Of a stretch of 64,000 nucleotides of DNA, positions 1 to 64,000 are shown in pieces. This DNA comes from Epithemia pelagica (lineage: Eukaryota; Protista; Bacillariophyta). The notes under the pieces were generated by a model. That model had not been told where the DNA came from. It searched no databases and was given only the letters and a program-made list of their open reading frames with translations. A program made the translations under genes and the position numbers. The stretch spans positions 2,232,001 through 2,296,000 of the forward strand of contig OX337240.1 of the NCBI GenBank assembly GCA_946965045.2, written 5' to 3'. Numbering within the stretch: the first letter of the stretch is position 1; the number at the start of each line of letters is the position of its first letter.

Positions 1-1113
1 ATGTGTGGACTGTTTCGTAAAGGGATTGACTCGATCCACCGACAAGAATCCCACCAAAATGTATCTAGTCCCTTGCGTAATGGGTAAGCCTTCGTGTCGA
101 ATTGTGGCCGAATTGACCAACACATGGCCCACGGCTGGTTGTGCCACGGCAAACGGTTCCCAGTCCGACGTGGTTGTGTCGTCCTTGGAGTCGTCGCTTG
201 GAGGATGATGACGACTCGTCCGACGACCATGGCGCTTCCAAAATCGGGTACCACCTCCTTCAAAATCGCCATTTAACAAAATGTTGAAACTCACATCACC
301 ATTGTCGGTATGGGCATCCAAACGATCACGAATGCCCTCATCGTATCGGACCAGAAACAAATCATTGGCCCGAATACTTTGGAGAGAAATGCCATAGATG
401 CGAGCGAGCAAGGGTGCCAAGCGACGATTGAATCGTTCAGCCATCCAGTGTCGATCGTCATGCGTAAAGGGATCGGTTACCAAATTCAAATCTGTCGTTG
501 CGTAGGATGCATGACGGGCCTTTTGCCATCCTTGTGGTGCCTGGAGCAATTGGTGAGCTACATCCGACGACATTGTCGTGTTCTTGTCCTGGTTTTCGTT
601 CTGTGTAGTATCATGATTGATCACTGCTATGGCTGTTTCGGTATTGCGTTGAGCAACAGCCAAGGCTCGTGCCAACAACTCTTGACATTCGGCCTCGGTA
701 AACATGGGCGCTTCAAAGACACCTCGTGCCAACAAGGCATTGTTGGGGGAATCCACCATCAAAAGGTAGCACAGTGATACGACAGTCCCTACAAGAACCA
801 ACAACATCAAACTAAAATAACTGGAGAGTGGAGAAGTCTTGGGAGATGGTTTTGCTTGTTTCTGGCTGGATTTGGCCGTCTTCGTTGGACTAGATTTCTT
901 GGTCGAACCAGTGCTCCCTTGTTTTTCTTCTTCTTCATATTTGCGTGGATGACGGTCTTTGGCAAGAGCCGACAGTCCCAATCGAGGAACAATCATGCAC
1001 CAAAATACAAGTGCCGCACACAACTTGAGCGACAAGAGATATCGAGCTTCGTCATGCTGAGGCAAGGGGACTTGTAGCAAGCCTTCCCCCGCAAATTCCG
1101 TCGAGTCCACCAT
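1..1113 (-). CDS. 2OG-Fe(II) oxygenase (PLOD/P4H-like) membrane-anchored protein, paralog 1; 3' end runs off the window
   Basis: Not in the ORF track because it has no stop inside the window. Hand translation of sampled stretches from ATG 1113 gives MVDSTEFAGEGLLQVPLP...SPNNALLARGVFEAP...TTDLNLVTDPF...HTDNGDVSFNILLNGDFEGGGTRFW. This is colinear with 17860-19419 and has the HxD facial-triad motif. Confidence 0.85.
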   Translation of the reverse strand, partial: MVDSTEFAGEGLLQVPLPQHDEARYLLSLKLCAALVFWCMIVPRLGLSALAKDRHPRKYEEEEKQGSTGSTKKSSPTKTAKSSQKQAKPSPKTSPLSSYFSLMLLVLVGTVVSLCYLLMVDSPNNALLARGVFEAPMFTEAECQELLARALAVAQRNTETAIAVINHDTTQNENQDKNTTMSSDVAHQLLQAPQGWQKARHASYATTDLNLVTDPFTHDDRHWMAERFNRRLAPLLARIYGISLQSIRANDLFLVRYDEGIRDRLDAHTDNGDVSFNILLNGDFEGGGTRFWKRHGRRTSRHHPPSDDSKDDTTTSDWEPFAVAQPAVGHVLVNSATIRHEGLPITQGTRYILVGFLSVDRVNPFTKQSTH

Positions 1114-1288
1114 TCTTGCTTTTCAATACAACTGACTGAATGAACAAAAGAAACGTAACGACAAGGCAGGCAACGAGACAGGATAGAGATGAATCTTCGA
1201 AGACCACCACCTCTTGACTAGGTAGTATCGATGTATCTTCGTTGTTGCTTCGTCGATTAGATCTTTCACTTAAGATGAAGTATAGGAT

Positions 1289-1386
1289 TACCCCCCAGCG
1301 GGGGCGAGTATTTACCGGTGAATTCCTATACTCACCCCCACGGCGCGTCCCTCGAAATCGGCGATTTTCCAACTTTGAGACAAAAC
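1289..1386 (+). repeat. Left terminal inverted repeat of the AcademH-like element
   Basis: Blocks TACCCCCCAGCGGGGG / GTGAATTC / CTCACCCCCACGGCGCGTCC / CCAACTTTGAGACAAAAC match the reverse complement of 17200-17287 exactly. Confidence 0.95.
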
Positions 1387-1445
1387 CACATTCTCCACAA
1401 CACATTCATCACGGAGCCAACCTTGTCGTCCAAATAACAACCACC

Positions 1446-3590
1446 ATGGACCCTCCCAATCCCATCCGACCACATAACATCGTTCCTTCGGCTGTTACAG
1501 AACATTCGACGCGCTTGGATCCGCACCCTTTCCATCCGACGACGTCCTCCCAGCACACTGAATCTGACACGAACCGAACAGCCAACAACGAAACGGATGT
1601 ACCATCCTATGAAGCCACCATCGATGCCCTTTCCTCATTCAATGCCTTCTCGACCATCCCTTGTGATCCCTTGTCCAACGTTGGTGACCATCGGAAACTC
1701 TCCGAGTCCATAATGATGTGCTTCAGCGATTGGCATGGCAAGACTGCGCGACAATGGCAAATCGAAGCTTGCGAAGAAGTTCTTTGGCGGCACCTCCACC
1801 GCCCGTCTTCTGCCCTTTTGCGTCCTCTACTGCTTGTCCGGTCTACAGGCGGCGGAAAGTCGGCTGTAAGGGATGTCAGTGGTTTTCTCTGTGGCGGCAT
1901 TACGTTAACCATAGTCCCTCTGCTAAGCTTGTCAGCCGACCAAACGGCAAAGCTCTCCCAACTCGCAAGCGATCAACAATTAACCGGTCGGCTACATATT
2001 TTTAACCTCGACGTACTCCGATCCAAGTCTCTCAATGACACCCTTCGTTCCAATCTGGAGAACTTATCGTACAAGTCAGCAACCAGAGTGTCGTTGTTCT
2101 CCTCCCCTCAGAAATTGACCAACGACCCCTTGTGGCAACAAACAATCTGTACTTGCTTCCGGAACGGTACCCTCCGGTTGATTGCGATCGACGAATGCCA
2201 CCTTTATGCCTCCCATGGTGTGGAGTTCCGATCGGAATTCAGCGACTTGAAGAAGGTTCTTTTCCCAGTTGCCAACCGGCGGATCATCAAAGAACCCGTC
2301 CCAGTTCTTTTCATGACAGCTACCGCTTCCTCTTTGATGCTCCACGATCTTGAATCATTGACCGGTCTCTCTTTTCACCCAACCGACGACCTTGTGTGGC
2401 CGCGACACCATTCCGGTGTCCAAAGACGCAACATCTTTCTTGATTTGACGTTCCAAGACTCGCCCCTTCGGCGAATCAAAAGGGACGTTGTAAAAACCTG
2501 CCACGCCTCTGGAGGTCGGAAAGTTATGGTTTATTCCAATTCGAGAAAGGCCATCACTCATCTCTACGAGCAAACCCGTTCTCATCTGAATATGCTCGGC
2601 ATACAGAAAGACCTATTGCTCGTTCACGGCCTTATGTTCCGTGAACAAAAGTTCCATAACACGGAGCTGTTTGTGGGGAAGCCACTAGTGGAGGAATGCC
2701 CCAGCTCGAAACGGATCCTGCGCTTCGACCCAGTGGCTTACTTTGCAACTGCGGGTACTTCGAGCTCAGGTGTAGACTGCCATGAAGTTGACCGTGTGTT
2801 GTTTCATGGCTTTCCTCAGTCCATAGAGGATCTCCTACAATGTTCTGGGCAATGTGGCAGAGGCCCGGACGCCACTGCCCATAATTCTTCGTTCTGTCTC
2901 ATAGTCAGTCTGAACAGCCTTGTGTCCCTTCTTACTCGAATCTTTATCTTACCCAAGTATGCGACAGAACAAAACACCAAGCAACCCCCTTCCAGCGAAG
3001 CAACAAACTCTCTTTTCTCTCCTGAAGCTCTTGCTATCCGTCAATGGTATAATGTCCGCCGAATTCTTGCTATCTTGTGCTTGGATGATGGTCAGTGTGT
3101 CCATTACCGTCTTGAACGTGAGATGCTTCATCCTCATAGCGAGGCGGTTTGTGATCTACCAACGCATTGCGCTGGGGCCTGCTGGCGCTGCCGTACACTT
3201 CGGATTGCCACACCTTTTGATGCTCTTATCAATATCCAACAACTCAAACGATACCTCATTATGATGTTCATTACCCAAAAGCTTCCCCCCTCCCAACTGC
3301 TCCTACACAAGGATGTCTTTCTTGATGCCGTGATTGGATTCGAAACGGTAAATGCTGAAGGAGCCTCGACACGAGTCTTTCCTAAATCGGTGTTTGGTGT
3401 CATCACCAAGCATGTCATTAAGCAACGAACGAAAGCGCTCATTTTGAAGTGTTTCTGTGCTGGAATCCTTGAATCCGAAGTAGATGGTTCCAAGTTGCTC
3501 GCTAAACTCGGGTACTGCTCCAATGGCAATCCACGCCTAAATGACCCAATGATCTGGCAAGGATTCAAGGAACTCGATCCATCGGTCTAA
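1446..3590 (+). CDS. RecQ-like superfamily 2 helicase (transposon-encoded), 714 aa
   Basis: Motifs TGGGKS (I), IDECH (II), MTATAS (III), VYSNSRK (IV), QCSGQCGRG (VI), followed by a Cys/His cluster resembling RecQ zinc-binding. First ATG is 1446; the track's start at 1242 crosses the element end. Confidence 0.9.
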   Translation: MDPPNPIRPHNIVPSAVTEHSTRLDPHPFHPTTSSQHTESDTNRTANNETDVPSYEATIDALSSFNAFSTIPCDPLSNVGDHRKLSESIMMCFSDWHGKTARQWQIEACEEVLWRHLHRPSSALLRPLLLVRSTGGGKSAVRDVSGFLCGGITLTIVPLLSLSADQTAKLSQLASDQQLTGRLHIFNLDVLRSKSLNDTLRSNLENLSYKSATRVSLFSSPQKLTNDPLWQQTICTCFRNGTLRLIAIDECHLYASHGVEFRSEFSDLKKVLFPVANRRIIKEPVPVLFMTATASSLMLHDLESLTGLSFHPTDDLVWPRHHSGVQRRNIFLDLTFQDSPLRRIKRDVVKTCHASGGRKVMVYSNSRKAITHLYEQTRSHLNMLGIQKDLLLVHGLMFREQKFHNTELFVGKPLVEECPSSKRILRFDPVAYFATAGTSSSGVDCHEVDRVLFHGFPQSIEDLLQCSGQCGRGPDATAHNSSFCLIVSLNSLVSLLTRIFILPKYATEQNTKQPPSSEATNSLFSPEALAIRQWYNVRRILAILCLDDGQCVHYRLEREMLHPHSEAVCDLPTHCAGACWRCRTLRIATPFDALINIQQLKRYLIMMFITQKLPPSQLLLHKDVFLDAVIGFETVNAEGASTRVFPKSVFGVITKHVIKQRTKALILKCFCAGILESEVDGSKLLAKLGYCSNGNPRLNDPMIWQGFKELDPSV

Positions 3591-6345
3591 CAAACTTTCT
3601 TAGTATTAACTACGTATTACATCGTGCATTTTTTCACGTTTCCATGTCCTCCTTGTACGAAGCCAGCATATCCATGCAACGGTCTAGATGATGTGCAACG
3701 CCTGTTGTCTCCCTTGTATTCTCTGTCCATTCCACGTTCGACTGATCCTCCTCCATACCTTCCAGCCTATGGTAAAGCTTGTAGCGCAGGAAATGATGGT
3801 CTCTTTCCTTTCGCGCTGCATCCCATTGAAGGGACGTTACAACTTGCTTTTCCCCCATACGTTCCACGGCTCCTGCAATAAAATCTGTTGTTGCCATCCT
3901 ATTCATCTCCACAACCTTCATTCCCTTTATTGATGATTTCTCACGTAGTGTCTCCTTTGGTGAATCTTTCTTATCCACGGAATTGTCTGTCTCTGGAGCA
4001 CCGTCACTTCCCTCATCATTATCATCGTTGTCATCATCTTCGTTCGGAATTTCGTCTGCTTCCGCCTCCATATCATCAACTTGGGTTTCTTGCACTTCAT
4101 CCTCGTCTCTTTCGTCTCGGACTTCGTCATGTTCCATGTTGCTTGTTGCATCGGTATCCTCCATGGTAACTGTTGTATCAACAACAGTCTCTTCGTCCTT
4201 GTAGTAACAAGGAGCATCCTTCTCGACTTCGACGAATACCGATTCGTCGTCACTAAAGCACGTTAGTTCCTGGATTATCGATGAACCATCGTCATCCATT
4301 ACTTCAGCCAAGTCTATCTCTGAGTTCTCATCTGTTGTATCGCCCTCTTCTGCCGCATTCTTGCTCCCCTCCTCTTCATCTGGACCCTTGTCTTCATCTT
4401 CCTTGCACCGTTTAGATTTCCTCATGTTACGCATCATTGCGTCAACTTTCACTGGAACATACTTGTCCACCGCGTCGTTTTCAATTCGACCTTCGCCATT
4501 ACGCCTCACTCTCTTATGTACCTCCATTGTCGTCGCATCCAAAGCCCTCCAAAAGCGGTCTTTGTCGATCACAATATTGAGGTTCTCCCTTACATCGTGG
4601 CATTTGGCAAGCGTCAAGATTTCTGTCACTAGAACACGATTCAATCGACTGCTTGGACGAGTTGTTGTTTTATTGCGTTGTCCTGGGTCCGCCAGTGGTC
4701 CAGTCTCAGTAGTAGGCGTGTCAATGTCAAACGAATTCTCTAACGACCGTTCGTTGTATTTGTACTCAGCGTCGGCTCTCGTGCGAGTGTAGAATTCAAC
4801 GAAATGCTTTGCCCTCTGGCAGGCAGTGAGCATTTTGGAAACACGAACAAACGAAGCCTCAGTTCCGTTATGGTTCATACCTTTGAAAAAAGGCATTAAG
4901 CGCTCCATAATCTGGTCAAGCGCACTCTCTTTCTGGAACGTGTAAGGTGACCCTTTCTTTTGAAGTTTCGTTCTGTTGAGCCTGATGAGTTGCAGGATAG
5001 AAATAGGGATTCGATGATAATACATCTCAATAAGACGAAGCTGAGTAGCGAACGATTTATGTTTCTTTGTTGCGTAGAGTACTGGCAAATAATCAACAAC
5101 AACAGCTTCCATTGTCACCGCATCACCTTCTTGTTCTGCTTTACAAAATGCCAGGTACTTTCGCATAACAACCAGATAGTTGCATAGGTACCGGTGCAAC
5201 CAGTCCTTTGTCTCACGGACTTGGCGGTGCAAATAAGCCACGTAGTCGTTGGCTACAAAGATAGCCAATCCATCTGGCCCTTGTGATTTGAGGATTCGCT
5301 CAATCTTTCCAAATGTCATGGCTCTGTTGATGAAGATGTCAACCATAAGACGATCCAGTTCCTCGAAAACAATAACGGCAAGTCGATGAGCTAAACGATA
5401 GCTGTGTGATACATCTTGGGCATCCAGACGCTTCCATTTGAGCCTGTGCTGGAAGCACTGGAGGAAGCCTCCATAGAACAAGCGGTAAACGGAATCCAAC
5501 ATATGAAACCTAACATGTAGGTCTCCGTTAATAGGGACAATCCGGTGTAGGACCTGAGTGATTGCCATGGCCTGTCGGTATGCATTGCAAAATGACATGG
5601 TTTTAGCGTCTGTGATTGCCATCACATCATCAAAGAACTGGAAGATGCGGTCCAGCGACAGCCCATCCCCAACCAAGAACAACCACTTCTTCTCCCATCC
5701 ATCCACAGGCGCATAAATTTGGTTGGCTTCCTTGAAATACAAAAGACCATGTAGCACCATGAAATCTAATAAAATACCGGAAGCTCCAACTTTTGTGGTC
5801 TCGTCTAAAACGGACACTGGTAAGATGAGCAATTCTGCAGGGGCAGGTTCATGACGCCAGGACCGCACAACACGTCTTGGGAACTGTCGTGCCATTTCAA
5901 AGAGGTTTTCCTCACGATTTTTCCTTAGGCCATTCATGGCTGCCACAATAGCAGCCTTGCATGGATGACGGGCGAATTCGGTAGGTTGTAGTGTATAATC
6001 AGACCGTTGTCCTGGCTTTCTTTTTGTTGACAGGTAACGCTTAACATTCCAAAGCTCTCTGCAAGTTGTGTTGAGTTGTTGGTAGACGCGGACTCTCTTG
6101 CCAGAACAGTCGAACGGGTTGCCGTCTTTTTGCAAGTCTTCTTTATACGTCCCATGATATATGGATTGAATGACGTCCGCCGTTTGGAGGTCGAGTAATT
6201 GTTCCAAGGCAGGCATTTGGTAGGGTGAAGGGATGGCCTGTTGGAGGTAAGTTAATGCTGGCCGTTCGGTAAACGAATATACCCAGTCAGGGAAGATTGC
6301 CATGTGCATCGACATTAAGAATCTGGCTGTGACTTTGGTATAAAT

Positions 6346-7128
6346 TGTTAGAATTCTCACCGTCTATGGTGGTTAGATTCTACATCTCATCGATTCCCCA
6401 TGTCACATAGCCTCGTGCTATCGCATCATGCCATCTAGCTTCGAGCTATGTTCCCTAGCTTTGCGCTATATCGACCTATATTTCTTCGCAAATCATGAAA
6501 AGTGAGAATAGATTGACGAACTCACTCTCAAGACTAAACTGGGTCGTGCGGTATTACAACGGACATAAATTTGGCCGTTGCTCGGACATTATACTAACGC
6601 CCTAAGCGTACGCGCCCGAAATCATCGAGCGCGCCCAAGCGACATCCGAGCGCTGTCGGCATCTATCCGACCCAACGGTCTAAGTATCCCAAGCACGACA
6701 CACGATCACGCGAGACCATATTTCCATTCCCACAATCTCCAAATTGTCAACAAGCTGCGCGCCATGAAAACAACTATGCCAACCCAAAGCAAGAGCTGTT
6801 GACCCTGTATATGTTATCCATCCACATATACATGTCATATACATCACATGAATCAACTCCAACTATTCCAAACCTGTTGCCGCCAAGAACCTATGACACA
6901 TGACCCTTGGCAGGACCGAACATTTCACGTAGACCTATCGTAGTAATCAACACACAATCTAACAATATCACCATTTATCACATCTTCTTTTGTGTCCCAA
7001 CTATCCTTCTGATAGACTTCGACTTGCTTGCTTCTCTGACCCTGAGAAGCTTGTATCGGTTGGTGACCTACCTGATTGTCTGCTCTACCGAGCATCAATG
7101 TCCCTACGATTCAGAAAGAATTGTAACA
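6346..7128 (+). repeat. 5' LTR
   Basis: TGTTAGAATTCTC...GAATTGTAACA, repeated at offset +7601. One mismatch noticed (T6462 vs C14063). Confidence 0.97.
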
Positions 7129-7142
7129 GATTAACAGTCTCA
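7129..7142 (+). promoter_or_regulatory. Putative non-canonical primer-binding site (complementary to a tRNA-Asn anticodon arm)
   Basis: GATTAACAGTCTCA directly after the LTR with no TGG. Its reverse complement TGAGA-CTGTTAA-TC looks like a GUU anticodon stem-loop. Confidence 0.45.
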
Positions 7143-7164
7143 AAGCTTATTTCCTTGTGGTTTC

Positions 7165-7944
7165 ATGGATACTAACGAGCTTATCACTCCTGTACGACAG
7201 ATCTATCGAGCCAAACTGCATCCCGGGCAGTCCGATACCCTGGTGCAGCAGGAACTGGTGCCGACGCCGAAGGCAGCCAACACATCGGTCAACATCTCCG
7301 TCGACAGTTCCAACAGCAACCCATTCGAGACTCCAACCCAGCCTCACGCTCCGATCCCTGCGCCGTTGCTTCGGCCCCCGAGTCCGCCTCGTCGGCTCGT
7401 CCCTTCTTGATCCCGTCGTACCACCCGGTTGATTGCTGATCATATCAAGTACTTCCGTCAACCAACTTGTTCGACCTTCGATCCCGAGATCATCCGTGGG
7501 GAGACCCAGATCGAACGCCAGTTCCGATCGGTGACCCACATCGTCGACCAAGAAGACATTGACCGTCTGAACGACCAACTTCATCGTTCTCCGAGGCGTC
7601 GCCTCATCTTGGCCGCCCTCTCGGGCAACCCCATCCGTACTGTCCACCTCCGCTTCCTAACCTTCGAGCGCCCAACTGGATACTACAATACCATCCACGT
7701 CGTGAACGCGACGACTTGCCCTCTGCCTCCTAACGTTGTACGCCTAGATAACTACGTTGCCTACATCCACGAGGTCCATACCATCGAGGACCATCGTGCA
7801 ACTATCTTCCCTTTGCGTACCGAGGTCGAGAACCACCTGGCTGAAGGTGATACCCCTTCTCCTGTTGCTTGTGCTGCCCCATCTGAGCCTGGAAACGACT
7901 CTGATCATTTGGAAGAGAGTGGAGATTCGGAGACCGAAGCTTAA
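7165..7944 (+). pseudogene. Extra ORF of the copia element upstream of gag-pol, 259 codons with one internal TGA; function unknown
   Basis: ORFs 7165-7410 and 7429-7944 are in the same frame and separated only by TGA 7408-7410 plus six sense codons. Confidence 0.6.
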
Positions 7945-8264
7945 TTACTCATAGTTAACTCCCGTCCTCTCAAAACCTTTCCAAGACTTAAACTCAACGC
8001 ACATCCGGGTACCCTTGGTCGCACAACACGCCACACATTCCCGTCAAATCGCGAAAATTCGGCGAAAATTTGTTGAAACTCGGCGAAAATTTGTCGGAAT
8101 CAACGGAAATTTCCAGGAGTCGCACATCACAACACACATCCGGGTATCACATACGTGGCACATACGTGGCACACGTGGTACATCCGGGTTCACATCACAT
8201 CACACATTAAATAAACCACATCACACCGCACATTAAATAAACATCGAACCAACAAAATAACACC

Positions 8265-11200
8265 ATGGATCCTCAATCACCCAAGACACCTACGACTCCT
8301 AAGGGAGAAGATAACCAAGACAATGTCTCGGACACAGACCTATTCGACCACATCATATTTACTGTCTGCCAATTCTTTACCAAAGAAAGGGCCGACTACT
8401 TAATGAAGTGGATGAAATACCATGGTTTTGAGAACATTACCCATGTTATCTCGTATATGCAAACTAATACCGAGGAATCCATGAAGGAACTGACACAATA
8501 CAAGGTCAACAAACAGACACATGATCTACAAGGCCCCACAAGACAGCAGATCAAGCTCTTGGCTTATTGGGCCATATACAAGACCAATGAAATTCAAGAC
8601 GAGCTATCCAATAGCGACTGGATGAACCTAACGAGGAAAGAGTTCAACACTTGGAGGATCAACACAGATTTCTCTAAGGGACCACCTAGCCAAGTTCCAG
8701 TCTCGCCAATGAAGTCACCGTCATCTGTGAAATCTGTCAGCACAGTTACTGCCGCATCCCAATCTCAACAAGACCTTACAGCATTCAGAAAGGGAACTAA
8801 GCGCGACGCAACTGCATATGAGGTATTCAAGGATGAACGATACTACGATTCATTCTGGCGTGTATTCAAGACTACAGCTAAGGCTCAAGGCCTATCCAAC
8901 GTTCTGAATTTCAAATACACACCACCCCATGATGATGAGTATGCCGAAGAACTTTTTCAAGAGCAACAAGTATTTCTTTACTCCGTTCTTGTCCGTATCA
9001 TTCAGACTGACCAAGGTCGAGCCTATGTACGTGAACATGAACATGATGAAGATGTGCGTGCCGTATTGCAGAAGTTACACTCTTTGCATACCGAATCCGA
9101 CCTAGCAAAGCGAGAAGTCCTCCGTTTAACCAACTACATTTCCAATCTACGTCTTGACGACACATGGCGCGGAACAACACGTCAATTTCTTCTACACTTT
9201 CAAGAGCAGCTACGTTTGCTAGACAATCTAGTGACATTGTCTGATCGCATCCCTGATCATACCAGGATGACCTTCCTCATGCAAGCTGTAGAAAAGGTAC
9301 CTGATCTCCGCCGAGTCAAGATCTTGGATAATGTGGTGAACACCAAATCCGGTGCAAAATCCCTTTGCTATCAATCATACTTCCGTCTCCTTCTAGACGC
9401 AGCTTATGACCATGATCAAGCAACCCAGTCATCTGTTCATAGTCGCCGTCGACATGTCAAACAACATGAATCACTATATGGCCAAGATACAGATGCTGAC
9501 ATAACCTCACAAGATGATATGGAGTATCATGTCCACAACACCACAGCGACATCTGAATCTCCATCCTCTTCGTCCAAGGTTAGTCTACCGCGTGACCTAT
9601 GGTTCAAACTTTCTGAAGAAGATCGCAAGTTGATCATTGAGTATAACAAGATGATTCAAGCACCTTCATCAACAACACCGAGGAAAGTGCAAACACATGC
9701 CCTCAACATTGATCCGGAACCTGATCCTGACCCCAACCAAGTTGCATCTGATGACGACTCACCTGGCGTAGTCACTGAGCATCCAGATGATTCAGATCCG
9801 GTTACACAATTTATCAACCAAGCCATGACGACTGATATCAATCACCCGGCAACTGACCTGACTAGTGTTCTTTCTAACGCCAAGTCCAAGACGAGCAAGA
9901 AGGTTACTTTCAAAGCCAACATGCATAAACAAGCAGGACATGTTCCACGCTATTTGTTTTCCAGGAAATCTACTTTACCAGGAAATCAATTGATTGACCG
10001 TGGTGCTAATGGAGGACTTGCTGGTTCTGACATGCGCATCCTTTCTAAGACTGGCCGCCATATCACTATTGTGGGTATTGATAACCATGAACTTACTGGA
10101 CTTCCTGTCGTCACATGTGCCGCAAAGTTTGAGACCAATGATGGACCTATTGTTGGCACCTTCAATGAATATGCTTATTATGGAAAGGGCTTATCTATCC
10201 ATGCTCCTGGTCAATTCGAGCATTTCGGACTTGCTGTTGATGAACGATCTGTTAAAGTTGATGGTAAACAACGCATCACTACACTTGATGGTCGTGCTAT
10301 ACCCCTTCACATCAAGGATGGGTTAGCCTACATCCACTCCTTGGGTATCCCCAGTGACGATGACATGAATACCTTACCTCAGATCATCTTCACGTCACCC
10401 GACACATGGGATCCTGGTGTTCTGGACCATTCCTATTCTCCCACACCCTCTGACAATGATGCTGATTGGAAACACGTAAAGACTGATGGTAGTATGTCGA
10501 ACCATCCATATGACAACTATGGGGAGTACACTGATCGTGTTGTTTGTAACCTCAATCTCCTTTTGGATCTCCCATACGATCATGGACCTGACGACGCACC
10601 CTTCTTTTCTATCTATGCTGACGCAGAAGGTAATGATCCTACACTTCATGCCTCTGTCCACCGTCGTTACCAGGAAGCGTATGACTGGAAGAAGTTCCGT
10701 CCATTCTTTGGTTGGCAATCTGAAGATGTTATTGCCGATACGTTCAAGCACACTACACGTAATGGTAGCATTACTTTTGACCACGACACCCTCAAGAAAC
10801 ATTTCAAGGCTCGCAATCCGGTCCTTAATATACCTCGACGCCATGAACCCGTTGCTACTGACTCGGTTTTCTCCGACACCCCTGCTGTTGACCATGGCGG
10901 TAAAGTCGCACAAATCTTTGTTGGTCGAGATACTCTGGTTACTGATATCTATGGGATCAAGTCAACCAAACAGTTTGTCAATACTCTTCAGGACAACATC
11001 CGGTTTCGTGGTGCCATGGAGACTCTTATCAGTGATGGTGGTTCATCTCTCATCTCTCAAAAGGTCAAAGACATTCTTCGCACTTTGCTTATTGGGGAGT
11101 ATCGATCCGAACCTTATCATCAACACCAGAATAAGGCTGAAAACCGTTACCAGACCGTTAAACGTATGACCAACGCTCTCATGAATGCCACTGGTTGCCC

Positions 11201-13952
11201 TGCCAACACCTGGCTTCTTTGCCTTGAGTATGTCTGTGACTTATTGAACCATACATCGTCACCCACCCATTCCGGTCGCACTCCTCTTGAGGCTCTCTCC
11301 GGACGCCCACCCGACATTACTCATCTCTTGTTCTTTCCTTTCTGGGATGAGGTTTACTACCGTGTCGACCCCGCTGAACCCAATTCCGGTTCATATCCAT
11401 CTTCTTCTGATGAGAAACTTGGCCACTGGGTTGGTTTTGCTCACAACGTTGGTGATTCTTTTACTTGGAAGATTCTCACCCAGGATAACCAGATAATCTA
11501 CCGTTCTGCTGTTCGCCGTGTTGAATCCACTACACCTAACCTACGTGTGGATCGACCTTCAGGGGAGGATTCGTCTGAGAAGGATGACAATGATAAGCAA
11601 GCTGACACTGTCTTCATTCGCAGTGATAGTGAAGATCCATCCAAACCAATGCCCACGATCGATTTTGACGACATGATAGGACGCACATTCCTATGCAACA
11701 CAGAAGAAAATGGGGAGCGACACCGTGCACGTGTCATCAAACGAGTCATTGATCTTAATGAAGAAGCAACGAAACAGGAAGAACGTGTCAAGTACATCTA
11801 CCGAAAGACAAATTCTGATGTTGATGAGATGATATCCTATAATCAACTCATGGAGTATATCGAACGAGATAACCAAGCTCAAACCTCTGGAGATAATCTT
11901 TTCAGGTTCAGGGACGTCATTGCCCATCAAGGCCCACTGAACACAACTGATCCAGATTACAAGGGGAGCAAATATAATTTGCTTGTTGATTGGGAAACTG
12001 GGGAGACTACCTATGAACCTTTATCACTCATCGCCAATGATGATCCGATCACTGTAGCAATTTATGGAAAGAAACATGATTTACTCAACGAACCTGGATG
12101 GAAGCATTTGAAACGTTATGTCAAAACAAGCAAACGTCTCATTCGAGCAGCCAAACAGTCAAGGATTAAACAAGTTCACCATTCCGTCAAGTATAAGTTT
12201 GGATTCCAAGTACCACGCAATTATGAGGAAGCTGTCGCTCTTGATAAACAACATGGCAACACAAAGTGGCAGGATGCAACAGAATTAGAATTGTCACAGA
12301 TCCAGTCCTACAAGACATTCAAGGATTTTGGGAAAGCCATCTTCATTAAAGGGAAAGTATCCAATGCACCTGAAGGATATCATAAGATACGTGTACATCT
12401 TGTCTTTGACGTAAAACATGATGGACGACATAAAGCAAGACTTGTCGCAGATGGACATCTCACAAAAGAACCTGTTGAGACAATCTATTCAGGTGTTGTT
12501 TCCATTCGCAACCTCCGCATTGCCTTATTCCTGGGTACTTTGAATGACTTGGAAATATGGGGAGCAGATATTGGAAACGCATATCTGGAAGCCTTGACAG
12601 GGGAGAAAATTTTCATTGTCGCAGGACCTGAATTCAAGGAATTAGAAGGTCACATCCTGATTATATACAAGGCACTTTATGGATTGAAGTCATCAGGCGC
12701 ACGCTGGCATGATGTCTTATTCGATGTTTTGACAGACATGGGATTTTCACCAAGCAAAGCAGATCCGGATATCTGGATGAGGAAAGCACCTGGAGAAGAC
12801 TGTTACGAATACATTGCCGTATACGTTGATGACTTAGCCATTATTTCTACTGATCCTGGGAATATCTGCAAGATCCTGAAGGAGAAATACAACTTCAAAC
12901 TCAAAGGAGATGGACCTATTGATTTCCACTTGGGATGTTGTTACACCAAGGATTCTGACGGAACATTAGTAGCAGATCCAAGACGCTACATTGGTAAGAT
13001 GATGGACACTTTCGAACGAATCTTCAAGGAGAAACCCAAGAAAGCCAAAACACCTCTTATTGGTGGAGACCATCCTGAATTGGATGATTCTGAGCTCCTT
13101 GATGAAGAAGGTACTAGCCATTTCCAAACTCTGATTGGACAACTCCAATGGGTGATCACTATTGGTCGTTTCGACGTCTTCACCGCTACAATGACGCTAT
13201 CACGCTTTCGTGCTGCTCCAAGGAAAGGACATCTTGATAGAGCCAAGCGTATCTATGGATATCTTGCACATCTACCAGAAGGCGCAATCAGATTTAGGAT
13301 TGGAGAGCCTGATTATTCAAGTCTTCCTACCCAAGAATTTGATTGGACTCGCACTGTCTATTCGAATGCAAGTGAACGTATTCCTGAAGACTGCCCAACA
13401 CCACTTGGCCGCTATGTTACCACAACTCATTATGTTGATGCCAATCTCATGCATGACATAGTCACTGGTAAATCCGTCACTGCTGTTCTACATTTGTTGA
13501 ACGGAACACCTATTGACTGGTACAGCAAGAGACAGAGCACGGTGGAAACTGCTACCTATGGATCCGAGTTTGTGGCTGCAAGGACAGCAATAGATCAGAT
13601 TACAGAATTACGACATTCTCTCCGCTACCTTGGAGTACCTATCCGAGAGCGAAGTTACATGTACGGAGATAACAGATCTGTTGTGCTCAATGCAACCGTT
13701 CCTCATTCCATACTATCCAAGAGACACCATCTTCTGTCATACCACCGAGTTCGTGAAGCCATCGCAGCAAAGTATGTTGCATTCTACTGGAAAGATGGAA
13801 AGACCAACCCTGCCGATATCCTTAGCAAACATTGGGATTTCGTATCTATTTGGCCCATGCTCAAGCCATTGTTGTTTTGGAAAGGAGAAGTTCAAGACCT
13901 CAACAAATCCAATGATGACAAGGCTGAAACGACGAGTTGTGGGGAGTGTTAG
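8265..13952 (+). CDS. Copia Gag-Pol polyprotein, 1895 aa
   Basis: Protease LIDRGAN; integrase VATD...LISDGG...KAENRY; RT KARLV...YVDD; RNase H YVDANL...GSEF...GDN...NPAD. Confidence 0.97.
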   Translation: MDPQSPKTPTTPKGEDNQDNVSDTDLFDHIIFTVCQFFTKERADYLMKWMKYHGFENITHVISYMQTNTEESMKELTQYKVNKQTHDLQGPTRQQIKLLAYWAIYKTNEIQDELSNSDWMNLTRKEFNTWRINTDFSKGPPSQVPVSPMKSPSSVKSVSTVTAASQSQQDLTAFRKGTKRDATAYEVFKDERYYDSFWRVFKTTAKAQGLSNVLNFKYTPPHDDEYAEELFQEQQVFLYSVLVRIIQTDQGRAYVREHEHDEDVRAVLQKLHSLHTESDLAKREVLRLTNYISNLRLDDTWRGTTRQFLLHFQEQLRLLDNLVTLSDRIPDHTRMTFLMQAVEKVPDLRRVKILDNVVNTKSGAKSLCYQSYFRLLLDAAYDHDQATQSSVHSRRRHVKQHESLYGQDTDADITSQDDMEYHVHNTTATSESPSSSSKVSLPRDLWFKLSEEDRKLIIEYNKMIQAPSSTTPRKVQTHALNIDPEPDPDPNQVASDDDSPGVVTEHPDDSDPVTQFINQAMTTDINHPATDLTSVLSNAKSKTSKKVTFKANMHKQAGHVPRYLFSRKSTLPGNQLIDRGANGGLAGSDMRILSKTGRHITIVGIDNHELTGLPVVTCAAKFETNDGPIVGTFNEYAYYGKGLSIHAPGQFEHFGLAVDERSVKVDGKQRITTLDGRAIPLHIKDGLAYIHSLGIPSDDDMNTLPQIIFTSPDTWDPGVLDHSYSPTPSDNDADWKHVKTDGSMSNHPYDNYGEYTDRVVCNLNLLLDLPYDHGPDDAPFFSIYADAEGNDPTLHASVHRRYQEAYDWKKFRPFFGWQSEDVIADTFKHTTRNGSITFDHDTLKKHFKARNPVLNIPRRHEPVATDSVFSDTPAVDHGGKVAQIFVGRDTLVTDIYGIKSTKQFVNTLQDNIRFRGAMETLISDGGSSLISQKVKDILRTLLIGEYRSEPYHQHQNKAENRYQTVKRMTNALMNATGCPANTWLLCLEYVCDLLNHTSSPTHSGRTPLEALSGRPPDITHLLFFPFWDEVYYRVDPAEPNSGSYPSSSDEKLGHWVGFAHNVGDSFTWKILTQDNQIIYRSAVRRVESTTPNLRVDRPSGEDSSEKDDNDKQADTVFIRSDSEDPSKPMPTIDFDDMIGRTFLCNTEENGERHRARVIKRVIDLNEEATKQEERVKYIYRKTNSDVDEMISYNQLMEYIERDNQAQTSGDNLFRFRDVIAHQGPLNTTDPDYKGSKYNLLVDWETGETTYEPLSLIANDDPITVAIYGKKHDLLNEPGWKHLKRYVKTSKRLIRAAKQSRIKQVHHSVKYKFGFQVPRNYEEAVALDKQHGNTKWQDATELELSQIQSYKTFKDFGKAIFIKGKVSNAPEGYHKIRVHLVFDVKHDGRHKARLVADGHLTKEPVETIYSGVVSIRNLRIALFLGTLNDLEIWGADIGNAYLEALTGEKIFIVAGPEFKELEGHILIIYKALYGLKSSGARWHDVLFDVLTDMGFSPSKADPDIWMRKAPGEDCYEYIAVYVDDLAIISTDPGNICKILKEKYNFKLKGDGPIDFHLGCCYTKDSDGTLVADPRRYIGKMMDTFERIFKEKPKKAKTPLIGGDHPELDDSELLDEEGTSHFQTLIGQLQWVITIGRFDVFTATMTLSRFRAAPRKGHLDRAKRIYGYLAHLPEGAIRFRIGEPDYSSLPTQEFDWTRTVYSNASERIPEDCPTPLGRYVTTTHYVDANLMHDIVTGKSVTAVLHLLNGTPIDWYSKRQSTVETATYGSEFVAARTAIDQITELRHSLRYLGVPIRERSYMYGDNRSVVLNATVPHSILSKRHHLLSYHRVREAIAAKYVAFYWKDGKTNPADILSKHWDFVSIWPMLKPLLFWKGEVQDLNKSNDDKAETTSCGEC

Positions 13953-14729
13953 AATTCTCACCGTCTATGGTGGTTAGATTCTACATCTCATCGATTCCCC
14001 ATGTCACATAGCCTCGTGCTATCGCATCATGCCATCTAGCTTCGAGCTATGTTCCCTAGCTTCGCGCTATATCGACCTATATTTCTTCGCAAATCATGAA
14101 AAGTGAGAATAGATTGACGAACTCACTCTCAAGACTAAACTGGGTCGTGCGGTATTACAACGGACATAAATTTGGCCGTTGCTCGGACATTATACTAACG
14201 CCCTAAGCGTACGCGCCCGAAATCATCGAGCGCGCCCAAGCGACATCCGAGCGCTGTCGGCATCTATCCGACCCAACGGTCTAAGTATCCCAAGCACGAC
14301 ACACGATCACGCGAGACCATATTTCCATTCCCACAATCTCCAAATTGTCAACAAGCTGCGCGCCATGAAAACAACTATGCCAACCCAAAGCAAGAGCTGT
14401 TGACCCTGTATATGTTATCCATCCACATATACATGTCATATACATCACATGAATCAACTCCAACTATTCCAAACCTGTTGCCGCCAAGAACCTATGACAC
14501 ATGACCCTTGGCAGGACCGAACATTTCACGTAGACCTATCGTAGTAATCAACACACAATCTAACAATATCACCATTTATCACATCTTCTTTTGTGTCCCA
14601 ACTATCCTTCTGATAGACTTCGACTTGCTTGCTTCTCTGACCCTGAGAAGCTTGTATCGGTTGGTGACCTACCTGATTGTCTGCTCTACCGAGCATCAAT
14701 GTCCCTACGATTCAGAAAGAATTGTAACA
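13947..14729 (+). repeat. 3' LTR
   Basis: Near-identical copy of 6346-7128. Confidence 0.97.
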
Positions 14730-17199
14730 TAAATAGTGCTCTGTCCCTGCTGGAATTGGAGCTTCCGACCATCTTGTAGATTATCGAACACACACAACAG
14801 ATGTGTCACACGTCGAATTGCTAGCTTTGTTCGTTGGTCATAGGATGAAAGCCACTCTTCTACCCTGCGTTCCATCGTTCGTTTTGAAACAGAGATTCCT
14901 AGCCACACAGGAATCTGTGTCGCTAGGAGTGGATGTCCACAAGCATACTGAGCGAGGGAGAAGACCATACCAAAAGGGACCAACCGATGATTGTTTGTCT
15001 TTCGAAGCTTCATGACAAATTGGAAGAACACGTCCAATGTGAGACGTGGACGCATGAAAATTTGCTCGTTTTCCGTAAGTTCCTCTTCGAGCTTCTTCGT
15101 GTAGCCACTAATCCCCATTAGAGTGTTGAATTGTTGGGGAAGCATTGTCTCGAAGTCCTTTGCAAATTGCCGAAGTTCATATTCCGATAGGAACTTTTCA
15201 AATACATTATTGAATCGTCCAAAACAATCTTCAAGGCGCCGCATAACCCTCTTGTCAATGACTTCGCAAAAGGGCTGGACCGTAGATGGTTCTATGAGGG
15301 GCGGAGGAGGAATCGTCGTGGCGTGGTCTCGAAGCTGTTTAAGCTCTTCGTTGTGTACAACCTTTTGCTGGGCAGCGAGGGCATTTGATTGTAGGTGTTG
15401 CCAGACACCTCATAATTTTGCGAGCATAAATCGATCCCCTGTTGTTTCTTGCACGAGCCTATGAAGAAGAGTGGACCGATTGTCCCCTGCGTCTTTCAAA
15501 GCATTGAAAGTTGCAAGCCAGGGCCGTTCGGGATGGAAGTCGGCTTGGACAAATATGGCTTGGGGGTAACGAAACAACTCAAACCAGGAGAGATGTTCCT
15601 CAATACAATCAGAGGGGGGGGGAGGAGACGCTGAAATCCATCGACCCAAATATGGGCAATTTCAGGAAGATGCCATGCTGTTGTGTCTCAGACATGGCGG
15701 CGATAACGTCGGGAATGGGCCGGAAACCAGTTACCGCGTCTTTATCTGGGTTCCCATTGACCCAACCAAGTACTTGCTTATAAAGACGTCCCTGGCAACG
15801 AACGGTAGGCACGTTGTCCGATTGCAACGTTTGTTCCCATGCATCGAGCCATTTCTTGGAGTACCTTGGTGGTAGAAGCTCGTCATGAAAGAATAGGGCA
15901 ACTGGAGTCCCATCCTTGAGGAACCAAATGTCTTCGATGAGAAGGGTTGTTAACGAGAAAGACGTCACAAGATGCAATGACGAGTTGGATTGTTGTGGTG
16001 GCGGCTTCTGTGATGAATTGCCATCATCCTCGATTTCATGTTGCTTGCGTTTGTTGTTTTGTTGCTTATTGTAGCGTCGTTCTTTCGACTTCCCAGTTGG
16101 AGAACGGGCAACACCATTTGTGAAATTCTTGGCTCGTCTCATGAGTTGAGCACAATTGCCAGATGTCAATGTAAGGGTCTTTTTGCTGCCCTGGTGTTGT
16201 GGTGTCACAACAATCAACGGTACATTTCCAAGAGACGGCCCAGGAACTTTACAAGCAAGGTGTTCGATCCGGCGTAGGGGTAGGAGGAAGGTACCCTCGG
16301 TGATCAGCCGCGCTCCAACCGGTTGGGCTCGACTTGTACCGGACGCGGAGGAAGACCCCGTTGTAGACAACACACCAGCAGTCGTGGCATCGTGGGAGGC
16401 ATTGGTGCCAGCAAGGTCAGAGTCTGGTATATCAGAATCCTGAGGTGGAGTCGTATCATCAGGGTTGGTGGTTGTTTCTCGGTTGGTGGTTGACATACTG
16501 GTGCTTGCTTGATCCTCGATTGCAGATAACAGGTTGGTCGATTTGGGAGGGGACGTCTGTGTACCAAATCGTACCTGGCACAAGTTGAAGGAGAAGTTGA
16601 AGGAGGTGGACGACATCATGTTGCCATGGAGGGAAGGTTGGGCGCTTTGCTGGGGGTTGGAGTGTGCTTGTCGTCGGTTTGTATTGCCAGAAGGAGGTGA
16701 CAAGGGGGACGCAGTAGGTAAAGAAGGATGGGGAATCGGGACAAGGGATGGAGGAGCGGCTGTCCGGGTGGAGGGGAGCGTCGAAAGGTCACTTGCAATT
16801 AAGGTGGAGGGCTCCGATGTATTGGTGTTGTTGTTGTTGTTGTTCAACTGTGAGACTGTGGTTACCGGAGGCGGTTCGGCTGCAGCGCTAGCAGATGACA
16901 TGTCTTGAATGCAGGGAGGGGAACTGGTAGGATGCGACGAAGGATCAGGGACGGTATCCTGTATTGTCGAGACTGCTGGTTGGTTTTTGGCGAGGCTTGG
17001 TTGACCGTGCTGAGTTTTGCTTGTGTTGAGCTGTTCAGCACTCGGCTTGCGGTCATCCGCTTGCCCCAAAAGCTCATGAATCTCATGTTGAGAACGGCGG
17101 TGGCGTTTATGCGACGACGACGACATGGAGGAAGGCATATCAGGGAGCGGCACCTCCACTGCCGTGATAAATGAGGTGAGATTGTGTGTGTGGTTTGGA

Positions 17200-17287
17200 G
17201 TTTTGTCTCAAAGTTGGGAGTTTCAGGACGCGCCGTGGGGGTGAGAAAGAGAATTCACATCGAAATTTCCACCCCCGCTGGGGGGTA
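17200..17287 (-). repeat. Right terminal inverted repeat of the AcademH-like element
   Basis: Reverse complement shares four exact blocks (16, 8, 20 and 18 bp) with 1289-1386. Confidence 0.95.
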
Positions 17288-17859
17288 AGTATAGGATTCT
17301 GTGTACATGTCGACTGGTGAACTCATGTCCATCTGGTTCTGATGTTCCCCTTGGTCGCCTTATCTGGAATCTATCATGTCCCTGTGCATGCTTGAATGGT
17401 TAGCTCTTCTAGGAGGGAAATAGCTCCACAACCTTCCTACTCTGCCCCATTAAACAAACCAACAAAGCAACGAATAGAGCTCTCTATTGTGTCCAATGAC
17501 GCCATCTTCAATCTACCAGCATGGTAGAAACACAAAACTTTGCATCCCTCTACTAGCTGGAGAGGAAACCGCTCTCTCTAGAAGTAATGGATCACACGAT
17601 TTGAGAACCGATTCCAAAGCTTCGAACCAGTCTACGAGTTTCGATACCATGTTGGTCCAAATTTAATTTCGGCGCCAGTGGGCCACTGCTTCACATTTGC
17701 ACTCCAACCTGATGCTCCAGTTCTGCTTCTCCATTTGATTAAGAGAATGTCATACATATCGTTCTTTGATCCAGTCACTGACGATTGCCCAACAATGAAA
17801 AAATGGCGTTTCCATCAGACTGTCCTTTACAAAACTTTGAGTGGGAGAGCTCAACATGT

Positions 17860-19419
17860 TTAAAGATCGGGGTAACGGTCTGCATTTTGTTGACGTTCCT
17901 CCCATTCTTGATACATGGACCCATCGACATTGAGAGTCAGGTGTTGACCGGAGAACCACATTGCATTGGGATTCGAATCAGACCCTTTGGTGGTAGTCTG
18001 GGTAGATGATCCACCCAGTTGTTGTCTTACATGAGAGGAATACTCCAAAGCATTTAAATAGGTGTCGGCATGTGCATTGGATACCAACAAGGTAAACGAA
18101 TGGACTCCAAACGTATCAGCAAGAGTCGTGAGACTCTTGTGGGCCAATCGATACAAGTAAGCTCGCAGGGACACGCCATTTTCGGAGCGCCTGTCGCTGC
18201 TACTTCGTGGATCCGTGGATGACTCGTCTTCCATACCTTTGGCGTCACGTTGCGAGGACGTCATTCGTTGTTTCTTTTTGGCAATCCGTTCTCCCAGCAG
18301 CATGCGACCAGAGAGCCACGGTACTGACAACCAAGAAGCGTACCACGACAATTTTGTGGGTCTGTGGGTCAAGGGATGTATGTTGTCAATGGACAAGAAG
18401 CCGACCAAAATAAAACGTGTTCCTTCTGTAATGGGAAGTCCTTTGTGTCGTATCGAGGCCGGATGGACAATGACATTGCCGACTCGGCCCGGATGAACCG
18501 TGACAAACCCATAACTCGTATCGTCCTGGTTGACTTGACTGTATCTCGTTTTCCAGAATCGCGTTCCTCCACCTTCAAAGTCATCATTCAAGAGGACATT
18601 GAAACTTATATCGTTCGCATCGGTATGGGCATGCAATCGATCCTGAATGCCCACATCGTACCGGACCACAAACAAGTCATTGGCACGAATACTTTGAATG
18701 GGAATGCCATAGATGCGACTGAGTAATGGTGCCAATCGACGATTCAAACGTTCCGCCAACCAGTGTCGATCCTCGTGTGTAAAGGGATCGGTCACCAAAT
18801 TCAAATCGGTGGTGGCGTAGGAACTGTGACGAGATTTTTGCCAGCCGTGCGGCTCCTCAACCAATTGTTGATAGTCTTTTCTTTTTGTGATGGTAGTTTC
18901 ATATCCAACGCTATCACTGGCATTGTTCAAGGCCATTGTGGCAGTGTCCACATTCCGTTGGGCAGCAGCAAAGGCTCTCACTAACAAGTCGTCACATTCC
19001 TGAGAAGTCAACAGTGGAGCTTCAAATACACCACGAGCTAGCAGAGCATTGTTCGGTGACTCGACCATGAGAACGTATCCGATCGATACCAAGGTTCCCA
19101 CCACAACAAAAAGGATTAAACTTCGATAGGAAGAACCAGACGACGGTCTTGATTGCCTTGCACGGGTCTTTCGAACTTGATGTGCTGGTTTGACGGCCTT
19201 GTTCTTTGCAGGACTGTTTTGCATCTCTTGCGCTTGTGCGTTCCCATATGCCCTGGTAATCGCACGAACACCAAAACGAGGAACGATAATCCACCAGAAT
19301 AAAATCACAAGATAGAATTTCATCGATAACATGTTCCTCTCGTTTTCGTGATTGGGCAACGGAACCTGCAAGAGCCGTTCGCCTGGAAAATTGGACCATG
19401 GATCGCTGGACCTCTCCAT
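17860..19419 (-). CDS. 2OG-Fe(II) oxygenase (PLOD/P4H-like) membrane-anchored protein, paralog 2
   Basis: HTD...FEGGGTRF...H...HKGLPITEGTRFILVGF, plus two N-terminal hydrophobic segments. First ATG is 19419. Confidence 0.85.
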   Translation of the reverse strand: MERSSDPWSNFPGERLLQVPLPNHENERNMLSMKFYLVILFWWIIVPRFGVRAITRAYGNAQAQEMQNSPAKNKAVKPAHQVRKTRARQSRPSSGSSYRSLILFVVVGTLVSIGYVLMVESPNNALLARGVFEAPLLTSQECDDLLVRAFAAAQRNVDTATMALNNASDSVGYETTITKRKDYQQLVEEPHGWQKSRHSSYATTDLNLVTDPFTHEDRHWLAERLNRRLAPLLSRIYGIPIQSIRANDLFVVRYDVGIQDRLHAHTDANDISFNVLLNDDFEGGGTRFWKTRYSQVNQDDTSYGFVTVHPGRVGNVIVHPASIRHKGLPITEGTRFILVGFLSIDNIHPLTHRPTKLSWYASWLSVPWLSGRMLLGERIAKKKQRMTSSQRDAKGMEDESSTDPRSSSDRRSENGVSLRAYLYRLAHKSLTTLADTFGVHSFTLLVSNAHADTYLNALEYSSHVRQQLGGSSTQTTTKGSDSNPNAMWFSGQHLTLNVDGSMYQEWEERQQNADRYPDL

Positions 19420-20014
19420 CGTAGTAGAATGATGCAATACGTGAAGCTATTGGGTCAATGATATGAACGACAGCAATCCGCAATGCATTCTCGCATAGAT
19501 CCTTCAGATATGCGCTGCACGTCTCGAAGATCTCAGGATTTTTTCGTTCGCCGCATTTTTCCGAACCTGAAAAATGGAAAAACGGAAAATTATGTGCCAA
19601 AGATTGCAATCAGGCAACAAAGCAGGATAGTGCATGGTGACTCTCTATCTAAGATGTGTTTGGGTGGAAGGGTTCGTTGTATGATCTTGATTGAAATTGG
19701 CCACGGCATCATCATTCTTTTTCTCAGTCATCATTGCATGAGTTCACAGCCTCTTCCTCCTCTTGTCGTGTGTGTACACTGGATCTACTACCTTGGTAGT
19801 GTGGATTCATCGCTGCGAACTTTAGTCTACCACGACTTCATCATCAGGTAGTGGATCGAAGAGCTTTAGAAGGGGAAAGCTCAATGGGGGTGGCAGTGCT
19901 TTTCCAATGAGGTTCGAATTTCAGTCTAGGTTGCAAATGTATCATGTCCTTCTTCTACTATGTATAGGATTACGTTTTTAGATTCGCAGCCAACGGACTG
20001 CGGCCCAAGCGGTT

Positions 20015-21308
20015 TCACCCGTGGGACTTGGATATACAATCGCCAGCAACAGCGGCCCAAGCGATAACATCGTGGGACTTGAAAGAGACATACAGGTTTA
20101 AACCCATACGGCCCATCGGGAACAGCCCGTGGGACTTGCACAAACATAGAAAACGCTCCCCAGAGCTAGAGGAGCGGCCCAAGAACAAGCCAAACAAGAA
20201 CATGTTGGCTTGGGGACTTAAGTAAGGATTGTATGATCCTTTCGTGGTAGGACGATTGAGGGAAATGGCGGCGGCCGCAGCGGCTGCAGCTGCAGCTGCT
20301 GCCGCAGCTTCAGCCATTCGCTTACGTGCACCACACGTGCAGTTGCAGCAGCATCGAAAACCCAACGGCATTTGCCCTCCTGCAAGCTGACTTCTAGCGG
20401 CCTGGGCAGAAAGATCAAGGTTCCACAAGTGAAAAGGACTTCCTTCAAAGAAAGCCAGGCTTCCATCCAGATCCACATCGGGAATCGAAAAATTCCACGA
20501 AGAATCATCCGAAACCATGGATGCATTCGCAGTGTTGTTTGTCAACTGAGGGTTTGTATGAAATCTGGTCGGAATGTCTCCCAGGTGCGGCGGAAGAGAA
20601 GATTCATGCATTTGCTTTGTACTGGTGGAAGGGACCAGAATGTTACAGCCAACTAAACTGTTTGGATGGTCTTGCAATGACAATGTAGCCAACGTAGTAT
20701 CGGGCACATTACGACGCAATTCCTCAGGTACCGAAGACTCAAAATGGTCCTTCCAAGCCGGGTGGTAAAAGTCATGATCCTCAACCAAGGGCTTGTTAAG
20801 GTGTTTGTTGTTCTTGATCTTGCGACGGATCATGTTGCGAACCAATGAGCGGTGTCCACGTACAAAGCATAGATGAAAGTAGGCTCCTTTATCCTTCCCA
20901 TGAGCGAAGCGAGAAAAGCCATAAATGTTCAATTGTCGTTGGAAGGATGCATATTTTGTTTGATTGAAGAATCTGCAGTTGAACATAAGAAAATGAGTAT
21001 ACGTTTCTGAAGAAAAGCTCCGAGCACATGGCCACGTACCTTGGCATGATGAGCTCCACAAACTTTTTCGGTTGATACACCGTAAAGGAACGACCATGTG
21101 CTTGCCACGAGACAATACTCTGCAAGCCTTCCTTCTCAACCGCCTCCAAACATTCATGCAGACGCCACGGAAAAGGCCATGCCACACCACCTTTGGCGAT
21201 TGATTTGCCATCGTGCCCTCCATCCATTCCGGTTTCCATGTTGTACCGAGGAAGGTCTTCGAGGCTTGGCGAAGAACCAGGAGAAGTAAGTTCTTCAAGA
21301 GGAGTCAT
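20015..21308 (-). CDS. Heat shock transcription factor (HSF DNA-binding domain), 2 exons (intron 20973-21039), poly-Ala tract
   Basis: FPWRLHECL...IVSWQAHGRSF...MPR|FFNQTKYASFQRQLNIYGF...YFH...FVRG, with a GT...CAG intron restoring the frame. Confidence 0.88.
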
Positions 21309-21991
21309 TGTGGAGAAGTAGGTGGTGGTGTGGCCAAGGCTTGACTTCGGTGGGTCTTTCGTCGATTGTTGTTTCGATCTCGATTTTATGATGAAGATAC
21401 CGAGACAAAAGAAGATCAGCGCATGGCAACTGAGATTTACGCGAGCAAGGCATTCTCACCGTAGCTTTTGGTACATTTTCAACGTCCGAAGTCGGATACA
21501 CTTCCCACAGGCAAGTCTGGCGCTGCGACCGGTTGCATCTCAAAGATTCCAATTCTCCATGTACAGAAAAGTTCATAGTGAAGACTAGCACTCAGTACCG
21601 GATATTAAATAAAAATATATCGTTTCCGAAGAAGACACTCAAAAATAAGAAGAGAGCGTTCTCAAAGTGTTCCGAAGACATATTCCATTCGTGCATATTT
21701 AATTCCCCCGTTACAGTCCTGAAGTCAGTACAAGAAGAGGGACAGCAATCTAATCACTGACATGTCTTTCAACTGTCAACTGTCAACTGTCAAGTTCTTC
21801 ACGGACATGACCCATAGTGGAGGTAGCAAGTAGCGGGAGAGGAGTCGAACAAGGATAGTCCCTACGTAGGAGCTGAGGTAACGCCGACGACATACTGGTG
21901 CCCTTCAGAATCGGCTGGGAGGAGTGGGAAAGCCCATTAGGGACATACTTTCGGCAAAGCACAATCTATATTCTTTGGTATGGGTGTGTCA

Positions 21992-22852
21992 TTAAAATAC
22001 TTCCTTAACTGGTGGTTTGAATTCATTTGGGTCGTCGACCTCTCCCCCCGATTCCTCCTGCTCTAGCTTTTGCTGACGCCTCCGCTTCCTCAGTTCTTCT
22101 ACTGTGTAGCCAAACAAATTGTCACGATAGTAGATCAGCCAATTGGCACACTGTGCTCGTCGTGTTTTGTTTGGTGTCAGTTCAGAGTATTGGTAGCCTC
22201 GAAAGCCTAACGGCTTAAGAGCTGGTTTGAGGGACTGCTTGTTCTCCATGGGAATCGATCGTACCAGGGACTGATTACACCGCAAACTAGGCTCGTCGAC
22301 CTCTTTGGAATATACGCGCCTCATACCAATAAAGTCAGGTGGTTCGGGGTACCGGTCACGCCAATTGGGGAAGACCAAGTCGTTTGTCCAGGATTCGGAA
22401 TCTGCGTCAAATCGGTATCCCAGACATTTCCAAACGAGAGTGTTCACTTCCAAGTCACTGCATTCAATCAATACAATTTTGAGAATATTCTCATTGGCCA
22501 GTTCCTCCAGTGTTGGTTCACCCGTTCGACTAACCAAAAATGCCCCTTCGCCGACAGGTCCTTGACATTTGTACATCGGGTCCATGGCAGGAAGAAAGGG
22601 TTGAAGGATATCCGGTTTCACTACTGCTCGTACTTCATTCTCAGTTGTTGGTGTATTGGACTCATCTTCACTCCGCAGAAACGAGATTTTTCTTGTTTGG
22701 CCGGAACGGTCAGCCCTTGTCGATCGAAGGAACTTTTCAGGCGACACCGACAAACGAACATCATTCCCAACGACAAATGCGTCCGTGTACCTGATCAAAA
22801 GGAGAATCCATAGAAATGAAACCGATGTGCTCTTCATCATGGCCAGTTTCAT
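21992..22852 (-). CDS. DUF1823-family protein, probably plastid-targeted
   Basis: LVWKCLGYRFD...YPEPPDF...RSIPMENKQ...GFRGY...TRRAQCANWL resembles the cyanobacterial DUF1823. Signal peptide ending TDA-FVV resembles a diatom bipartite presequence. Confidence 0.75.
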   Translation of the reverse strand: MKLAMMKSTSVSFLWILLLIRYTDAFVVGNDVRLSVSPEKFLRSTRADRSGQTRKISFLRSEDESNTPTTENEVRAVVKPDILQPFLPAMDPMYKCQGPVGEGAFLVSRTGEPTLEELANENILKIVLIECSDLEVNTLVWKCLGYRFDADSESWTNDLVFPNWRDRYPEPPDFIGMRRVYSKEVDEPSLRCNQSLVRSIPMENKQSLKPALKPLGFRGYQYSELTPNKTRRAQCANWLIYYRDNLFGYTVEELRKRRRQQKLEQEESGGEVDDPNEFKPPVKEVF

Positions 22853-22980
22853 CAATGAATGTTTTTTCTTTGTTGGTTGCAAATCGACGTTGAGATTACG
22901 TCACACGACACCGTCTGTCCTTGTGTCCTTTGATCGCAGCGGCCACCTCGTGCGCAGTCGACGACCATCACCGTTTCACC

Positions 22981-23819
22981 ATGAGCGCATCTTCCGCCGT
23001 CTTTGTGAAAGCAATCCGACAAACGTCTTGTCGGCTTCTTGCCATCAACAGAAATGTTGTAGGAAATGCAACGTTGCTGCAAGCGAGGCATCAACCCGCT
23101 CGAACGTATCAGCGTGTCAACGCATTCCGATTTCTCAGCACGGCCGCCGAAGACGCATCCGACGAGCAGCCAAAGAAGGAATCCAAGCCAATCATCCCCG
23201 GAATAGGAAAGGGCAAGACATCTACTGGATATGTACGTTCATGATATGAGCTGTGTGACACCGCGTGTGTTTAGATTTACTCATTGTCATAACTCACACT
23301 CCAAATCCTTTCCACTTCCAGCCTGGACTTGCGGTCGAACCGGATTGGTACAATGTGATTCTAAAGAAATTTCAGCTGTTGCTGGATACTTTGGAGGCCA
23401 GCGATATGCCTGAAACTGCTAGATACCGAATGGATGTGACGAAATGGGCCAATTTCGTGATTGCCACGACCAAGGCCAACCCGGACGATCCCGAAATGGT
23501 AGAATCCGAAGTTCGAATGGGTCAAGTGGAAGAATTGATTGAAATGGCGGACGACGAGATGATTGCTATGAAGGAATATCTTAGATGCCGCATGTGGGAA
23601 ATGTTGGATACGGAAGAAGGACCCGAAATTGATTTCAACCCAGATCCGATGAAAGACGAAGCTGGTCCGAACGCTGATCCCCGAACTCGAAAGGCTATTG
23701 AAGACGACTTGAGGGACATGGCTCTGGCTGGTGTTGAGGACCCACTCCCGGACATCGAGGATGAGTATGGGGACTTGGAGTATAACCATGAGTATGAGCG
23801 CAAGTTCCGTCCTAGCTAG
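22981..23819 (+). CDS. NDUFA5: NADH:ubiquinone oxidoreductase complex I subunit NDUFA5/B13, 2 exons (intron 23233-23321)
   Basis: Mitochondrial-type presequence, then KTSTGY|PGLAV...MPETARYR...GQVEELIEMADDE...MWE, matching the ETC_C1_NDUFA5 pattern. Confidence 0.85.
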
Positions 23820-24043
23820 ATCAAACCTTGTCCATAGTTCGTTACTTTTTTCAGAAGTTCGTATGGGGATATGAAGGATGCAAAGGAAAACATGACACTT
23901 TCACAGTCCTGACGAAATAGGTAAAAGATAAATCTTTATGTATTCTCCTGATAAATTAAACTCCATGATTCCTGATCCTTCACGCAAGAACTTCTGGTAA
24001 ACCGTTTATCTTCCACTATCTTCACAAGTTTTCAAACGCTTTT

Positions 24044-25909
24044 CTACAATTCGGCGAATCGATCCTCGAACTTAAAGCGGGGACTCCAGTACGAATCGAC
24101 CTTTCCCGTCTACGCAAGAGAATGACAGCAAAGCGAACAAAAAGATTGTTGAGAGAAAGAAAAAGTGAAACGTGTCACAAAAGTTCCACGGACAACTTGG
24201 GCCACCTTGGAGTCAAGTCCATGCATCTGATCTCTGCCTGCAAGCCATTTTTACTCTCCATGCCCTGGCTTGATTCAGAACGAGATAACCGCAGTACTTA
24301 CAAAATCCAAATTTACCATTTGCCCCTTCCACCAATTAGCATGACCTTCCGAGTCTGCAATGTCTACCGCGGATGCGTCTGTTGTTGCACTTGGTGCCAT
24401 CCGGGAATGAGAAACGTTAAAACCTCGAGTGGTCCTGTTTTGGTCACTGTGCTCCGAGTAATATGCGTGATCGAGGGCTTGAAGAAAGGGTTCAGCCTCC
24501 TCGTCGGATACCAGGTATTCAATCTTGTGGGGAGACAGCTTATCGCCGACATATTCCATAAAGTTGGTCATCTCGGCAAATAAGCTGCGGACCTTGGGGT
24601 GGTCAAACCATTTTTGTATTTCTCCATCTTGTCGTTCCATGCGTTCAATGCCATTGTAGTATCCTGTCTTGAACTTGACATTTAACCATGCCAAATTCCA
24701 CCACGAGGCAAAGGACCAACCCAATCCAGTGGGTTTGTCGGTCCACGGATCAAATCGATCGACACTTGTGAATCCGACCAAAATGATGCGAGTGCCCTTG
24801 GAAACGGGGAATCCTTCGTGATTGATCAAGGCATGATTAGTGACAACCGTACCTACTCGAGATGGTTGTACATGGGCAAAAGAGGAAACATTCTCGTGAC
24901 TGGGCGTCTCGTGTGTTCGTTGCCAGAATCGTGTACCTCCGCCTTCAAAGTCTTCATTCAACAAAATTGTAAAGGATACATCTCCATCATCGGTGTGACG
25001 CTCCAAATGCGTTCGAATGCCTTCATCGTAGCGGACGACAAACATGTCAATCGCCCTAAAGGCTTGTCGAGGAATGCCATAAATTCGCTCCAACGTAGGC
25101 GCCAATCTTCGATCCAACAAGTTGCCAAGGTAAGTACGATTTTGCTTGGAAAAGGGATCAGTTACCAGATTCAAATCTGTCGTGGGGTAGTTGCCATGGC
25201 GCAACTTGTGCCATCCGAGAGGCCTTTGAAGCATGGTACGAAAGGTTTCTTCATCAGTTGATGCCTCCATCATGGATGGATCGGGAGCTAATTCGGTACC
25301 ATTGGGCAAGGAAACGGACCATTGTTGGGCTTCCTGGTAGTTGACCAAGGCCGCTTGTTCGGCCATCTCAATAATGGCTTGACATTCGTCAGCCGTAAAG
25401 ATAGGGAAGACAAAGACACGACGCAACAAGTAGTAATTGTAGGGACTTCCCAAAACAACAATAGCGGTACAGGTCAAAGTGGCCCCCAACACTGCGGAAA
25501 GAAAAATGGCAAACCGAGAGAGCTCGTCCATCGAGGTGGCTGATTCGGTGGCAGTAGTTCTCACTCTCTTCTGTATCTTTCCGACAGTGATTGTTTTTGA
25601 TTTCGTCGTAGAAGACGAGTTTTGTGCACTTGTTGCCTTGTCCTTCGTCGGGGCCGGTTTGGCCGATTCGCCTGTCTTTTGTGCCTCCATATTTGCTTTC
25701 TTCTTCTTCTTATGTGGATCATCATTGGCTGCAACGGAGCTCGTTTCACCGTTGACAAGCAGTGGATACACAACCAACCACAAGATTAATGCCACAAGCA
25801 GACCAATGGTCAAGAGAAAACATTCGTGCTGGTAGTTTGGAAGGTTCACTTGCAGGTACGGTTCTCCGGCAAACGCCTTTGTTGGAGGAAACATAGTGCC
25901 CGTCACCAT
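24044..25909 (-). CDS. 2OG-Fe(II) oxygenase (PLOD/P4H-like) membrane-anchored protein, paralog 3, 2 exons (intron 24110-24301)
   Basis: HTDDGDVSF...FEGGGTRFW...HALINHEG...TRIILVGF. The GTAAGT...TAG splice gives the C-terminus ...DRFAEL*, like DRYPDL* of paralog 2. Confidence 0.85.
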
Positions 25910-26433
25910 GGTTCGTATTGACTTTATGGATTTGATTGCGATATCAATAATGATACCCTTGTATACGAAAGATAACAAAGCAACAGGGCAACAACAAAGA
26001 CATCCAGTGTCGAAATTCGAAAAGGTGCAACACGGAAAGTTGACAACAAACCGAAGGCGTTCTCTTCAATTGTGTGAGAAACTGAGCGACTACCGAGCGA
26101 AATTATACTCCAAAATAATCTACCTATCAACAGAATGCTAATCTTGGACGCTCGAAAGTGTCCGATTGCTCCTCTTTCTTGGTGCACTGGTTCGCTGGTG
26201 GGTGTATTGATAGGTGCGGAGTGCGGAGAGCGTAATAGAAAAGCAATGGGTAGCCCCGGTAGCTACTAATCTAATCTCATCCTCCTCTATACTCTCTCTA
26301 GCTAGTAGGAGTACTCCTGAAAACATTCACCTCCGTCTATCATCTAAAGATTGGTTACATCTTACATCTATCGATCTAGTAGAAGTAGTCCTCTTGCTTT
26401 CTCGGATTTCTCTAACACAGCTGCTGCAAGTTT

Positions 26434-27363
26434 TTATTCATCGGACAATCTGTCTTCTTCCTCCTCGTCATCTTCATGTTGTGTCTTTGTGGCGTTTGTG
26501 GATGTGGTGTTTGATTGCAATACACACTTCCATGTTTTACACAACCGCCCTTGGCTTCCCAGTACATAGACAACGTGAAACACAGTCACCACCCCCACCG
26601 TACCGATCACACTTACCCATATATTGTCCGTACAGTAGACAGGCGCCACAGTTTCATGAACCACACCAAGAAATACACCCAATATCAGTGTAAAGATGGG
26701 AGATACAGGTCGGAGGAGCATGCTCTTGTAGGGAATTTCACCATACACATAAAAGCTGATGAGTAGGGGTGCGCTGAGATAGTGGATGGTGCAGTCCATG
26801 AGGAAATGCAAAAACATGTAGAGGTTGGCCGCAAATGGATGACTTTCCGATATATCCTTAGATATTTCGCTTCTAACGAAACGGTCACAGATTTCTTCGT
26901 CAATGAATGAATCCACTGGATTGTCAACCACATACACAAGGTAACCAGCAAACACTGTCGTGACAAATGGCAGCGCAGTGGGGAAAAGGACGGCCGACAG
27001 AAGGGTAGAATCTTCGTGATTATGTTGTCTTTCAATGTTCTGTTCAGTGATGTCGTCGGAGTTGTCAGTTTCGTCGTGATTGCCTTGGTGTGATTTATCG
27101 GAATGATCAACGTGGTGATGGGGTCGGTATAAGAAATAGGCCCAGTGAAAGAAAACAATCAGGGCAAGGAGGCCATTCCACACCGAGAAGAACAAAAAGT
27201 GAGGAGCCACAGAGGGCTCCGGATGCTCGTCAGTGCGACATGGTTGACATTTCCAAACGTCTTTGAACAAGAACGTCACGTTGACCAGCCAAATAGCAAC
27301 TGCGTTGACGTAAAGCGGGGTGAAAATGACCTGAAGCGTTCGTCTGAGCGTTGGAGAAAACAT
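26434..27363 (-). CDS. Multi-pass membrane protein of unknown function, tandem paralog A
   Basis: About 6 hydrophobic segments. Colinear with 30278-31339 (ESHPFAANLYMFLHFLMD.TIHYLSAPLL identical). Likely ATG is 27363. Confidence 0.75.
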   Translation of the reverse strand: MFSPTLRRTLQVIFTPLYVNAVAIWLVNVTFLFKDVWKCQPCRTDEHPEPSVAPHFLFFSVWNGLLALIVFFHWAYFLYRPHHHVDHSDKSHQGNHDETDNSDDITEQNIERQHNHEDSTLLSAVLFPTALPFVTTVFAGYLVYVVDNPVDSFIDEEICDRFVRSEISKDISESHPFAANLYMFLHFLMDCTIHYLSAPLLISFYVYGEIPYKSMLLRPVSPIFTLILGVFLGVVHETVAPVYCTDNIWVSVIGTVGVVTVFHVVYVLGSQGRLCKTWKCVLQSNTTSTNATKTQHEDDEEEEDRLSDE

Positions 27364-28271
27364 GGCTTTGTTGACAAGGGCTTGTCCAAAAAGCCTTTCG
27401 TTCTTCGCTCCTTGACAGCAAATACTGACTGACTGTAGTTTCCTGTTTCCCGAAACAGGGACAGTCCCAATGGTTGGGGTTTGGGGTCGTTTGTCGTTCC
27501 TGCGAAATGATGAGGGCCACTGGCCACTGGCGATTCTGAGCACGACCAAAGACACCAAACAATTAACCTCGCTTGACCGCTACCCGGCGTGCTGAGCACA
27601 TCGCCGCGCGCTTGGACTATGGACACGTGTTTTGTGTTTTATGTTGTTTTCGCTTTTCGCTTTCTCCACTTTCCACATCCCAGACGCCGACGTACGGGTA
27701 CGTGTTAATTCTGTCTATTCCCTGTTCGCTCCACCAACAAATGAGACGATATCTATTATATCTATCACATCCTTATCCAATATCGAAATCTAACATCTAC
27801 TATTTTTCTCCGTCGAGGCAATCCTCCAGAGCTAGCAGTTCTGTTCGTCCTCCGAGGCCCGGTAGAAGGGCGACAATGTTGCTTTGAAATCCACACGGTC
27901 CCAGGAGAGCCTGACGAATAACACTATTTGATTCTCGAATGGGTTTAGAAACATGTTGGAACTTTGCTCCCTCTTGGAGGCTTCGAGGGCACTCCCAGAG
28001 ACCAAGGAAATTCAAACCTGGTCTTTACGTTCCCTCAATCGATCTTCTGATCCCAGGAAAACTAATGTTGTCTACCGTAATTTTCGGATTCGTATACCCC
28101 CGGAATGTGCACGGATCAGTGAGGGGGGTACATGGCTAAGAGAAAAATTTGAAAATGAAAAAGTAAGATTCCGTTTTGAAGTACTACTTGATTCATAGTT
28201 GCAAATGCCAATGCGTTTTCCCTCCAATACTCCCTCCACCTCGTCCTATGTTCCCATCCGTCTTTACAAGA

Positions 28272-29612
28272 ATGGTGGTTCTTGAGGACAATGAACAGGC
28301 CGGACTGCGCCGGAAAAGGCGGATCATCATCAACAAGAGGAAGGTAGAAATTTGTGATAAACTGATTGCTGGGAAGAGGATTCCTGGCTTTACTCTGAAA
28401 GGCCTTGCTCGAGAGGAAGGCGTTCAACCCTCTCAGATCAGGCGCTGGCTGAAAGATATTAACAAGTTGCGGATCTCGTGCGAAGGTAGGGGGAAATACT
28501 GTGCGTCTCTTCACACTGGGCGCCCCAACATGTTTCAACATATCGATGCCTTACTGGACCGCATCAGGGAGCTCAGAGAAGCCGCCATGCCCGTGTCTGT
28601 CAACATGGTTGTTATAATGGCATCCAAGCTTGATCCGGAGTTCTGAAGGAGGACACAGAGTGGCAAGTATCAGTCTATGAGAAGACTGCTAAGAAGCGAT
28701 GGAATAGTGATAAGAAGCAAGACACATGAAGCTCAATGCCATCCAAGGGAAAAGAGAGAAGAAGGCAAGACTTTTGTGCAGAGGATCATCCCCTCCATTG
28801 CACAGCCAAACAGACATCAAGACTTCGTGGCAAACATGGACCAAACGCCAGTATTCTTCTCGATGACTCCTACCACAACACTGGAGTCACAAGGTGCAAG
28901 AACTATCAATGTAAGGTCATCCAGTGGCAGCACACTCCGACTTACCCCTGCAGTTTTTGTTACGGCTGCAGGCAATGTTCTGACTCCTTACATTGTCTAT
29001 AAGGGCAAGTCCAATGGACGGATTGCCAGAGATTTTCTTGCTCCTGAAGCACATGGTTACCCATCAGATTGTTTCTATTCATGCCAAGAGAGAGCCTGGA
29101 TGGATGAGAAATGCTGTCTTCAATGGGTGGAGAAGTGTGTGAAGCCGTGGTCAGAGAAGGCTCCTCCTGGCGTCTTGCCTTTATTGTTATTGGATCAATA
29201 CAAATGTCACCTACAGACAGCTGTTGTCAATGCCATTCATGATCTGGGAGTTGAGATTGAATATATTCCTGGAGGCTGCACATCTCTGACACAGCCTGTG
29301 GATGTCGGAATAAACAAGCCCTTGAAAAATAGAGTTCGTGCACAATGGGAAGAGTACATGCTTGAAGATGGATTGTTCCAAGAACAAACAAAGCCACCAA
29401 GTTGCCAACAAATGGCTCAATGGTGTGTGAAAGCTTTGAAAGATCTTCCAAAAGAGATAGTGAAGAATTCCTGGAGGCATGGAGATTATTCCTATTTTCC
29501 AGGAGAGGTAAGGTCAACAGTTGTCGACGTGATTTCAGATTCCATGGAAGAGCTTGATCTGAGTAACAGTGAAGATGAAGAAACTACTGAGAACGATACA
29601 ACAGAGAATTAG
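28272..29612 (+). pseudogene. pogo-like DD35D transposase with one internal TGA (28644-28646)
   Basis: ORFs 28176-28646 and 28677-29612 are in frame. N-terminal HTH/CENP-B-like region; NMDQTP, LLLDQYKCH and, 35 residues later, QPVDVGINKPLK. Confidence 0.88.
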
Positions 29613-29641
29613 GATGGTATACAACAGAGAATTAGGATGGT
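29596..29641 (+). repeat. 23-bp perfect tandem duplication spanning the transposase stop codon
   Basis: ATACAACAGAGAATTAGGATGGT x2. Confidence 0.95.
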
Positions 29642-29644
29642 TTA

Positions 29645-30109
29645 TTAAGTTTTAGAATACTTTTGTGTGTGACCTTCATTGTTATCTTGGTTGCTCTCTT
29701 GCTCTTCAGTACTCCGTGCTCTTTTCCTTGGGGGTGTGGCGACCATCTCCACAAGCACAGCTCTGCACACTCCTTTATCTCTGCGACTCTTTGCCCTCTG
29801 CTCCTTTTCTTCTGATTCATCCAGGAATTCAACAACTTGGGCAAGTTTCCCTTCGTAGTAGCTTGAATGCTTTATAAGGTATCGTGGTAAGAAACCAACA
29901 CGACACCTATCCAGCCCATCTGTGACCCAATACACTGCGATGGCAGGCTCTTCTCTGCCTTCCACAGTGACTTGCACCAATCTAAATCTAACAAGAGAAT
30001 CATGTTTCAAAACAGATCCACAAACAGGATGTGCTTCACAGCTTCTTCCATTGGAAGAAGCGTGGAGCCCCACTATATCAACCGTAACTTTTGTTGGGTG
30101 GACACCCAT
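29645..30109 (-). CDS. HIRAN-like domain protein carried inside the pogo element, 154 aa
   Basis: VDIVGL...VRF...EPAIAVY...CRVGFLPR resembles the HIRAN pattern (vG...v.L..E...Ai.V...vGy.P). Basic NLS-like PRKRAR. Lies within the TIRs. Confidence 0.55.
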   Translation of the reverse strand: MGVHPTKVTVDIVGLHASSNGRSCEAHPVCGSVLKHDSLVRFRLVQVTVEGREEPAIAVYWVTDGLDRCRVGFLPRYLIKHSSYYEGKLAQVVEFLDESEEKEQRAKSRRDKGVCRAVLVEMVATPPRKRARSTEEQESNQDNNEGHTQKYSKT

Positions 30110-30277
30110 GGTACGTTTGACAGCTCGTTGTAAAGCTTATAAAACGAGGAATTACACTGTGCTGTGCAAATTTGAGTACTAGTCTGTCCTCGGTTTGTAC
30201 AACCCAATGTGCATGGAAGAGCAAGGGGGGTACGGGAATGCAAGGGGTACAAAACACCGAAAATTACGGTAGGCAGA

Positions 30278-31339
30278 CTATGTCTCGTCTCCTTGCTCAT
30301 TGTCTCCTCCATGACGTGTATCTTCTGTCGATTGAGGGTGTATTGGTTTTGTATTATTTACCACAACACACGGCCATGTCTTGCGAAACAACCGACCTCG
30401 ACTGCCCAGGGAAAACAGGGCATGAAACACACACACTGCCACCAAAAAGCCAACGACAGTCACCCAGATTGTGTCGGTACAATAAACTGGCACAACATGA
30501 TCGTGGACAATACCAATCACAAGACTCAAAATCAGTGTAAAGATGGGGGCGAGGGGTCGGAATGGGTTGTCCAGGTAGGGGATTTCACACGAAACATACA
30601 AGCTCACGAGAAGGGGTGCACTGAGATAGTGAATGGTAACATCCATGAGGAAATGCAAAAACATGTAAAGGTTGGCTGCAAAGGGATGGCTTTCGGCAAT
30701 ATCCTTGGATATTTTACTGCGCACACAGCGTTCACAAACGTCTTCGTCGACAAAGGAATCCATGGGATTGCGCACGACGTACAAAACGTAGGAGCCAAAT
30801 ACTGCCGTCACCACTGGTAGAGCCAGCGGAAACAGGATTGTGGAAAGAAATGTCAAGTTATTGCCTGGCACAGTCGCCGTCGTCTCCTGATCCTCATCAT
30901 CTTCGCCATTGCTTGGCACATTGGTATCAGCTGCGTCTTCCGTGTCGTGATGGGTCTCTTCCTCGTTTGCCAAGGTTTTGTCTTTGTCGTGTTCCTTGTG
31001 GTGAATTTCTTCCGGATGGGCAGTGCGAGGAGTAGGAGGAAAGTAGGCCCAATGGACAAAGACGGCAGCGGCAAAGAGAGCATTCCATGCGGAATAAAAC
31101 AAAAAGGTGGGAAGAATGGAAGGATCCGTATGCTTGTCATGGCGACAGGGAATGCATTTCCAATTGTCATGGAACAAGACAGTCACACTGGCCAGCCACA
31201 CGGCAAACGCATTGATATAGAGCGGCGTAAAGACAACCTTGAGACTCAGGGATAACCAGCGAGGAAACATGGTCTTGCGTATATGGTGTGTTTTGTCAGG
31301 GGCAAAGATTGTGTCTTCTTTGTGGTGGTCTGTCTTCAT
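30278..31339 (-). CDS. Multi-pass membrane protein of unknown function, tandem paralog B
   Basis: 353-aa ORF colinear with 26434-27363. Confidence 0.8.
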   Translation of the reverse strand: MKTDHHKEDTIFAPDKTHHIRKTMFPRWLSLSLKVVFTPLYINAFAVWLASVTVLFHDNWKCIPCRHDKHTDPSILPTFLFYSAWNALFAAAVFVHWAYFPPTPRTAHPEEIHHKEHDKDKTLANEEETHHDTEDAADTNVPSNGEDDEDQETTATVPGNNLTFLSTILFPLALPVVTAVFGSYVLYVVRNPMDSFVDEDVCERCVRSKISKDIAESHPFAANLYMFLHFLMDVTIHYLSAPLLVSLYVSCEIPYLDNPFRPLAPIFTLILSLVIGIVHDHVVPVYCTDTIWVTVVGFLVAVCVFHALFSLGSRGRLFRKTWPCVVVNNTKPIHPQSTEDTRHGGDNEQGDET

Positions 31340-31641
31340 AACTCATGAATCCCACGCAGGGCAATGCTAAAACACAGTCAGTAAGCACGTGCATTGCACG
31401 TGCTTGTCCCAAGCGGGTGTACGTAAGTACCACTTTTCCACTCTGTTATCCGCGACCAAGTCATTCCTATTATTCGCGACTGAATCCAATGGGAAATCTT
31501 CCCCCCTTGGTGTTGGTGTGCTTTTTTGTATCTTTTCCCTGTTTTGATCTGTCTCCCGTTTGATGCCAAGCTCTACGAAGAGAATACACTATTCAAGCCA
31601 CTCACACAATCCAGTTTGCTACAACGGCTTGGTGTTCCACA

Positions 31642-33432
31642 ATGGTAGTTCGTCTCCTTCCGTCGTCCTTGTCTTCCTCGCCAAGATCGGGCGCGGTGGT
31701 TCGTTTCTTGGGATGGTGGTTCCTCCTGCTCCAAGGGACCATCACAATCACACTGCAGGCAACCACCATTGAGGCAGGAGGCATTCCCACCGAACCAGAA
31801 TTTTTTGCCTTGCAATTTGTCAATCACAACAGGGTTCCGTCGTTGTCCTCTGTGGCCCAAACGAAACGCCGTACGACGAGCAGTCGTCTTCTCTCGAATC
31901 GCACGGTCCAGTCGGACAACGAGGCGACAATGGGCGATAGTAGTACTAGTCTGTATTGGAAACAACGCTTTTATCGCAACAGCGATCACTTTCAAGGACC
32001 CGGACATCCAATTTTACTGATATTGGGTGGAGAATCGGCCATTCCTCCCTCCATGGGAATATTTTATCCAGTCGTTGTAAATGTCTATGCCAAGGCATTT
32101 GGTGCCTTGGTCCTGGAACCGGAACATCGATTTTATGGAGCCTCTCAACCCTTGTCCATTCCTTCGCAACGGATCCGTCCCGATCCTCGCGTTGGTCTCT
32201 TGACGGCCGAACAAGCCTTGCAAGATGCTATGCGATTGACTCAACATTTTCAAGAGTCGTATGGATGTTCGTTGGATCGAATGTCACCCTTGTACTGTCC
32301 TGTTGTTACCATTGGAGGATCGTATCCAGGATTTTTGTCGGCCATGGCCCGACTCCGCTTTCCTCATGTAGTCGACATGGCCTATGCGGCATCGGCACCC
32401 ATGAAATTTTATGCCCAACAAGTGGACCAATATGCCTATTATCATCACATCACGACAGTGGCGGAACACACAGTTCCGGGGTGTGCCTCGTCCGTTCAAG
32501 AAACGCTAGGTATCTTTGTTGATCAAACCAAAGAGCTGAATTCCGTGGACGAGCTCGTACAAGTGGCTCAGGAACTGGGCATTTGCCCCGAGTCGATACC
32601 CACCTACTTGTTGCACGATGCCACCACCTTTCTGGAGGAACTCCTCATGGTGGTTGGATACACGTTTGCCAATCACAACATGGCACATTATCCACCCTCC
32701 AACCAAACGTCCTTGGCCAAGGCCTGTTATACCTTCTTGTCCACCACAATGACACCAATGGAACGTCTTGGCACCTTTTTGGTCCAATCCCTCCATGGTG
32801 CTCGAGATAAAGATCGACCATGTGTGCACTTGACACAAGAATTACCGGCCGGTGCCAATGCGACCTTGTCGGGCGGAGATTGGAGTGGGGTCGGATCGGG
32901 TGGTTCGGGAGAATCCTGGGATTTTCAAACCTGTACCTTACTGGTAGAAGCCATTGGCTTTGCGGGAGGTTCCAGTGACATGTTTCCACCTCGACCATGG
33001 TCCATGGAATGGATGGACCGTCATTGTCAAGCACGATTTGGAGTGTCTCCTCAACCCTACAAGTTGGTACAGGAATGGGGTTATGATGATTTGGTCCACA
33101 AGACCAATGCCAGTCATATACTCTTTACCAATGGCTTGATTGACGGATGGTCGGTTTCCGGCATTCAATACAACTTGTCCGATACCTTGGTGGCCCTGAA
33201 TTTTCCCAATGGGGCCCATCACAGTGATTTGTGGAAAGATGATGTTGAAGCAAATACGCCCGATATCGTGGATGGATTTCGACGCATTCAACAATTGCTG
33301 GGAGAATGGTTGGAAGACTTGCCCAGTTATCGACTGTACAACAAGAGTGCCGTGGTTGCCCTGCCAACCCACAACGAACCGACGAGCAGTGAGAAAGAGG
33401 GAGGACTTCGAGGAGGATCTTCCGTGCAATAG
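31642..33432 (+). CDS. Peptidase family S28 (prolylcarboxypeptidase/DPP-II-like), secreted or lysosomal
   Basis: Signal peptide; EHRFYGAS; nucleophile GGSYPG; NGLIDGW; GAHHSDL. Confidence 0.9.
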   Translation: MVVRLLPSSLSSSPRSGAVVRFLGWWFLLLQGTITITLQATTIEAGGIPTEPEFFALQFVNHNRVPSLSSVAQTKRRTTSSRLLSNRTVQSDNEATMGDSSTSLYWKQRFYRNSDHFQGPGHPILLILGGESAIPPSMGIFYPVVVNVYAKAFGALVLEPEHRFYGASQPLSIPSQRIRPDPRVGLLTAEQALQDAMRLTQHFQESYGCSLDRMSPLYCPVVTIGGSYPGFLSAMARLRFPHVVDMAYAASAPMKFYAQQVDQYAYYHHITTVAEHTVPGCASSVQETLGIFVDQTKELNSVDELVQVAQELGICPESIPTYLLHDATTFLEELLMVVGYTFANHNMAHYPPSNQTSLAKACYTFLSTTMTPMERLGTFLVQSLHGARDKDRPCVHLTQELPAGANATLSGGDWSGVGSGGSGESWDFQTCTLLVEAIGFAGGSSDMFPPRPWSMEWMDRHCQARFGVSPQPYKLVQEWGYDDLVHKTNASHILFTNGLIDGWSVSGIQYNLSDTLVALNFPNGAHHSDLWKDDVEANTPDIVDGFRRIQQLLGEWLEDLPSYRLYNKSAVVALPTHNEPTSSEKEGGLRGGSSVQ

Positions 33433-33814
33433 GCAAGGAAGATCTTTTCCTACGAGACTTCTCGAGACTGAACTCAAATCCCTGAGGAAAACTCGTCTCG
33501 AAATAGGCATGTCTGCTTAGAGTTACACACAAAGAGCCTACTTTTTTATCATATGTGAGTTGAAACCGCTCAATCCTGACGAATGGCACTCTAGACATGA
33601 TGCATGCTTTTCAAATAGATTTCTATATGCGCCTACTTCCACTGACTGTTGATCAACTTTGCTCTTACGCAAAAAAAAAGAAATGAATTACCTTAAGAAT
33701 ACTAGAAAACAACTTACAAAAGGAGACCCTGACTACTAGCAACCAACAACAACCTGCTGTGTGCCACTCTAGAAACCAACAACTTTCGAAATCATCATGG
33801 TGTTCTTGTATTTT

Positions 33815-35397
33815 TTATATTTCTTCTCCATCATCCACCCCCACCCCGGCAAGTTTGGTTGGATCTTCCAATCCCTGTGGAAGTGTTCCCCCCTGTCCCA
33901 ACGTTGGCATGGGCATACCATCGTCATGAGTGCCCACTACTCCCACTGGATTCTCCAGATCGGGTAATTTGTTCATTTTCTTGTTCCCATTGGGACCCTT
34001 TTTGGGTTTGATCGCTTGTTGTTGTTGCTGTTGTTGCTGCTGCTGCATTTGTTGTTGTTGTTGCATTTGCATCATGGTTTGTTGTTGATACATCATCATT
34101 TGCTGCATTTGTTGTTGCCATATGGCTTGTTGTTGTTGCGGCGAGAGATTGGCGGCGAGCATGGCTGGATTCATAAAGGTTGCGGGATGAAACATGGGAG
34201 GGGGCATTCCGGCTGGTGACATCATGCCCACTCCGGCGGCCGCAGCGGCAGCGGTTCCCGGCATGCTGGGCAATAAGGACTGTTGCATGGGGTTGGCTTG
34301 ATACTTGTTGCCGGAATTGCTCGTCATTTGCAAACACAACTCGGGCTTATCCCTTCGAAATAATTTGTGAAAGTAGGCACCCGTTTCCGGTCCTCGAGGA
34401 ACGCGCGTAAAGCCCCATCGATTCAATTTCCTGGTAAAGGAAGTGAACTTGGATGCCTTGAAGAAACGGGGAAGAACCTCTGCGTTGTCGTTGTTGAACA
34501 TCAAAAAGAGAAACACAACAGGTGTGAGCGTTCAATCAGAAATGGAAACGCCACAGCGCCAAAGTACAACGGAGGCAGGTCATCGCCAAAGAATGCTCAT
34601 GGTGCAAACAGCGACAGGAAGATTGATTACATACCTGCAGCAAAGGTTTTCTTCTTGTGAATCTGAAAGCCTGTTCCATGTGGAAGCCATGAGATTATAT
34701 CGGAATGAGTTTCATCGGTCAAAATGTCCATTAGCTGGACGTGGAAACGAGAAACAAAGGAGAATGTGACAACAAGCAAACAGCATCATGGTGTTAGACC
34801 AGGCTCTCTCTCCTCTCTGTAACATTATGTCTCTCTGTCTTTGTGTGTTGTCTCTATTCTATTATACTTCAATAAGAACAGATGACATGGTGGATCCTAG
34901 ATACAAGAAGACGGAAGTGCGGTCACGGCTGCGACACATCGTAGACCGTCAGCAGAGCGTCGCTGAGACCGTCGCACCATGAAGCGACCCAACGACGTCC
35001 ACAAGACATTCACACAACAATTCGAGAGTGCACTCACTTTTTGCGGAAAACTCTTGGGTGCTTGTTCTTCCGTATCATTGTTGTTATCGGTAAGATCGGA
35101 ACAGGCATCGGCATCGTTCGATCGAGCCGTAATGGTTCCGTCCGGTTTGCTCGTGTTGTTGGCGACCGCCGCTGCCATGTTCGTCGTGGTAGGTGCGGCG
35201 ACTACCGCGTGATTTAGGTTCTCATCAGGGTCCACCACCTTGATGCCATCTTCGGTACTGCCTCCCAATACACCCACTCCCCCGCCGACACCAAGGGCGT
35301 CGGTTGATTCCGTCGTTGTGGGAAACACCGAGTGAGGTTCCGCTGCCGATTCGTCCTTGCCGACGGCAGCCACAAGTGCCGTTTCGTCCTCCATCAT
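33815..35397 (-). CDS. Heat shock transcription factor with poly-Gln tail, 3 exons (35038-35397, 34635-34734, 33815-34479)
   Basis: Spliced KSFPQK|LMDILTDETHSDIISWLPHGTGFQIHKKKTFAAE|VLPRFFKASKFTSFTRKLNRWGF with canonical GT-AG junctions in frame. Confidence 0.88.
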
Positions 35398-35970
35398 GGC
35401 GGTTGTTGTTGGCTGGATGACCAATCGCTGTGGTGTGCGTTCGCTCGTGGTGTCGCGCGCCGGCCGTGCAACGCATCGAAACGGAGGAACCAGACACATA
35501 AATGCAGGCGATGACTTTTGAATTTTATATGATGAAATCCATCGCAAAGGCTTGTCTGGCTTCTTGTGGTGACACGGGTATTCAAAAAATTTTAAAATCT
35601 CTAGGATTACAGTGGACTTGGCTACCTATCCCATTGGCCCCATCATATCGATAGCTCGACAAATAGGAGTAGCTAAAAGCACACGTCTTCGTTCTTCCCG
35701 ATCTCGAAGACTGAGGAACTACTCTAGGTACTCCAAACTTACTCAGAATCACAATGACAATCATTCGATGAGATCCTTGGAGCCCGAATTGATTGATTGA
35801 CTGAGCGTTGACACTTTCGTCCGTCTGAATCAACGATCATCGGAGATTTGGAATTTGGGCAGTCCACCACGTTGGCAAAAAAGGCACCCACCAACCAACC
35901 ATCGAGTCCAAGACGACGACCCAACGACCAAAGCATCCCAAGTTCGGTCCATGTATGTATACGGTTCTCA

Positions 35971-37029
35971 TCATGAGGCTTGTGTTTGTCGTTGGGCCTG
36001 GAGGGCATGGGAGTACACCACGACCGGATTGGTGGGTTCCTGAAAATACAAGGCATCTTGTGGATCCAGATAGGCGGCCACCAACAAATTCCCTTGCATT
36101 GTACTTGAGTCGTCCAGGGACTGTTGCCAGGTCCAATACAAGCCATAATTGGTCGTGACTTGACGCGGCACTCCAACGGTCGATCCCGTTCCAAAGGTGA
36201 CTTGTTTGATATGCTCACTCGCCACAAAGACCCGAGTCGTCGTCAACGTCGCTGGCCCCGTTGGTTGTTGGACGGTATATTCTTCCGAGTCTCGTGCATT
36301 GCAAAACAATTCGATGCGTTCGGCATTGACGGTCCGATAGGGGACAAATGCAATCGACACTCGATTGGGATTGGTTCCACCATTGTACACGACGGATTGG
36401 ACAGCGGTATAGCCCAAATAGGCATTCAACACCTGTGACAGATTCCATGGACGATCTTCCCATCCCGTGTGTGCATCGATGCGCATCGAATAGGCGGGGA
36501 CCGATTCCTTGCCCACGTCGGCCGTGGCGGCAATGGAACATTTTTGAAAGCCGGGAACCACCACATCTTGCATTAACTGTGATTTTGGAATGGTGGCGCT
36601 GGGAAAAAGATAACCGGAAAAGTGACTGGAAATTTGCCATTCGCCCCGCATCCACGGCGGATACACTTGCACGGCCGGTGGAACATTGAACAAGGGATTG
36701 CGCAATTGTTGAGGATCACGAGAGAGCAACTTGGAGGCCAAACCATTGCGGGAATACGACGACGACGTGGTGGTGGTGGACGGAGCGGCCCAGGCTGCTG
36801 CGGGATCGAGAGGGGACGAGAGGGAGCTTCCCACTCCTGCAACGACAGCGTGACGCAAAAAGCTTCGTCGACCCTCCGCACCCTTCCACAGCTCCAATGC
36901 CACAACTTGTGGTCGGTCTTGCTGTACCATGGTGAGCACAAGTAGCAGTTGCGCCACGAATAATAGGACCCGTTCCATTCTCCTCCTCATGGTAGAGTGC
37001 CGTCGCGACCGGATCCTCGTCCTTGTCAT
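35971..37029 (-). CDS. DUF6816-like protein, probably plastid/thylakoid-lumen targeted
   Basis: Signal peptide, then twin-Arg RRSFL plus hydrophobic AxA segment. YP.W..G.W...NPNR motifs recalled from a cyanobacterial/plant family. Confidence 0.5.
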   Translation of the reverse strand: MTRTRIRSRRHSTMRRRMERVLLFVAQLLLVLTMVQQDRPQVVALELWKGAEGRRSFLRHAVVAGVGSSLSSPLDPAAAWAAPSTTTTSSSYSRNGLASKLLSRDPQQLRNPLFNVPPAVQVYPPWMRGEWQISSHFSGYLFPSATIPKSQLMQDVVVPGFQKCSIAATADVGKESVPAYSMRIDAHTGWEDRPWNLSQVLNAYLGYTAVQSVVYNGGTNPNRVSIAFVPYRTVNAERIELFCNARDSEEYTVQQPTGPATLTTTRVFVASEHIKQVTFGTGSTVGVPRQVTTNYGLYWTWQQSLDDSSTMQGNLLVAAYLDPQDALYFQEPTNPVVVYSHALQAQRQTQAS

Positions 37030-37151
37030 TGCGACTTGAATGGGTGTGACTGTGTGTGACACCTCCTAAAAAATTCCAAAGTGCCAATGATGTCAGTACA
37101 TCCGGGTTTTGAAGTCTCGGAATTTTGTGTGCCCATTCTGCTGTTTGGACC

Positions 37152-39849
37152 ATGAGCGGTTCGAACGTTCGGGCTCTTTGGATCACGTACTTGTTCCTGC
37201 TTGGCCATTATCATCATTACTACCTCAATCCTTGTTCGTCTTGTTCCTCCACAAGCGTTGTTGGTGGTGTTGTTGCTTGGAACCAACCACGAGGAACCAA
37301 AGGGACAAGACTTTTGGACGCAGCAGCAGCAAGTGTTGGTAGACGAGGGTTTACTCCGTTCCACCACCACCAACGATCACCCGTTGTGTCACGATTCTTC
37401 ATGGCCACAAGAACCAAGGACGTTCCAGCGGACGACGAACTGGCCATGGACACCACAATGTCCACCTCTCCACCACAGACTGCCATGGACTCCACGACCA
37501 CAACAACGACAATGGCGCAATGGGATGCCGTGGCCCAAGTCTATGTGGGTGGTCAAGTGGCCCGGACTGCCACGGCCGAGGCACAATTGCAAGACTTGAT
37601 GGACGAATGTCATGGAGGATTGGCCATTTTTGGCTATGGATCGCTGTGTTGGAACCCCGGTTCTGGCAGTTTGGCCCATGAGTCGGTACAGGCCGTGTCC
37701 CCGGCCGAAGCTCTGGGCTATCGTCGATGTTGGGCGCAAAAAAGTGCCGATCATCGGGGAGTTCCGCACTTTCCTGGCATTGTCTGTACCCTCCTGCAAG
37801 ATGACGAAGTCGCCGCCTTGAGAGGACCCTTGGATGATTCCTCGAGTGCCGCGTCACAAACCACCACAACAACCACCAATAGTCACGGGAGGAGTCGCAC
37901 CGAAGGTGTCTTGTACCTCGTACCACCGCCCCTGGTGGAGGCTTGTTTGGCCGAATTGGATTTTCGCGAAAAGGGGGGCTATGCGCGAGACATTATTCGT
38001 GTGACCGTGGCGCACCACGACGACAAAAAAGAAGGCCTCCAACAACAGCAACAGCAACGCCATGCCTTGTTGTATCGGGGCACACCGGACAATCCGGCCC
38101 TGTGGCTGCGGGCCTTGAACGATTTGCCCTATGCGGCCGCCGTCATGGCCGTGTCCGTCGGTCCCAGTGTACGTACACAACACACAAGAGACTATGTGTC
38201 GTGTCTGGTGTGTGTGTGTGTGTGTCTGTGTTTGGAACACCAACCCAATGTCTTGCTTGTTCTCTTGTGTGTGTTTTCGTTGTGTTGTGTGTGTCTCCTC
38301 TCTCCTGTTCTATATACAGGGTCGCAACGACGACTATTTGAACCCGCTCAAGGAGTTCTTGATGCAACAATCCATCGAATTGGAGCGATTGAAGCAATGG
38401 GATGATACCCTGGTACTCGCCGACATGGTGCACGCGTACCAAACCAAACAGATTCCCCTCTACTTTATGTATGGAGCCGGGTCCAATCAACACAATCAAT
38501 TGCTCTTGAATAATCCAAAACAAGAACAAGATGGCAGGATTCCCGGCAGTCGGGGAGGGGATGTGGCACAACTCTCGGAAGTCCTCCTCTGTGGAACTCC
38601 TCCTCCTCGTCCCCCATTGCAAGGTGGTTCCACGAAGGATTCCGCCACCACCACCCGGACGGATTGGCCCCAACAAGTGTTTGCCGGTGGAGGTCACAGT
38701 GCTTTGCTGACCGTGACGGGAAACTTGTACCTGTTTGGATGGAACGATCGAGGACAATGCGGACCCCACGCGCCAGAAACTACCGGCCACGACGACAATG
38801 AGTGGATGACGCTTTACACGCCCTTGCCCCAACTCCGAGTGGAAACGTGTGCCTTGGGGTTTGATCATACCCTTATGATTGAAAAGGGCACTGGAACATT
38901 GTGGGGCATGGGAGACAATCGTCGAGGACAAGTCACTGGATCTCTGCATCATCCTGACCATGTGGAGACGCCAATGGTGGTTTTGGAGGAACCCGTGGTC
39001 CATGTGGCATGTGGACTCCATCATTCCGCCGTGATTACCTCTCGAGGCGAAGTGATTGTGTTTGGATGTGGACGGTATGGACAAGCCTTGTCGTCGTCGT
39101 CGTCTGACATGAATGGTTCATTCAACGCCAATCATCATTGTGTGTGGAACAAACGTTGGAAACCACCCGACTGCTCCTTGCAAAAGGTGGCCTGTGGACG
39201 ACGTCATACTGTCGTACTGGACGAACAGGGCCGTGTCTACAGTTGGGGAGACAACAAGTATGGTCAATTGGGTCGTCGGACGACGACGACGACTGTGGGC
39301 GATTCCCATCCACCACCACCGTCGACCAATGACAACACGACTCCCCAACTCATTCAGGGTCCCTGGGAAACGGACGGCCTTACGGTTTGTGACATTTACT
39401 GTGGGTGGTCGCATACCGTGATTCTGGCCCGTTCCACTACTGCTACTGGAACCAACAAGACTGCCGTCTACGGATGGGGTCGCAACGACAAGGGACAACT
39501 CGGACAAGGCAAACCATCCACGGATGCTCCTGCCACGAGCTGTCACGAACCAGTCCGCATGTTTGAAAACGTGGCCGTCACACAAGTGGTTTGTGGATCG
39601 GAATGTACCATGGTGGTGGATGCCATGGAGGACATTTGGGGATGTGGATGGAATGAACATGGCAATTTGGCGCACTCACCCCAAGACTGTCATTTCTTGT
39701 GGGAACCCGTACGTGTCGTTGCCGACGGAGCTCGACGCGTCGCCAATCCTCCCTCCAATCCCGACACGGCGAGGGTCGGATTGGCCGCCGGAGGAGCTCA
39801 CTTTTTGACCCTCCGAGTCGTACCGCCCACGGAACCATCCCATGAATGA
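37152..39849 (+). CDS. ChaC-like gamma-glutamylcyclotransferase fused to RCC1/BLIP-II repeats, 2 exons (intron 38169-38319)
   Basis: ChaC: FGYGSLCW, DHRG...PG, LDFREKGGY, GPS|GRNDDYL. Then repeated AGGGHS, ALGFDH, ACGLHHS, ACGRRHT, CGWSHT with G.N..GQ.G turns. The intron has GT...CAG and a (GT)n tract. Confidence 0.85.
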
Positions 39850-40300
39850 GGAGCGGTGCCCCTGTAAGTAGACTTGAAGCTCATGGTGGTCTCGGAAGTG
39901 TCCTTTATCGTTGTATCTCCGCAGTAGTAGGAGCAATGGTGGATACAATCCTTTGCCCGATTGATCAAACCCATAGAGTTGGACATGGGCGAAATGGAAT
40001 CTCGCGTTGAACGAGCAAAATGGAATGATTCCACAACACCACGTTTAATTGGCAAAGCCATTGTCTGGTAGGCTTGGGCAAATCATCCATCTTGGGCTTG
40101 TACCAGAATATTCGTGGTTTAAATTTGGACCGAACTTTAGACGCGAGACTAGGTAGCAAGAAGAAAAAAGGCAGCAAGCTCTTGTGTACATAGATTTCTA
40201 CTTTGACACCCTTGGACTACTCTTCTACATCATGTCTCTCCCAAATTGACAACAGTACATGAACTTTGGTACTAACACGGCAATGAAACGTCCCCCGTAT

Positions 40301-40396
40301 AGTTTCCCACACCCCTCTCAAAAGTGGCACCCGGTTTTAAACGTCCACAGTTTCCCACACCCATAAAAGTGACACTCGCTTTTTAAACGTCCACAG
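40301..40396 (+). repeat. Two imperfect tandem copies of a 46-48 bp unit
   Basis: AGTTTCCCACACCC...AAAAGTG.CAC...TTTTAAACGTCCAC x2. Confidence 0.8.
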
Positions 40397-40404
40397 CAAC
40401 GACG

Positions 40405-43134
40405 TTACTCATCCGACGATCCATAAACGGTCATGGTTCCAAAGGAAGCGGCACCGCCTTTGGCAAAGGTTTTGCACGAGAACTTGTCAAATTCCACCGT
40501 CAATCCGGTTTTCAACCCTTGTTTCCCCATCGGACATGCGGCAAAAATTCCCACCCGCACGGCATCAACATTGTCCGGGAACATGCCCTGTCGTGTTTGC
40601 GTCCACTGATTGCCATTCATGGAATAAAAGGATTCAAAGGTATTGCCAATGCGTTTCATACAGAGCCAGACACCGGACTGTTGCACAAGTTCCTGTTGCG
40701 GCAGGGGACAAAGCGACCAATCGGTGAAATCCCTCGTCACGGACGTGGAATGATTCAGTACGCCATGGTACTGTTCCAAACACGAAGCTGCCCAAGTCTC
40801 GGCATCGTGTCGAATCATGATTCCCGCCTTGTCGTACATGGTTTCCATTTTGCCCGTGACATGAACCAAGACCTCAAAGTCGCCCGACACCTTGTGCCAA
40901 TAAAAGGGAGCATTGTCCATGATGAAATTGTGTCGTGTTTTTCTCCAATAGTCAGTTTTGGGTGGAACCGTGACGGTGATTTTGCGACCATTTTCCTTAC
41001 AGGATGTTGGTTGATGAGTCCAGGCAATGAGACCGGAGGTTGAAGACGTTTTCTTCCAGGGATCATCACTCCCGCCTTTCTTGTCCTTACTAGCTTTTTT
41101 GCTTTCCTTTTCGTCCTTATTCTTTTCCGCATCCGTCGGTTTCTCCTTATCTTCCTTTTTTGATTTTGCAGGCTTTTCTTTTGAATCTTCCTCCTTGGTC
41201 TTGGAAGAGGAAGCTACAGCATCTGCACCATTCTTTACGTCGTTTTCCTTGTCAGAGGAGGTGCCCTTTTTCTTGTCTTTTTTATGTTTGTCGTTCAAGA
41301 GCTTTTCGGCCTCGGCCGAACTGCTGGTACTGGTGCTGTTTCGACGCGGCTTTTTCCCCTTGCCGTCCTTGCGATTTAGTTTGCTTTCGGCACTGTGGTG
41401 ACTATCGTCAATGCTCGAGGTGCTGTTCCGTCGAGAGGCCTTTTTCTTCTTGCTACTCATGGTGCTCATTTTGCTATGGCCAATGGTATCCAGACTGCTG
41501 CTATGAACGCTGTTTCGACGCCGAGTCTTGCTCTTTCCAGTCATGCTTGTCGTGTTGGTTTCGGTACTGTGTTGACTTGTTTCCATGCTACTTGTACTGT
41601 TTCGTCGTCGTTGCTTATCTTTTCCGCCCGTAACTTTGCTAGTTTTCGAACCGTCTTCTTCTTTTTTGGTTGATTTGCTGCTGGTTGTTTTGTCTTTTTT
41701 CTTGTCGTCCTTTCCGGGCGAAGTTGTTGCCGAGTCATTTTCTTTCTTTTTGGAAGATTTGGGTGACTTGGACCCCTTTTGAGATTCCTCCTTTTCGGCA
41801 TCTTTGTCGGGTTTGGAAGATGCATCTGTCTTCTTTTTGCTCTTTTTCTTGTGTGTCGCTTTCTCGTCCCCTCCGTCAGCTTCTTCTTCCTCCTCCTCTT
41901 CTTGTTCTGGTTTCTCCTCGATTGCCATGGGAGCATCGGGCTTGTCCTTTTTGCTGTGTTTGCCTTTGTTCTTACCTTTTCGACTCGACGATGACGATAC
42001 GGATGCGTCTTCTTGTAGGGCTTTGGTTCGTTCTCGTTTTCGTCGTTCTCTCCGTTCCTTGACTACGGCGGCATCGGTCTTGAGCTTTTTGGCCTCTTTT
42101 TGCCACTTTTCCAAATCCGTGTCAATTTCCTGACTGTTCTTGTCATCCTTATCATCCTCTTGACTGGTTTGACCGAAAAAGGTTTGTTGCGTTTCGGCCA
42201 CATCGTGACAAAAGTCGACCCAGTCATTGTGAATCCCATCTTCAATTTCATTCAAATCTTGTTCCATGGCCCAATCGTCGGCACTTTGGGCCATGGAAAA
42301 GGATTTTTGTTGGGCGGCATTGTCAAAATCCATCCACAAGGTACGCAATTCATCGTATCGTGATTTTTGAAGGGCAGCGGCATCTCGTTGGCGTCGCAAT
42401 TGTCGTCGAACGGCGACACGATCGTCCTTGGTTTGCAAGGAGACGAGTTTTTGGCGCTTCTTTTTGGTCATTTTTTTCGGTTTCTTCTTGTTCTTTTTGC
42501 CCGTGTCGGTGCTTTGATTGTCGTCGTCATCGGTACTCTGATTGTCGTCGTCATCGTCCTCATCGTCCGTATCTCCCCCACCAGGAAGATCGTAGGGTTT
42601 GGGTCGCAACTGATCAATGGCCTTGAGGTATCGAACACGTGCACTTCCATAGGAATTGGCGGGAACAGAATCCTTCAATTCCTGTTGAACAGACGAATTC
42701 AACCGATCCCGTGCCGCCACTTCGGTTTCATTGCGTTGTTGTTGTGTCGCACTGGTTTGCTGACTGGTCACACTTTTGGTGTCATCGGTTTCGACCGTCA
42801 AGTATCCACTTTCTTCAAAGACAATATCTGGTTTGCTCCCAAAAAAGGTGGAATTGTCGGGCGCCTTGAGAGTGTTGTTGTTGGCATTTTTGCCGCTGCT
42901 GCTGGTTGATTTGGCTGGTTTTCCCACAAGAGATGTGGCACTATTCGAGGCGGCAAATTCTTCCAACTTGGCCTTGCGCGAGGCAATGGGTTGAACCGGA
43001 ATGGCACGATTCGGTGACAAGGTGAGATTACTACCACCACCACCGCTATTTGACGTAAAGGAGGAATTCTTTTGCAAGGCGGCCATGCGTTCCTTGACAC
43101 CCGCCATGGTAATGACTTCTTGTTTGTCCACCAT
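40405..43134 (-). CDS. Large Lys/Ser/Asp/Glu-rich low-complexity protein with C-terminal DUF1349 (ConA-like) domain, 909 aa
   Basis: C-terminus TDYWRKT...DNAPF...GDF...YDKAGIMIR...SVTRDFTDWS...VGIFAACP. Confidence 0.8.
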   Translation of the reverse strand: MVDKQEVITMAGVKERMAALQKNSSFTSNSGGGGSNLTLSPNRAIPVQPIASRKAKLEEFAASNSATSLVGKPAKSTSSSGKNANNNTLKAPDNSTFFGSKPDIVFEESGYLTVETDDTKSVTSQQTSATQQQRNETEVAARDRLNSSVQQELKDSVPANSYGSARVRYLKAIDQLRPKPYDLPGGGDTDDEDDDDDNQSTDDDDNQSTDTGKKNKKKPKKMTKKKRQKLVSLQTKDDRVAVRRQLRRQRDAAALQKSRYDELRTLWMDFDNAAQQKSFSMAQSADDWAMEQDLNEIEDGIHNDWVDFCHDVAETQQTFFGQTSQEDDKDDKNSQEIDTDLEKWQKEAKKLKTDAAVVKERRERRKRERTKALQEDASVSSSSSRKGKNKGKHSKKDKPDAPMAIEEKPEQEEEEEEEADGGDEKATHKKKSKKKTDASSKPDKDAEKEESQKGSKSPKSSKKKENDSATTSPGKDDKKKDKTTSSKSTKKEEDGSKTSKVTGGKDKQRRRNSTSSMETSQHSTETNTTSMTGKSKTRRRNSVHSSSLDTIGHSKMSTMSSKKKKASRRNSTSSIDDSHHSAESKLNRKDGKGKKPRRNSTSTSSSAEAEKLLNDKHKKDKKKGTSSDKENDVKNGADAVASSSKTKEEDSKEKPAKSKKEDKEKPTDAEKNKDEKESKKASKDKKGGSDDPWKKTSSTSGLIAWTHQPTSCKENGRKITVTVPPKTDYWRKTRHNFIMDNAPFYWHKVSGDFEVLVHVTGKMETMYDKAGIMIRHDAETWAASCLEQYHGVLNHSTSVTRDFTDWSLCPLPQQELVQQSGVWLCMKRIGNTFESFYSMNGNQWTQTRQGMFPDNVDAVRVGIFAACPMGKQGLKTGLTVEFDKFSCKTFAKGGAASFGTMTVYGSSDE

Positions 43135-43689
43135 GATGGATCAAGGTCAGGGACTCCCAAGCAATGAATTTGAATCAACAAAAACGTTGATTGGTTGGTT
43201 TGGCGTTTCCAAAATGGCGTGGAAGGATGATGGATTTGTCGTTGTTTCCCTTGGTTGAGAGTTAGATAGGACGTATTTGTAGAGGACTCTTGTCCACAAG
43301 AAGAAGTGTTGTTGTTGTTGCAGGCATCCGTCCCAAAGAGGGAGACCCGCACTGTTTGATAGCTTGGGCCTTCCTGTCGGTTTGGGGGTTTGGGGGTTTT
43401 CAACAACGTCACATTGAGGAATTAACCCAAAGGTTCACGTCTGGTTGGGACTTATCTTGGGGAAAGGTAGGGACTAAACTACGCGACCGATGATCTTGAA
43501 AGTCGCTCTTTGTCCGTTTTTGGTCGCTTATGTAAAGGTTCGTCTGTCCGTCGTAAGATCGGACGAAGGCAGTTTTTCTGTTAGGATTTTGTGTGAAACC
43601 CAGCGACAATGACAGGATGATCCGAGCGAGACTTCATTGTGTCAGAGCCGACGTTTTGAATCCAACAGTAGCCGATCATTATCTGCATC

Positions 43690-45571
43690 ATGTTAATTGT
43701 ATCGTGGAATGTTGCTGGTTGGACGACGACCGTGAACCGAATTGACCGTCATTACAAACCACCGTCTCCGGCCAACCAAGCTGGCACCACCACAACAACC
43801 ACACAACGACGCCCCAAACTTCATCCGGCGGCCTCGATTCAACACTTTTTCGAACGACACGAAGCAGATATTGTGTGTTTGCAAGAGCACAAGATTCAAA
43901 AACAACAATTGGCGAACCGTGCCGAGCCATGTCAGGCCAGTACGATTCCCGGATACGAATCCTTTTGGTCGTGTTGTGTCGATGAGAATCACAAGGGGTT
44001 GAATGGAGTCGTCACGTATGCACCCACTGGCAGTGTGGTGGCGGCCGACGCCAGTCCTCTCGGATCGTCTGATCTCGACAACCAGGGTCGTTGTATCATG
44101 ACCGATCATGGCAGCTTTTGCATTTTCAATGTCTATGCACCCAATTCTGGTGGCCACCCCTTGGCCTTTCAACTAAAATTTTTGCAGGCCCTACGACGCG
44201 CCATGCAAAGGCAACGCGAGCGAAACAAGCATGTCATTTTAGTGGGAGATTTGAATATTTCGCACAAGGCACGTGATATCTTTTGGAAGGATCGCTGTGT
44301 GCACATGCATGATATTCTGGACGAAGAGGAAAACGAACAACAACCACAACAACCTGACGAGTCGATGGTTCCACGCTGGAAGCAGGAAGTGAAACGTCAC
44401 TGGCCGACAATCGAAAAAGTCTTGCTGACCAAGACGGTTGTGGAAGCCAAAACTCTCAATACTGTCACCAACCAATCGCACGACAAATATCGACTGGCTG
44501 TCACGTTGGCCGATGGTCGTCGTGTTCACTTGGGTCGACACGAGTCCATGGCCGATCATTGTGGCCGTGAATATGATTTTTCCTCCAGGACCTATTGCGA
44601 CGAGGAAACCGATCAAGTCTTGCCCTGTCGACAGGCCAATGTCGTGTCGGTTGCGGTCCTGACCGAACTCTTGGCCAAACTGGTGGGTGTGGTCTGGGAC
44701 GAATCGGTTCAACGGGAGATTGCCACGACCGTGGCCTCTGAACCTCGCTTATCTCCGGCTCGTGCCTGGCTCACCGCGCTTTTGGTACAAGATGGCATGG
44801 TGGACTCCTTTCGACACTTGTATCCCATGGCCGAAGGGCGTTTTACCTGCTGGCATCAATTCACCAACCGACGGTACGAAAATGAAGGCGCTCGCATCGA
44901 TTACTGTTTGGTCGATGCATCCTTGGCGACCAAAATTCAAACTGGATCGGGCTTGCGATGTGGTGGTGGTGGTGGAAACCAGGAGGCCCCCGCCTTTGCC
45001 CTGGGAGAACAAGCCGCCCTCCAAGCGGCCACGGCCAATGGCAGGTTTGAACCAGCCTCGTTTGGTGGAGAAGGAATTCAGACAGCTTCCCAACGGGCGC
45101 TTGATTCGCAATTTGGTCCAGGTACGTTCGACACAAGAGTTGTTATGGGCATGGTTTGTGGTTACGTCGTGTCTCAGCATTGTCATGATTCCTACAGCGC
45201 ACACGGGCATGATTTATACTCCTCCAACCTTTTCCGACCATATTGCCGTCTCCATTCTCTTGGACGATAGTGATCATGCATTGTTGTCTAAAACGCTGGT
45301 ACTGGCCACGGATGCCAAGACGCGAAACGCTCAACCGCACAAGAAGCAACTGTCCATCTCGGCCTTTTTTGGATCCGCCCTCAATAATGGCAACAACCAA
45401 AACAACAAGAACAAGAGCAAGTCACCGGGCTCGCTGGCCAGCAAAAGCTCTACCGGACGGTCTACTTCGTCCAAGGTATCCTCGAATTCAAAGGTATCAT
45501 CCAAAAAGGTCAAGAAAGGTGGTACCAAGTACAGTATCAAACATCATTTTCAAAAGCAACAACCGAATTGA
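43690..45571 (+). CDS. AP endonuclease / exodeoxyribonuclease III family (APE2-like), 2 exons (intron 45122-45197)
   Basis: SWNVAG, CLQEHK, NVYAPN, GDLNISH, RIDY, then spliced GP|AHTGMIYTPPTFSDH. A QLSISAFF PIP-box-like tail follows. Confidence 0.9.
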
Positions 45572-46859
45572 CAATCTCTCTCAGCTTCGAATCCTTCCTT
45601 TTTGGAGGCGAGAATATGAAAGTAATTTCTTTATCTGCGGCAACAAGCAACAATTTCTGTTGCCTTCCATGAACGGTGCACACGGAAGCTCAACCGAGAT
45701 TTCGAAAGACTTCCCGAAAACTTCATGTCCTGGATTCCGGATCCGGCGCTACTGGTCGATATGCCCAGGCAGTTGCTGGATCAAGGCCAAAAGCTTTACA
45801 TCGCAATGGAATTGCCCAACAGAAAAAAATGAGGTACATCATGGCCAATGGCCACACAATGAAGCTGGCGCCTCGGTTAAACCATCTCATGTTGGGCATA
45901 ATCGTACAACGAGATGGAGTGTAGGAACAAGTTGTTTTATCTTTGTAATAATGGTACTCGTACCTTGTAGGGTTTCCACAACTTTTAGCGTTTTGCGTTA
46001 TGTTTGTCGAACTCATAATTTTATTTAAGATTTGTAGCCTTCTCGATGAACACCCAACCAACATTTCGTAATTCCCCCTATTCGGTTTCGTATTCTGAGT
46101 TCTGAGAGGCTTATCTTTTAATCGACCAGTATTTTGGTCCCATTGTGCTTTGTTAAATGAGGCTTTTGAGATGGGCTTTTCAATACGATAACAAACCAGG
46201 AACTGAGATGCTTCCTTGTAAGAGTACCAGTACGAGTACTCTAAACCTCATACTCGTACTGTCCCTACCAGACGGGGAAACAACACATTGTTGTGAAACG
46301 TATTGGGCCTATCGGACCAAAGGCGGGGGTCCGAACTACTCGCTCACAAAATCGAAACTACGATCAGGTCTTGTGCAGAGGAGAGATGAATTGTTCCGAT
46401 TTGTTCATTAGGCCTTATCTGCGAGGTCCCACGACCACCTTAAGCCCCACGGAGAGCTTGATGTCAGCAAAAGAGGGAGGGATCACGAAAAATACTACAT
46501 AGCTCTAGAGAACCTTGCTATTTGACGCTTTTCTACCAACACAAAGACAAACGGTCTGCCAAGGATTCATCATGTGGTTGGTCCCGTCTTTATTATTTTC
46601 CTTATCCTCACAATCCAGGGAGAAATATTCATCCATGGCTGTCGTGGAAGCATGTACATCCGACTTTTGTGCTAGCAACTCCAGCTGGAGTAGCCACGAG
46701 AACTTGATGAGCCATCCATGTGGATACTCTCTGAGGCCTCTGGAAGAAGAAGGGCCTTTCGTTCTCTTTTTCATTTTGCTTCTGATTTCAGGAGCTGTAT
46801 TCAGTTTATTCATTGTTCATGGAATCAATGAAAAACCAAAAGCACATACATTTCTTTCC

Positions 46860-47624
46860 ATGCCGAAAGTAGCCCGAAAAGAAGGTGGACAATCAGACTG
46901 TGTCCATAGAGAGCAACTTGTCGATGTGTCGCACTCTTGCGAGCAAAGAATAATAGACGCACGACCTGTCGCTTTGCCACCAAGATCCTCACTACGGAGA
47001 GCTTCCTCAAATTCCAAAAAGCGGCCTCTGCGACAATGTGTTCGGTTTAGCCCCAACCTGGAACGAGTCTACGCGGATGAACGAAATGGGAACACCAGAC
47101 TCAGTCATTTGACCTGGTACAGCAAAGCAGAACTATCCCTTTTTAAGCACAAGACAATCCGACAAATTCAAGAGATTACTCGGTATCAACCGTGTTTTGT
47201 GAGTCGATTGGAGTGTCTGTACCAAACCTGCAGTGAGGCCGATCTGGAATCGGATGGGGGTGGTTCTTGCTGCACGACTCGGCTGTATGCAGGAGGCTTG
47301 GACAATCTGGAATTGATTGGTTTGGAAAAGCATGTGTCTCGCCTCATTGACGCTGACTTTCACAAACGACAAGAGTCTCTGTATGGCACGGTGCAAGTGA
47401 TACAATCCTCCTATTACCCAAGCAATGAACCCAACCCCCCATTCCTGTGGTCATCCCAAGCGAGACATTCTATGCAGACGACGCCTTTGAGACATTCATC
47501 TCTGTCAACTGTCGACCACACGGACCGCCATGCGCAAGAGTTGCGCGACTATTGCCGGCCCTTGACTTGTCGAGCAAGCCTATTTGCTCAACTCTTGGCA
47601 CGAGCACAACTCTCAGCAGAATAA
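46860..47624 (+). CDS. Hypothetical protein
   Basis: Long ORF with VRF...WYS..E...F and GLEKH motifs of a pattern I associate with uncharacterised diatom families. Start uncertain. Confidence 0.45.
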   Translation: MPKVARKEGGQSDCVHREQLVDVSHSCEQRIIDARPVALPPRSSLRRASSNSKKRPLRQCVRFSPNLERVYADERNGNTRLSHLTWYSKAELSLFKHKTIRQIQEITRYQPCFVSRLECLYQTCSEADLESDGGGSCCTTRLYAGGLDNLELIGLEKHVSRLIDADFHKRQESLYGTVQVIQSSYYPSNEPNPPFLWSSQARHSMQTTPLRHSSLSTVDHTDRHAQELRDYCRPLTCRASLFAQLLARAQLSAE

Positions 47625-47806
47625 TAGAAAGTACTTTGACTTTACCGATTGGGTTTTTTGTCTAGGTTACGTTTGACCCATAAACCGTACCTGTAGAAAG
47701 ACAAACGTATGTTCCTTGAAACAATGGAATATTTGTTCCTGCATGTTCCGCTGAAACCGAAGTACGCGAGAAGAAATATTGTTTGGACCAACATTGGCGA
47801 TTCCGA

Positions 47807-48401
47807 TCATGACGACGACGACGAAGACGAAGGAGGCGGAACATGAAAGTAGCGTTCCCCTTCATAGGTTTCCAATCGAACATTGGCAATCAGATTTTCT
47901 TGCGCAAAGGCTTGTTGGACCTCTTTCATACCGTCCAACACAAATTCACGAGTTCGTTCGGGTTTTCCTGTTCTCTCCAGCAACAAGGATCACAACACAA
48001 CCATGTGGCATGTAAGATTCAGTTACGTGGCAAGGCTTTCACCCTCACAGTCTTGCGCACGATGGAGAACGACACACGACACAAACCAAGCAACACTGTT
48101 GAACATATTCGATGAGTGTTTTCCGCAGTGTTTTGCTGACACCCTCGCTCCACTATCCTTTGTCACGGTGTCACACAAACAAATGGTTCCAACAAGAACC
48201 GTAGTTGCTCTCACCATAGGCTCGAATATCCACATAGACATCCTCTTGAAAGGATTCGTCCGTCCAATCCTGACAATGAAACAACATGAGTTTGGTGGTG
48301 GATGGTTTGGTTCCCCAAATGGCGCACAGTTTTTCTTGTAATCTCGACAGTGGGACTGGCTTTCCCATGGTCGATTTGGCAAACAACTTGACCAGTGGCA
48401 T
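47807..48401 (-). CDS. Tautomerase/MIF-superfamily-like small protein, 115 aa, 2 exons (intron 47968-48214)
   Basis: Not resolved by the ORF track. MPLVKLF...VDIRAY|GKPERTREFV...VRLETYEGERYFHVPP*. Exons of 187+161 nt join in frame. N-terminal Pro. Confidence 0.6.
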
Positions 48402-48977
48402 CGTACTGTCGATATCGATATACTCAATTGTCTCGAGTCGGGTCAATGTTGGTGATGGATGCGGCGATGATGGCAAAGATCTTCCTCATGCGCGACCGAT
48501 AAAAATTCGGACATATTTCCGCGACTGTATGTCTTTCCACGCATGCATGACGTCACTTTTGCGTGTGTATGTCGCCAGCCGCGCTCGCTGCATGATTACA
48601 TCATCATCCGGCCTTCGTACACGTCACGGATTTTGTTCGCCCCTTCGGCCTTCGGCTGTTCTTCTCGTTCGGGAAGGAATCTTTTCTGGTCGAGAAAGAC
48701 AACAACTCGATTCTTCCTATAGAGTGTTGCATTCTTCCTCTCTGTTGTTGGAACGGAAGGACACAGCAAGCCTCTTGCAGTGTCCTTGGACTCCATCATC
48801 TATAATATTCTCTTAGGGTGAACCAAGTGTTGCATTCTTGGCCGCAGGTCCAAGTTTCCGCAAACGAGTGCGTGACAGTCACACAGCGCATTGGGAATTC
48901 CCCAAACCGAGAACCCCGCTTCGTTTTGTCGCACACACACATACACATACACACACAAGAACCCTACCCCCCGCACC

Positions 48978-50426
48978 ATGACAATGCCTTTTTCTTTTGC
49001 CGTTCCCCCATCACGGTCTTGTTCTTCCCTGGTACGTCGTTCCAGTACGCTGGAACGAGGATCGGTCGTTCCGAAAGACGACGACAAGGACAAGAAGACT
49101 GTTCACCACTCCATCCAAGAGTCTGACGTACTTGACCGTGACGACAAGAAAGAACAGCAAAATATTGGACGGTCTACAGGAGGAAGCCTTGCTGATTCGT
49201 GGCCCTGGCCTTGGAGACAACAAGCGCCACCCAAACCATCCGTGGTTCCCAGTCATGGCAAACACTACCGAAACAACAGTGCCCATGGTAGTCCGACAAG
49301 CGTCATGTGTGCGTTGGATGACAGTACGAACAACACTTCCATGACGTCGTTTGACAGTGAGACAACGAGTCCCAGTAGTAGCTCAGGGTCACTGCAGGAC
49401 TTGGAAACGGGCATTTCTTGGACAAGATCAAGTAACTCCTCCAACCCCAAAACAACAACGACGACGACTACGACAGGTTCTCCTCCTCCCTTGGAAGCTC
49501 ATTTGAACCAATTCATGTCTCGTCGCATCATGACACCGACACAAGAACGTTGCAATGCCTTGACCATGCTTCCCATGTCACTTTACTGTCTCGTTCATCT
49601 CTTGTCATGGGCCTGGATCACACCAGCGGCCTGGCAACATGCCAACACCACCATGAATCCTTCTGCTGTCGTACCCAGTGCTCCTTCCTACCTCCATAAT
49701 GATGGTGATTCCACTATTCGAGAGAACAACCCGTTCTTTTTGAACCATCATCATGATCAAGTACTTCACCACTGGATCTTTCACGATGTTGCACGTTGGT
49801 GGTCTCCACCGTCGGGTTGTTGGTCCAGTTCCCTTCTCCCTGCTATACCACCCTTGCCCGTCTTGGCCACCATGTTTGCCATGTGGTTGCACATGCCCTT
49901 TTCTTTTTTGTATCATTGGAAATATGCCCATGAATTAGATCCCGTCGCTCGAATGTATCATTGGACGAGACGAATGGATCATGGCATGATGCATTTTTGT
50001 TCCATCTTGTTTGCCTATGGAACCTCGGGGAGTATCGATTACGCCCTCCTGGCGGCCGTGTTTAATTTACCCTGCTTCTTTCTGCAATTTCGTCCCCAAA
50101 TTCGTCGCCCCCGCAACAATCACATTTGCATCGTCTTGGCCATTGTCAGTTACTCCGTGCCTCTGGCCTGGGAATCCCAAACGACTACCTTGGTTGCCTT
50201 TTGGAGTTTGATTTTGGTCGCCCTGTGGTTGTTTGCCCGTTATCCCTTGGGAGGATGGTCCCATGCCGCCTTTCATGTCGTGGCCGGCGGTACCGCACCC
50301 CTCCTCATGAATGTGGCCGTCCATCTCCCCATTTCGCAACCCCAAGTCGAGTTTGCCGCACACTGTGCCGTCTATTGCCAACAACAACAAGAACAACAAC
50401 TACTGGAGGCCCAGCAAGCCTTTTGA
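48978..50426 (+). CDS. PAQR/hemolysin-III (CREST superfamily)-like membrane protein
   Basis: About 7 TM segments with PFSFLYH, RRMDH, SHAAFH metal-binding-like motifs. Confidence 0.65.
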   Translation: MTMPFSFAVPPSRSCSSLVRRSSTLERGSVVPKDDDKDKKTVHHSIQESDVLDRDDKKEQQNIGRSTGGSLADSWPWPWRQQAPPKPSVVPSHGKHYRNNSAHGSPTSVMCALDDSTNNTSMTSFDSETTSPSSSSGSLQDLETGISWTRSSNSSNPKTTTTTTTTGSPPPLEAHLNQFMSRRIMTPTQERCNALTMLPMSLYCLVHLLSWAWITPAAWQHANTTMNPSAVVPSAPSYLHNDGDSTIRENNPFFLNHHHDQVLHHWIFHDVARWWSPPSGCWSSSLLPAIPPLPVLATMFAMWLHMPFSFLYHWKYAHELDPVARMYHWTRRMDHGMMHFCSILFAYGTSGSIDYALLAAVFNLPCFFLQFRPQIRRPRNNHICIVLAIVSYSVPLAWESQTTTLVAFWSLILVALWLFARYPLGGWSHAAFHVVAGGTAPLLMNVAVHLPISQPQVEFAAHCAVYCQQQQEQQLLEAQQAF

Positions 50427-51117
50427 TTTCACAACAAACAACAACAACAACATCAAACGTTTTTCCAACGGAAACTCTGGTGTGTTCCTGCAAAGACACA
50501 CTTCCAACAGTGCCGTGAGGGACAGGAAGGAAAACGGCACAGACCGGGACCGTGTCTTGTTGTGAATGGGCTTGGTGACTTTTTACTCGGCCCATATTCG
50601 GCAAGAGAGAACGACGCTTGCATCTCTTGCACGCATGTCCCGCTCAACTGGAGGGCAAGAGAGGACCGGTCAATGAATGGGCATCGTCATGGATTCTTTG
50701 TACAAGCATCCAAAGTAGATGCTATCACGAGAACACGAGTCCTCGAAAGAACGCAACGATTCCTCCAAACTAACATGCATCGGTTGCATTTGTGAAAGGA
50801 CATCTATCCTAGATCCAAATCATTGTTGCTAGGTGATTGACTTTGACATCAATGCTCTAATAGGTAGTTTCCGTTCTGCTGCTCAGCAGTCAAGATAGAG
50901 CTTTGTGCCTAAAAAGAATGAAATATGTAGAACCAACAATGCTTTTGATACTCTTGCCTCTAGGTAGAACTCCCAAGAAACTGGGCAACCTGCTCATTGA
51001 CCTAATACGGAAGCAGATGATGTCGGTCATTGTAGGTATTTGTCAGTCTAAGCCCACCAGTTTTCTCAACGTACGCATTCTTGCAGTACGTACTCGTAGA
51101 GCTCATTCTCCGAGACC

Positions 51118-51801
51118 ATGGACGACCACGACGACGATCACGCCTTATCGGATTTCCTCCGTGAACGATTGCCACAAGTAGGCTTGGATTATGACACGTA
51201 TGGCCCCTATGTCTTGCCTCTCCTGTTGACCGATCGCAGTGATGGCGCAAACGATGAGGACATTCAGGAAGAATGGGATTCGGTCATGGAACTCTTGCAA
51301 GCATCGAGTGAATCTCACTCGGACGACAATGACACATGGGTCACCTTACGACAGGATATTCAAAAGGCATGGGACGATCACCAACAAAAGTTGAAACTAC
51401 TGGAAGAAGAGGAGAAGCATCAGCGAGCCCAACAAATGGAACAAGTCTTGGCCGAAGAACGACGCATGGCAGAACAAGCAGCCGCCGAAGCGGCGGCGGC
51501 GCAAGAAAAACAACAAGAGCACGCTGGTGAATCGAAAACGACGAATGACGCGGCGAAACAAGCTTTGCTGGATCGATTTGGTTACGATGGTGACGATGCG
51601 GCCGCCGACGACGACGATGCCCCTTCCAATCATCAGGTGGCAGCGGCTGCTCACGGCGCGAAAATGAAGGAAATGAGAGCGCAAAATGTCCAAACTAAAA
51701 AGGATGAACAAGCCAAAACATCGCAAGCCAAAATGGAGAAGGCTCGCGTGAAGGAAGAACGAAGGAAACGAGCGGTCAAGGGGGAACGACGACGAGGATA
51801 A
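51118..51801 (+). CDS. CCDC43-like coiled-coil protein
   Basis: L...L..VGLD..TYGPY N-terminus, ALLDRFG, and C-terminal KGERRRG. Confidence 0.6.
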   Translation: MDDHDDDHALSDFLRERLPQVGLDYDTYGPYVLPLLLTDRSDGANDEDIQEEWDSVMELLQASSESHSDDNDTWVTLRQDIQKAWDDHQQKLKLLEEEEKHQRAQQMEQVLAEERRMAEQAAAEAAAAQEKQQEHAGESKTTNDAAKQALLDRFGYDGDDAAADDDDAPSNHQVAAAAHGAKMKEMRAQNVQTKKDEQAKTSQAKMEKARVKEERRKRAVKGERRRG

Positions 51802-52969
51802 CGACAAATGAAGAAGCATACAAAACACAGATGACGACTTTTAATCGACCATCAAAAACTCGTCCGGATGAAATCCTGTCCAATGTGAACTTTCGTGCAC
51901 GGAAACATGAATAGGTTATTCATACTCAGTGCCAATAAATACATGACATGTGCACTGAAATCAATCAATGAGTGATGACCAATTCAAAGAACTGTCTTGT
52001 TTTTGTCTTGACAATTATGGGAGAGGCTATGGCATCAAAGGTTGTAGCGCTAAGGAATATTTTCACATTTTGCATGGTTGAGTCGTACAATCAATCAAAT
52101 TAGAAACTTGGAACAGTTGGCAATACCAAGCCATTTCTCCATTTTTGGGGAAAGGCGTTTGGATTAGGTAGGAATTTGTAATGAAAACGGAAACGATCTG
52201 GCTCTGACATGCTTGAGTGATGCATTATTGCCTACCAGTCATTTATGGATTTCATATCATTCCCGTCATCCTGAGAATACGGAAAACGTTTGGAAGGCAT
52301 GTACATGTGTGAAATATTGATGCAACTCGAGGACTCATACAAGGGCCACGGTAGGTGCCAATTGCCAATGCACCTGTCAATAAGCATAAGTAGGACCAGT
52401 TGGCTAGGAGCTTTGTAAGGATATATATCCGCATCTTTATATATGGCAAACATTGATGCGATATCCTCTTGACACTAGAGACAATAAGAGCATCACATTA
52501 AGCTAGAGGGTACCTGTCTCTCTCTAGCTAGCTGGTAGAAAGGTAGCTATACATCTCCGTTTCTGCGCTCGATCCGATCCGAGCAAGCATGCTCATTTTT
52601 TATTGCCTGATTGGATCAATACAATAGCCCACTACGAGCACCTGGTATCCCAGTGAAACAGAAAAATTTCCCGAAAATCGCCGGCCATCACGACCGACCA
52701 ACCCGGCGACCAAAAAAAGCACGGCTCGCGCATAATAGTACGAAAACTGTTCCAATCCCAGCTACATAAGCCATTTTCTGGAAGAACTATCTCAATTCTG
52801 CTTCCGTTTCCTGATCGGTACCAGCCAGATCGGTCTCACACATCCGGCTAACAAGGGACCCACAAGCCAATGGAGCACCGCGATGAACCAAAATAACAAG
52901 AATCAATGCTGCGAAAGAAAGAAGCACTTCAGAGCAAGCAGCAATCCAACATAAAAATCGATAACCACC

Positions 52970-54706
52970 ATGTCGTCACCTCCGATTTACATCCCCCCAC
53001 TCGACGACACCCTCCGCGAGGGAACCTTCGTTCACTTACGACTCCCGAATCAAAAGAAGAATACAACAACCATTGGTCGTTTACAGCACTCGAACGATGG
53101 ATGCGTCGTAATTTCAATCTGGCAGAAGCTCTTCCCGAAGAAGAATACAAAATGCCACACGTCCATTCCCAAACATCAACATTCTCCCATCATTCAAGGT
53201 TTTGGCTCTGAAAACGAAGAGATATACCAAACCAAACTTGTCATCTCGGACCGAGACGCAATGTACAATGGTACCAAGATCCTCTTCCCTGCTTTCGTGT
53301 TTTCCCTAACGGAGCTGGCCGATCCACAGAATTCATGGGGACAAGGACTCAACAACGTATATATCGCTCGCTACCGCCAATCCGAAGTCCGAGGCAAAGA
53401 TAGATTGATTGAAATTCCAGACGAAGATCTCCTATGCTTTCCGATGAAGAAGTTACCGAACAAGGGCAAAAAGGACCTCGTCGTCCCTCCCCGCTGTTAC
53501 CACCAAAATGTGTGGTGCGGTCTCTTTCAGCTAAGGAAGGGGATCATGAAGATTTTAAACAAACGTAGCGGGCAATCAGAATCGACGGCCATTGACACGG
53601 TCTCAATCGGAAATATTCCATTGGAAACTTTCAACTATCTGCACGTCGTCTCGAATTCAGGTACTGAGTCTATTTCTTGCCACATGTTTCCATCGACCGA
53701 AACCTACCTCGATATCGATTCCAAACCAACCCGTCGCAAAATCAAGATGTCTTTTCAGAGTGGTGTCTTACGCTTCGAGTCCATACGAGATTTGGATTTG
53801 CTCCGACGATTGCTTGGTATTGGTTCTGTTTACGGCTCCACCGAGCATCGGCCGACTCTCGGAGATGGGAAACACGGTAGACAACTGAAACGTGGTCATT
53901 TCTTAACAGTAGTTAAGGGGAAAGACGAACAGGAACAAGATCCCCATGAACCGGTATTCAAGCGTCGCACACTCGACCAACGTGTGGATCTAACCTTCTC
54001 ACCATATTCTGTGAAGGTAACTGTTGGTTTTGAACGATACCGTTTCGATCAAGATCGTAAAGGAAATCTGAAGTCGACCCCCCCAACCAGTCACCTGAAG
54101 TCAGTTCTAACTTGTACGCCCTACAAGCCCGACGAAGAATGTGAGGACGAATCGAGCTTGTCTGAAGAATCGGAACAGTCCAGCAACGAATCGCAAGACG
54201 AAGAACGTGCCAAAAAGGGAGACGACAAGTCGGTGTCGACTTTTGATCGCATCCTCAATGCATCACTAGAAACGACGAGCTCTCAGGATACGAACAACAG
54301 CAGTGACCGCAAGGACGATGACGACTTGTCGCTCCATACTCACACGTCTACCGTCCGATTTCGATTTGACACCTTCGACATCTATTCAGGTGATCAGTTC
54401 CATTTCGATGGAACTGTCTACGAGATCGTATGCCTCTTCATCCCTTCAAGTGAAGTAAGGTTTATTATTCGCGAGAAGTTTTCCACTGAACTATACTCGT
54501 CCTCGAAGCCAGTAACCAATGACAAGGTCTTGAAGAATAAGGATCTTTCACGTGTTGGAACGATCGCGCCTTCTGAAAAGCCGACCTATGGATGCGTCGC
54601 TGTTGCAGGCCATCAGTTCGACAGGAATCTTCCGAAAACAGAGCAGCTCATTGTTCTTTTCAAGCACAGCGACGCGATTGCCTCTGCCATTGCAGACTAC
54701 AATTGA
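52970..54706 (+). CDS. Transposon accessory protein, 578 aa, N-terminal BAH-like domain (tentative)
   Basis: Intact ORF inside the element. EGTFVHL...IGRL...VVISIW...EEIYQT...KILFPAFV follows the BAH beta-strand pattern. Acidic linker. Confidence 0.55.
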   Translation: MSSPPIYIPPLDDTLREGTFVHLRLPNQKKNTTTIGRLQHSNDGCVVISIWQKLFPKKNTKCHTSIPKHQHSPIIQGFGSENEEIYQTKLVISDRDAMYNGTKILFPAFVFSLTELADPQNSWGQGLNNVYIARYRQSEVRGKDRLIEIPDEDLLCFPMKKLPNKGKKDLVVPPRCYHQNVWCGLFQLRKGIMKILNKRSGQSESTAIDTVSIGNIPLETFNYLHVVSNSGTESISCHMFPSTETYLDIDSKPTRRKIKMSFQSGVLRFESIRDLDLLRRLLGIGSVYGSTEHRPTLGDGKHGRQLKRGHFLTVVKGKDEQEQDPHEPVFKRRTLDQRVDLTFSPYSVKVTVGFERYRFDQDRKGNLKSTPPTSHLKSVLTCTPYKPDEECEDESSLSEESEQSSNESQDEERAKKGDDKSVSTFDRILNASLETTSSQDTNNSSDRKDDDDLSLHTHTSTVRFRFDTFDIYSGDQFHFDGTVYEIVCLFIPSSEVRFIIREKFSTELYSSSKPVTNDKVLKNKDLSRVGTIAPSEKPTYGCVAVAGHQFDRNLPKTEQLIVLFKHSDAIASAIADYN

Positions 54707-54738
54707 ATTCATCCGTAGTACACATCTAATTTACCACA

Positions 54739-57700
54739 TTATAACCAATCTCCATCACTGTCATTAGTTGTTTCAGACATTTCGTCGGCATCAGACCCTT
54801 TTCCTTCGCCTTCCTTTCCATAAAGTTCCAATGTTCCCACATCCCAGTCGAAAAGTCCGGTCTCTTCTGTGTAACCACCATGGCTCTCCCCATCACCAAT
54901 GCTTTCGTCACTTCCGTCGTCATTCTGCTGTTCCGACAAGACATTGTCATTACCGGACTGTGCCTGTAACATCGTTGTTGCCAAGCGATGCACTTCCTCT
55001 TCCACATTTCCCTCTACCACGCTTTCCATCCCAGCAGTACTGGTCGCCATATCAGCATTGTCCTGTTCACCACTATCCTTCGTTTCGTCAGGACATGGAA
55101 TGGGATTCCGAATCACCTGCCCAAACTCAATGGTTCCATAGCAGTCACGAACCCAATTCCGGTGCTTTTCCTTATCAAGCTCGGTCAAGTTCTCTAACTC
55201 AGCTTTAATACTTTCCATCGTGTGTCCCATTATAAAAATCAGGCGCCGTTGCAACCATTTTGCCATAGGAAGCAAGCGACTTCTTGGGCCACGTCCTTGA
55301 TTCACAGAACCGCCGCGTTGCGTTCTGGAATAGAAGAAGGACTTGAAGAGGCTGTTGAATGCCTCCCAGCCTTGCTGCGAATGAGAATACAAACTTCGCC
55401 AGTGCAGGAGATACTCGCCAATGTGGGCACTGCCTATGAGATGGGCGTAGTTCGTAATGCCTTCTTCGCCATATAGAATGACCCACTCTTTGAAGAAAGA
55501 GTCGGCCAGTCGTTGGTACTCATAGATCTCAGTATTGGAAAGATCCTCCTTCTTTAGCAAGATCGTCATTGCTTGTTGATAGTCCACAAGAAGGGATAGC
55601 CATCTTGTCTTGTCGTCTTCCTTAATAATGCAGAGATCGACAATCTTGTCCATTTTCGCTAGGATCTTACGAATCTTGGTGTTATCCATCTTGATTTCGC
55701 CCATTGTATGGGTTTTTTTGTCGAGTGGAAGGGTCTCTTGGAACGGCATCGTCTCAGATCCGAGAATCTCGGTGTTCAGGACTTTTTCAATGCCAACGAC
55801 GAAGGCATTGCACTTATTGGCCATATTACCGAAATGCTTCTCGTCGATCCATTTAAGTTCGTTGTTTTTAGAACGGGTGAGCCCATCCTTGAGGCACATG
55901 GAGAGGATCTTGATCCCCATCCTCATCTCCATGTGGAGAAGACAAGGGATGGTATCCATGAGCATAACCAATGCCGAAGTTATGGATGCCTTCCCAAAGC
56001 GGTTGACCGTTGTACTCGCATCCACGTAGGTCCACTCCGATATAAGCTGTAGCTTGAGACGTCGTTGTCGTGAGGCCAAAGACCCACTCAGTTCGAGACC
56101 ACGCAATTCCAAATCGTTGTTCAAATTGGTGCTGTATGCTCGTCGTTTGGCCTGTGTTGCTTTGCTTATGTCGAAGTGAATAGACGATAAGTCCTTTGTT
56201 CTTTGTGCCTTCGTGGGTGGGGCTCTAGGGTCTATTGCCTTCGAAATAGATATCTTTGAATCGTTCCAGATCGTTCCAATCTCTTTCGAAATCTCTGGCA
56301 TGGCGTCTTCAAAGGTCTTGACTTGGTCGTTCATTTTCGCCATGTGTTCGTCCGTGCACATGGGTGCGTGGTAGCAGATGACATCAACGTCGTCAGGATC
56401 AGTGTCTTCATCCACGTATCCCTGATGCAAACACCATTTACACTTCAAAGGGTCATTGGCCTCGGTGTGGAGTGCACCACTCCTGACTGTGCACTTAGCA
56501 CAAGGGAATTCGGCATTCTTCGTAGCACCACCCTTGCCAGACAACTTCCATTCCACCGACATGTCGCAGTTCGTAATTATTTTCAACGCCATGATGGCGT
56601 ACATGGTTGGAAGTACCTTGTTGGCCGCCTCTCGAATTTCTCGTATCATTCGCGAGAACAGACCGCGAACAAGGGCTTTATTCTCCCGCCCAATGACACA
56701 GACTGGAGGGAAAACCATGTCCCGAGATTGGGCTTTCAACGGACTGGACTTGTCGTTGAACTTCAGACCTCCTAATACGTGGCTCAACGATTTCGATAAC
56801 GTTGCACCATCAAGACTTTGTGCGAATTGGATAGCTCTAGTGCGTGCCTCACCATCAAGCATGTTGGCCGCTTTCAGGATCGCGACAAATACATCCGCAG
56901 CCCTGAAGTAGAAGCCTTCCGCACCGTCCTTGGGGTTTCGGATTGGGTGGAACGGCACAACATATTCTGCAAATTGTTCTATGTACTGAGCACAGCGTTG
57001 AATCGCTGACGTTGAAGGAATCATCGTGTGCTTACGCTTTGGTTTCCCTCCACACTCGACAACTCGCAAGACCTCGATTCCTGCATAATTGAGCTTTCCT
57101 CCAGCCATATCCATTTCACGGAGAATGTTAAAGGGGGTGAACACCGTCTTTCGTAGGTGACGCTGAACGATTCGAACAAGGCATTCACTGAGTTGGTGGT
57201 TGTGGATTGGCTCGTCCAAGAGCATACGGGCAATTTTAGCAAAGAAAGCCTTTGCCCGTTGGCTATTGCCGCTATGATTCCTTACGGCCTCAACTATGAC
57301 CGACTTGATATGGGACACAAGCTTCTTGGCGTTGGTTTCTGAAGAGCAACTCGATGGGATTTTTCCATGTTTCGCTTCCAAGGTTTGAACTCTTCTTTGT
57401 AGAGTGCCGATTTCGTTGAGGTGTTTCTTTATAGTCTTCTGCTGCTTCTTGAAACTCTCACGCATCTTGTGCTTTTTCTTTGACAATGCCTCGATCTGTT
57501 GTTGTAGATCCTTGATTGTCTCTTGATTTTGAAGTAGAGCTTCCACTGTAGTATTGTCGGTCGACGATGATTGCCATTGTTGGCAGATACTAGCAGGTTC
57601 TTCAGTAGGGGGAGGCGGGTTGTTTACTCCCTGATCTGGTCGGTCTGGAGTTATTTGTTGTACTCCATGTCTTGGTTCATTATCATTCGTTCTCTGTTTC

Positions 57701-58497
57701 GCGGAGTGTTGGGGCTCAACTCCTGTCGTTCGTTCGGGCTCTTCATCCGACGATTCAAAACACGAGTATGTTTCGCTTTCCGCTGTTGCTTCGGTTTTCC
57801 GTGCTTTGGAAGAAGTACTATCTTCCTTGTTTGGGGGGTCCTTGCGTTTTCTGTTGCTGTCGGGGGGTGCTTTCTTCTTCGTGGGCTTTCCCAAGTTTGT
57901 CCTTGTGTGAGGCTTCTTGATTTCAATCTTTATCCGGTCAGTTGGGTAAATGATGCTCTCGTGTTCTGCCATGCAGGTATACGGTCCACCCTTGGTTGTA
58001 CGGTTGACACGGACAGATGAATCTCTCTCCTTGTCGTCAGCGTCCTTGCAATTGCTGCAAAAGAAGAAGCCGCCGCGAAACCGCTGGTATCGATCGTAAC
58101 CAAACACGGAACACGGTTTGGTGGTCTTCTTTCTAAATTCGCGGCACAGTCTTGCGACGCGTTCGCGTTCATTGTAGGATGAAGCGATGGAGTTTCCTCC
58201 GTAACTCCTCCGATGTCGAGTCTGTAGGTTGGGAGACAAAGGAGGGCCGTCTTGATCCAAATTTTCCTTTGCTTGGATATTTTCCTCCTCTGTTTTGCTT
58301 TCATCGATATACTGGCAACGGAAGAACTCATCTCCTAGGTCGCGGGGTTCCATGTTGCTTTCTCTATTAACTTTCCGTATTGGTAAGGTTCGGGAGAGTC
58401 TGTTGTGTATTGAACGACGGTTCAAGTGTCTCGTTGTGTTTCGGTCATCCCCACTCCATGCTTTGGGTCCAATTTGTGAGCAAACAGGCCCAAGCAT
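54739..58497 (-). CDS. DDE transposase with RAG1/Transib-like core, 1252 aa
   Basis: SLDG (D at 56809-11), NCDM (D at 56563-65), CAKC, PCLLH, ITNYAHLIGSAH, SQQGWEAFN (E at 55363-65). Compare RAG1 SCDG, GYDEK, CTLC, DALH, TNYFHKTLAH, SEGNESGN. N-terminal Cys/His finger, coiled coil, acidic tail. Confidence 0.8.
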   Translation of the reverse strand: MLGPVCSQIGPKAWSGDDRNTTRHLNRRSIHNRLSRTLPIRKVNRESNMEPRDLGDEFFRCQYIDESKTEEENIQAKENLDQDGPPLSPNLQTRHRRSYGGNSIASSYNERERVARLCREFRKKTTKPCSVFGYDRYQRFRGGFFFCSNCKDADDKERDSSVRVNRTTKGGPYTCMAEHESIIYPTDRIKIEIKKPHTRTNLGKPTKKKAPPDSNRKRKDPPNKEDSTSSKARKTEATAESETYSCFESSDEEPERTTGVEPQHSAKQRTNDNEPRHGVQQITPDRPDQGVNNPPPPTEEPASICQQWQSSSTDNTTVEALLQNQETIKDLQQQIEALSKKKHKMRESFKKQQKTIKKHLNEIGTLQRRVQTLEAKHGKIPSSCSSETNAKKLVSHIKSVIVEAVRNHSGNSQRAKAFFAKIARMLLDEPIHNHQLSECLVRIVQRHLRKTVFTPFNILREMDMAGGKLNYAGIEVLRVVECGGKPKRKHTMIPSTSAIQRCAQYIEQFAEYVVPFHPIRNPKDGAEGFYFRAADVFVAILKAANMLDGEARTRAIQFAQSLDGATLSKSLSHVLGGLKFNDKSSPLKAQSRDMVFPPVCVIGRENKALVRGLFSRMIREIREAANKVLPTMYAIMALKIITNCDMSVEWKLSGKGGATKNAEFPCAKCTVRSGALHTEANDPLKCKWCLHQGYVDEDTDPDDVDVICYHAPMCTDEHMAKMNDQVKTFEDAMPEISKEIGTIWNDSKISISKAIDPRAPPTKAQRTKDLSSIHFDISKATQAKRRAYSTNLNNDLELRGLELSGSLASRQRRLKLQLISEWTYVDASTTVNRFGKASITSALVMLMDTIPCLLHMEMRMGIKILSMCLKDGLTRSKNNELKWIDEKHFGNMANKCNAFVVGIEKVLNTEILGSETMPFQETLPLDKKTHTMGEIKMDNTKIRKILAKMDKIVDLCIIKEDDKTRWLSLLVDYQQAMTILLKKEDLSNTEIYEYQRLADSFFKEWVILYGEEGITNYAHLIGSAHIGEYLLHWRSLYSHSQQGWEAFNSLFKSFFYSRTQRGGSVNQGRGPRSRLLPMAKWLQRRLIFIMGHTMESIKAELENLTELDKEKHRNWVRDCYGTIEFGQVIRNPIPCPDETKDSGEQDNADMATSTAGMESVVEGNVEEEVHRLATTMLQAQSGNDNVLSEQQNDDGSDESIGDGESHGGYTEETGLFDWDVGTLELYGKEGEGKGSDADEMSETTNDSDGDWL

Positions 58498-58674
58498 CTG
58501 ACTTCCGAGATGACAATTTATGGACGAATGAAAGGCGACTGCGAAGGAATGTTATATAAGGATATGAAAATATTTTATGGTCGGGTGCGAGCGGGTCGGA
58601 ATACTGATCTCATAAATTATGGGCCGAACGGGTCTCTCTTTCCGAGCCGTTTAGAGAGGCATTGCCGGTGTTGG

Positions 58675-58745
58675 ACCCACCATGTAAGTATTATCCAAGC
58701 TTCTCTATATATCAAAGAAGCTTGGATAATACTTACATGGTGGGT
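58675..58745. repeat. Perfect 71-bp hairpin (30-bp arms, 11-nt loop)
   Basis: ACCCACCATGTAAGTATTATCCAAGCTTCT-ctatatatcaa-AGAAGCTTGGATAATACTTACATGGTGGGT. Confidence 0.97.
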
Positions 58746-59088
58746 TGGATGATGTTCATCCGTTGGAATTGGCTGTCAAAGTGAGAATGCGTCCATTGGC
58801 GTTTTTCTACGCTAAGTCCCGTCTTATATTTAACTAAAAACGCTTCAACTGATTGTCTCTATAGTGAATTTTTGGGCTTCTGATTTTGCGAGCAGTGCTT
58901 TTTGGCCATGCACGCGTTCGGGTTGGGGTATCAGGGGCTCGAAGTGCCAAACTCCTGCCGAATCTGCGCCGCTCACTTTTTAGTTTTTGGTTCCGCTCGA
59001 CGAAAACACACACCAACCCAAAGAGAGGTATTCGTTAATATCTGTTGTCTCGAAGTACTCACAGGTGAGAGAGTCAAGAACGACAAGC

Positions 59089-60873
59089 ATGAGTGCTGTT
59101 TCACATGCTTCAGAAACGTACGAGTTATGGGGTGCGGATGAGAATGAAATAACTCAAACTTCTTCCTGGCTGGAACGAAATGCTCCTTCCGGACGCATAC
59201 CAGAAGCACTGCTTGGCACTGGTACGTTTTTTGGAGGGATTGTTCGAGATTATAAGCATCGGCTTCCGTACTTTTTCTGGTCGGACTTTACCGATGGCTT
59301 TTCCTGGAAGACCAAATCTGCCGCCATTTTCATGTTTTGTGCCACGGTCACTTCCACCATTGCACTCGGTGACGTGGCCTTTCGAGAAACCAACGGCATG
59401 GTGGGCATTACCGAATACCTCATGCTTCAGGGCGTGGCTGGGTTGTTTCATTCCATCTTTTCCGCCTGTCCTCTTGCCATTCTACGTCCCACTGGTCCAA
59501 TTACAGCCTTTATGATTGATTTGTACAACTTGTCGGGATGGTTGCAAGTGGAGTACTATGCACTCTTGTCCTGGGTGGGATTTTGGGTCGGTACCCTTTT
59601 GATTTTGATTGCCGCCTTTGATCTGTCACGATTTATTGTACTTTGTACACGATTCTTGCATGACATTTACGCCGTCTTTGTTTGTACTATCTACATTACG
59701 GATGGAATCATGGGAGTTGTAGAACGCTTTCAAAAGGTGGAATGGGCCGAGGCATTCTTTGCCTTTTATCTGGCACTCTTTTGTATCCTCTTTTCTCTTG
59801 GATTCTACTATACGGATCGATCCACCATCTTTACGCAACGCATCCGTCACACTATATCGGACTATGCCGTACCTCTGGGTGTTTTGTTGTGCATATGGAT
59901 CAGCTATGCCGTGACTGACCATGTCCAAGTGGAACGTATTTCCATGCCACGAAACTTTGAACCAACGTATCCCTCCAGTGACTACGAACAAGAAGGCGGT
60001 GGAGATCAAGGCGACGAAGAAAAACGTGACTGGTTTCAAGGACCACAAGGTGGTGGTATGCTTGTGGTCTACGTTTCTGCCATTGCGGCCATTCCAATTG
60101 TCGCACTCTTTTACATCGATCACTTATTCTCATGTATTCTGTGCCAAAAACCAGAACTGGGACTTGCCAAGGGTGAATATTACCATTCATCCATGTTCAT
60201 TACTGGCATTTGTAATCTGATCCTGCCCATGTTTGGACTTCCTTTTGTCACTGCCTCTCTCCCCCACTCCCCGCAATTCACCAAGGCCCTTACAGACTAT
60301 GACAAGACAATCACCCCCTGGAAGGTGTTGTGTGTCCACGAATCTCGCATTGCTCCAATGGTGGTGTATGCACTGTGTTTTCTTGGTTTGGTGATTCCAG
60401 CAGTCCTGGAACGGTGGCCTGTCGGTGTGGTAAATGGAATCTTGACCTTTGTCGGCCTCCAAGGGATCCTACCGGGAACCGGGAACCAGTTGATTGATCG
60501 TTGTGTGTTACTCATTACGGCACCGTCCGAATTTGCCACGCTGCTCTCGGATCCCAACGATGGCAACAATCATCACCGCATTACCGCACCCTATCTTCAC
60601 CTCCCCTGGTATCGCATTCACATGTATACCTTTGTTCAATTGGCATGTTTGGCAGCCTGTTGGGGCATGAGATTTACGGGTCCTTTTTCGTTGGCCTTTC
60701 CTTTGGTGATTGTGGGGTTTGTGCCGCTTCGTCTCTACCTGTTACCCAAATTCTTTACCAAAGAGGAACTGGAATGTTTGGATTCCGAAGGTGTGGAACA
60801 ACAAGATTATCCACAACAGGACCTTCATGATACGAGAACGGGAACCAAGCGCCAAGAAGTGGAACTAAGCTAA
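59089..60873 (+). CDS. SLC4: SLC4-family bicarbonate/borate anion transporter, 594 aa
   Basis: DYKHRLPY..SDFTDG, AAIFMF...IALG, PLAILRPTGP, GEYYH, GLPFVTASLPHSP, ESRI, FPL..V..VPLR. Confidence 0.9.
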   Translation: MSAVSHASETYELWGADENEITQTSSWLERNAPSGRIPEALLGTGTFFGGIVRDYKHRLPYFFWSDFTDGFSWKTKSAAIFMFCATVTSTIALGDVAFRETNGMVGITEYLMLQGVAGLFHSIFSACPLAILRPTGPITAFMIDLYNLSGWLQVEYYALLSWVGFWVGTLLILIAAFDLSRFIVLCTRFLHDIYAVFVCTIYITDGIMGVVERFQKVEWAEAFFAFYLALFCILFSLGFYYTDRSTIFTQRIRHTISDYAVPLGVLLCIWISYAVTDHVQVERISMPRNFEPTYPSSDYEQEGGGDQGDEEKRDWFQGPQGGGMLVVYVSAIAAIPIVALFYIDHLFSCILCQKPELGLAKGEYYHSSMFITGICNLILPMFGLPFVTASLPHSPQFTKALTDYDKTITPWKVLCVHESRIAPMVVYALCFLGLVIPAVLERWPVGVVNGILTFVGLQGILPGTGNQLIDRCVLLITAPSEFATLLSDPNDGNNHHRITAPYLHLPWYRIHMYTFVQLACLAACWGMRFTGPFSLAFPLVIVGFVPLRLYLLPKFFTKEELECLDSEGVEQQDYPQQDLHDTRTGTKRQEVELS

Positions 60874-61442
60874 TACATTAAGAGCGTTGTTGTGGCACAA
60901 TCACAAACGAGTGGATTTTCTCAAGCATTGCTGGATCGGATTGTATCGTAAATTCCATGGAGATTCTCGAAATTCCCAAAGTTATCGGCACTGATACAGC
61001 CCTCCCGATCGGTTATCGTTGCAATCGTTTGTCCTGGATCTAGAGAAAGAGGATGAATCCTGCAGGGAGCGTTGTTGCTCGTTCTCCTGATTGCCTATTG
61101 CCTGGATCGCCATGCTTCTTCTTGTTGATGGCGATGGTTATAATAGGCGACTGATGTTAGCAGCACTTTTTGCCTTCCAGAGCGAGTACGTGGTATGGTT
61201 CTCCCTCCACATCCGTTGAAGATGACAAAGGTTTCAACTCAGTTTTTGAGGTGAAACTCCCACACTCACACAACCACAGCACACAACGCGTCGTCGTCGC
61301 ATTTCAACACAATCGCCGCTCAGCAGCTCACAGCCATCGTCCTCCGCTTCAGCACAGGGATTTCGAATCGATCTGATTCGGAGGGTCATTGTGTGAACCA
61401 TAACATCATGGTCGGACTATCGTTGTGCATCTCTCTCTTGTA

Positions 61443-62050
61443 AGGGCTGGGGATACCGATCCATGTACATCTAAGTAGGCTCAGTACAAAAGCTACGTAG
61501 AGTACATAAAATCACATAGTACACGTCACGCCGGAAATGGTCGGAATTTCAAAAAAATGCAAAAACGCTCGACAATGATGGCGAGATCCGGTGACGCCGT
61601 ATGCATTCACCCATGCATCGCATAAACATCCAACCACCGTAAGTCCTTTGCCTTTACCTTTGAAATTGTTGTCTAAAATTACAAAAGATTTGCCAAGTTG
61701 GCTGAAAAGGTACGCTCATTTTTCTGCAGTGATGAAATCGAACGACCGCCCTATCTCACTCATTTTTCAATGCTGACTCGACCGAATTGAAAGCATAGTC
61801 ACTCTAGTAGTAAATAATCTTTGTGTCAAAGCGGTCGAGTCAAGCTCTATTATTGAGGAAGTTATGGCCATGGGGGTGATGGCTTCCACCATTGTCGAGC
61901 GATGGCTTCCAACTTGCATTGTTTCTCGTGGCAGCAAGTTTTCAATTTGAGACCATCCGCCCCACTTGTTACACTGATGAAAATAGTACTACGTAGCTTA
62001 ATGTACTGAGCCTACTTAGATGTACATGGATCGGTATCCCCCCCAGCCCT
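61443..62050. mobile_element. MITE-like non-autonomous element, 608 bp, about 60-bp TIRs
   Basis: AGGGCTGGGG(GGG)ATACCGATCCATGTACATCTAAGTAGGCTCAGTACA..AAGCTACGTAG at 61443-61500 and inverted at about 61990-62050. TA on both flanks. Non-coding interior. Confidence 0.7.
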
Positions 62051-62288
62051 TACCATGGCGGAGAAAGCGAATTTGCGTGTCGACAGTCGACAAATCGACA
62101 TGGTCGCTTATGGGTCGCTTAAGACTCAGTGCCAATATTCGTACGTCTTCTGGTCAGCTTTTCGAGCGACGACCATATCATAGCAATCATACAACAGAAG
62201 CAGCATCCAACGCGGCGAGAAGGCATTGGCAGCCTTGAACGATTCTTGGTCACACTCCATACCCTGACTTTTGCGGTCGTCATCTTCA

Positions 62289-64000
62289 ATGGCTCCCGCA
62301 GGCCCTCCCTTGGTATACTTTCACGTGTCTCGTGGAGCCAATGGTTCGACGTCCTCGTTGTGTCCCTTTGGCAATGAAAGCGTCTCGTTTGACTTGTTTC
62401 AAGGCAGTTGTGTATGGTTGACTGGCAATTCTGGATTGGGCAAAACGACCTTGGTCCGATACCTGGCTGGATTGGCCTCTCACCAAGATTTGAAACGCTT
62501 GGACATTCAGGTCGACAACTGTGATTGGAATCCAACCTTGCCGCCATTGGAACGATGTGGCATGCTGTTTCAACAAACCACCTTGTTGGATGCCTTGACT
62601 GTGGCCGGAAACTTGGCCGTGGCGCTTCAGCAACGAACCAATGGGAGCTCCAAGGCAGATCGACCCACTTCCTTGGAGTCTGAAATCAAGTATTGGATGG
62701 AACTGGTGGGGCTCGATTATGCCCGCGATGCCAATAAGAAACCAACGCAACTTTCGGGTGGCATGGCACGACGAGCTTCGCTCGCCTTACAATTAGCCCA
62801 ACATAAGCATGTCATTGTCTTGGATGAACCATTCACTGGGTTGGATCGAGATGCGGCGATTTCTGTGGCCAAGGAATTGTGGAACTTGCGACGACTCGAC
62901 TCACAATCACCACAAACCAATGGGACTAGTCATCACAATGGGAGAGCGACACGAACAGCCATTGTCCTCATTTCACATGAACCAGAATATGCCAATATTG
63001 TCCTATATGGTCCACAGAAGCAAAATCAGGAAACGCAAAACGGACAAAATTCTCAGCCAGCGTTGCACAATGTAGTTGTGACATTGGCGGAACCTGTCAA
63101 ACGAATGACAAGCGACGAGAACCATAGTACATGGACGAAACCAAATTTGTTTGGAATTTCATGGTGGCATCGCTTTGTAGAAAAATGGCTGGATTACACC
63201 CTGTGGTCTTTCCCCTTGATTGCCTTGACGTTTTGTGCCTGTGGTTTGGCGATTAGCATGCTGTCTTGTGACATTTTGGCTCGGTTAGACGTCAAAGACC
63301 AAGTCATGGAAATCTTGGACGAACATGTCAAACCCATGCTCAAATACTTGACAGGACAAGAAGACAATGCCATGGCTATGATTATGGTCAAGATGAAGGT
63401 ACAAGCCATGTTGCAATCCACTTTACCCCAAGCCAAGGCCACCTTGTACGCCGTCGGCATGGCTCATTTGTTTTGTTTGGAAATTGGACCTCTGTTGACG
63501 GCCTTGTTGTTGTGTGGGCGGATTGGGGGCTCCTATGCCGGCAAAGTCGCCACTCTTCAAGCCACACAACAGTCGTCCTTGTTGCAAACCATGGGGATTT
63601 CGCCCTTGTCGTGGACCTTGTTTCCGGCCTTGGCAGCAGCCTCTTTGGCGGCGCCCTTTTTGACCATTCTCGGCACTGGACTGGCCTTGATCTTGGGAGG
63701 AATCGTGGGACCTACCTACTATGGTATTGGCACATCGTTTCAAGAGTATCAACAACATTTACAGGATGCCATTTTCCCAACCTTGCGAGTCCAGTTTGTG
63801 GAAGGACCGCATAACCTTTGGTTTCCCTTGGAAACCACCTTTGTATCTTCCAACGCTGCGTTGCTACCGGATCTGGTGATTGAACTTGCCACCTATCCTC
63901 CTTGCTTTTTGCTTTTGAAATCGCTCGTCTACATGGCCCTGGTCCTGACCGTAGCCCAAACGTGTGCGGCTCTACGAGGTTCCCAACTCACCCCACGCGG
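62289..64000 (+). CDS. ABC ATPase (MlaF/TGD3-like) fused to MlaE/TGD1-like permease; runs off the window
   Basis: Absent from the ORF track (no stop in window). GNSGLGKTT, LSGGMARR, IVLDEPFTGLD, LISHEP, then in the same frame LEIGPLLTALLLCGRIGGSYAG...GISP. Confidence 0.85.
   Translation, partial: MAPAGPPLVYFHVSRGANGSTSSLCPFGNESVSFDLFQGSCVWLTGNSGLGKTTLVRYLAGLASHQDLKRLDIQVDNCDWNPTLPPLERCGMLFQQTTLLDALTVAGNLAVALQQRTNGSSKADRPTSLESEIKYWMELVGLDYARDANKKPTQLSGGMARRASLALQLAQHKHVIVLDEPFTGLDRDAAISVAKELWNLRRLDSQSPQTNGTSHHNGRATRTAIVLISHEPEYANIVLYGPQKQNQETQNGQNSQPALHNVVVTLAEPVKRMTSDENHSTWTKPNLFGISWWHRFVEKWLDYTLWSFPLIALTFCACGLAISMLSCDILARLDVKDQVMEILDEHVKPMLKYLTGQEDNAMAMIMVKMKVQAMLQSTLPQAKATLYAVGMAHLFCLEIGPLLTALLLCGRIGGSYAGKVATLQATQQSSLLQTMGISPLSWTLFPALAAASLAAPFLTILGTGLALILGGIVGPTYYGIGTSFQEYQQHLQDAIFPTLRVQFVEGPHNLWFPLETTFVSSNAALLPDLVIELATYPPCFLLLKSLVYMALVLTVAQTCAALRGSQLTPR

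Follow-up and report, generated by a model that had tools for sequence, protein, structure and literature searches.

We identify, with good confidence, a single copy of an AcademH-type two-gene DNA transposon at 1289-17287 of the window, by which we mean the whole stretch of 64,000 nucleotides analysed here (contig ctg1347l of ENA assembly ERZ21939226). Without the copia retrotransposon nested in it, the element measures approximately 7.6 kb, and this reading is the best explanation overall for the ends, the genes and the target site described below. AcademH, a lineage of the Academ superfamily that was reportedly described from animals and fungi by Kojima in Mobile DNA in 2020, is to our knowledge among the least studied groups of DNA transposons.

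Ends, target duplication and empty site

The element has the termini TA...TA, at 1289 and 17287, and its ends can be aligned over approximately 110 bp as imperfect inverted repeats with three conserved blocks. The left end (1289-1410, plus strand) consists of a terminal TACCCCCCAGCGGGGG, a subterminal CTCACCCCCACGGCGCGTCC and CCAACTTTGAGACAAAAC, all of them blocks that are conserved at both ends and in three families, together with AAATCGGCGATTT, which is found at the left end only. At the right end (17166-17287, minus strand) the terminal and subterminal blocks recur in inverted orientation. The 15-mer ACCCCCCAGCGGGGG lies at 1290-1304 on the plus strand and at 17272-17286 on the minus strand, and these are its only two matches in the 64 kb, against 0.08 expected. 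Outside the termini, a 10-bp copy of AGTATAGGAT is present on the left (1279-1288) and on the right (17288-17297), and the longer direct repeat AAGTATAGGATT adjoins both ends (1278-1289 and 17287-17298); shuffle controls were run for both the 15-mer and AAGTATAGGATT. The complete-ended element that the initial annotation placed at 1279-17297 is thus borne out, since that interval equals the 10-bp reading of the target-site duplication (TSD) with termini at 1289 and 17287, and the 15-mer is inverted at its two ends.

Further copies, which the initial annotation had proposed to look for, are present in the same assembly. One of them, L003 (9574-17212 in locus coordinates, 7,639 bp), is an intact element with the same termini and uninterrupted reading frames for a helicase of 714 aa and a transposase of 1,721 aa. 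A second, L002, is a 4,476-bp copy in which an internal deletion takes most of the transposase and the helicase is kept. Two other families are represented by L005, on the same contig (second family), and L004 (third family). In all three families and at both ends, the terminal block reads TACCCCC(C/A)AG...GGG(T/C)GAGT, the subterminal block, 45-70 bp in from the terminus, reads CTCACCCCCA.GGCGCG, and the third block reads TTGA.ACAAAA. The terminal and subterminal blocks have an ACCCCC(C)A core in common, and on the strength of this repetition we propose the blocks with this core as putative transposase binding sites. The two ends can be told apart by the block AAAT(C/T)GGCGATTT, which each of the three families has on the helicase side only.

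The other copies also fix the length of the duplication, for which the initial annotation had preferred 10 bp with 8 and 12 bp as alternatives. Read with TA...TA termini, the five copies from three families have the duplications AGTATAGGAT (window copy, 10 bp), GGGGGGTACC (L003, 10 bp), GGATAGGAAT (L002, 10 bp), GAGAGCTCCA (L005, 10 bp) and ATGGACTCA (L004, 9 bp; 10 with the terminal A included). In L003 and L002 a 12-bp reading is contradicted by its first base, and L005 is incompatible with 11 bp. With duplications of 10, 10, 10 and 9 bp in the four further copies, both of these readings are ruled out and the preferred length stands, as 10 bp alone fits all five copies. A distant relative, L006, has different termini and an 8-bp duplication, which means that TSD length varies across the wider clade.

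The left flank of the insertion is contained in four public runs from one organism (coded A, one study), whose contigs were aligned to window positions 700-6600; the run search turned up no RNA data. Contigs from X1, X2 and X4 match the window to 1289 and then continue with CTGTGTACATGTCGACTGGTGAACTCATGT, identical to window 17299-17328. In the empty allele, accordingly, the left flank is followed by one AAGTATAGGATT and then directly by CTGTGTACATGTCGACTGG... (window 17299 onward), and this is the empty site, with one copy of the target between the flanks, that had been predicted from the filled one. The filled junction (1226-1316) is also found in X1 and X2, at depths of 87 versus 158 for the flank in X1 and 50 versus 124 in X2, contig depth being a rough measure. 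With both junctions in X1 and X2, and the filled one covered about half as deeply as the flank, filled and empty forms coexist in these two samples, a pattern consistent with hemizygosity of the insertion in a diploid. In X4, which is another sample, only the empty form is seen and depth over the element is zero. The element was inserted recently and is still segregating. Other loose contig ends reproduce the flank of L003, the deletion junction of L002 and the copia-free junction (6345), and provide independent confirmation of those copies. We give practically no credence to a chance origin of the ends and the repeat, or an origin through an assembly join, with no insertion having taken place: this reading is refuted by the occurrence of the empty and filled alleles in independent runs, and other copies with the same ends lie at other sites.

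The two genes and the nested copia retrotransposon

The helicase gene is intact and occupies 1446-3590 on the plus strand, running rightward from an ATG at 1446 within an open reading frame of 782 codons and encoding 714 aa. The product is a RecQ-like SF2 helicase with Pfam DEAD and Helicase_C matches, and it contains the motifs TGGGKS, DECH, TATAS and QCSGQCGRG together with a Cys/His cluster. The residues of this cluster (C551, H553, C575, C579 and C582) are invariant or nearly so and follow the second RecA domain, presumably the position at which RecQ carries its zinc module. The Pfam RecQ zinc, RQC and HRDC domains were not detected in the protein. When the single sequence is compared with solved structures it matches members of the RecQ family only (RECQ1 at 4.7e-8, then BLM, RecQ, WRN and RECQ5). 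A profile of 17 helicase sequences gives 4.7e-27 for BLM, 1e-24 for RECQ1 and 2.5e-20 for E. coli RecQ, with a range of 1e-13 to 5e-27 over BLM, RECQ1, RECQ5, RecQ, WRN and RECQ4, against approximately 1e-5 at best for non-RecQ helicases (DEAD-box). Two more proteins, those of L003 and L002, fall in the same 90% cluster as the window helicase. Approximately 17 paralogues at 52-68% identity lie on other large ENA contigs, and every locus that was fetched belonged to the same assembly.

The transposase gene is convergent with the helicase gene, and its coding sequence is split in two by the copia retrotransposon. Its 3' part (3634-6345, minus strand; 903 codons and a stop) ends a 908-codon reading frame at 3634, so that the gap of 43 bp between the convergent genes, noted in the initial annotation, is confirmed by reading-frame ends at 3590 and 3634. 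This part, assigned through Pfam DUF6589 (3.1e-7) and the alignment with L003, contains the second catalytic D (VGDGLS), a helical insertion, the catalytic E (LDQIMERL) and an acidic tail. The 5' part (14735-17138, minus strand) begins with an ATG at 17138 and contains the first catalytic D (VFDNLQ). By coordinate arithmetic the two pieces flanking the copia element are in frame with each other. Alignment with L003 is without gaps at 98.6% for window 1289-6345 (L003 9574-14630) and reaches 97.2% for window 14730-17287 (L003 14626-17212). On the L003 side these matches have just one TAAAT in common, and L003 hence represents the uninterrupted form of the target of the copia element.

That element, which the initial annotation did not describe, is a Ty1/copia LTR retrotransposon at 6346-14729 on the plus strand (RVT_2, 6e-25). 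Its LTRs (6346-7128 and 13947-14729) are 783 bp long, have TG...CA termini and differ by one mismatch, and between them lies a gag-pol reading frame (8265-13952, 1,895 aa) with a weak integrase match. It is flanked by a 5-bp TSD, TAAAT (6341-6345 and 14730-14734), present as a single TAAAT in L003. The copia element is young and fills half of the 16-kb element, and its insertion point is at approximately residue 819 in L003 numbering, between the first and second catalytic D.

Other lesions are found in the transposase of the window copy. Relative to L003 it has a +1 frameshift in a run of cytosines (C9 versus C8 in L003, 15614-15622), a TGA stop where L003 has an arginine codon (15412-15410), and two deletions, of 9 bp and 21 bp, that keep the frame. 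The extra C may reflect a homopolymer error of long reads or of the assembly, an explanation that does not extend to the stop codon or the copia insertion. With its complete ends and dead transposase, the window copy is non-autonomous.

The search against DUF6589 that the initial annotation had asked for returned matches for this transposase and its relatives. With the cut-off at 27 bits, the 3' piece in the window scores 29.9 (3.1e-7) and L003 26.7, and among relatives there are scores of up to 41 bits and E-values down to 1e-10. In an exhaustive search with a transposase profile, 1,114 proteins were found at E <= 1e-3 and 158 at E <= 1e-30. An AlphaFold model of residues 640-1400 of the L003 transposase, built from a 38-row alignment, has a pLDDT of 88.4 and a pTM of 0.87. 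In this model D163 (hhhDNxQ; invariant in 33 of 33 filled rows) lies on strand 1, D406 (GDGLS; invariant in 38 of 38) follows strand 4, and a helical insertion at 454-636 precedes E660 on the next helix (LDxxxE; invariant in 38 of 38). The transposase is thus predicted to carry a DDE triad on an RNase-H-like fold, with model residues D163, D406 and E660 corresponding to D802, D1045 and E1299 of L003. An exhaustive structure aligner (VIA) placed Hermes first (Z 8.5, 296 residues aligned), then simian immunodeficiency virus (SIV) integrase (Z 7.6), the P element transposase (7.5, 355 aligned) and Tn5 (7.2), and nearly all of the best 50 matches are DDE transposases, integrases or other RNase-H-like domains. 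Given their middling Z-scores, these matches are evidence of fold class and not of family.

We consider it unlikely that the element instead belongs to a separate superfamily-level lineage, only remotely DUF6589-like, which acquired a RecQ-like helicase independently. Several results do point that way. Word-based protein searches, with a single query and with a 12-sequence profile, returned relatives only from ENA assemblies, this one among them, and from metagenomes, and no named animal or fungal relative. Transcripts of Pedinella sp. CCMP2098 were the only informative source name among the looked-up relatives (ten long-hit clusters among the best 150), the DUF6589 scores of the window piece and L003 straddle the cut-off, and a Foldseek search of the model against the PDB gave no significant match. 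They are outweighed by the recurrence of DUF6589 matches among the relatives and by the model, which overlays a Cnidarian DUF6589 cluster of the ESM Atlas over 530 residues (TM 0.60/0.73). The search by shape also returned a Mucoromycota cluster, and language-model features, searched in the same atlas, gave matches at 0.95 to DUF6589 clusters from Arthropoda and from Mucoromycota. Agreement with AcademH as reported (PMC10045372) also extends to the pairing of the genes, the affinity of the helicase to RecQ and the 9-10 bp TSDs.

Helicase partnership and proposed mechanism

The convergent helicase-transposase layout is not peculiar to the window copy. Both other families of the same assembly have it too, and a convergent helicase also stands beside the transposase in four distant relatives, from JGI metagenomes (L006/L007), a Logan run (L008) and ENA metagenomes (L009 and L010). 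The partner helicase in L010 is 30% identical to that of the window (E 2e-23). Between the window copy and L003 the helicases are 98% identical with a dN/dS of 0.26; between families dN is 0.28-0.43 and synonymous sites are saturated. Trees of the two genes both give ((L003,L004),L005), with support of 97-100 and similar branch lengths, and deeper nodes lack resolution in both alike. From the recurrent pairing, the selection and the agreement of the gene trees, we conclude that the helicase is an old, selected partner of the transposase.

The helicase might instead be passenger cargo, a captured host RecQ paralogue uninvolved in transposition, which would suit the deletion copy L002, where the helicase is retained and most of the transposase is gone. 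We regard this as very improbable, as the pairing and the convergent layout persist in all relatives examined, even where helicase identity falls to 30%, divergence runs in parallel in the two genes, and purifying selection acts on the helicase.

Transposition could proceed as follows. Each end holds a promoter-proximal gene that starts approximately 150 bp inside the terminus and is transcribed inward, the RecQ-like helicase from the left and the 1,721-aa DDE transposase from the right. By analogy with other DDE enzymes, the transposase would bind the repeated ACCCCC(C)A blocks in the ends, excise the element with its RNase-H-like active site (D802, D1045 and E1299 in L003) and integrate it with a target stagger of 10 bp or, at times, 9 bp. 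The helicase would most likely act on DNA at the transpososome, unwinding or remodelling it, be it by opening the ends, by separating the 9-10 bp staggered target or by dismantling the complex. The window copy landed in AGTATAGGAT on one haplotype, after which copia entered the transposase, and it should now be mobile only with transposase from an intact copy such as L003.

For annotation, the element explains approximately 17 pairs of RecQ-like and DUF6589 genes in the assembly that would otherwise be taken as host genes. That the AcademH type is broader and recently active is shown by this algal family, with its intact copy, its deletion derivative, its dead copy of known age and its site that segregates as filled and empty. 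The ends, the two genes and the target offer natural material for transposition assays in which the helicase is supplied or left out. More tentatively, and with the odds somewhat against it, the diatom, Pedinella and marine-metagenome elements may form a deep clade beside the animal and fungal AcademH elements, in which case the partnership of transposase and RecQ-like helicase either predates the divergence of the major eukaryotic groups or crossed between them. Such a clade would still be active, in view of the intact L003, the polymorphism of the insertion between samples and the absence of the family from one of them. If so, it would provide a living system in which the function of the helicase can be probed.

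Comparison with known systems

Four features of the element bear on its classification: terminal inverted repeats (TIRs), a separate gene for a RecQ-related helicase, a TSD of 9-10 bp and a DDE transposase of the DUF6589 type. All of them agree with AcademH, for which TSDs of 9 or 10 bp are documented, as opposed to 3 or 4 bp in AcademX, which carries an XPG nuclease (PMC10045372). AcademX shares with the present element what is presumably one transposase superfamily, as does classic Academ, but we reject an assignment to it because Pfam detects no XPG domain here and the duplication is 10 bp.

The best structural matches of the transposase are to hAT (Hermes) and the P element, with which it has in common an RNase-H-like core where the catalytic E is preceded by a large helical insertion. 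Both hAT and P elements make 8-bp duplications. The likeness to them is confined to the fold, at Z 7.5-8.5 and with no sequence similarity; Pfam finds neither a hAT dimerisation domain nor a THAP domain in the present protein, and hAT is rejected on the 10-bp duplication and on the domain.

KolobokH and Helitron resemble the element in being helicase-bearing DNA transposons. Helitrons encode a Rep/Pif1-type protein and have neither TIRs nor duplications, and that assignment is rejected on the ends and the duplications. Kolobok duplications are TTAA (PMC9587614), and Kolobok is rejected as well, the TSDs here being 9-10 bp long and varied in sequence.

The AcademH-like reading given in the initial annotation therefore holds, in that the element has two genes between TIRs, a RecQ helicase, a DUF6589-type transposase and 9-10 bp TSDs in five copies. 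The placement is supported with DUF6589, which we infer to be the Academ transposase core, as a proxy. AcademH has been found in Basidiomycota, Ascomycota and Mucoromycota (PMC10799480); the supplements of that paper make no mention of DUF6589 or Academ, and in the searchable literature descriptions of AcademH are confined to animals and fungi, with no report of Academ in diatoms or stramenopiles. Like AcademH, the present element has TIRs, a large DDE transposase with a separate RecQ-related helicase and a 9-10 bp TSD, and its transposase has DUF6589-type relatives in Cnidaria, Arthropoda and Mucoromycota. It differs in its host, here a diatom-like alga, and in a wider clade that takes in Pedinella and marine metagenomes and includes one relative with an 8-bp TSD. 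Our verdict is that the element is a new host record for the AcademH type and not a new kind of element.

An allele without the element in sample S3

Public run X4 (sample S3, listed under the same organism name), whose contigs were aligned to window 700-6600, carries an empty allele at the insertion site of the AcademH-type element (window 1289-17287), together with about 44 additional letters near window 1255. At an identity of at least 95%, none of its contigs matched the window element apart from scraps of about 20 nt, and the strain of sample S3 may lack the element's family altogether.

Deletion derivative and target duplications

The same-family copy at L002 9972-14447 is a 4.5-kb deletion derivative in which the helicase ORF is complete (called at 753 aa), whereas the transposase is reduced to its final 644 codons. 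Its deletion junction is also found in public contigs, as a loose end at window 5599. The copy is surrounded by a 13-bp tandem repeat, TACGGATAGGAAT (L002 9949-9971 and 14448-14485). Its target duplication, GGATAGGAAT, has ATAGGA in common with that of the window element, AGTATAGGAT (left copy at window 1279-1288), which may hint at a target preference; the duplications of the intact sister element (L003) and of copies from two other families (L004 and L005) do not have this likeness.

Nested retrotransposon and neighboring genes

The LTR of the Ty1/copia retrotransposon nested in the transposase gene (window 6346-14729) has a summed depth of approximately 50,000-100,000 in public-run contigs, versus approximately 125-160 for unique flank, and the copia family, or its solo LTRs, seem to be very abundant. 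Between its 5' LTR and gag-pol, window 7147-7944 holds ORFs of 166 aa (minus strand) and 171 aa (plus strand), neither of which has a Pfam match. Among the host genes near the window element (20015-21298 and 58987-60873), Pfam identifies a DNA-binding protein of the HSF type and a bicarbonate transporter of the SLC4 type. The region upstream of the L003 element contains two sets, approximately 6.4 kb apart (L003 1170-2877 and 7625-9332), of the same three called genes (98, 294 and 104 aa), which may represent a segmental duplication or another repeat.

Distant relatives

A distant relative from JGI metagenomes (L006 9636-16998, from metagenome 3300021915, and L007) has the same two-gene layout as the window element. 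Its termini are CACACTG...CAGTGTG, and its duplication, ACTTACTC, is 8 bp long. Across the wider clade, duplications differ in length.

Follow-up and report, generated by a model that had tools for sequence, protein, structure and literature searches.

A probable diatom-wide transposon lineage of the CMCT group with a RAG1/Transib-architecture transposase core and a co-inherited BAH-fold partner

The interval 52630–58946 of the window (i.e., the whole 64,000-nucleotide stretch of DNA that was analysed) is a complete 6.3-kb DNA transposon, which possesses imperfect inverted ends of 23 nt beginning with CACT and two intact ORFs. It is probably an autonomous cut-and-paste element of a diatom-wide CMCT lineage, in which a transposase with a RAG1/Transib-architecture core is accompanied by a co-inherited BAH partner. 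We read the element as an unplaced and so far unnamed lineage, found across diatoms, of the CMCT group, i.e., EnSpm/CACTA, Mirage, Chapaev, Transib/RAG1 and their relatives. The two ORFs, at 52970–54706 on the plus strand (578 aa) and 54739–58497 on the minus strand (1252 aa), are uninterrupted and convergent, with a gap of 32 bp between them, as in the tail-to-tail pair described in an earlier note made from the letters of this DNA.

The terminal inverted repeat (TIR) on the partner side, CACTACGAGCACCTGGTATCCCA (52630–52652, plus strand), and that on the transposase side, CACTTCGAGCCCCTGATACCCCA (58924–58946, minus strand), are identical at 19 of 23 positions. The degenerate TIR pattern occurs at only two sites in 64 kb, both of them element ends, with none expected from 100 shuffles. 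The transposase-side end was assigned by terminus comparison and, like the partner-side end, by the limit of homology to a 79%-identical paralogue (L001). At both ends this limit coincides exactly with the CACT terminus, showing that the element boundaries are real. The intact two-gene transposon with imperfect CACT TIRs described in the earlier note is thus upheld, and its proposed check, whether another copy has the same CACT termini as its limits, came out positive for this paralogue. Eight copies share the termini CA[CA]TA[CG]GAGC; all eight are bounded by 5′-CA..TG-3′, with CACT or CACA as the first bases in three and CAAT in five.

Inside the partner-side end, an A-tract/GC block, CCAAAAAAAGCACGGCTCGCGC (52710–52731, plus strand), lies about 81 nt from the terminus, and a related GCGC-rich block lies about 83–110 nt from this end in 8/8 copies. 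On the transposase side, a GC/A-tract block, CGCGTGCATGGCCAAAAAGCACTGCTCGC (58888–58916, minus strand), is found 31–59 nt from the terminus, and a GCRCGCATG-like block 27–40 nt from it in seven of the eight copies. Since the block sits about 27–59 nt from one end and about 81–110 nt from the other, the ends are asymmetric. A perfect palindrome with 30-nt arms (58675–58745) lies upstream of the transposase gene; in the L001 copy, the corresponding position likewise gives an inverted self-match.

In the public annotation, the transposase starts at Met49 (58353) and has 1204 aa (P0001). Near the N-terminus of the 1252-aa ORF, the full-length alignment consensus and the sequence reveal a conserved Cys/His cluster (C128, C146-x2-C149 and C174-x3-H178; 57964–58116, minus strand), which is a putative zinc-finger DNA-binding domain and has no Pfam match. 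A coiled-coil segment (residues ~304–393; 57319–57588, minus strand), recognized through weak coiled-coil matches in Pfam and the PDB, separates this cluster from the catalytic core with a RAG1 fold (residues 433–1123; 55129–57201, minus strand), which was modelled by AF2 with a pLDDT of 87.4 and a pTM of 0.83. In the core, a DDBD-like and pre-RNase H region precedes an RNase H fold that holds D563, D645 and E1045, and a large insertion divides the C2…H2 zinc site.

The predicted catalytic residues, all encoded on the minus strand, are D563 in RNase H strand β1 (56809–56811; invariant in 34 sequences; model strand 125–134), D645 at the end of strand β4 (56563–56565; present in at least 90% of the 34 and located right after model strand 207–212) and E1045 in the GWEAFN helix (55363–55365; invariant; model helix 610–626). 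The invariant C666-x2-C669 pair (56491–56502, minus strand) lies 21 and 24 residues past the second Asp, and the invariant H1019-x5-H1025 pair (55423–55443, minus strand) 26 and 20 residues ahead of E1045. In RAG1, C727 and C730 are 19 and 22 residues after D708, and H937 and H942 are 25 and 20 residues before E962. The catalytic residues and the split C2–H2 zinc site are thus spaced near-identically to those of RAG1.

The earlier note had taken the D-D-E, CxxC, CxxH and TNY.H…H motifs as those of the RAG1/Transib core. The motifs are present and conserved, since D563, D645, C666-x2-C669, C852-x2-H855, TNY-H1019-x5-H1025 and GWE1045AFN are invariant or nearly so in the 34 members, but they are not diagnostic of RAG1/Transib, because the D-D-E, CxxC and H..H set is common to the whole CMCT clade (PMC12730594). 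In the diatom protein the Cys and His pairs of this set both lie between D645 and E1045, the His spacing being 5 rather than 3–4.

The structure comparison suggested in the earlier note, against the RAG1 core and HzTransib, confirmed the RAG1/Transib topology for the core. In a Foldseek search of the PDB, the top 49 matches were all RAG1, BbRAGL or HzTransib (E down to 7e-9), and the next was the P element at E 0.015. The VIA-align Z scores were 17.9 for RAG1, 17.6 for the HzTransib hairpin-forming complex, 16.8 for BbRAGL, 9.4 for the P element and 5.5 for Hermes. Model residues 14–667 aligned to residues 458–1008 of mouse RAG1 (5zdz), and residues 16–662 to 21–479 of HzTransib (6pqx), the chain of which was covered almost whole (420 of 480 residues). 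The core has the fold of RAG1, ProtoRAG (BbRAGL) and Transib throughout, beginning with the DDBD-like region and ending with the C-terminal domain. In the model, the domains follow one another as in RAG1 (DDBD, pre-RNH, RNH, ZnC2, ZnH2, CTD), an order that is not exclusive to Transib, since predicted CMC transposases align over an identical span. The diatom insertion domain, in contrast to that of RAG1/Transib, is about 100 residues longer and contains additional invariant CxxC and CxH pairs.

The flanks of the window copy read …TAGCC on the left and CCAAA… on the right, as the earlier note had it, and its statement that a 5-bp target-site duplication (TSD) is missing also holds for the family, with a 5-bp repeat in 0/8 copies. 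Its further claim of a 2-bp CC/CC duplication as in Mirage did not survive the comparison of copies: a 2-bp match occurs in the window copy only, i.e., in one of eight, a frequency no higher than chance allows given that the first base agrees, and the Mirage-like duplication was rejected. What is common to the copies is the single base adjoining the termini, which is equal on both sides in all eight with definable ends (G, T, T, T, C, T, A and G on the top strand; chance expectation ~1.5e-5), and a 3-bp match occurs in none. In the window copy, this putative 1-bp TSD is the C (plus strand) at 52629 on the left and at 58947 on the right. These eight copies are those with clear ends in one long-contig assembly; the termini of L006, L008 and L010 were not located with confidence, and these copies were left out of the count. 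One copy (L002) lies inside a 7-bp tandem repeat (TGCCAAT), the period of which is restored exactly when the element and one T are removed. Judged from these junctions, the element appears to leave a 1-bp duplication at its landing site. Except through this single tandem-repeat case, a 1-bp duplication is indistinguishable from a blunt insertion between two identical bases.

Short metagenome and WGS contigs were kept out of the TSD count because their 80–900-nt flanks may stem from different copies. In a distant subfamily on such contigs (L016, L017, L021, L026 and L034), a 1-bp repeat was seen in one of five, and the flanks of L017 carry a 7-bp repeat that is offset. The joined flanks, i.e., the expected empty site, had 0 matches in JGI metagenomes, and the left junction of the window copy is spanned by Logan contigs without an alternative allele, which is uninformative on the duplication. 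No excision footprint was seen, and the RNA runs listed by a search include none of a known RNA type. Known duplications are 3 bp for EnSpm, 2 bp for Mirage, 3–4 bp for Chapaev and 5 bp for Transib, and a eukaryotic cut-and-paste family that duplicates 1 bp is not known to us. For the CMCT clade, duplications of 2–5 bp and 5′-CA..TG-3′ termini have been described (Kojima 2025, PMC12730594).

Several of these properties would also be expected of an ordinary CMC member (EnSpm/CACTA, Mirage or Chapaev), maybe one already in Repbase, whose likeness to RAG1 would merely reflect that no CMC structure has been solved. Predicted structures of CMC proteins (Transposase_21) resemble the core model with TM 0.53–0.56 over 447–489 residues, slightly above the 0.52 of a Transib-like cluster; in the predicted fold of the entire core, CMC is as close (TM ~0.56). 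The C(2)C and H..H motifs are likewise shared with CMC, for which short duplications are typical. CACT-type termini occur in some copies, and two-protein systems are classic for plant CACTA elements. However, even with E allowed up to 5, no member matches Transposase_21, DUF4218 or Transpos_assoc of Pfam. The Pfam scans of the two proteins, of 34 core sequences and 13 distant members, and of 11 partners returned coiled-coil noise only. Protein language-model features, which are weak evidence, score 0.92–0.93 for RAG1/Transib clusters (176–189 shared) and 0.86 for Transposase_21 (133/256 shared). Moreover, 1 bp is duplicated where these families duplicate 2, 3 or 4 bp, the ends are CAAT rather than CACT in five of eight copies, the partner has no Pfam match and is unrelated to TnpA as far as tested, and no paper on a CMC or Transib family in diatoms was found. 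Membership of CMC is thus considered unlikely.

A second alternative places the element within the Transib superfamily proper; it would be related directly to the ancestor of RAG1, but too diverged to be recognized by sequence. The best solved-structure matches described above, the zinc-ligand spacing, the DDE triad on an RNase H fold with its insertion-split zinc site, ends that begin with CA(C), and the nearest named language-model clusters, which are RAG1 and RAG1_RNase_H-bearing arthropod proteins, would all fit this placement. It is nevertheless distinctly improbable, as none of the 34 members matches the Pfam RAG1 models at E up to 5, the family profile retrieves no RAG1 or Transib chain among PDB chain sequences at E up to 10, and the structure-based identity is only 9–14%. 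In addition, the apparent duplication is 1 bp instead of the 5 bp of Transib, the His pair is H(5)H instead of H(4)H, and no clear RSS-like heptamer-12/23-nonamer layout was found at the element ends, which start with CAC or CAA and at which the spacing of the GC/A-tract blocks is not 12/23.

An unplaced CMCT lineage remains our preferred reading. Within that group, ESTA is likewise tied to RAG1 by HHpred only, and the additional genes in ESTA, Plavaka and part of the EnSpm families are TET/JBP (PMC12730594). In contrast to the CMCT clade of that study, which includes ESTA, Plavaka and Lanisha, the diatom lineage shows 1 bp at its target sites and has a BAH partner, which is absent from the paper (PMC12730594).

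The partner gene (P0196; 52970–54706, plus strand) encodes 578 aa, and its N-terminal residues ~1–150 (52970–53419, plus strand) are predicted to form a BAH-fold domain. With the AF2 model of the partner, the top 50 Foldseek matches in the PDB were BAH domains or BAH-containing proteins (DIM2, DNMT1/MET1 and MTA1; E 1e-4 to 8e-3), the top 18 VIA-align matches were of the same kind (Z 5.7–9.2, residues 1–150), and AFDB matches were mostly BAH or DNMT proteins; the model is of moderate quality (pLDDT 71, from 11 sequences), with a BAH E of ~1e-4 and a TM of ~0.45 by target. No Pfam BAH match was obtained by sequence in 11 partners at E up to 1. At the C-terminus, residues ~460–578 (54347–54703, plus strand) may form a small Tudor/KOW/SH3-like β-barrel, as a weak VIA-align match suggests (Z ~5). 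The partner model contains no RAG2-like kelch propeller, and no RAG2 chain is among the PDB matches listed, in line with the non-RAG2 partner proposed in the earlier note. A search of the ESM Atlas with the whole-chain fold gave nothing above TM 0.25, and single-sequence and profile searches of PDB sequences found no transposase.

A convergent homologue of the partner lies downstream of the transposase at 10/10 loci of the same assembly, and further convergent homologues were detected by HMM in L012, a contig from a metagenome (E 2e-4), and by iterated HMM in L010 from Seminavis (E 3e-4). For one relative (L011), no partner gene was found in the contig-covered DNA downstream of the transposase. 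The partner and the transposase diverge in step (70/69, 57/57 and 43/40% identity, respectively), and the two genes are co-inherited as a unit. Purifying selection acts on both, because dN is 0.18–0.25 in either gene for the closest pairs (0.23 for the partner vs. L001) while synonymous sites are saturated, which leaves dN/dS undefined.

The copy search proposed in the earlier note, in the genome itself and in other diatoms, yielded both paralogues and relatives. At E ≤ 1e-3, 3980 cluster representatives match the transposase family, and the named members are all diatom: Seminavis robusta, Fragilaria crotonensis, Epithemia clementina and a Bacillariaceae MAG. The last profile-based homologue search returned diatom family members only, and no description of this family was found in the literature on Transib, CACTA or EnSpm in diatoms or stramenopiles. 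The family is invisible to Pfam, and in all diatom genomes examined its proteins carry the label "hypothetical protein".

As a third alternative, the two genes might have been domesticated by the host or be a relic that no longer moves, as their purifying selection with saturated synonymous divergence between paralogues, the single copy of the window element by contig depth, and the missing evidence for mobility (the spanned junction without an alternative allele and the 0 JGI empty-site matches) could indicate. This is very improbable, since 8/8 diverged copies keep matched inverted termini and the same flank signature, each with its own position in the genome, one assembly holds at least 10 paralogous two-gene units spread over different contigs, and some subfamily clusters hold 7–18 near-identical members, as expected of recent copying.

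For an autonomous transposon of this kind, a mechanism may be outlined. The transposase, in which a putative Cys/His finger at the N-terminus and a coiled coil precede a ~690-aa core of RAG1/Transib architecture, would act as a dimer that brings the two CA..TG ends together and makes its nicks at the CA boundary. Purely by analogy with RAG1 and HzTransib, we infer that blunt transposon ends would be freed via a hairpin on the flanking DNA, and that the 3′-OH ends would then be joined into the target, at strand-transfer sites apparently offset by one base pair, which would give the 1-bp duplication. The partner, with its predicted BAH domain, middle domain and small Tudor/KOW-like barrel, would most likely tether or license the transposase on chromatin or nucleosomes; in that role, which we infer from its fold, it would therefore be a functional analogue of the RAG2 PHD finger rather than a RAG2 homologue. 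The layout resembles ProtoRAG and the vertebrate RAG locus in its convergent genes, here within one TIR pair, and in a second protein with a chromatin-reader-type domain. In contrast to RAG, this protein combines a BAH domain with a small barrel instead of a kelch propeller with a PHD finger, and the host is a diatom, not an animal. A stronger version, which is tentatively raised here as a possibility, holds that the elements form a superfamily-level RAG1-fold lineage, ancient in diatoms and sister to or outside Transib and RAG, which uses a one-base stagger and needs its own BAH/Tudor-like reader.

RAG1, the enzyme by which antibody genes are assembled, has its origin traced to transposons of the Transib and RAGL kinds, known for the most part in animals. 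The finding addresses the question of how a RAG1-type enzyme became reliant on a second subunit that reads chromatin, for which the diatom lineage would be an independent natural replicate, uniting the same core fold and convergent two-gene layout with a reader-type partner that is unrelated. If the superfamily-level reading is true, a RAG-type enzyme recruited a histone-reading helper twice independently, and the design could be tested outside animals. The 1-bp duplication, if confirmed, would widen the range of target-joining geometries of DDE transposases; a one-base stagger is shorter than the 2–5 bp described for the CMCT clade. In addition, the element could serve diatom genetics as a compact, possibly active two-protein transposon.

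A genuine two-gene DNA transposon, complete and belonging to a lineage found across diatoms, occupies window positions 52630–58946, and its transposase carries a RAG1/Transib/CMC core, i.e., that of the CMCT clade (EnSpm/CACTA, Mirage, Chapaev, Transib/RAG1 and relatives). Two uninterrupted ORFs, the partner gene (52970–54706, forward strand, 578 aa) and the transposase gene (54739–58497, reverse strand, 1252 aa), converge on a gap of 32 bp. Public gene calls reproduce the small ORF exactly (P0196) and begin the large one at its Met49 (P0001, 1204 aa). The left, partner-side terminus CACTACGAGCACCTGGTATCCCA (52630–52652, forward strand) and the right, transposase-side terminus CACTTCGAGCCCCTGATACCCCA (58924–58946, reverse strand) form an inverted-repeat pair identical at 19 of 23 positions, and a degenerate terminus pattern finds only these two ends in the window and none in 100 shuffles. 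The earlier note was therefore correct in describing two uninterrupted convergent ORFs 32 bp apart with imperfect terminal inverted repeats (TIRs). Evidence from outside the window confirms these boundaries: L001, a same-assembly paralogue whose transposase is 79% identical, aligns with the element over the full length between the outermost bases of the two CACT termini, and the alignment stops there. At 58675–58745, in the stretch that separates the transposase-side TIR from the start codon of the transposase gene, there is a perfect palindrome (30-nt arms, 11-nt loop); L001 has an inverted self-match at the equivalent relative position, showing that the palindrome is conserved.

Pfam returned no family for the transposase or the partner protein, the Pfam RAG1 and CMC models matched none of the family members tested, and PDB sequence searches with the transposase alone and with the family profile matched no transposase. 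A first homologue search found 36 relatives of the transposase, and a profile of its core (alignment A2, ~690 residues) found 3980 cluster representatives at E ≤ 1e-3 and 593 at E ≤ 1e-30. The named family members are all diatom "hypothetical proteins", from Seminavis robusta, Fragilaria crotonensis, Epithemia clementina and a Bacillariaceae MAG. The AlphaFold2 model of the core built from A2 is confident (pLDDT 87.4, pTM 0.83), and its best 49 Foldseek matches in the PDB are all RAG1, amphioxus RAGL or HzTransib (E down to 7e-9), the match after these being the P element at E 0.015. VIA-align gave Z scores of 17.9 for RAG1 (474 residues, mouse 460–1007), 17.6 for the HzTransib hairpin-forming complex (420/480 residues) and 16.8 for BbRAGL, dropping to 9.4 for the P element, 7.2 for ISCth4 and 5.5 for Hermes. 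The strand–helix order of the model is that of an RNase H fold, with D563 on strand β1, D645 immediately past strand β4 and E1045 on a later helix; across 34 sequences D563 and E1045 are invariant, and D645 is kept in at least 90%. The pair C666-x2-C669 lies 21 and 24 residues past D645, the second D, and H1019 and H1025 precede E1045 by 26 and 20 residues, which is essentially the spacing in RAG1, where C727/C730 follow D708 and H937/H942 precede E962. The structural matches, the DDE placement and the C/H spacing thus bear out the RAG1-like topology claimed for the large ORF. A conserved N-terminal Cys/His cluster (PCSVFG..GFFFCxxC..CxxxH; window 57964–58116, transposase residues ~128–178) has no match in Pfam.

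The motifs previously read as a RAG1/Transib-like core do place the protein in CMCT but not specifically beside RAG1, because they are common to this clade as defined by Kojima (2025, PMC12730594), in which termini are mostly CA..TG and duplications are 2–5 bp. Among predicted structures, Transposase_21 (CMC) clusters match the core model with TM 0.53–0.56 over 447–489 residues and an arthropod cluster bearing RAG1_RNase_H with TM 0.52; the AFDB matches are a similar mixture of CMC and RAG1/Transib-like proteins. To our knowledge, CMC has no solved structure, and PDB searches are therefore unable to tell CMC from RAG1/Transib. Language-model features lean towards RAG1 and Transib-like clusters (0.92–0.93, with 176–189 of 256 features in common with the transposase) over Transposase_21 (0.86, 133 in common), with Plavaka at 0.82, which is a lead rather than a phylogeny. 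The element lacks what defines Transib proper (sequence homology, a 5-bp duplication) and what defines CMC proper (a Transposase_21 match, a 2–4 bp duplication), and it departs from the published CMCT description in its probable 1-bp duplication and its BAH partner.

The target-site mark was read from ten further paralogous loci in the same long-contig assembly (ERZ21939226), of which seven have both ends definable via the inverted repeat, giving n = 8 with the window copy and the consensus terminus CA[CA]TA[CG]GAGC. In all eight copies, the bases immediately outside the left CA and the right TG, read on one strand, are identical (G, T, T, T, C, T, A, G), for which the chance probability is ~1.5e-5. 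A 3-bp or 5-bp flank match occurs in 0/8 copies, in agreement with the earlier note on the lack of a 5-bp duplication; the 2-bp CC/CC duplication it proposed is a chance extension, as a 2-bp match is found in the window copy only. The paired bases form a direct repeat, whereas an extension of the inverted repeat would require complementary bases, showing that the flank base is not part of the TIR. The same flank pattern would arise if an element had inserted bluntly where two identical bases adjoin, but this is disfavoured by one copy, L002, which lies within a 7-bp tandem repeat (TTGGAAT TGCCAGT T / element / TGCCAAT TGCCAAT). This repeat (unit TGCCAAT; L002 flanks at 5355–5369 and 11528–11542) is an internal ruler for duplication length: taking out the element together with one T brings back the 7-bp period, whereas a blunt deletion leaves an 8-bp unit. 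Based on the 8/8 agreement and the L002 period, the mark is probably a 1-bp target-site duplication. In a distant subfamily with the TIR CAATACCAGCCATAG, seen in short WGS and metagenome contigs, one of five has a 1-bp repeat and one an offset 7-bp repeat. The flanks of L017, a short WGS contig of this subfamily (91–105 and 5133–5147), share ATCCTAC, offset by 1 nt at one terminus and 2 nt at the other, compatible neither with a 1-bp nor with a simple 7-bp duplication; the flanks of this subfamily may reflect assembly chimeras or a different behaviour. The ends lose their symmetry inward of the ~23-nt TIR, with a GC-rich/A-tract block conserved across copies at ~27–59 nt from the transposase-side end and ~81–110 nt from the partner-side end, which is reminiscent in principle of RSS/Transib ends, although the spacing is not 12/23.

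Intact genes, matched ends at eight different sites and near-identical clusters (7–18 members in some subfamilies) are in favour of a recently mobile family, as judged from sequence. Logan contigs from three host runs cross the left junction with no alternative allele and at the depth of single-copy DNA, and no empty site was found in JGI metagenomes; a search for RNA runs yielded none of known RNA type. Outside the left end by 100–158 bp, a 59-nt stretch (52472–52530) forms a separate Logan contig at ~2× the neighbouring depth and contains, at 52482, CAATAAGAGCATC oriented as the left TIR; since this resembles CAATAGGAGCAT, the terminus of sister subfamilies (L005 type), the stretch may have been left by a related element, as a solo end or a MITE remnant. 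In locus L019, a right and a left terminus of the CAATACCAGCC subfamily (1–17 and 262) face each other 244 bp apart, so that two elements are inserted side by side. PIF/Harbinger-type DDE_Tnp_4 genes lie beside the sister copies L002 (3589–4749) and L012 (7158–8420), and a Copia-type RVT_2 gene beside L004 (1066–4926).

A convergent gene of 366–588 aa follows the transposase in 10/10 same-assembly loci, and the layout recurs in Seminavis robusta (L010, 560 aa) and a metagenome contig (L012, 525 aa); L011 has no partner gene in the contig-covered DNA downstream of its transposase. Eleven partner genes were aligned (A3), i.e., the window copy, nine of the ten same-assembly loci and Seminavis L010. 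A profile of ten same-assembly partners found the L012 gene (E 2e-4 at Z = 1e6), and with L012 added it found the Seminavis gene (E 3e-4). Partner identity tracks transposase identity across pairs (70/69, 57/57, 75/68 and 43/40%), and in the closest pairs dN is 0.18–0.25 for both genes with synonymous sites saturated; together with their co-occurrence, these patterns indicate that the two genes have been passed on together as one unit, with purifying selection acting on both.

The partner has neither a Pfam match nor, over its whole chain, a match in the ESM Atlas, and its AlphaFold2 model is of moderate quality (pLDDT 71). For residues 1–150, the best 50 Foldseek matches are all BAH domains or BAH-containing proteins, including DIM2, BAHCC1, SHL, AIPP3, EBS, polybromo, Sir3, Orc1 and DNMT1; the best 18 VIA-align matches are likewise BAH-type (Z up to 9.2), and AFDB concurs. 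Residues 460–578 form a small barrel weakly like Tudor, KOW and SH3 folds (Z ~5). With a BAH fold and no kelch propeller in the model, the partner as predicted is not RAG2-like by descent, in line with the non-RAG2 partner proposed earlier. Like RAG2 with its PHD finger, it bears a predicted fold typical of nucleosome and histone-mark readers; its putative role would be to target or license transposition.
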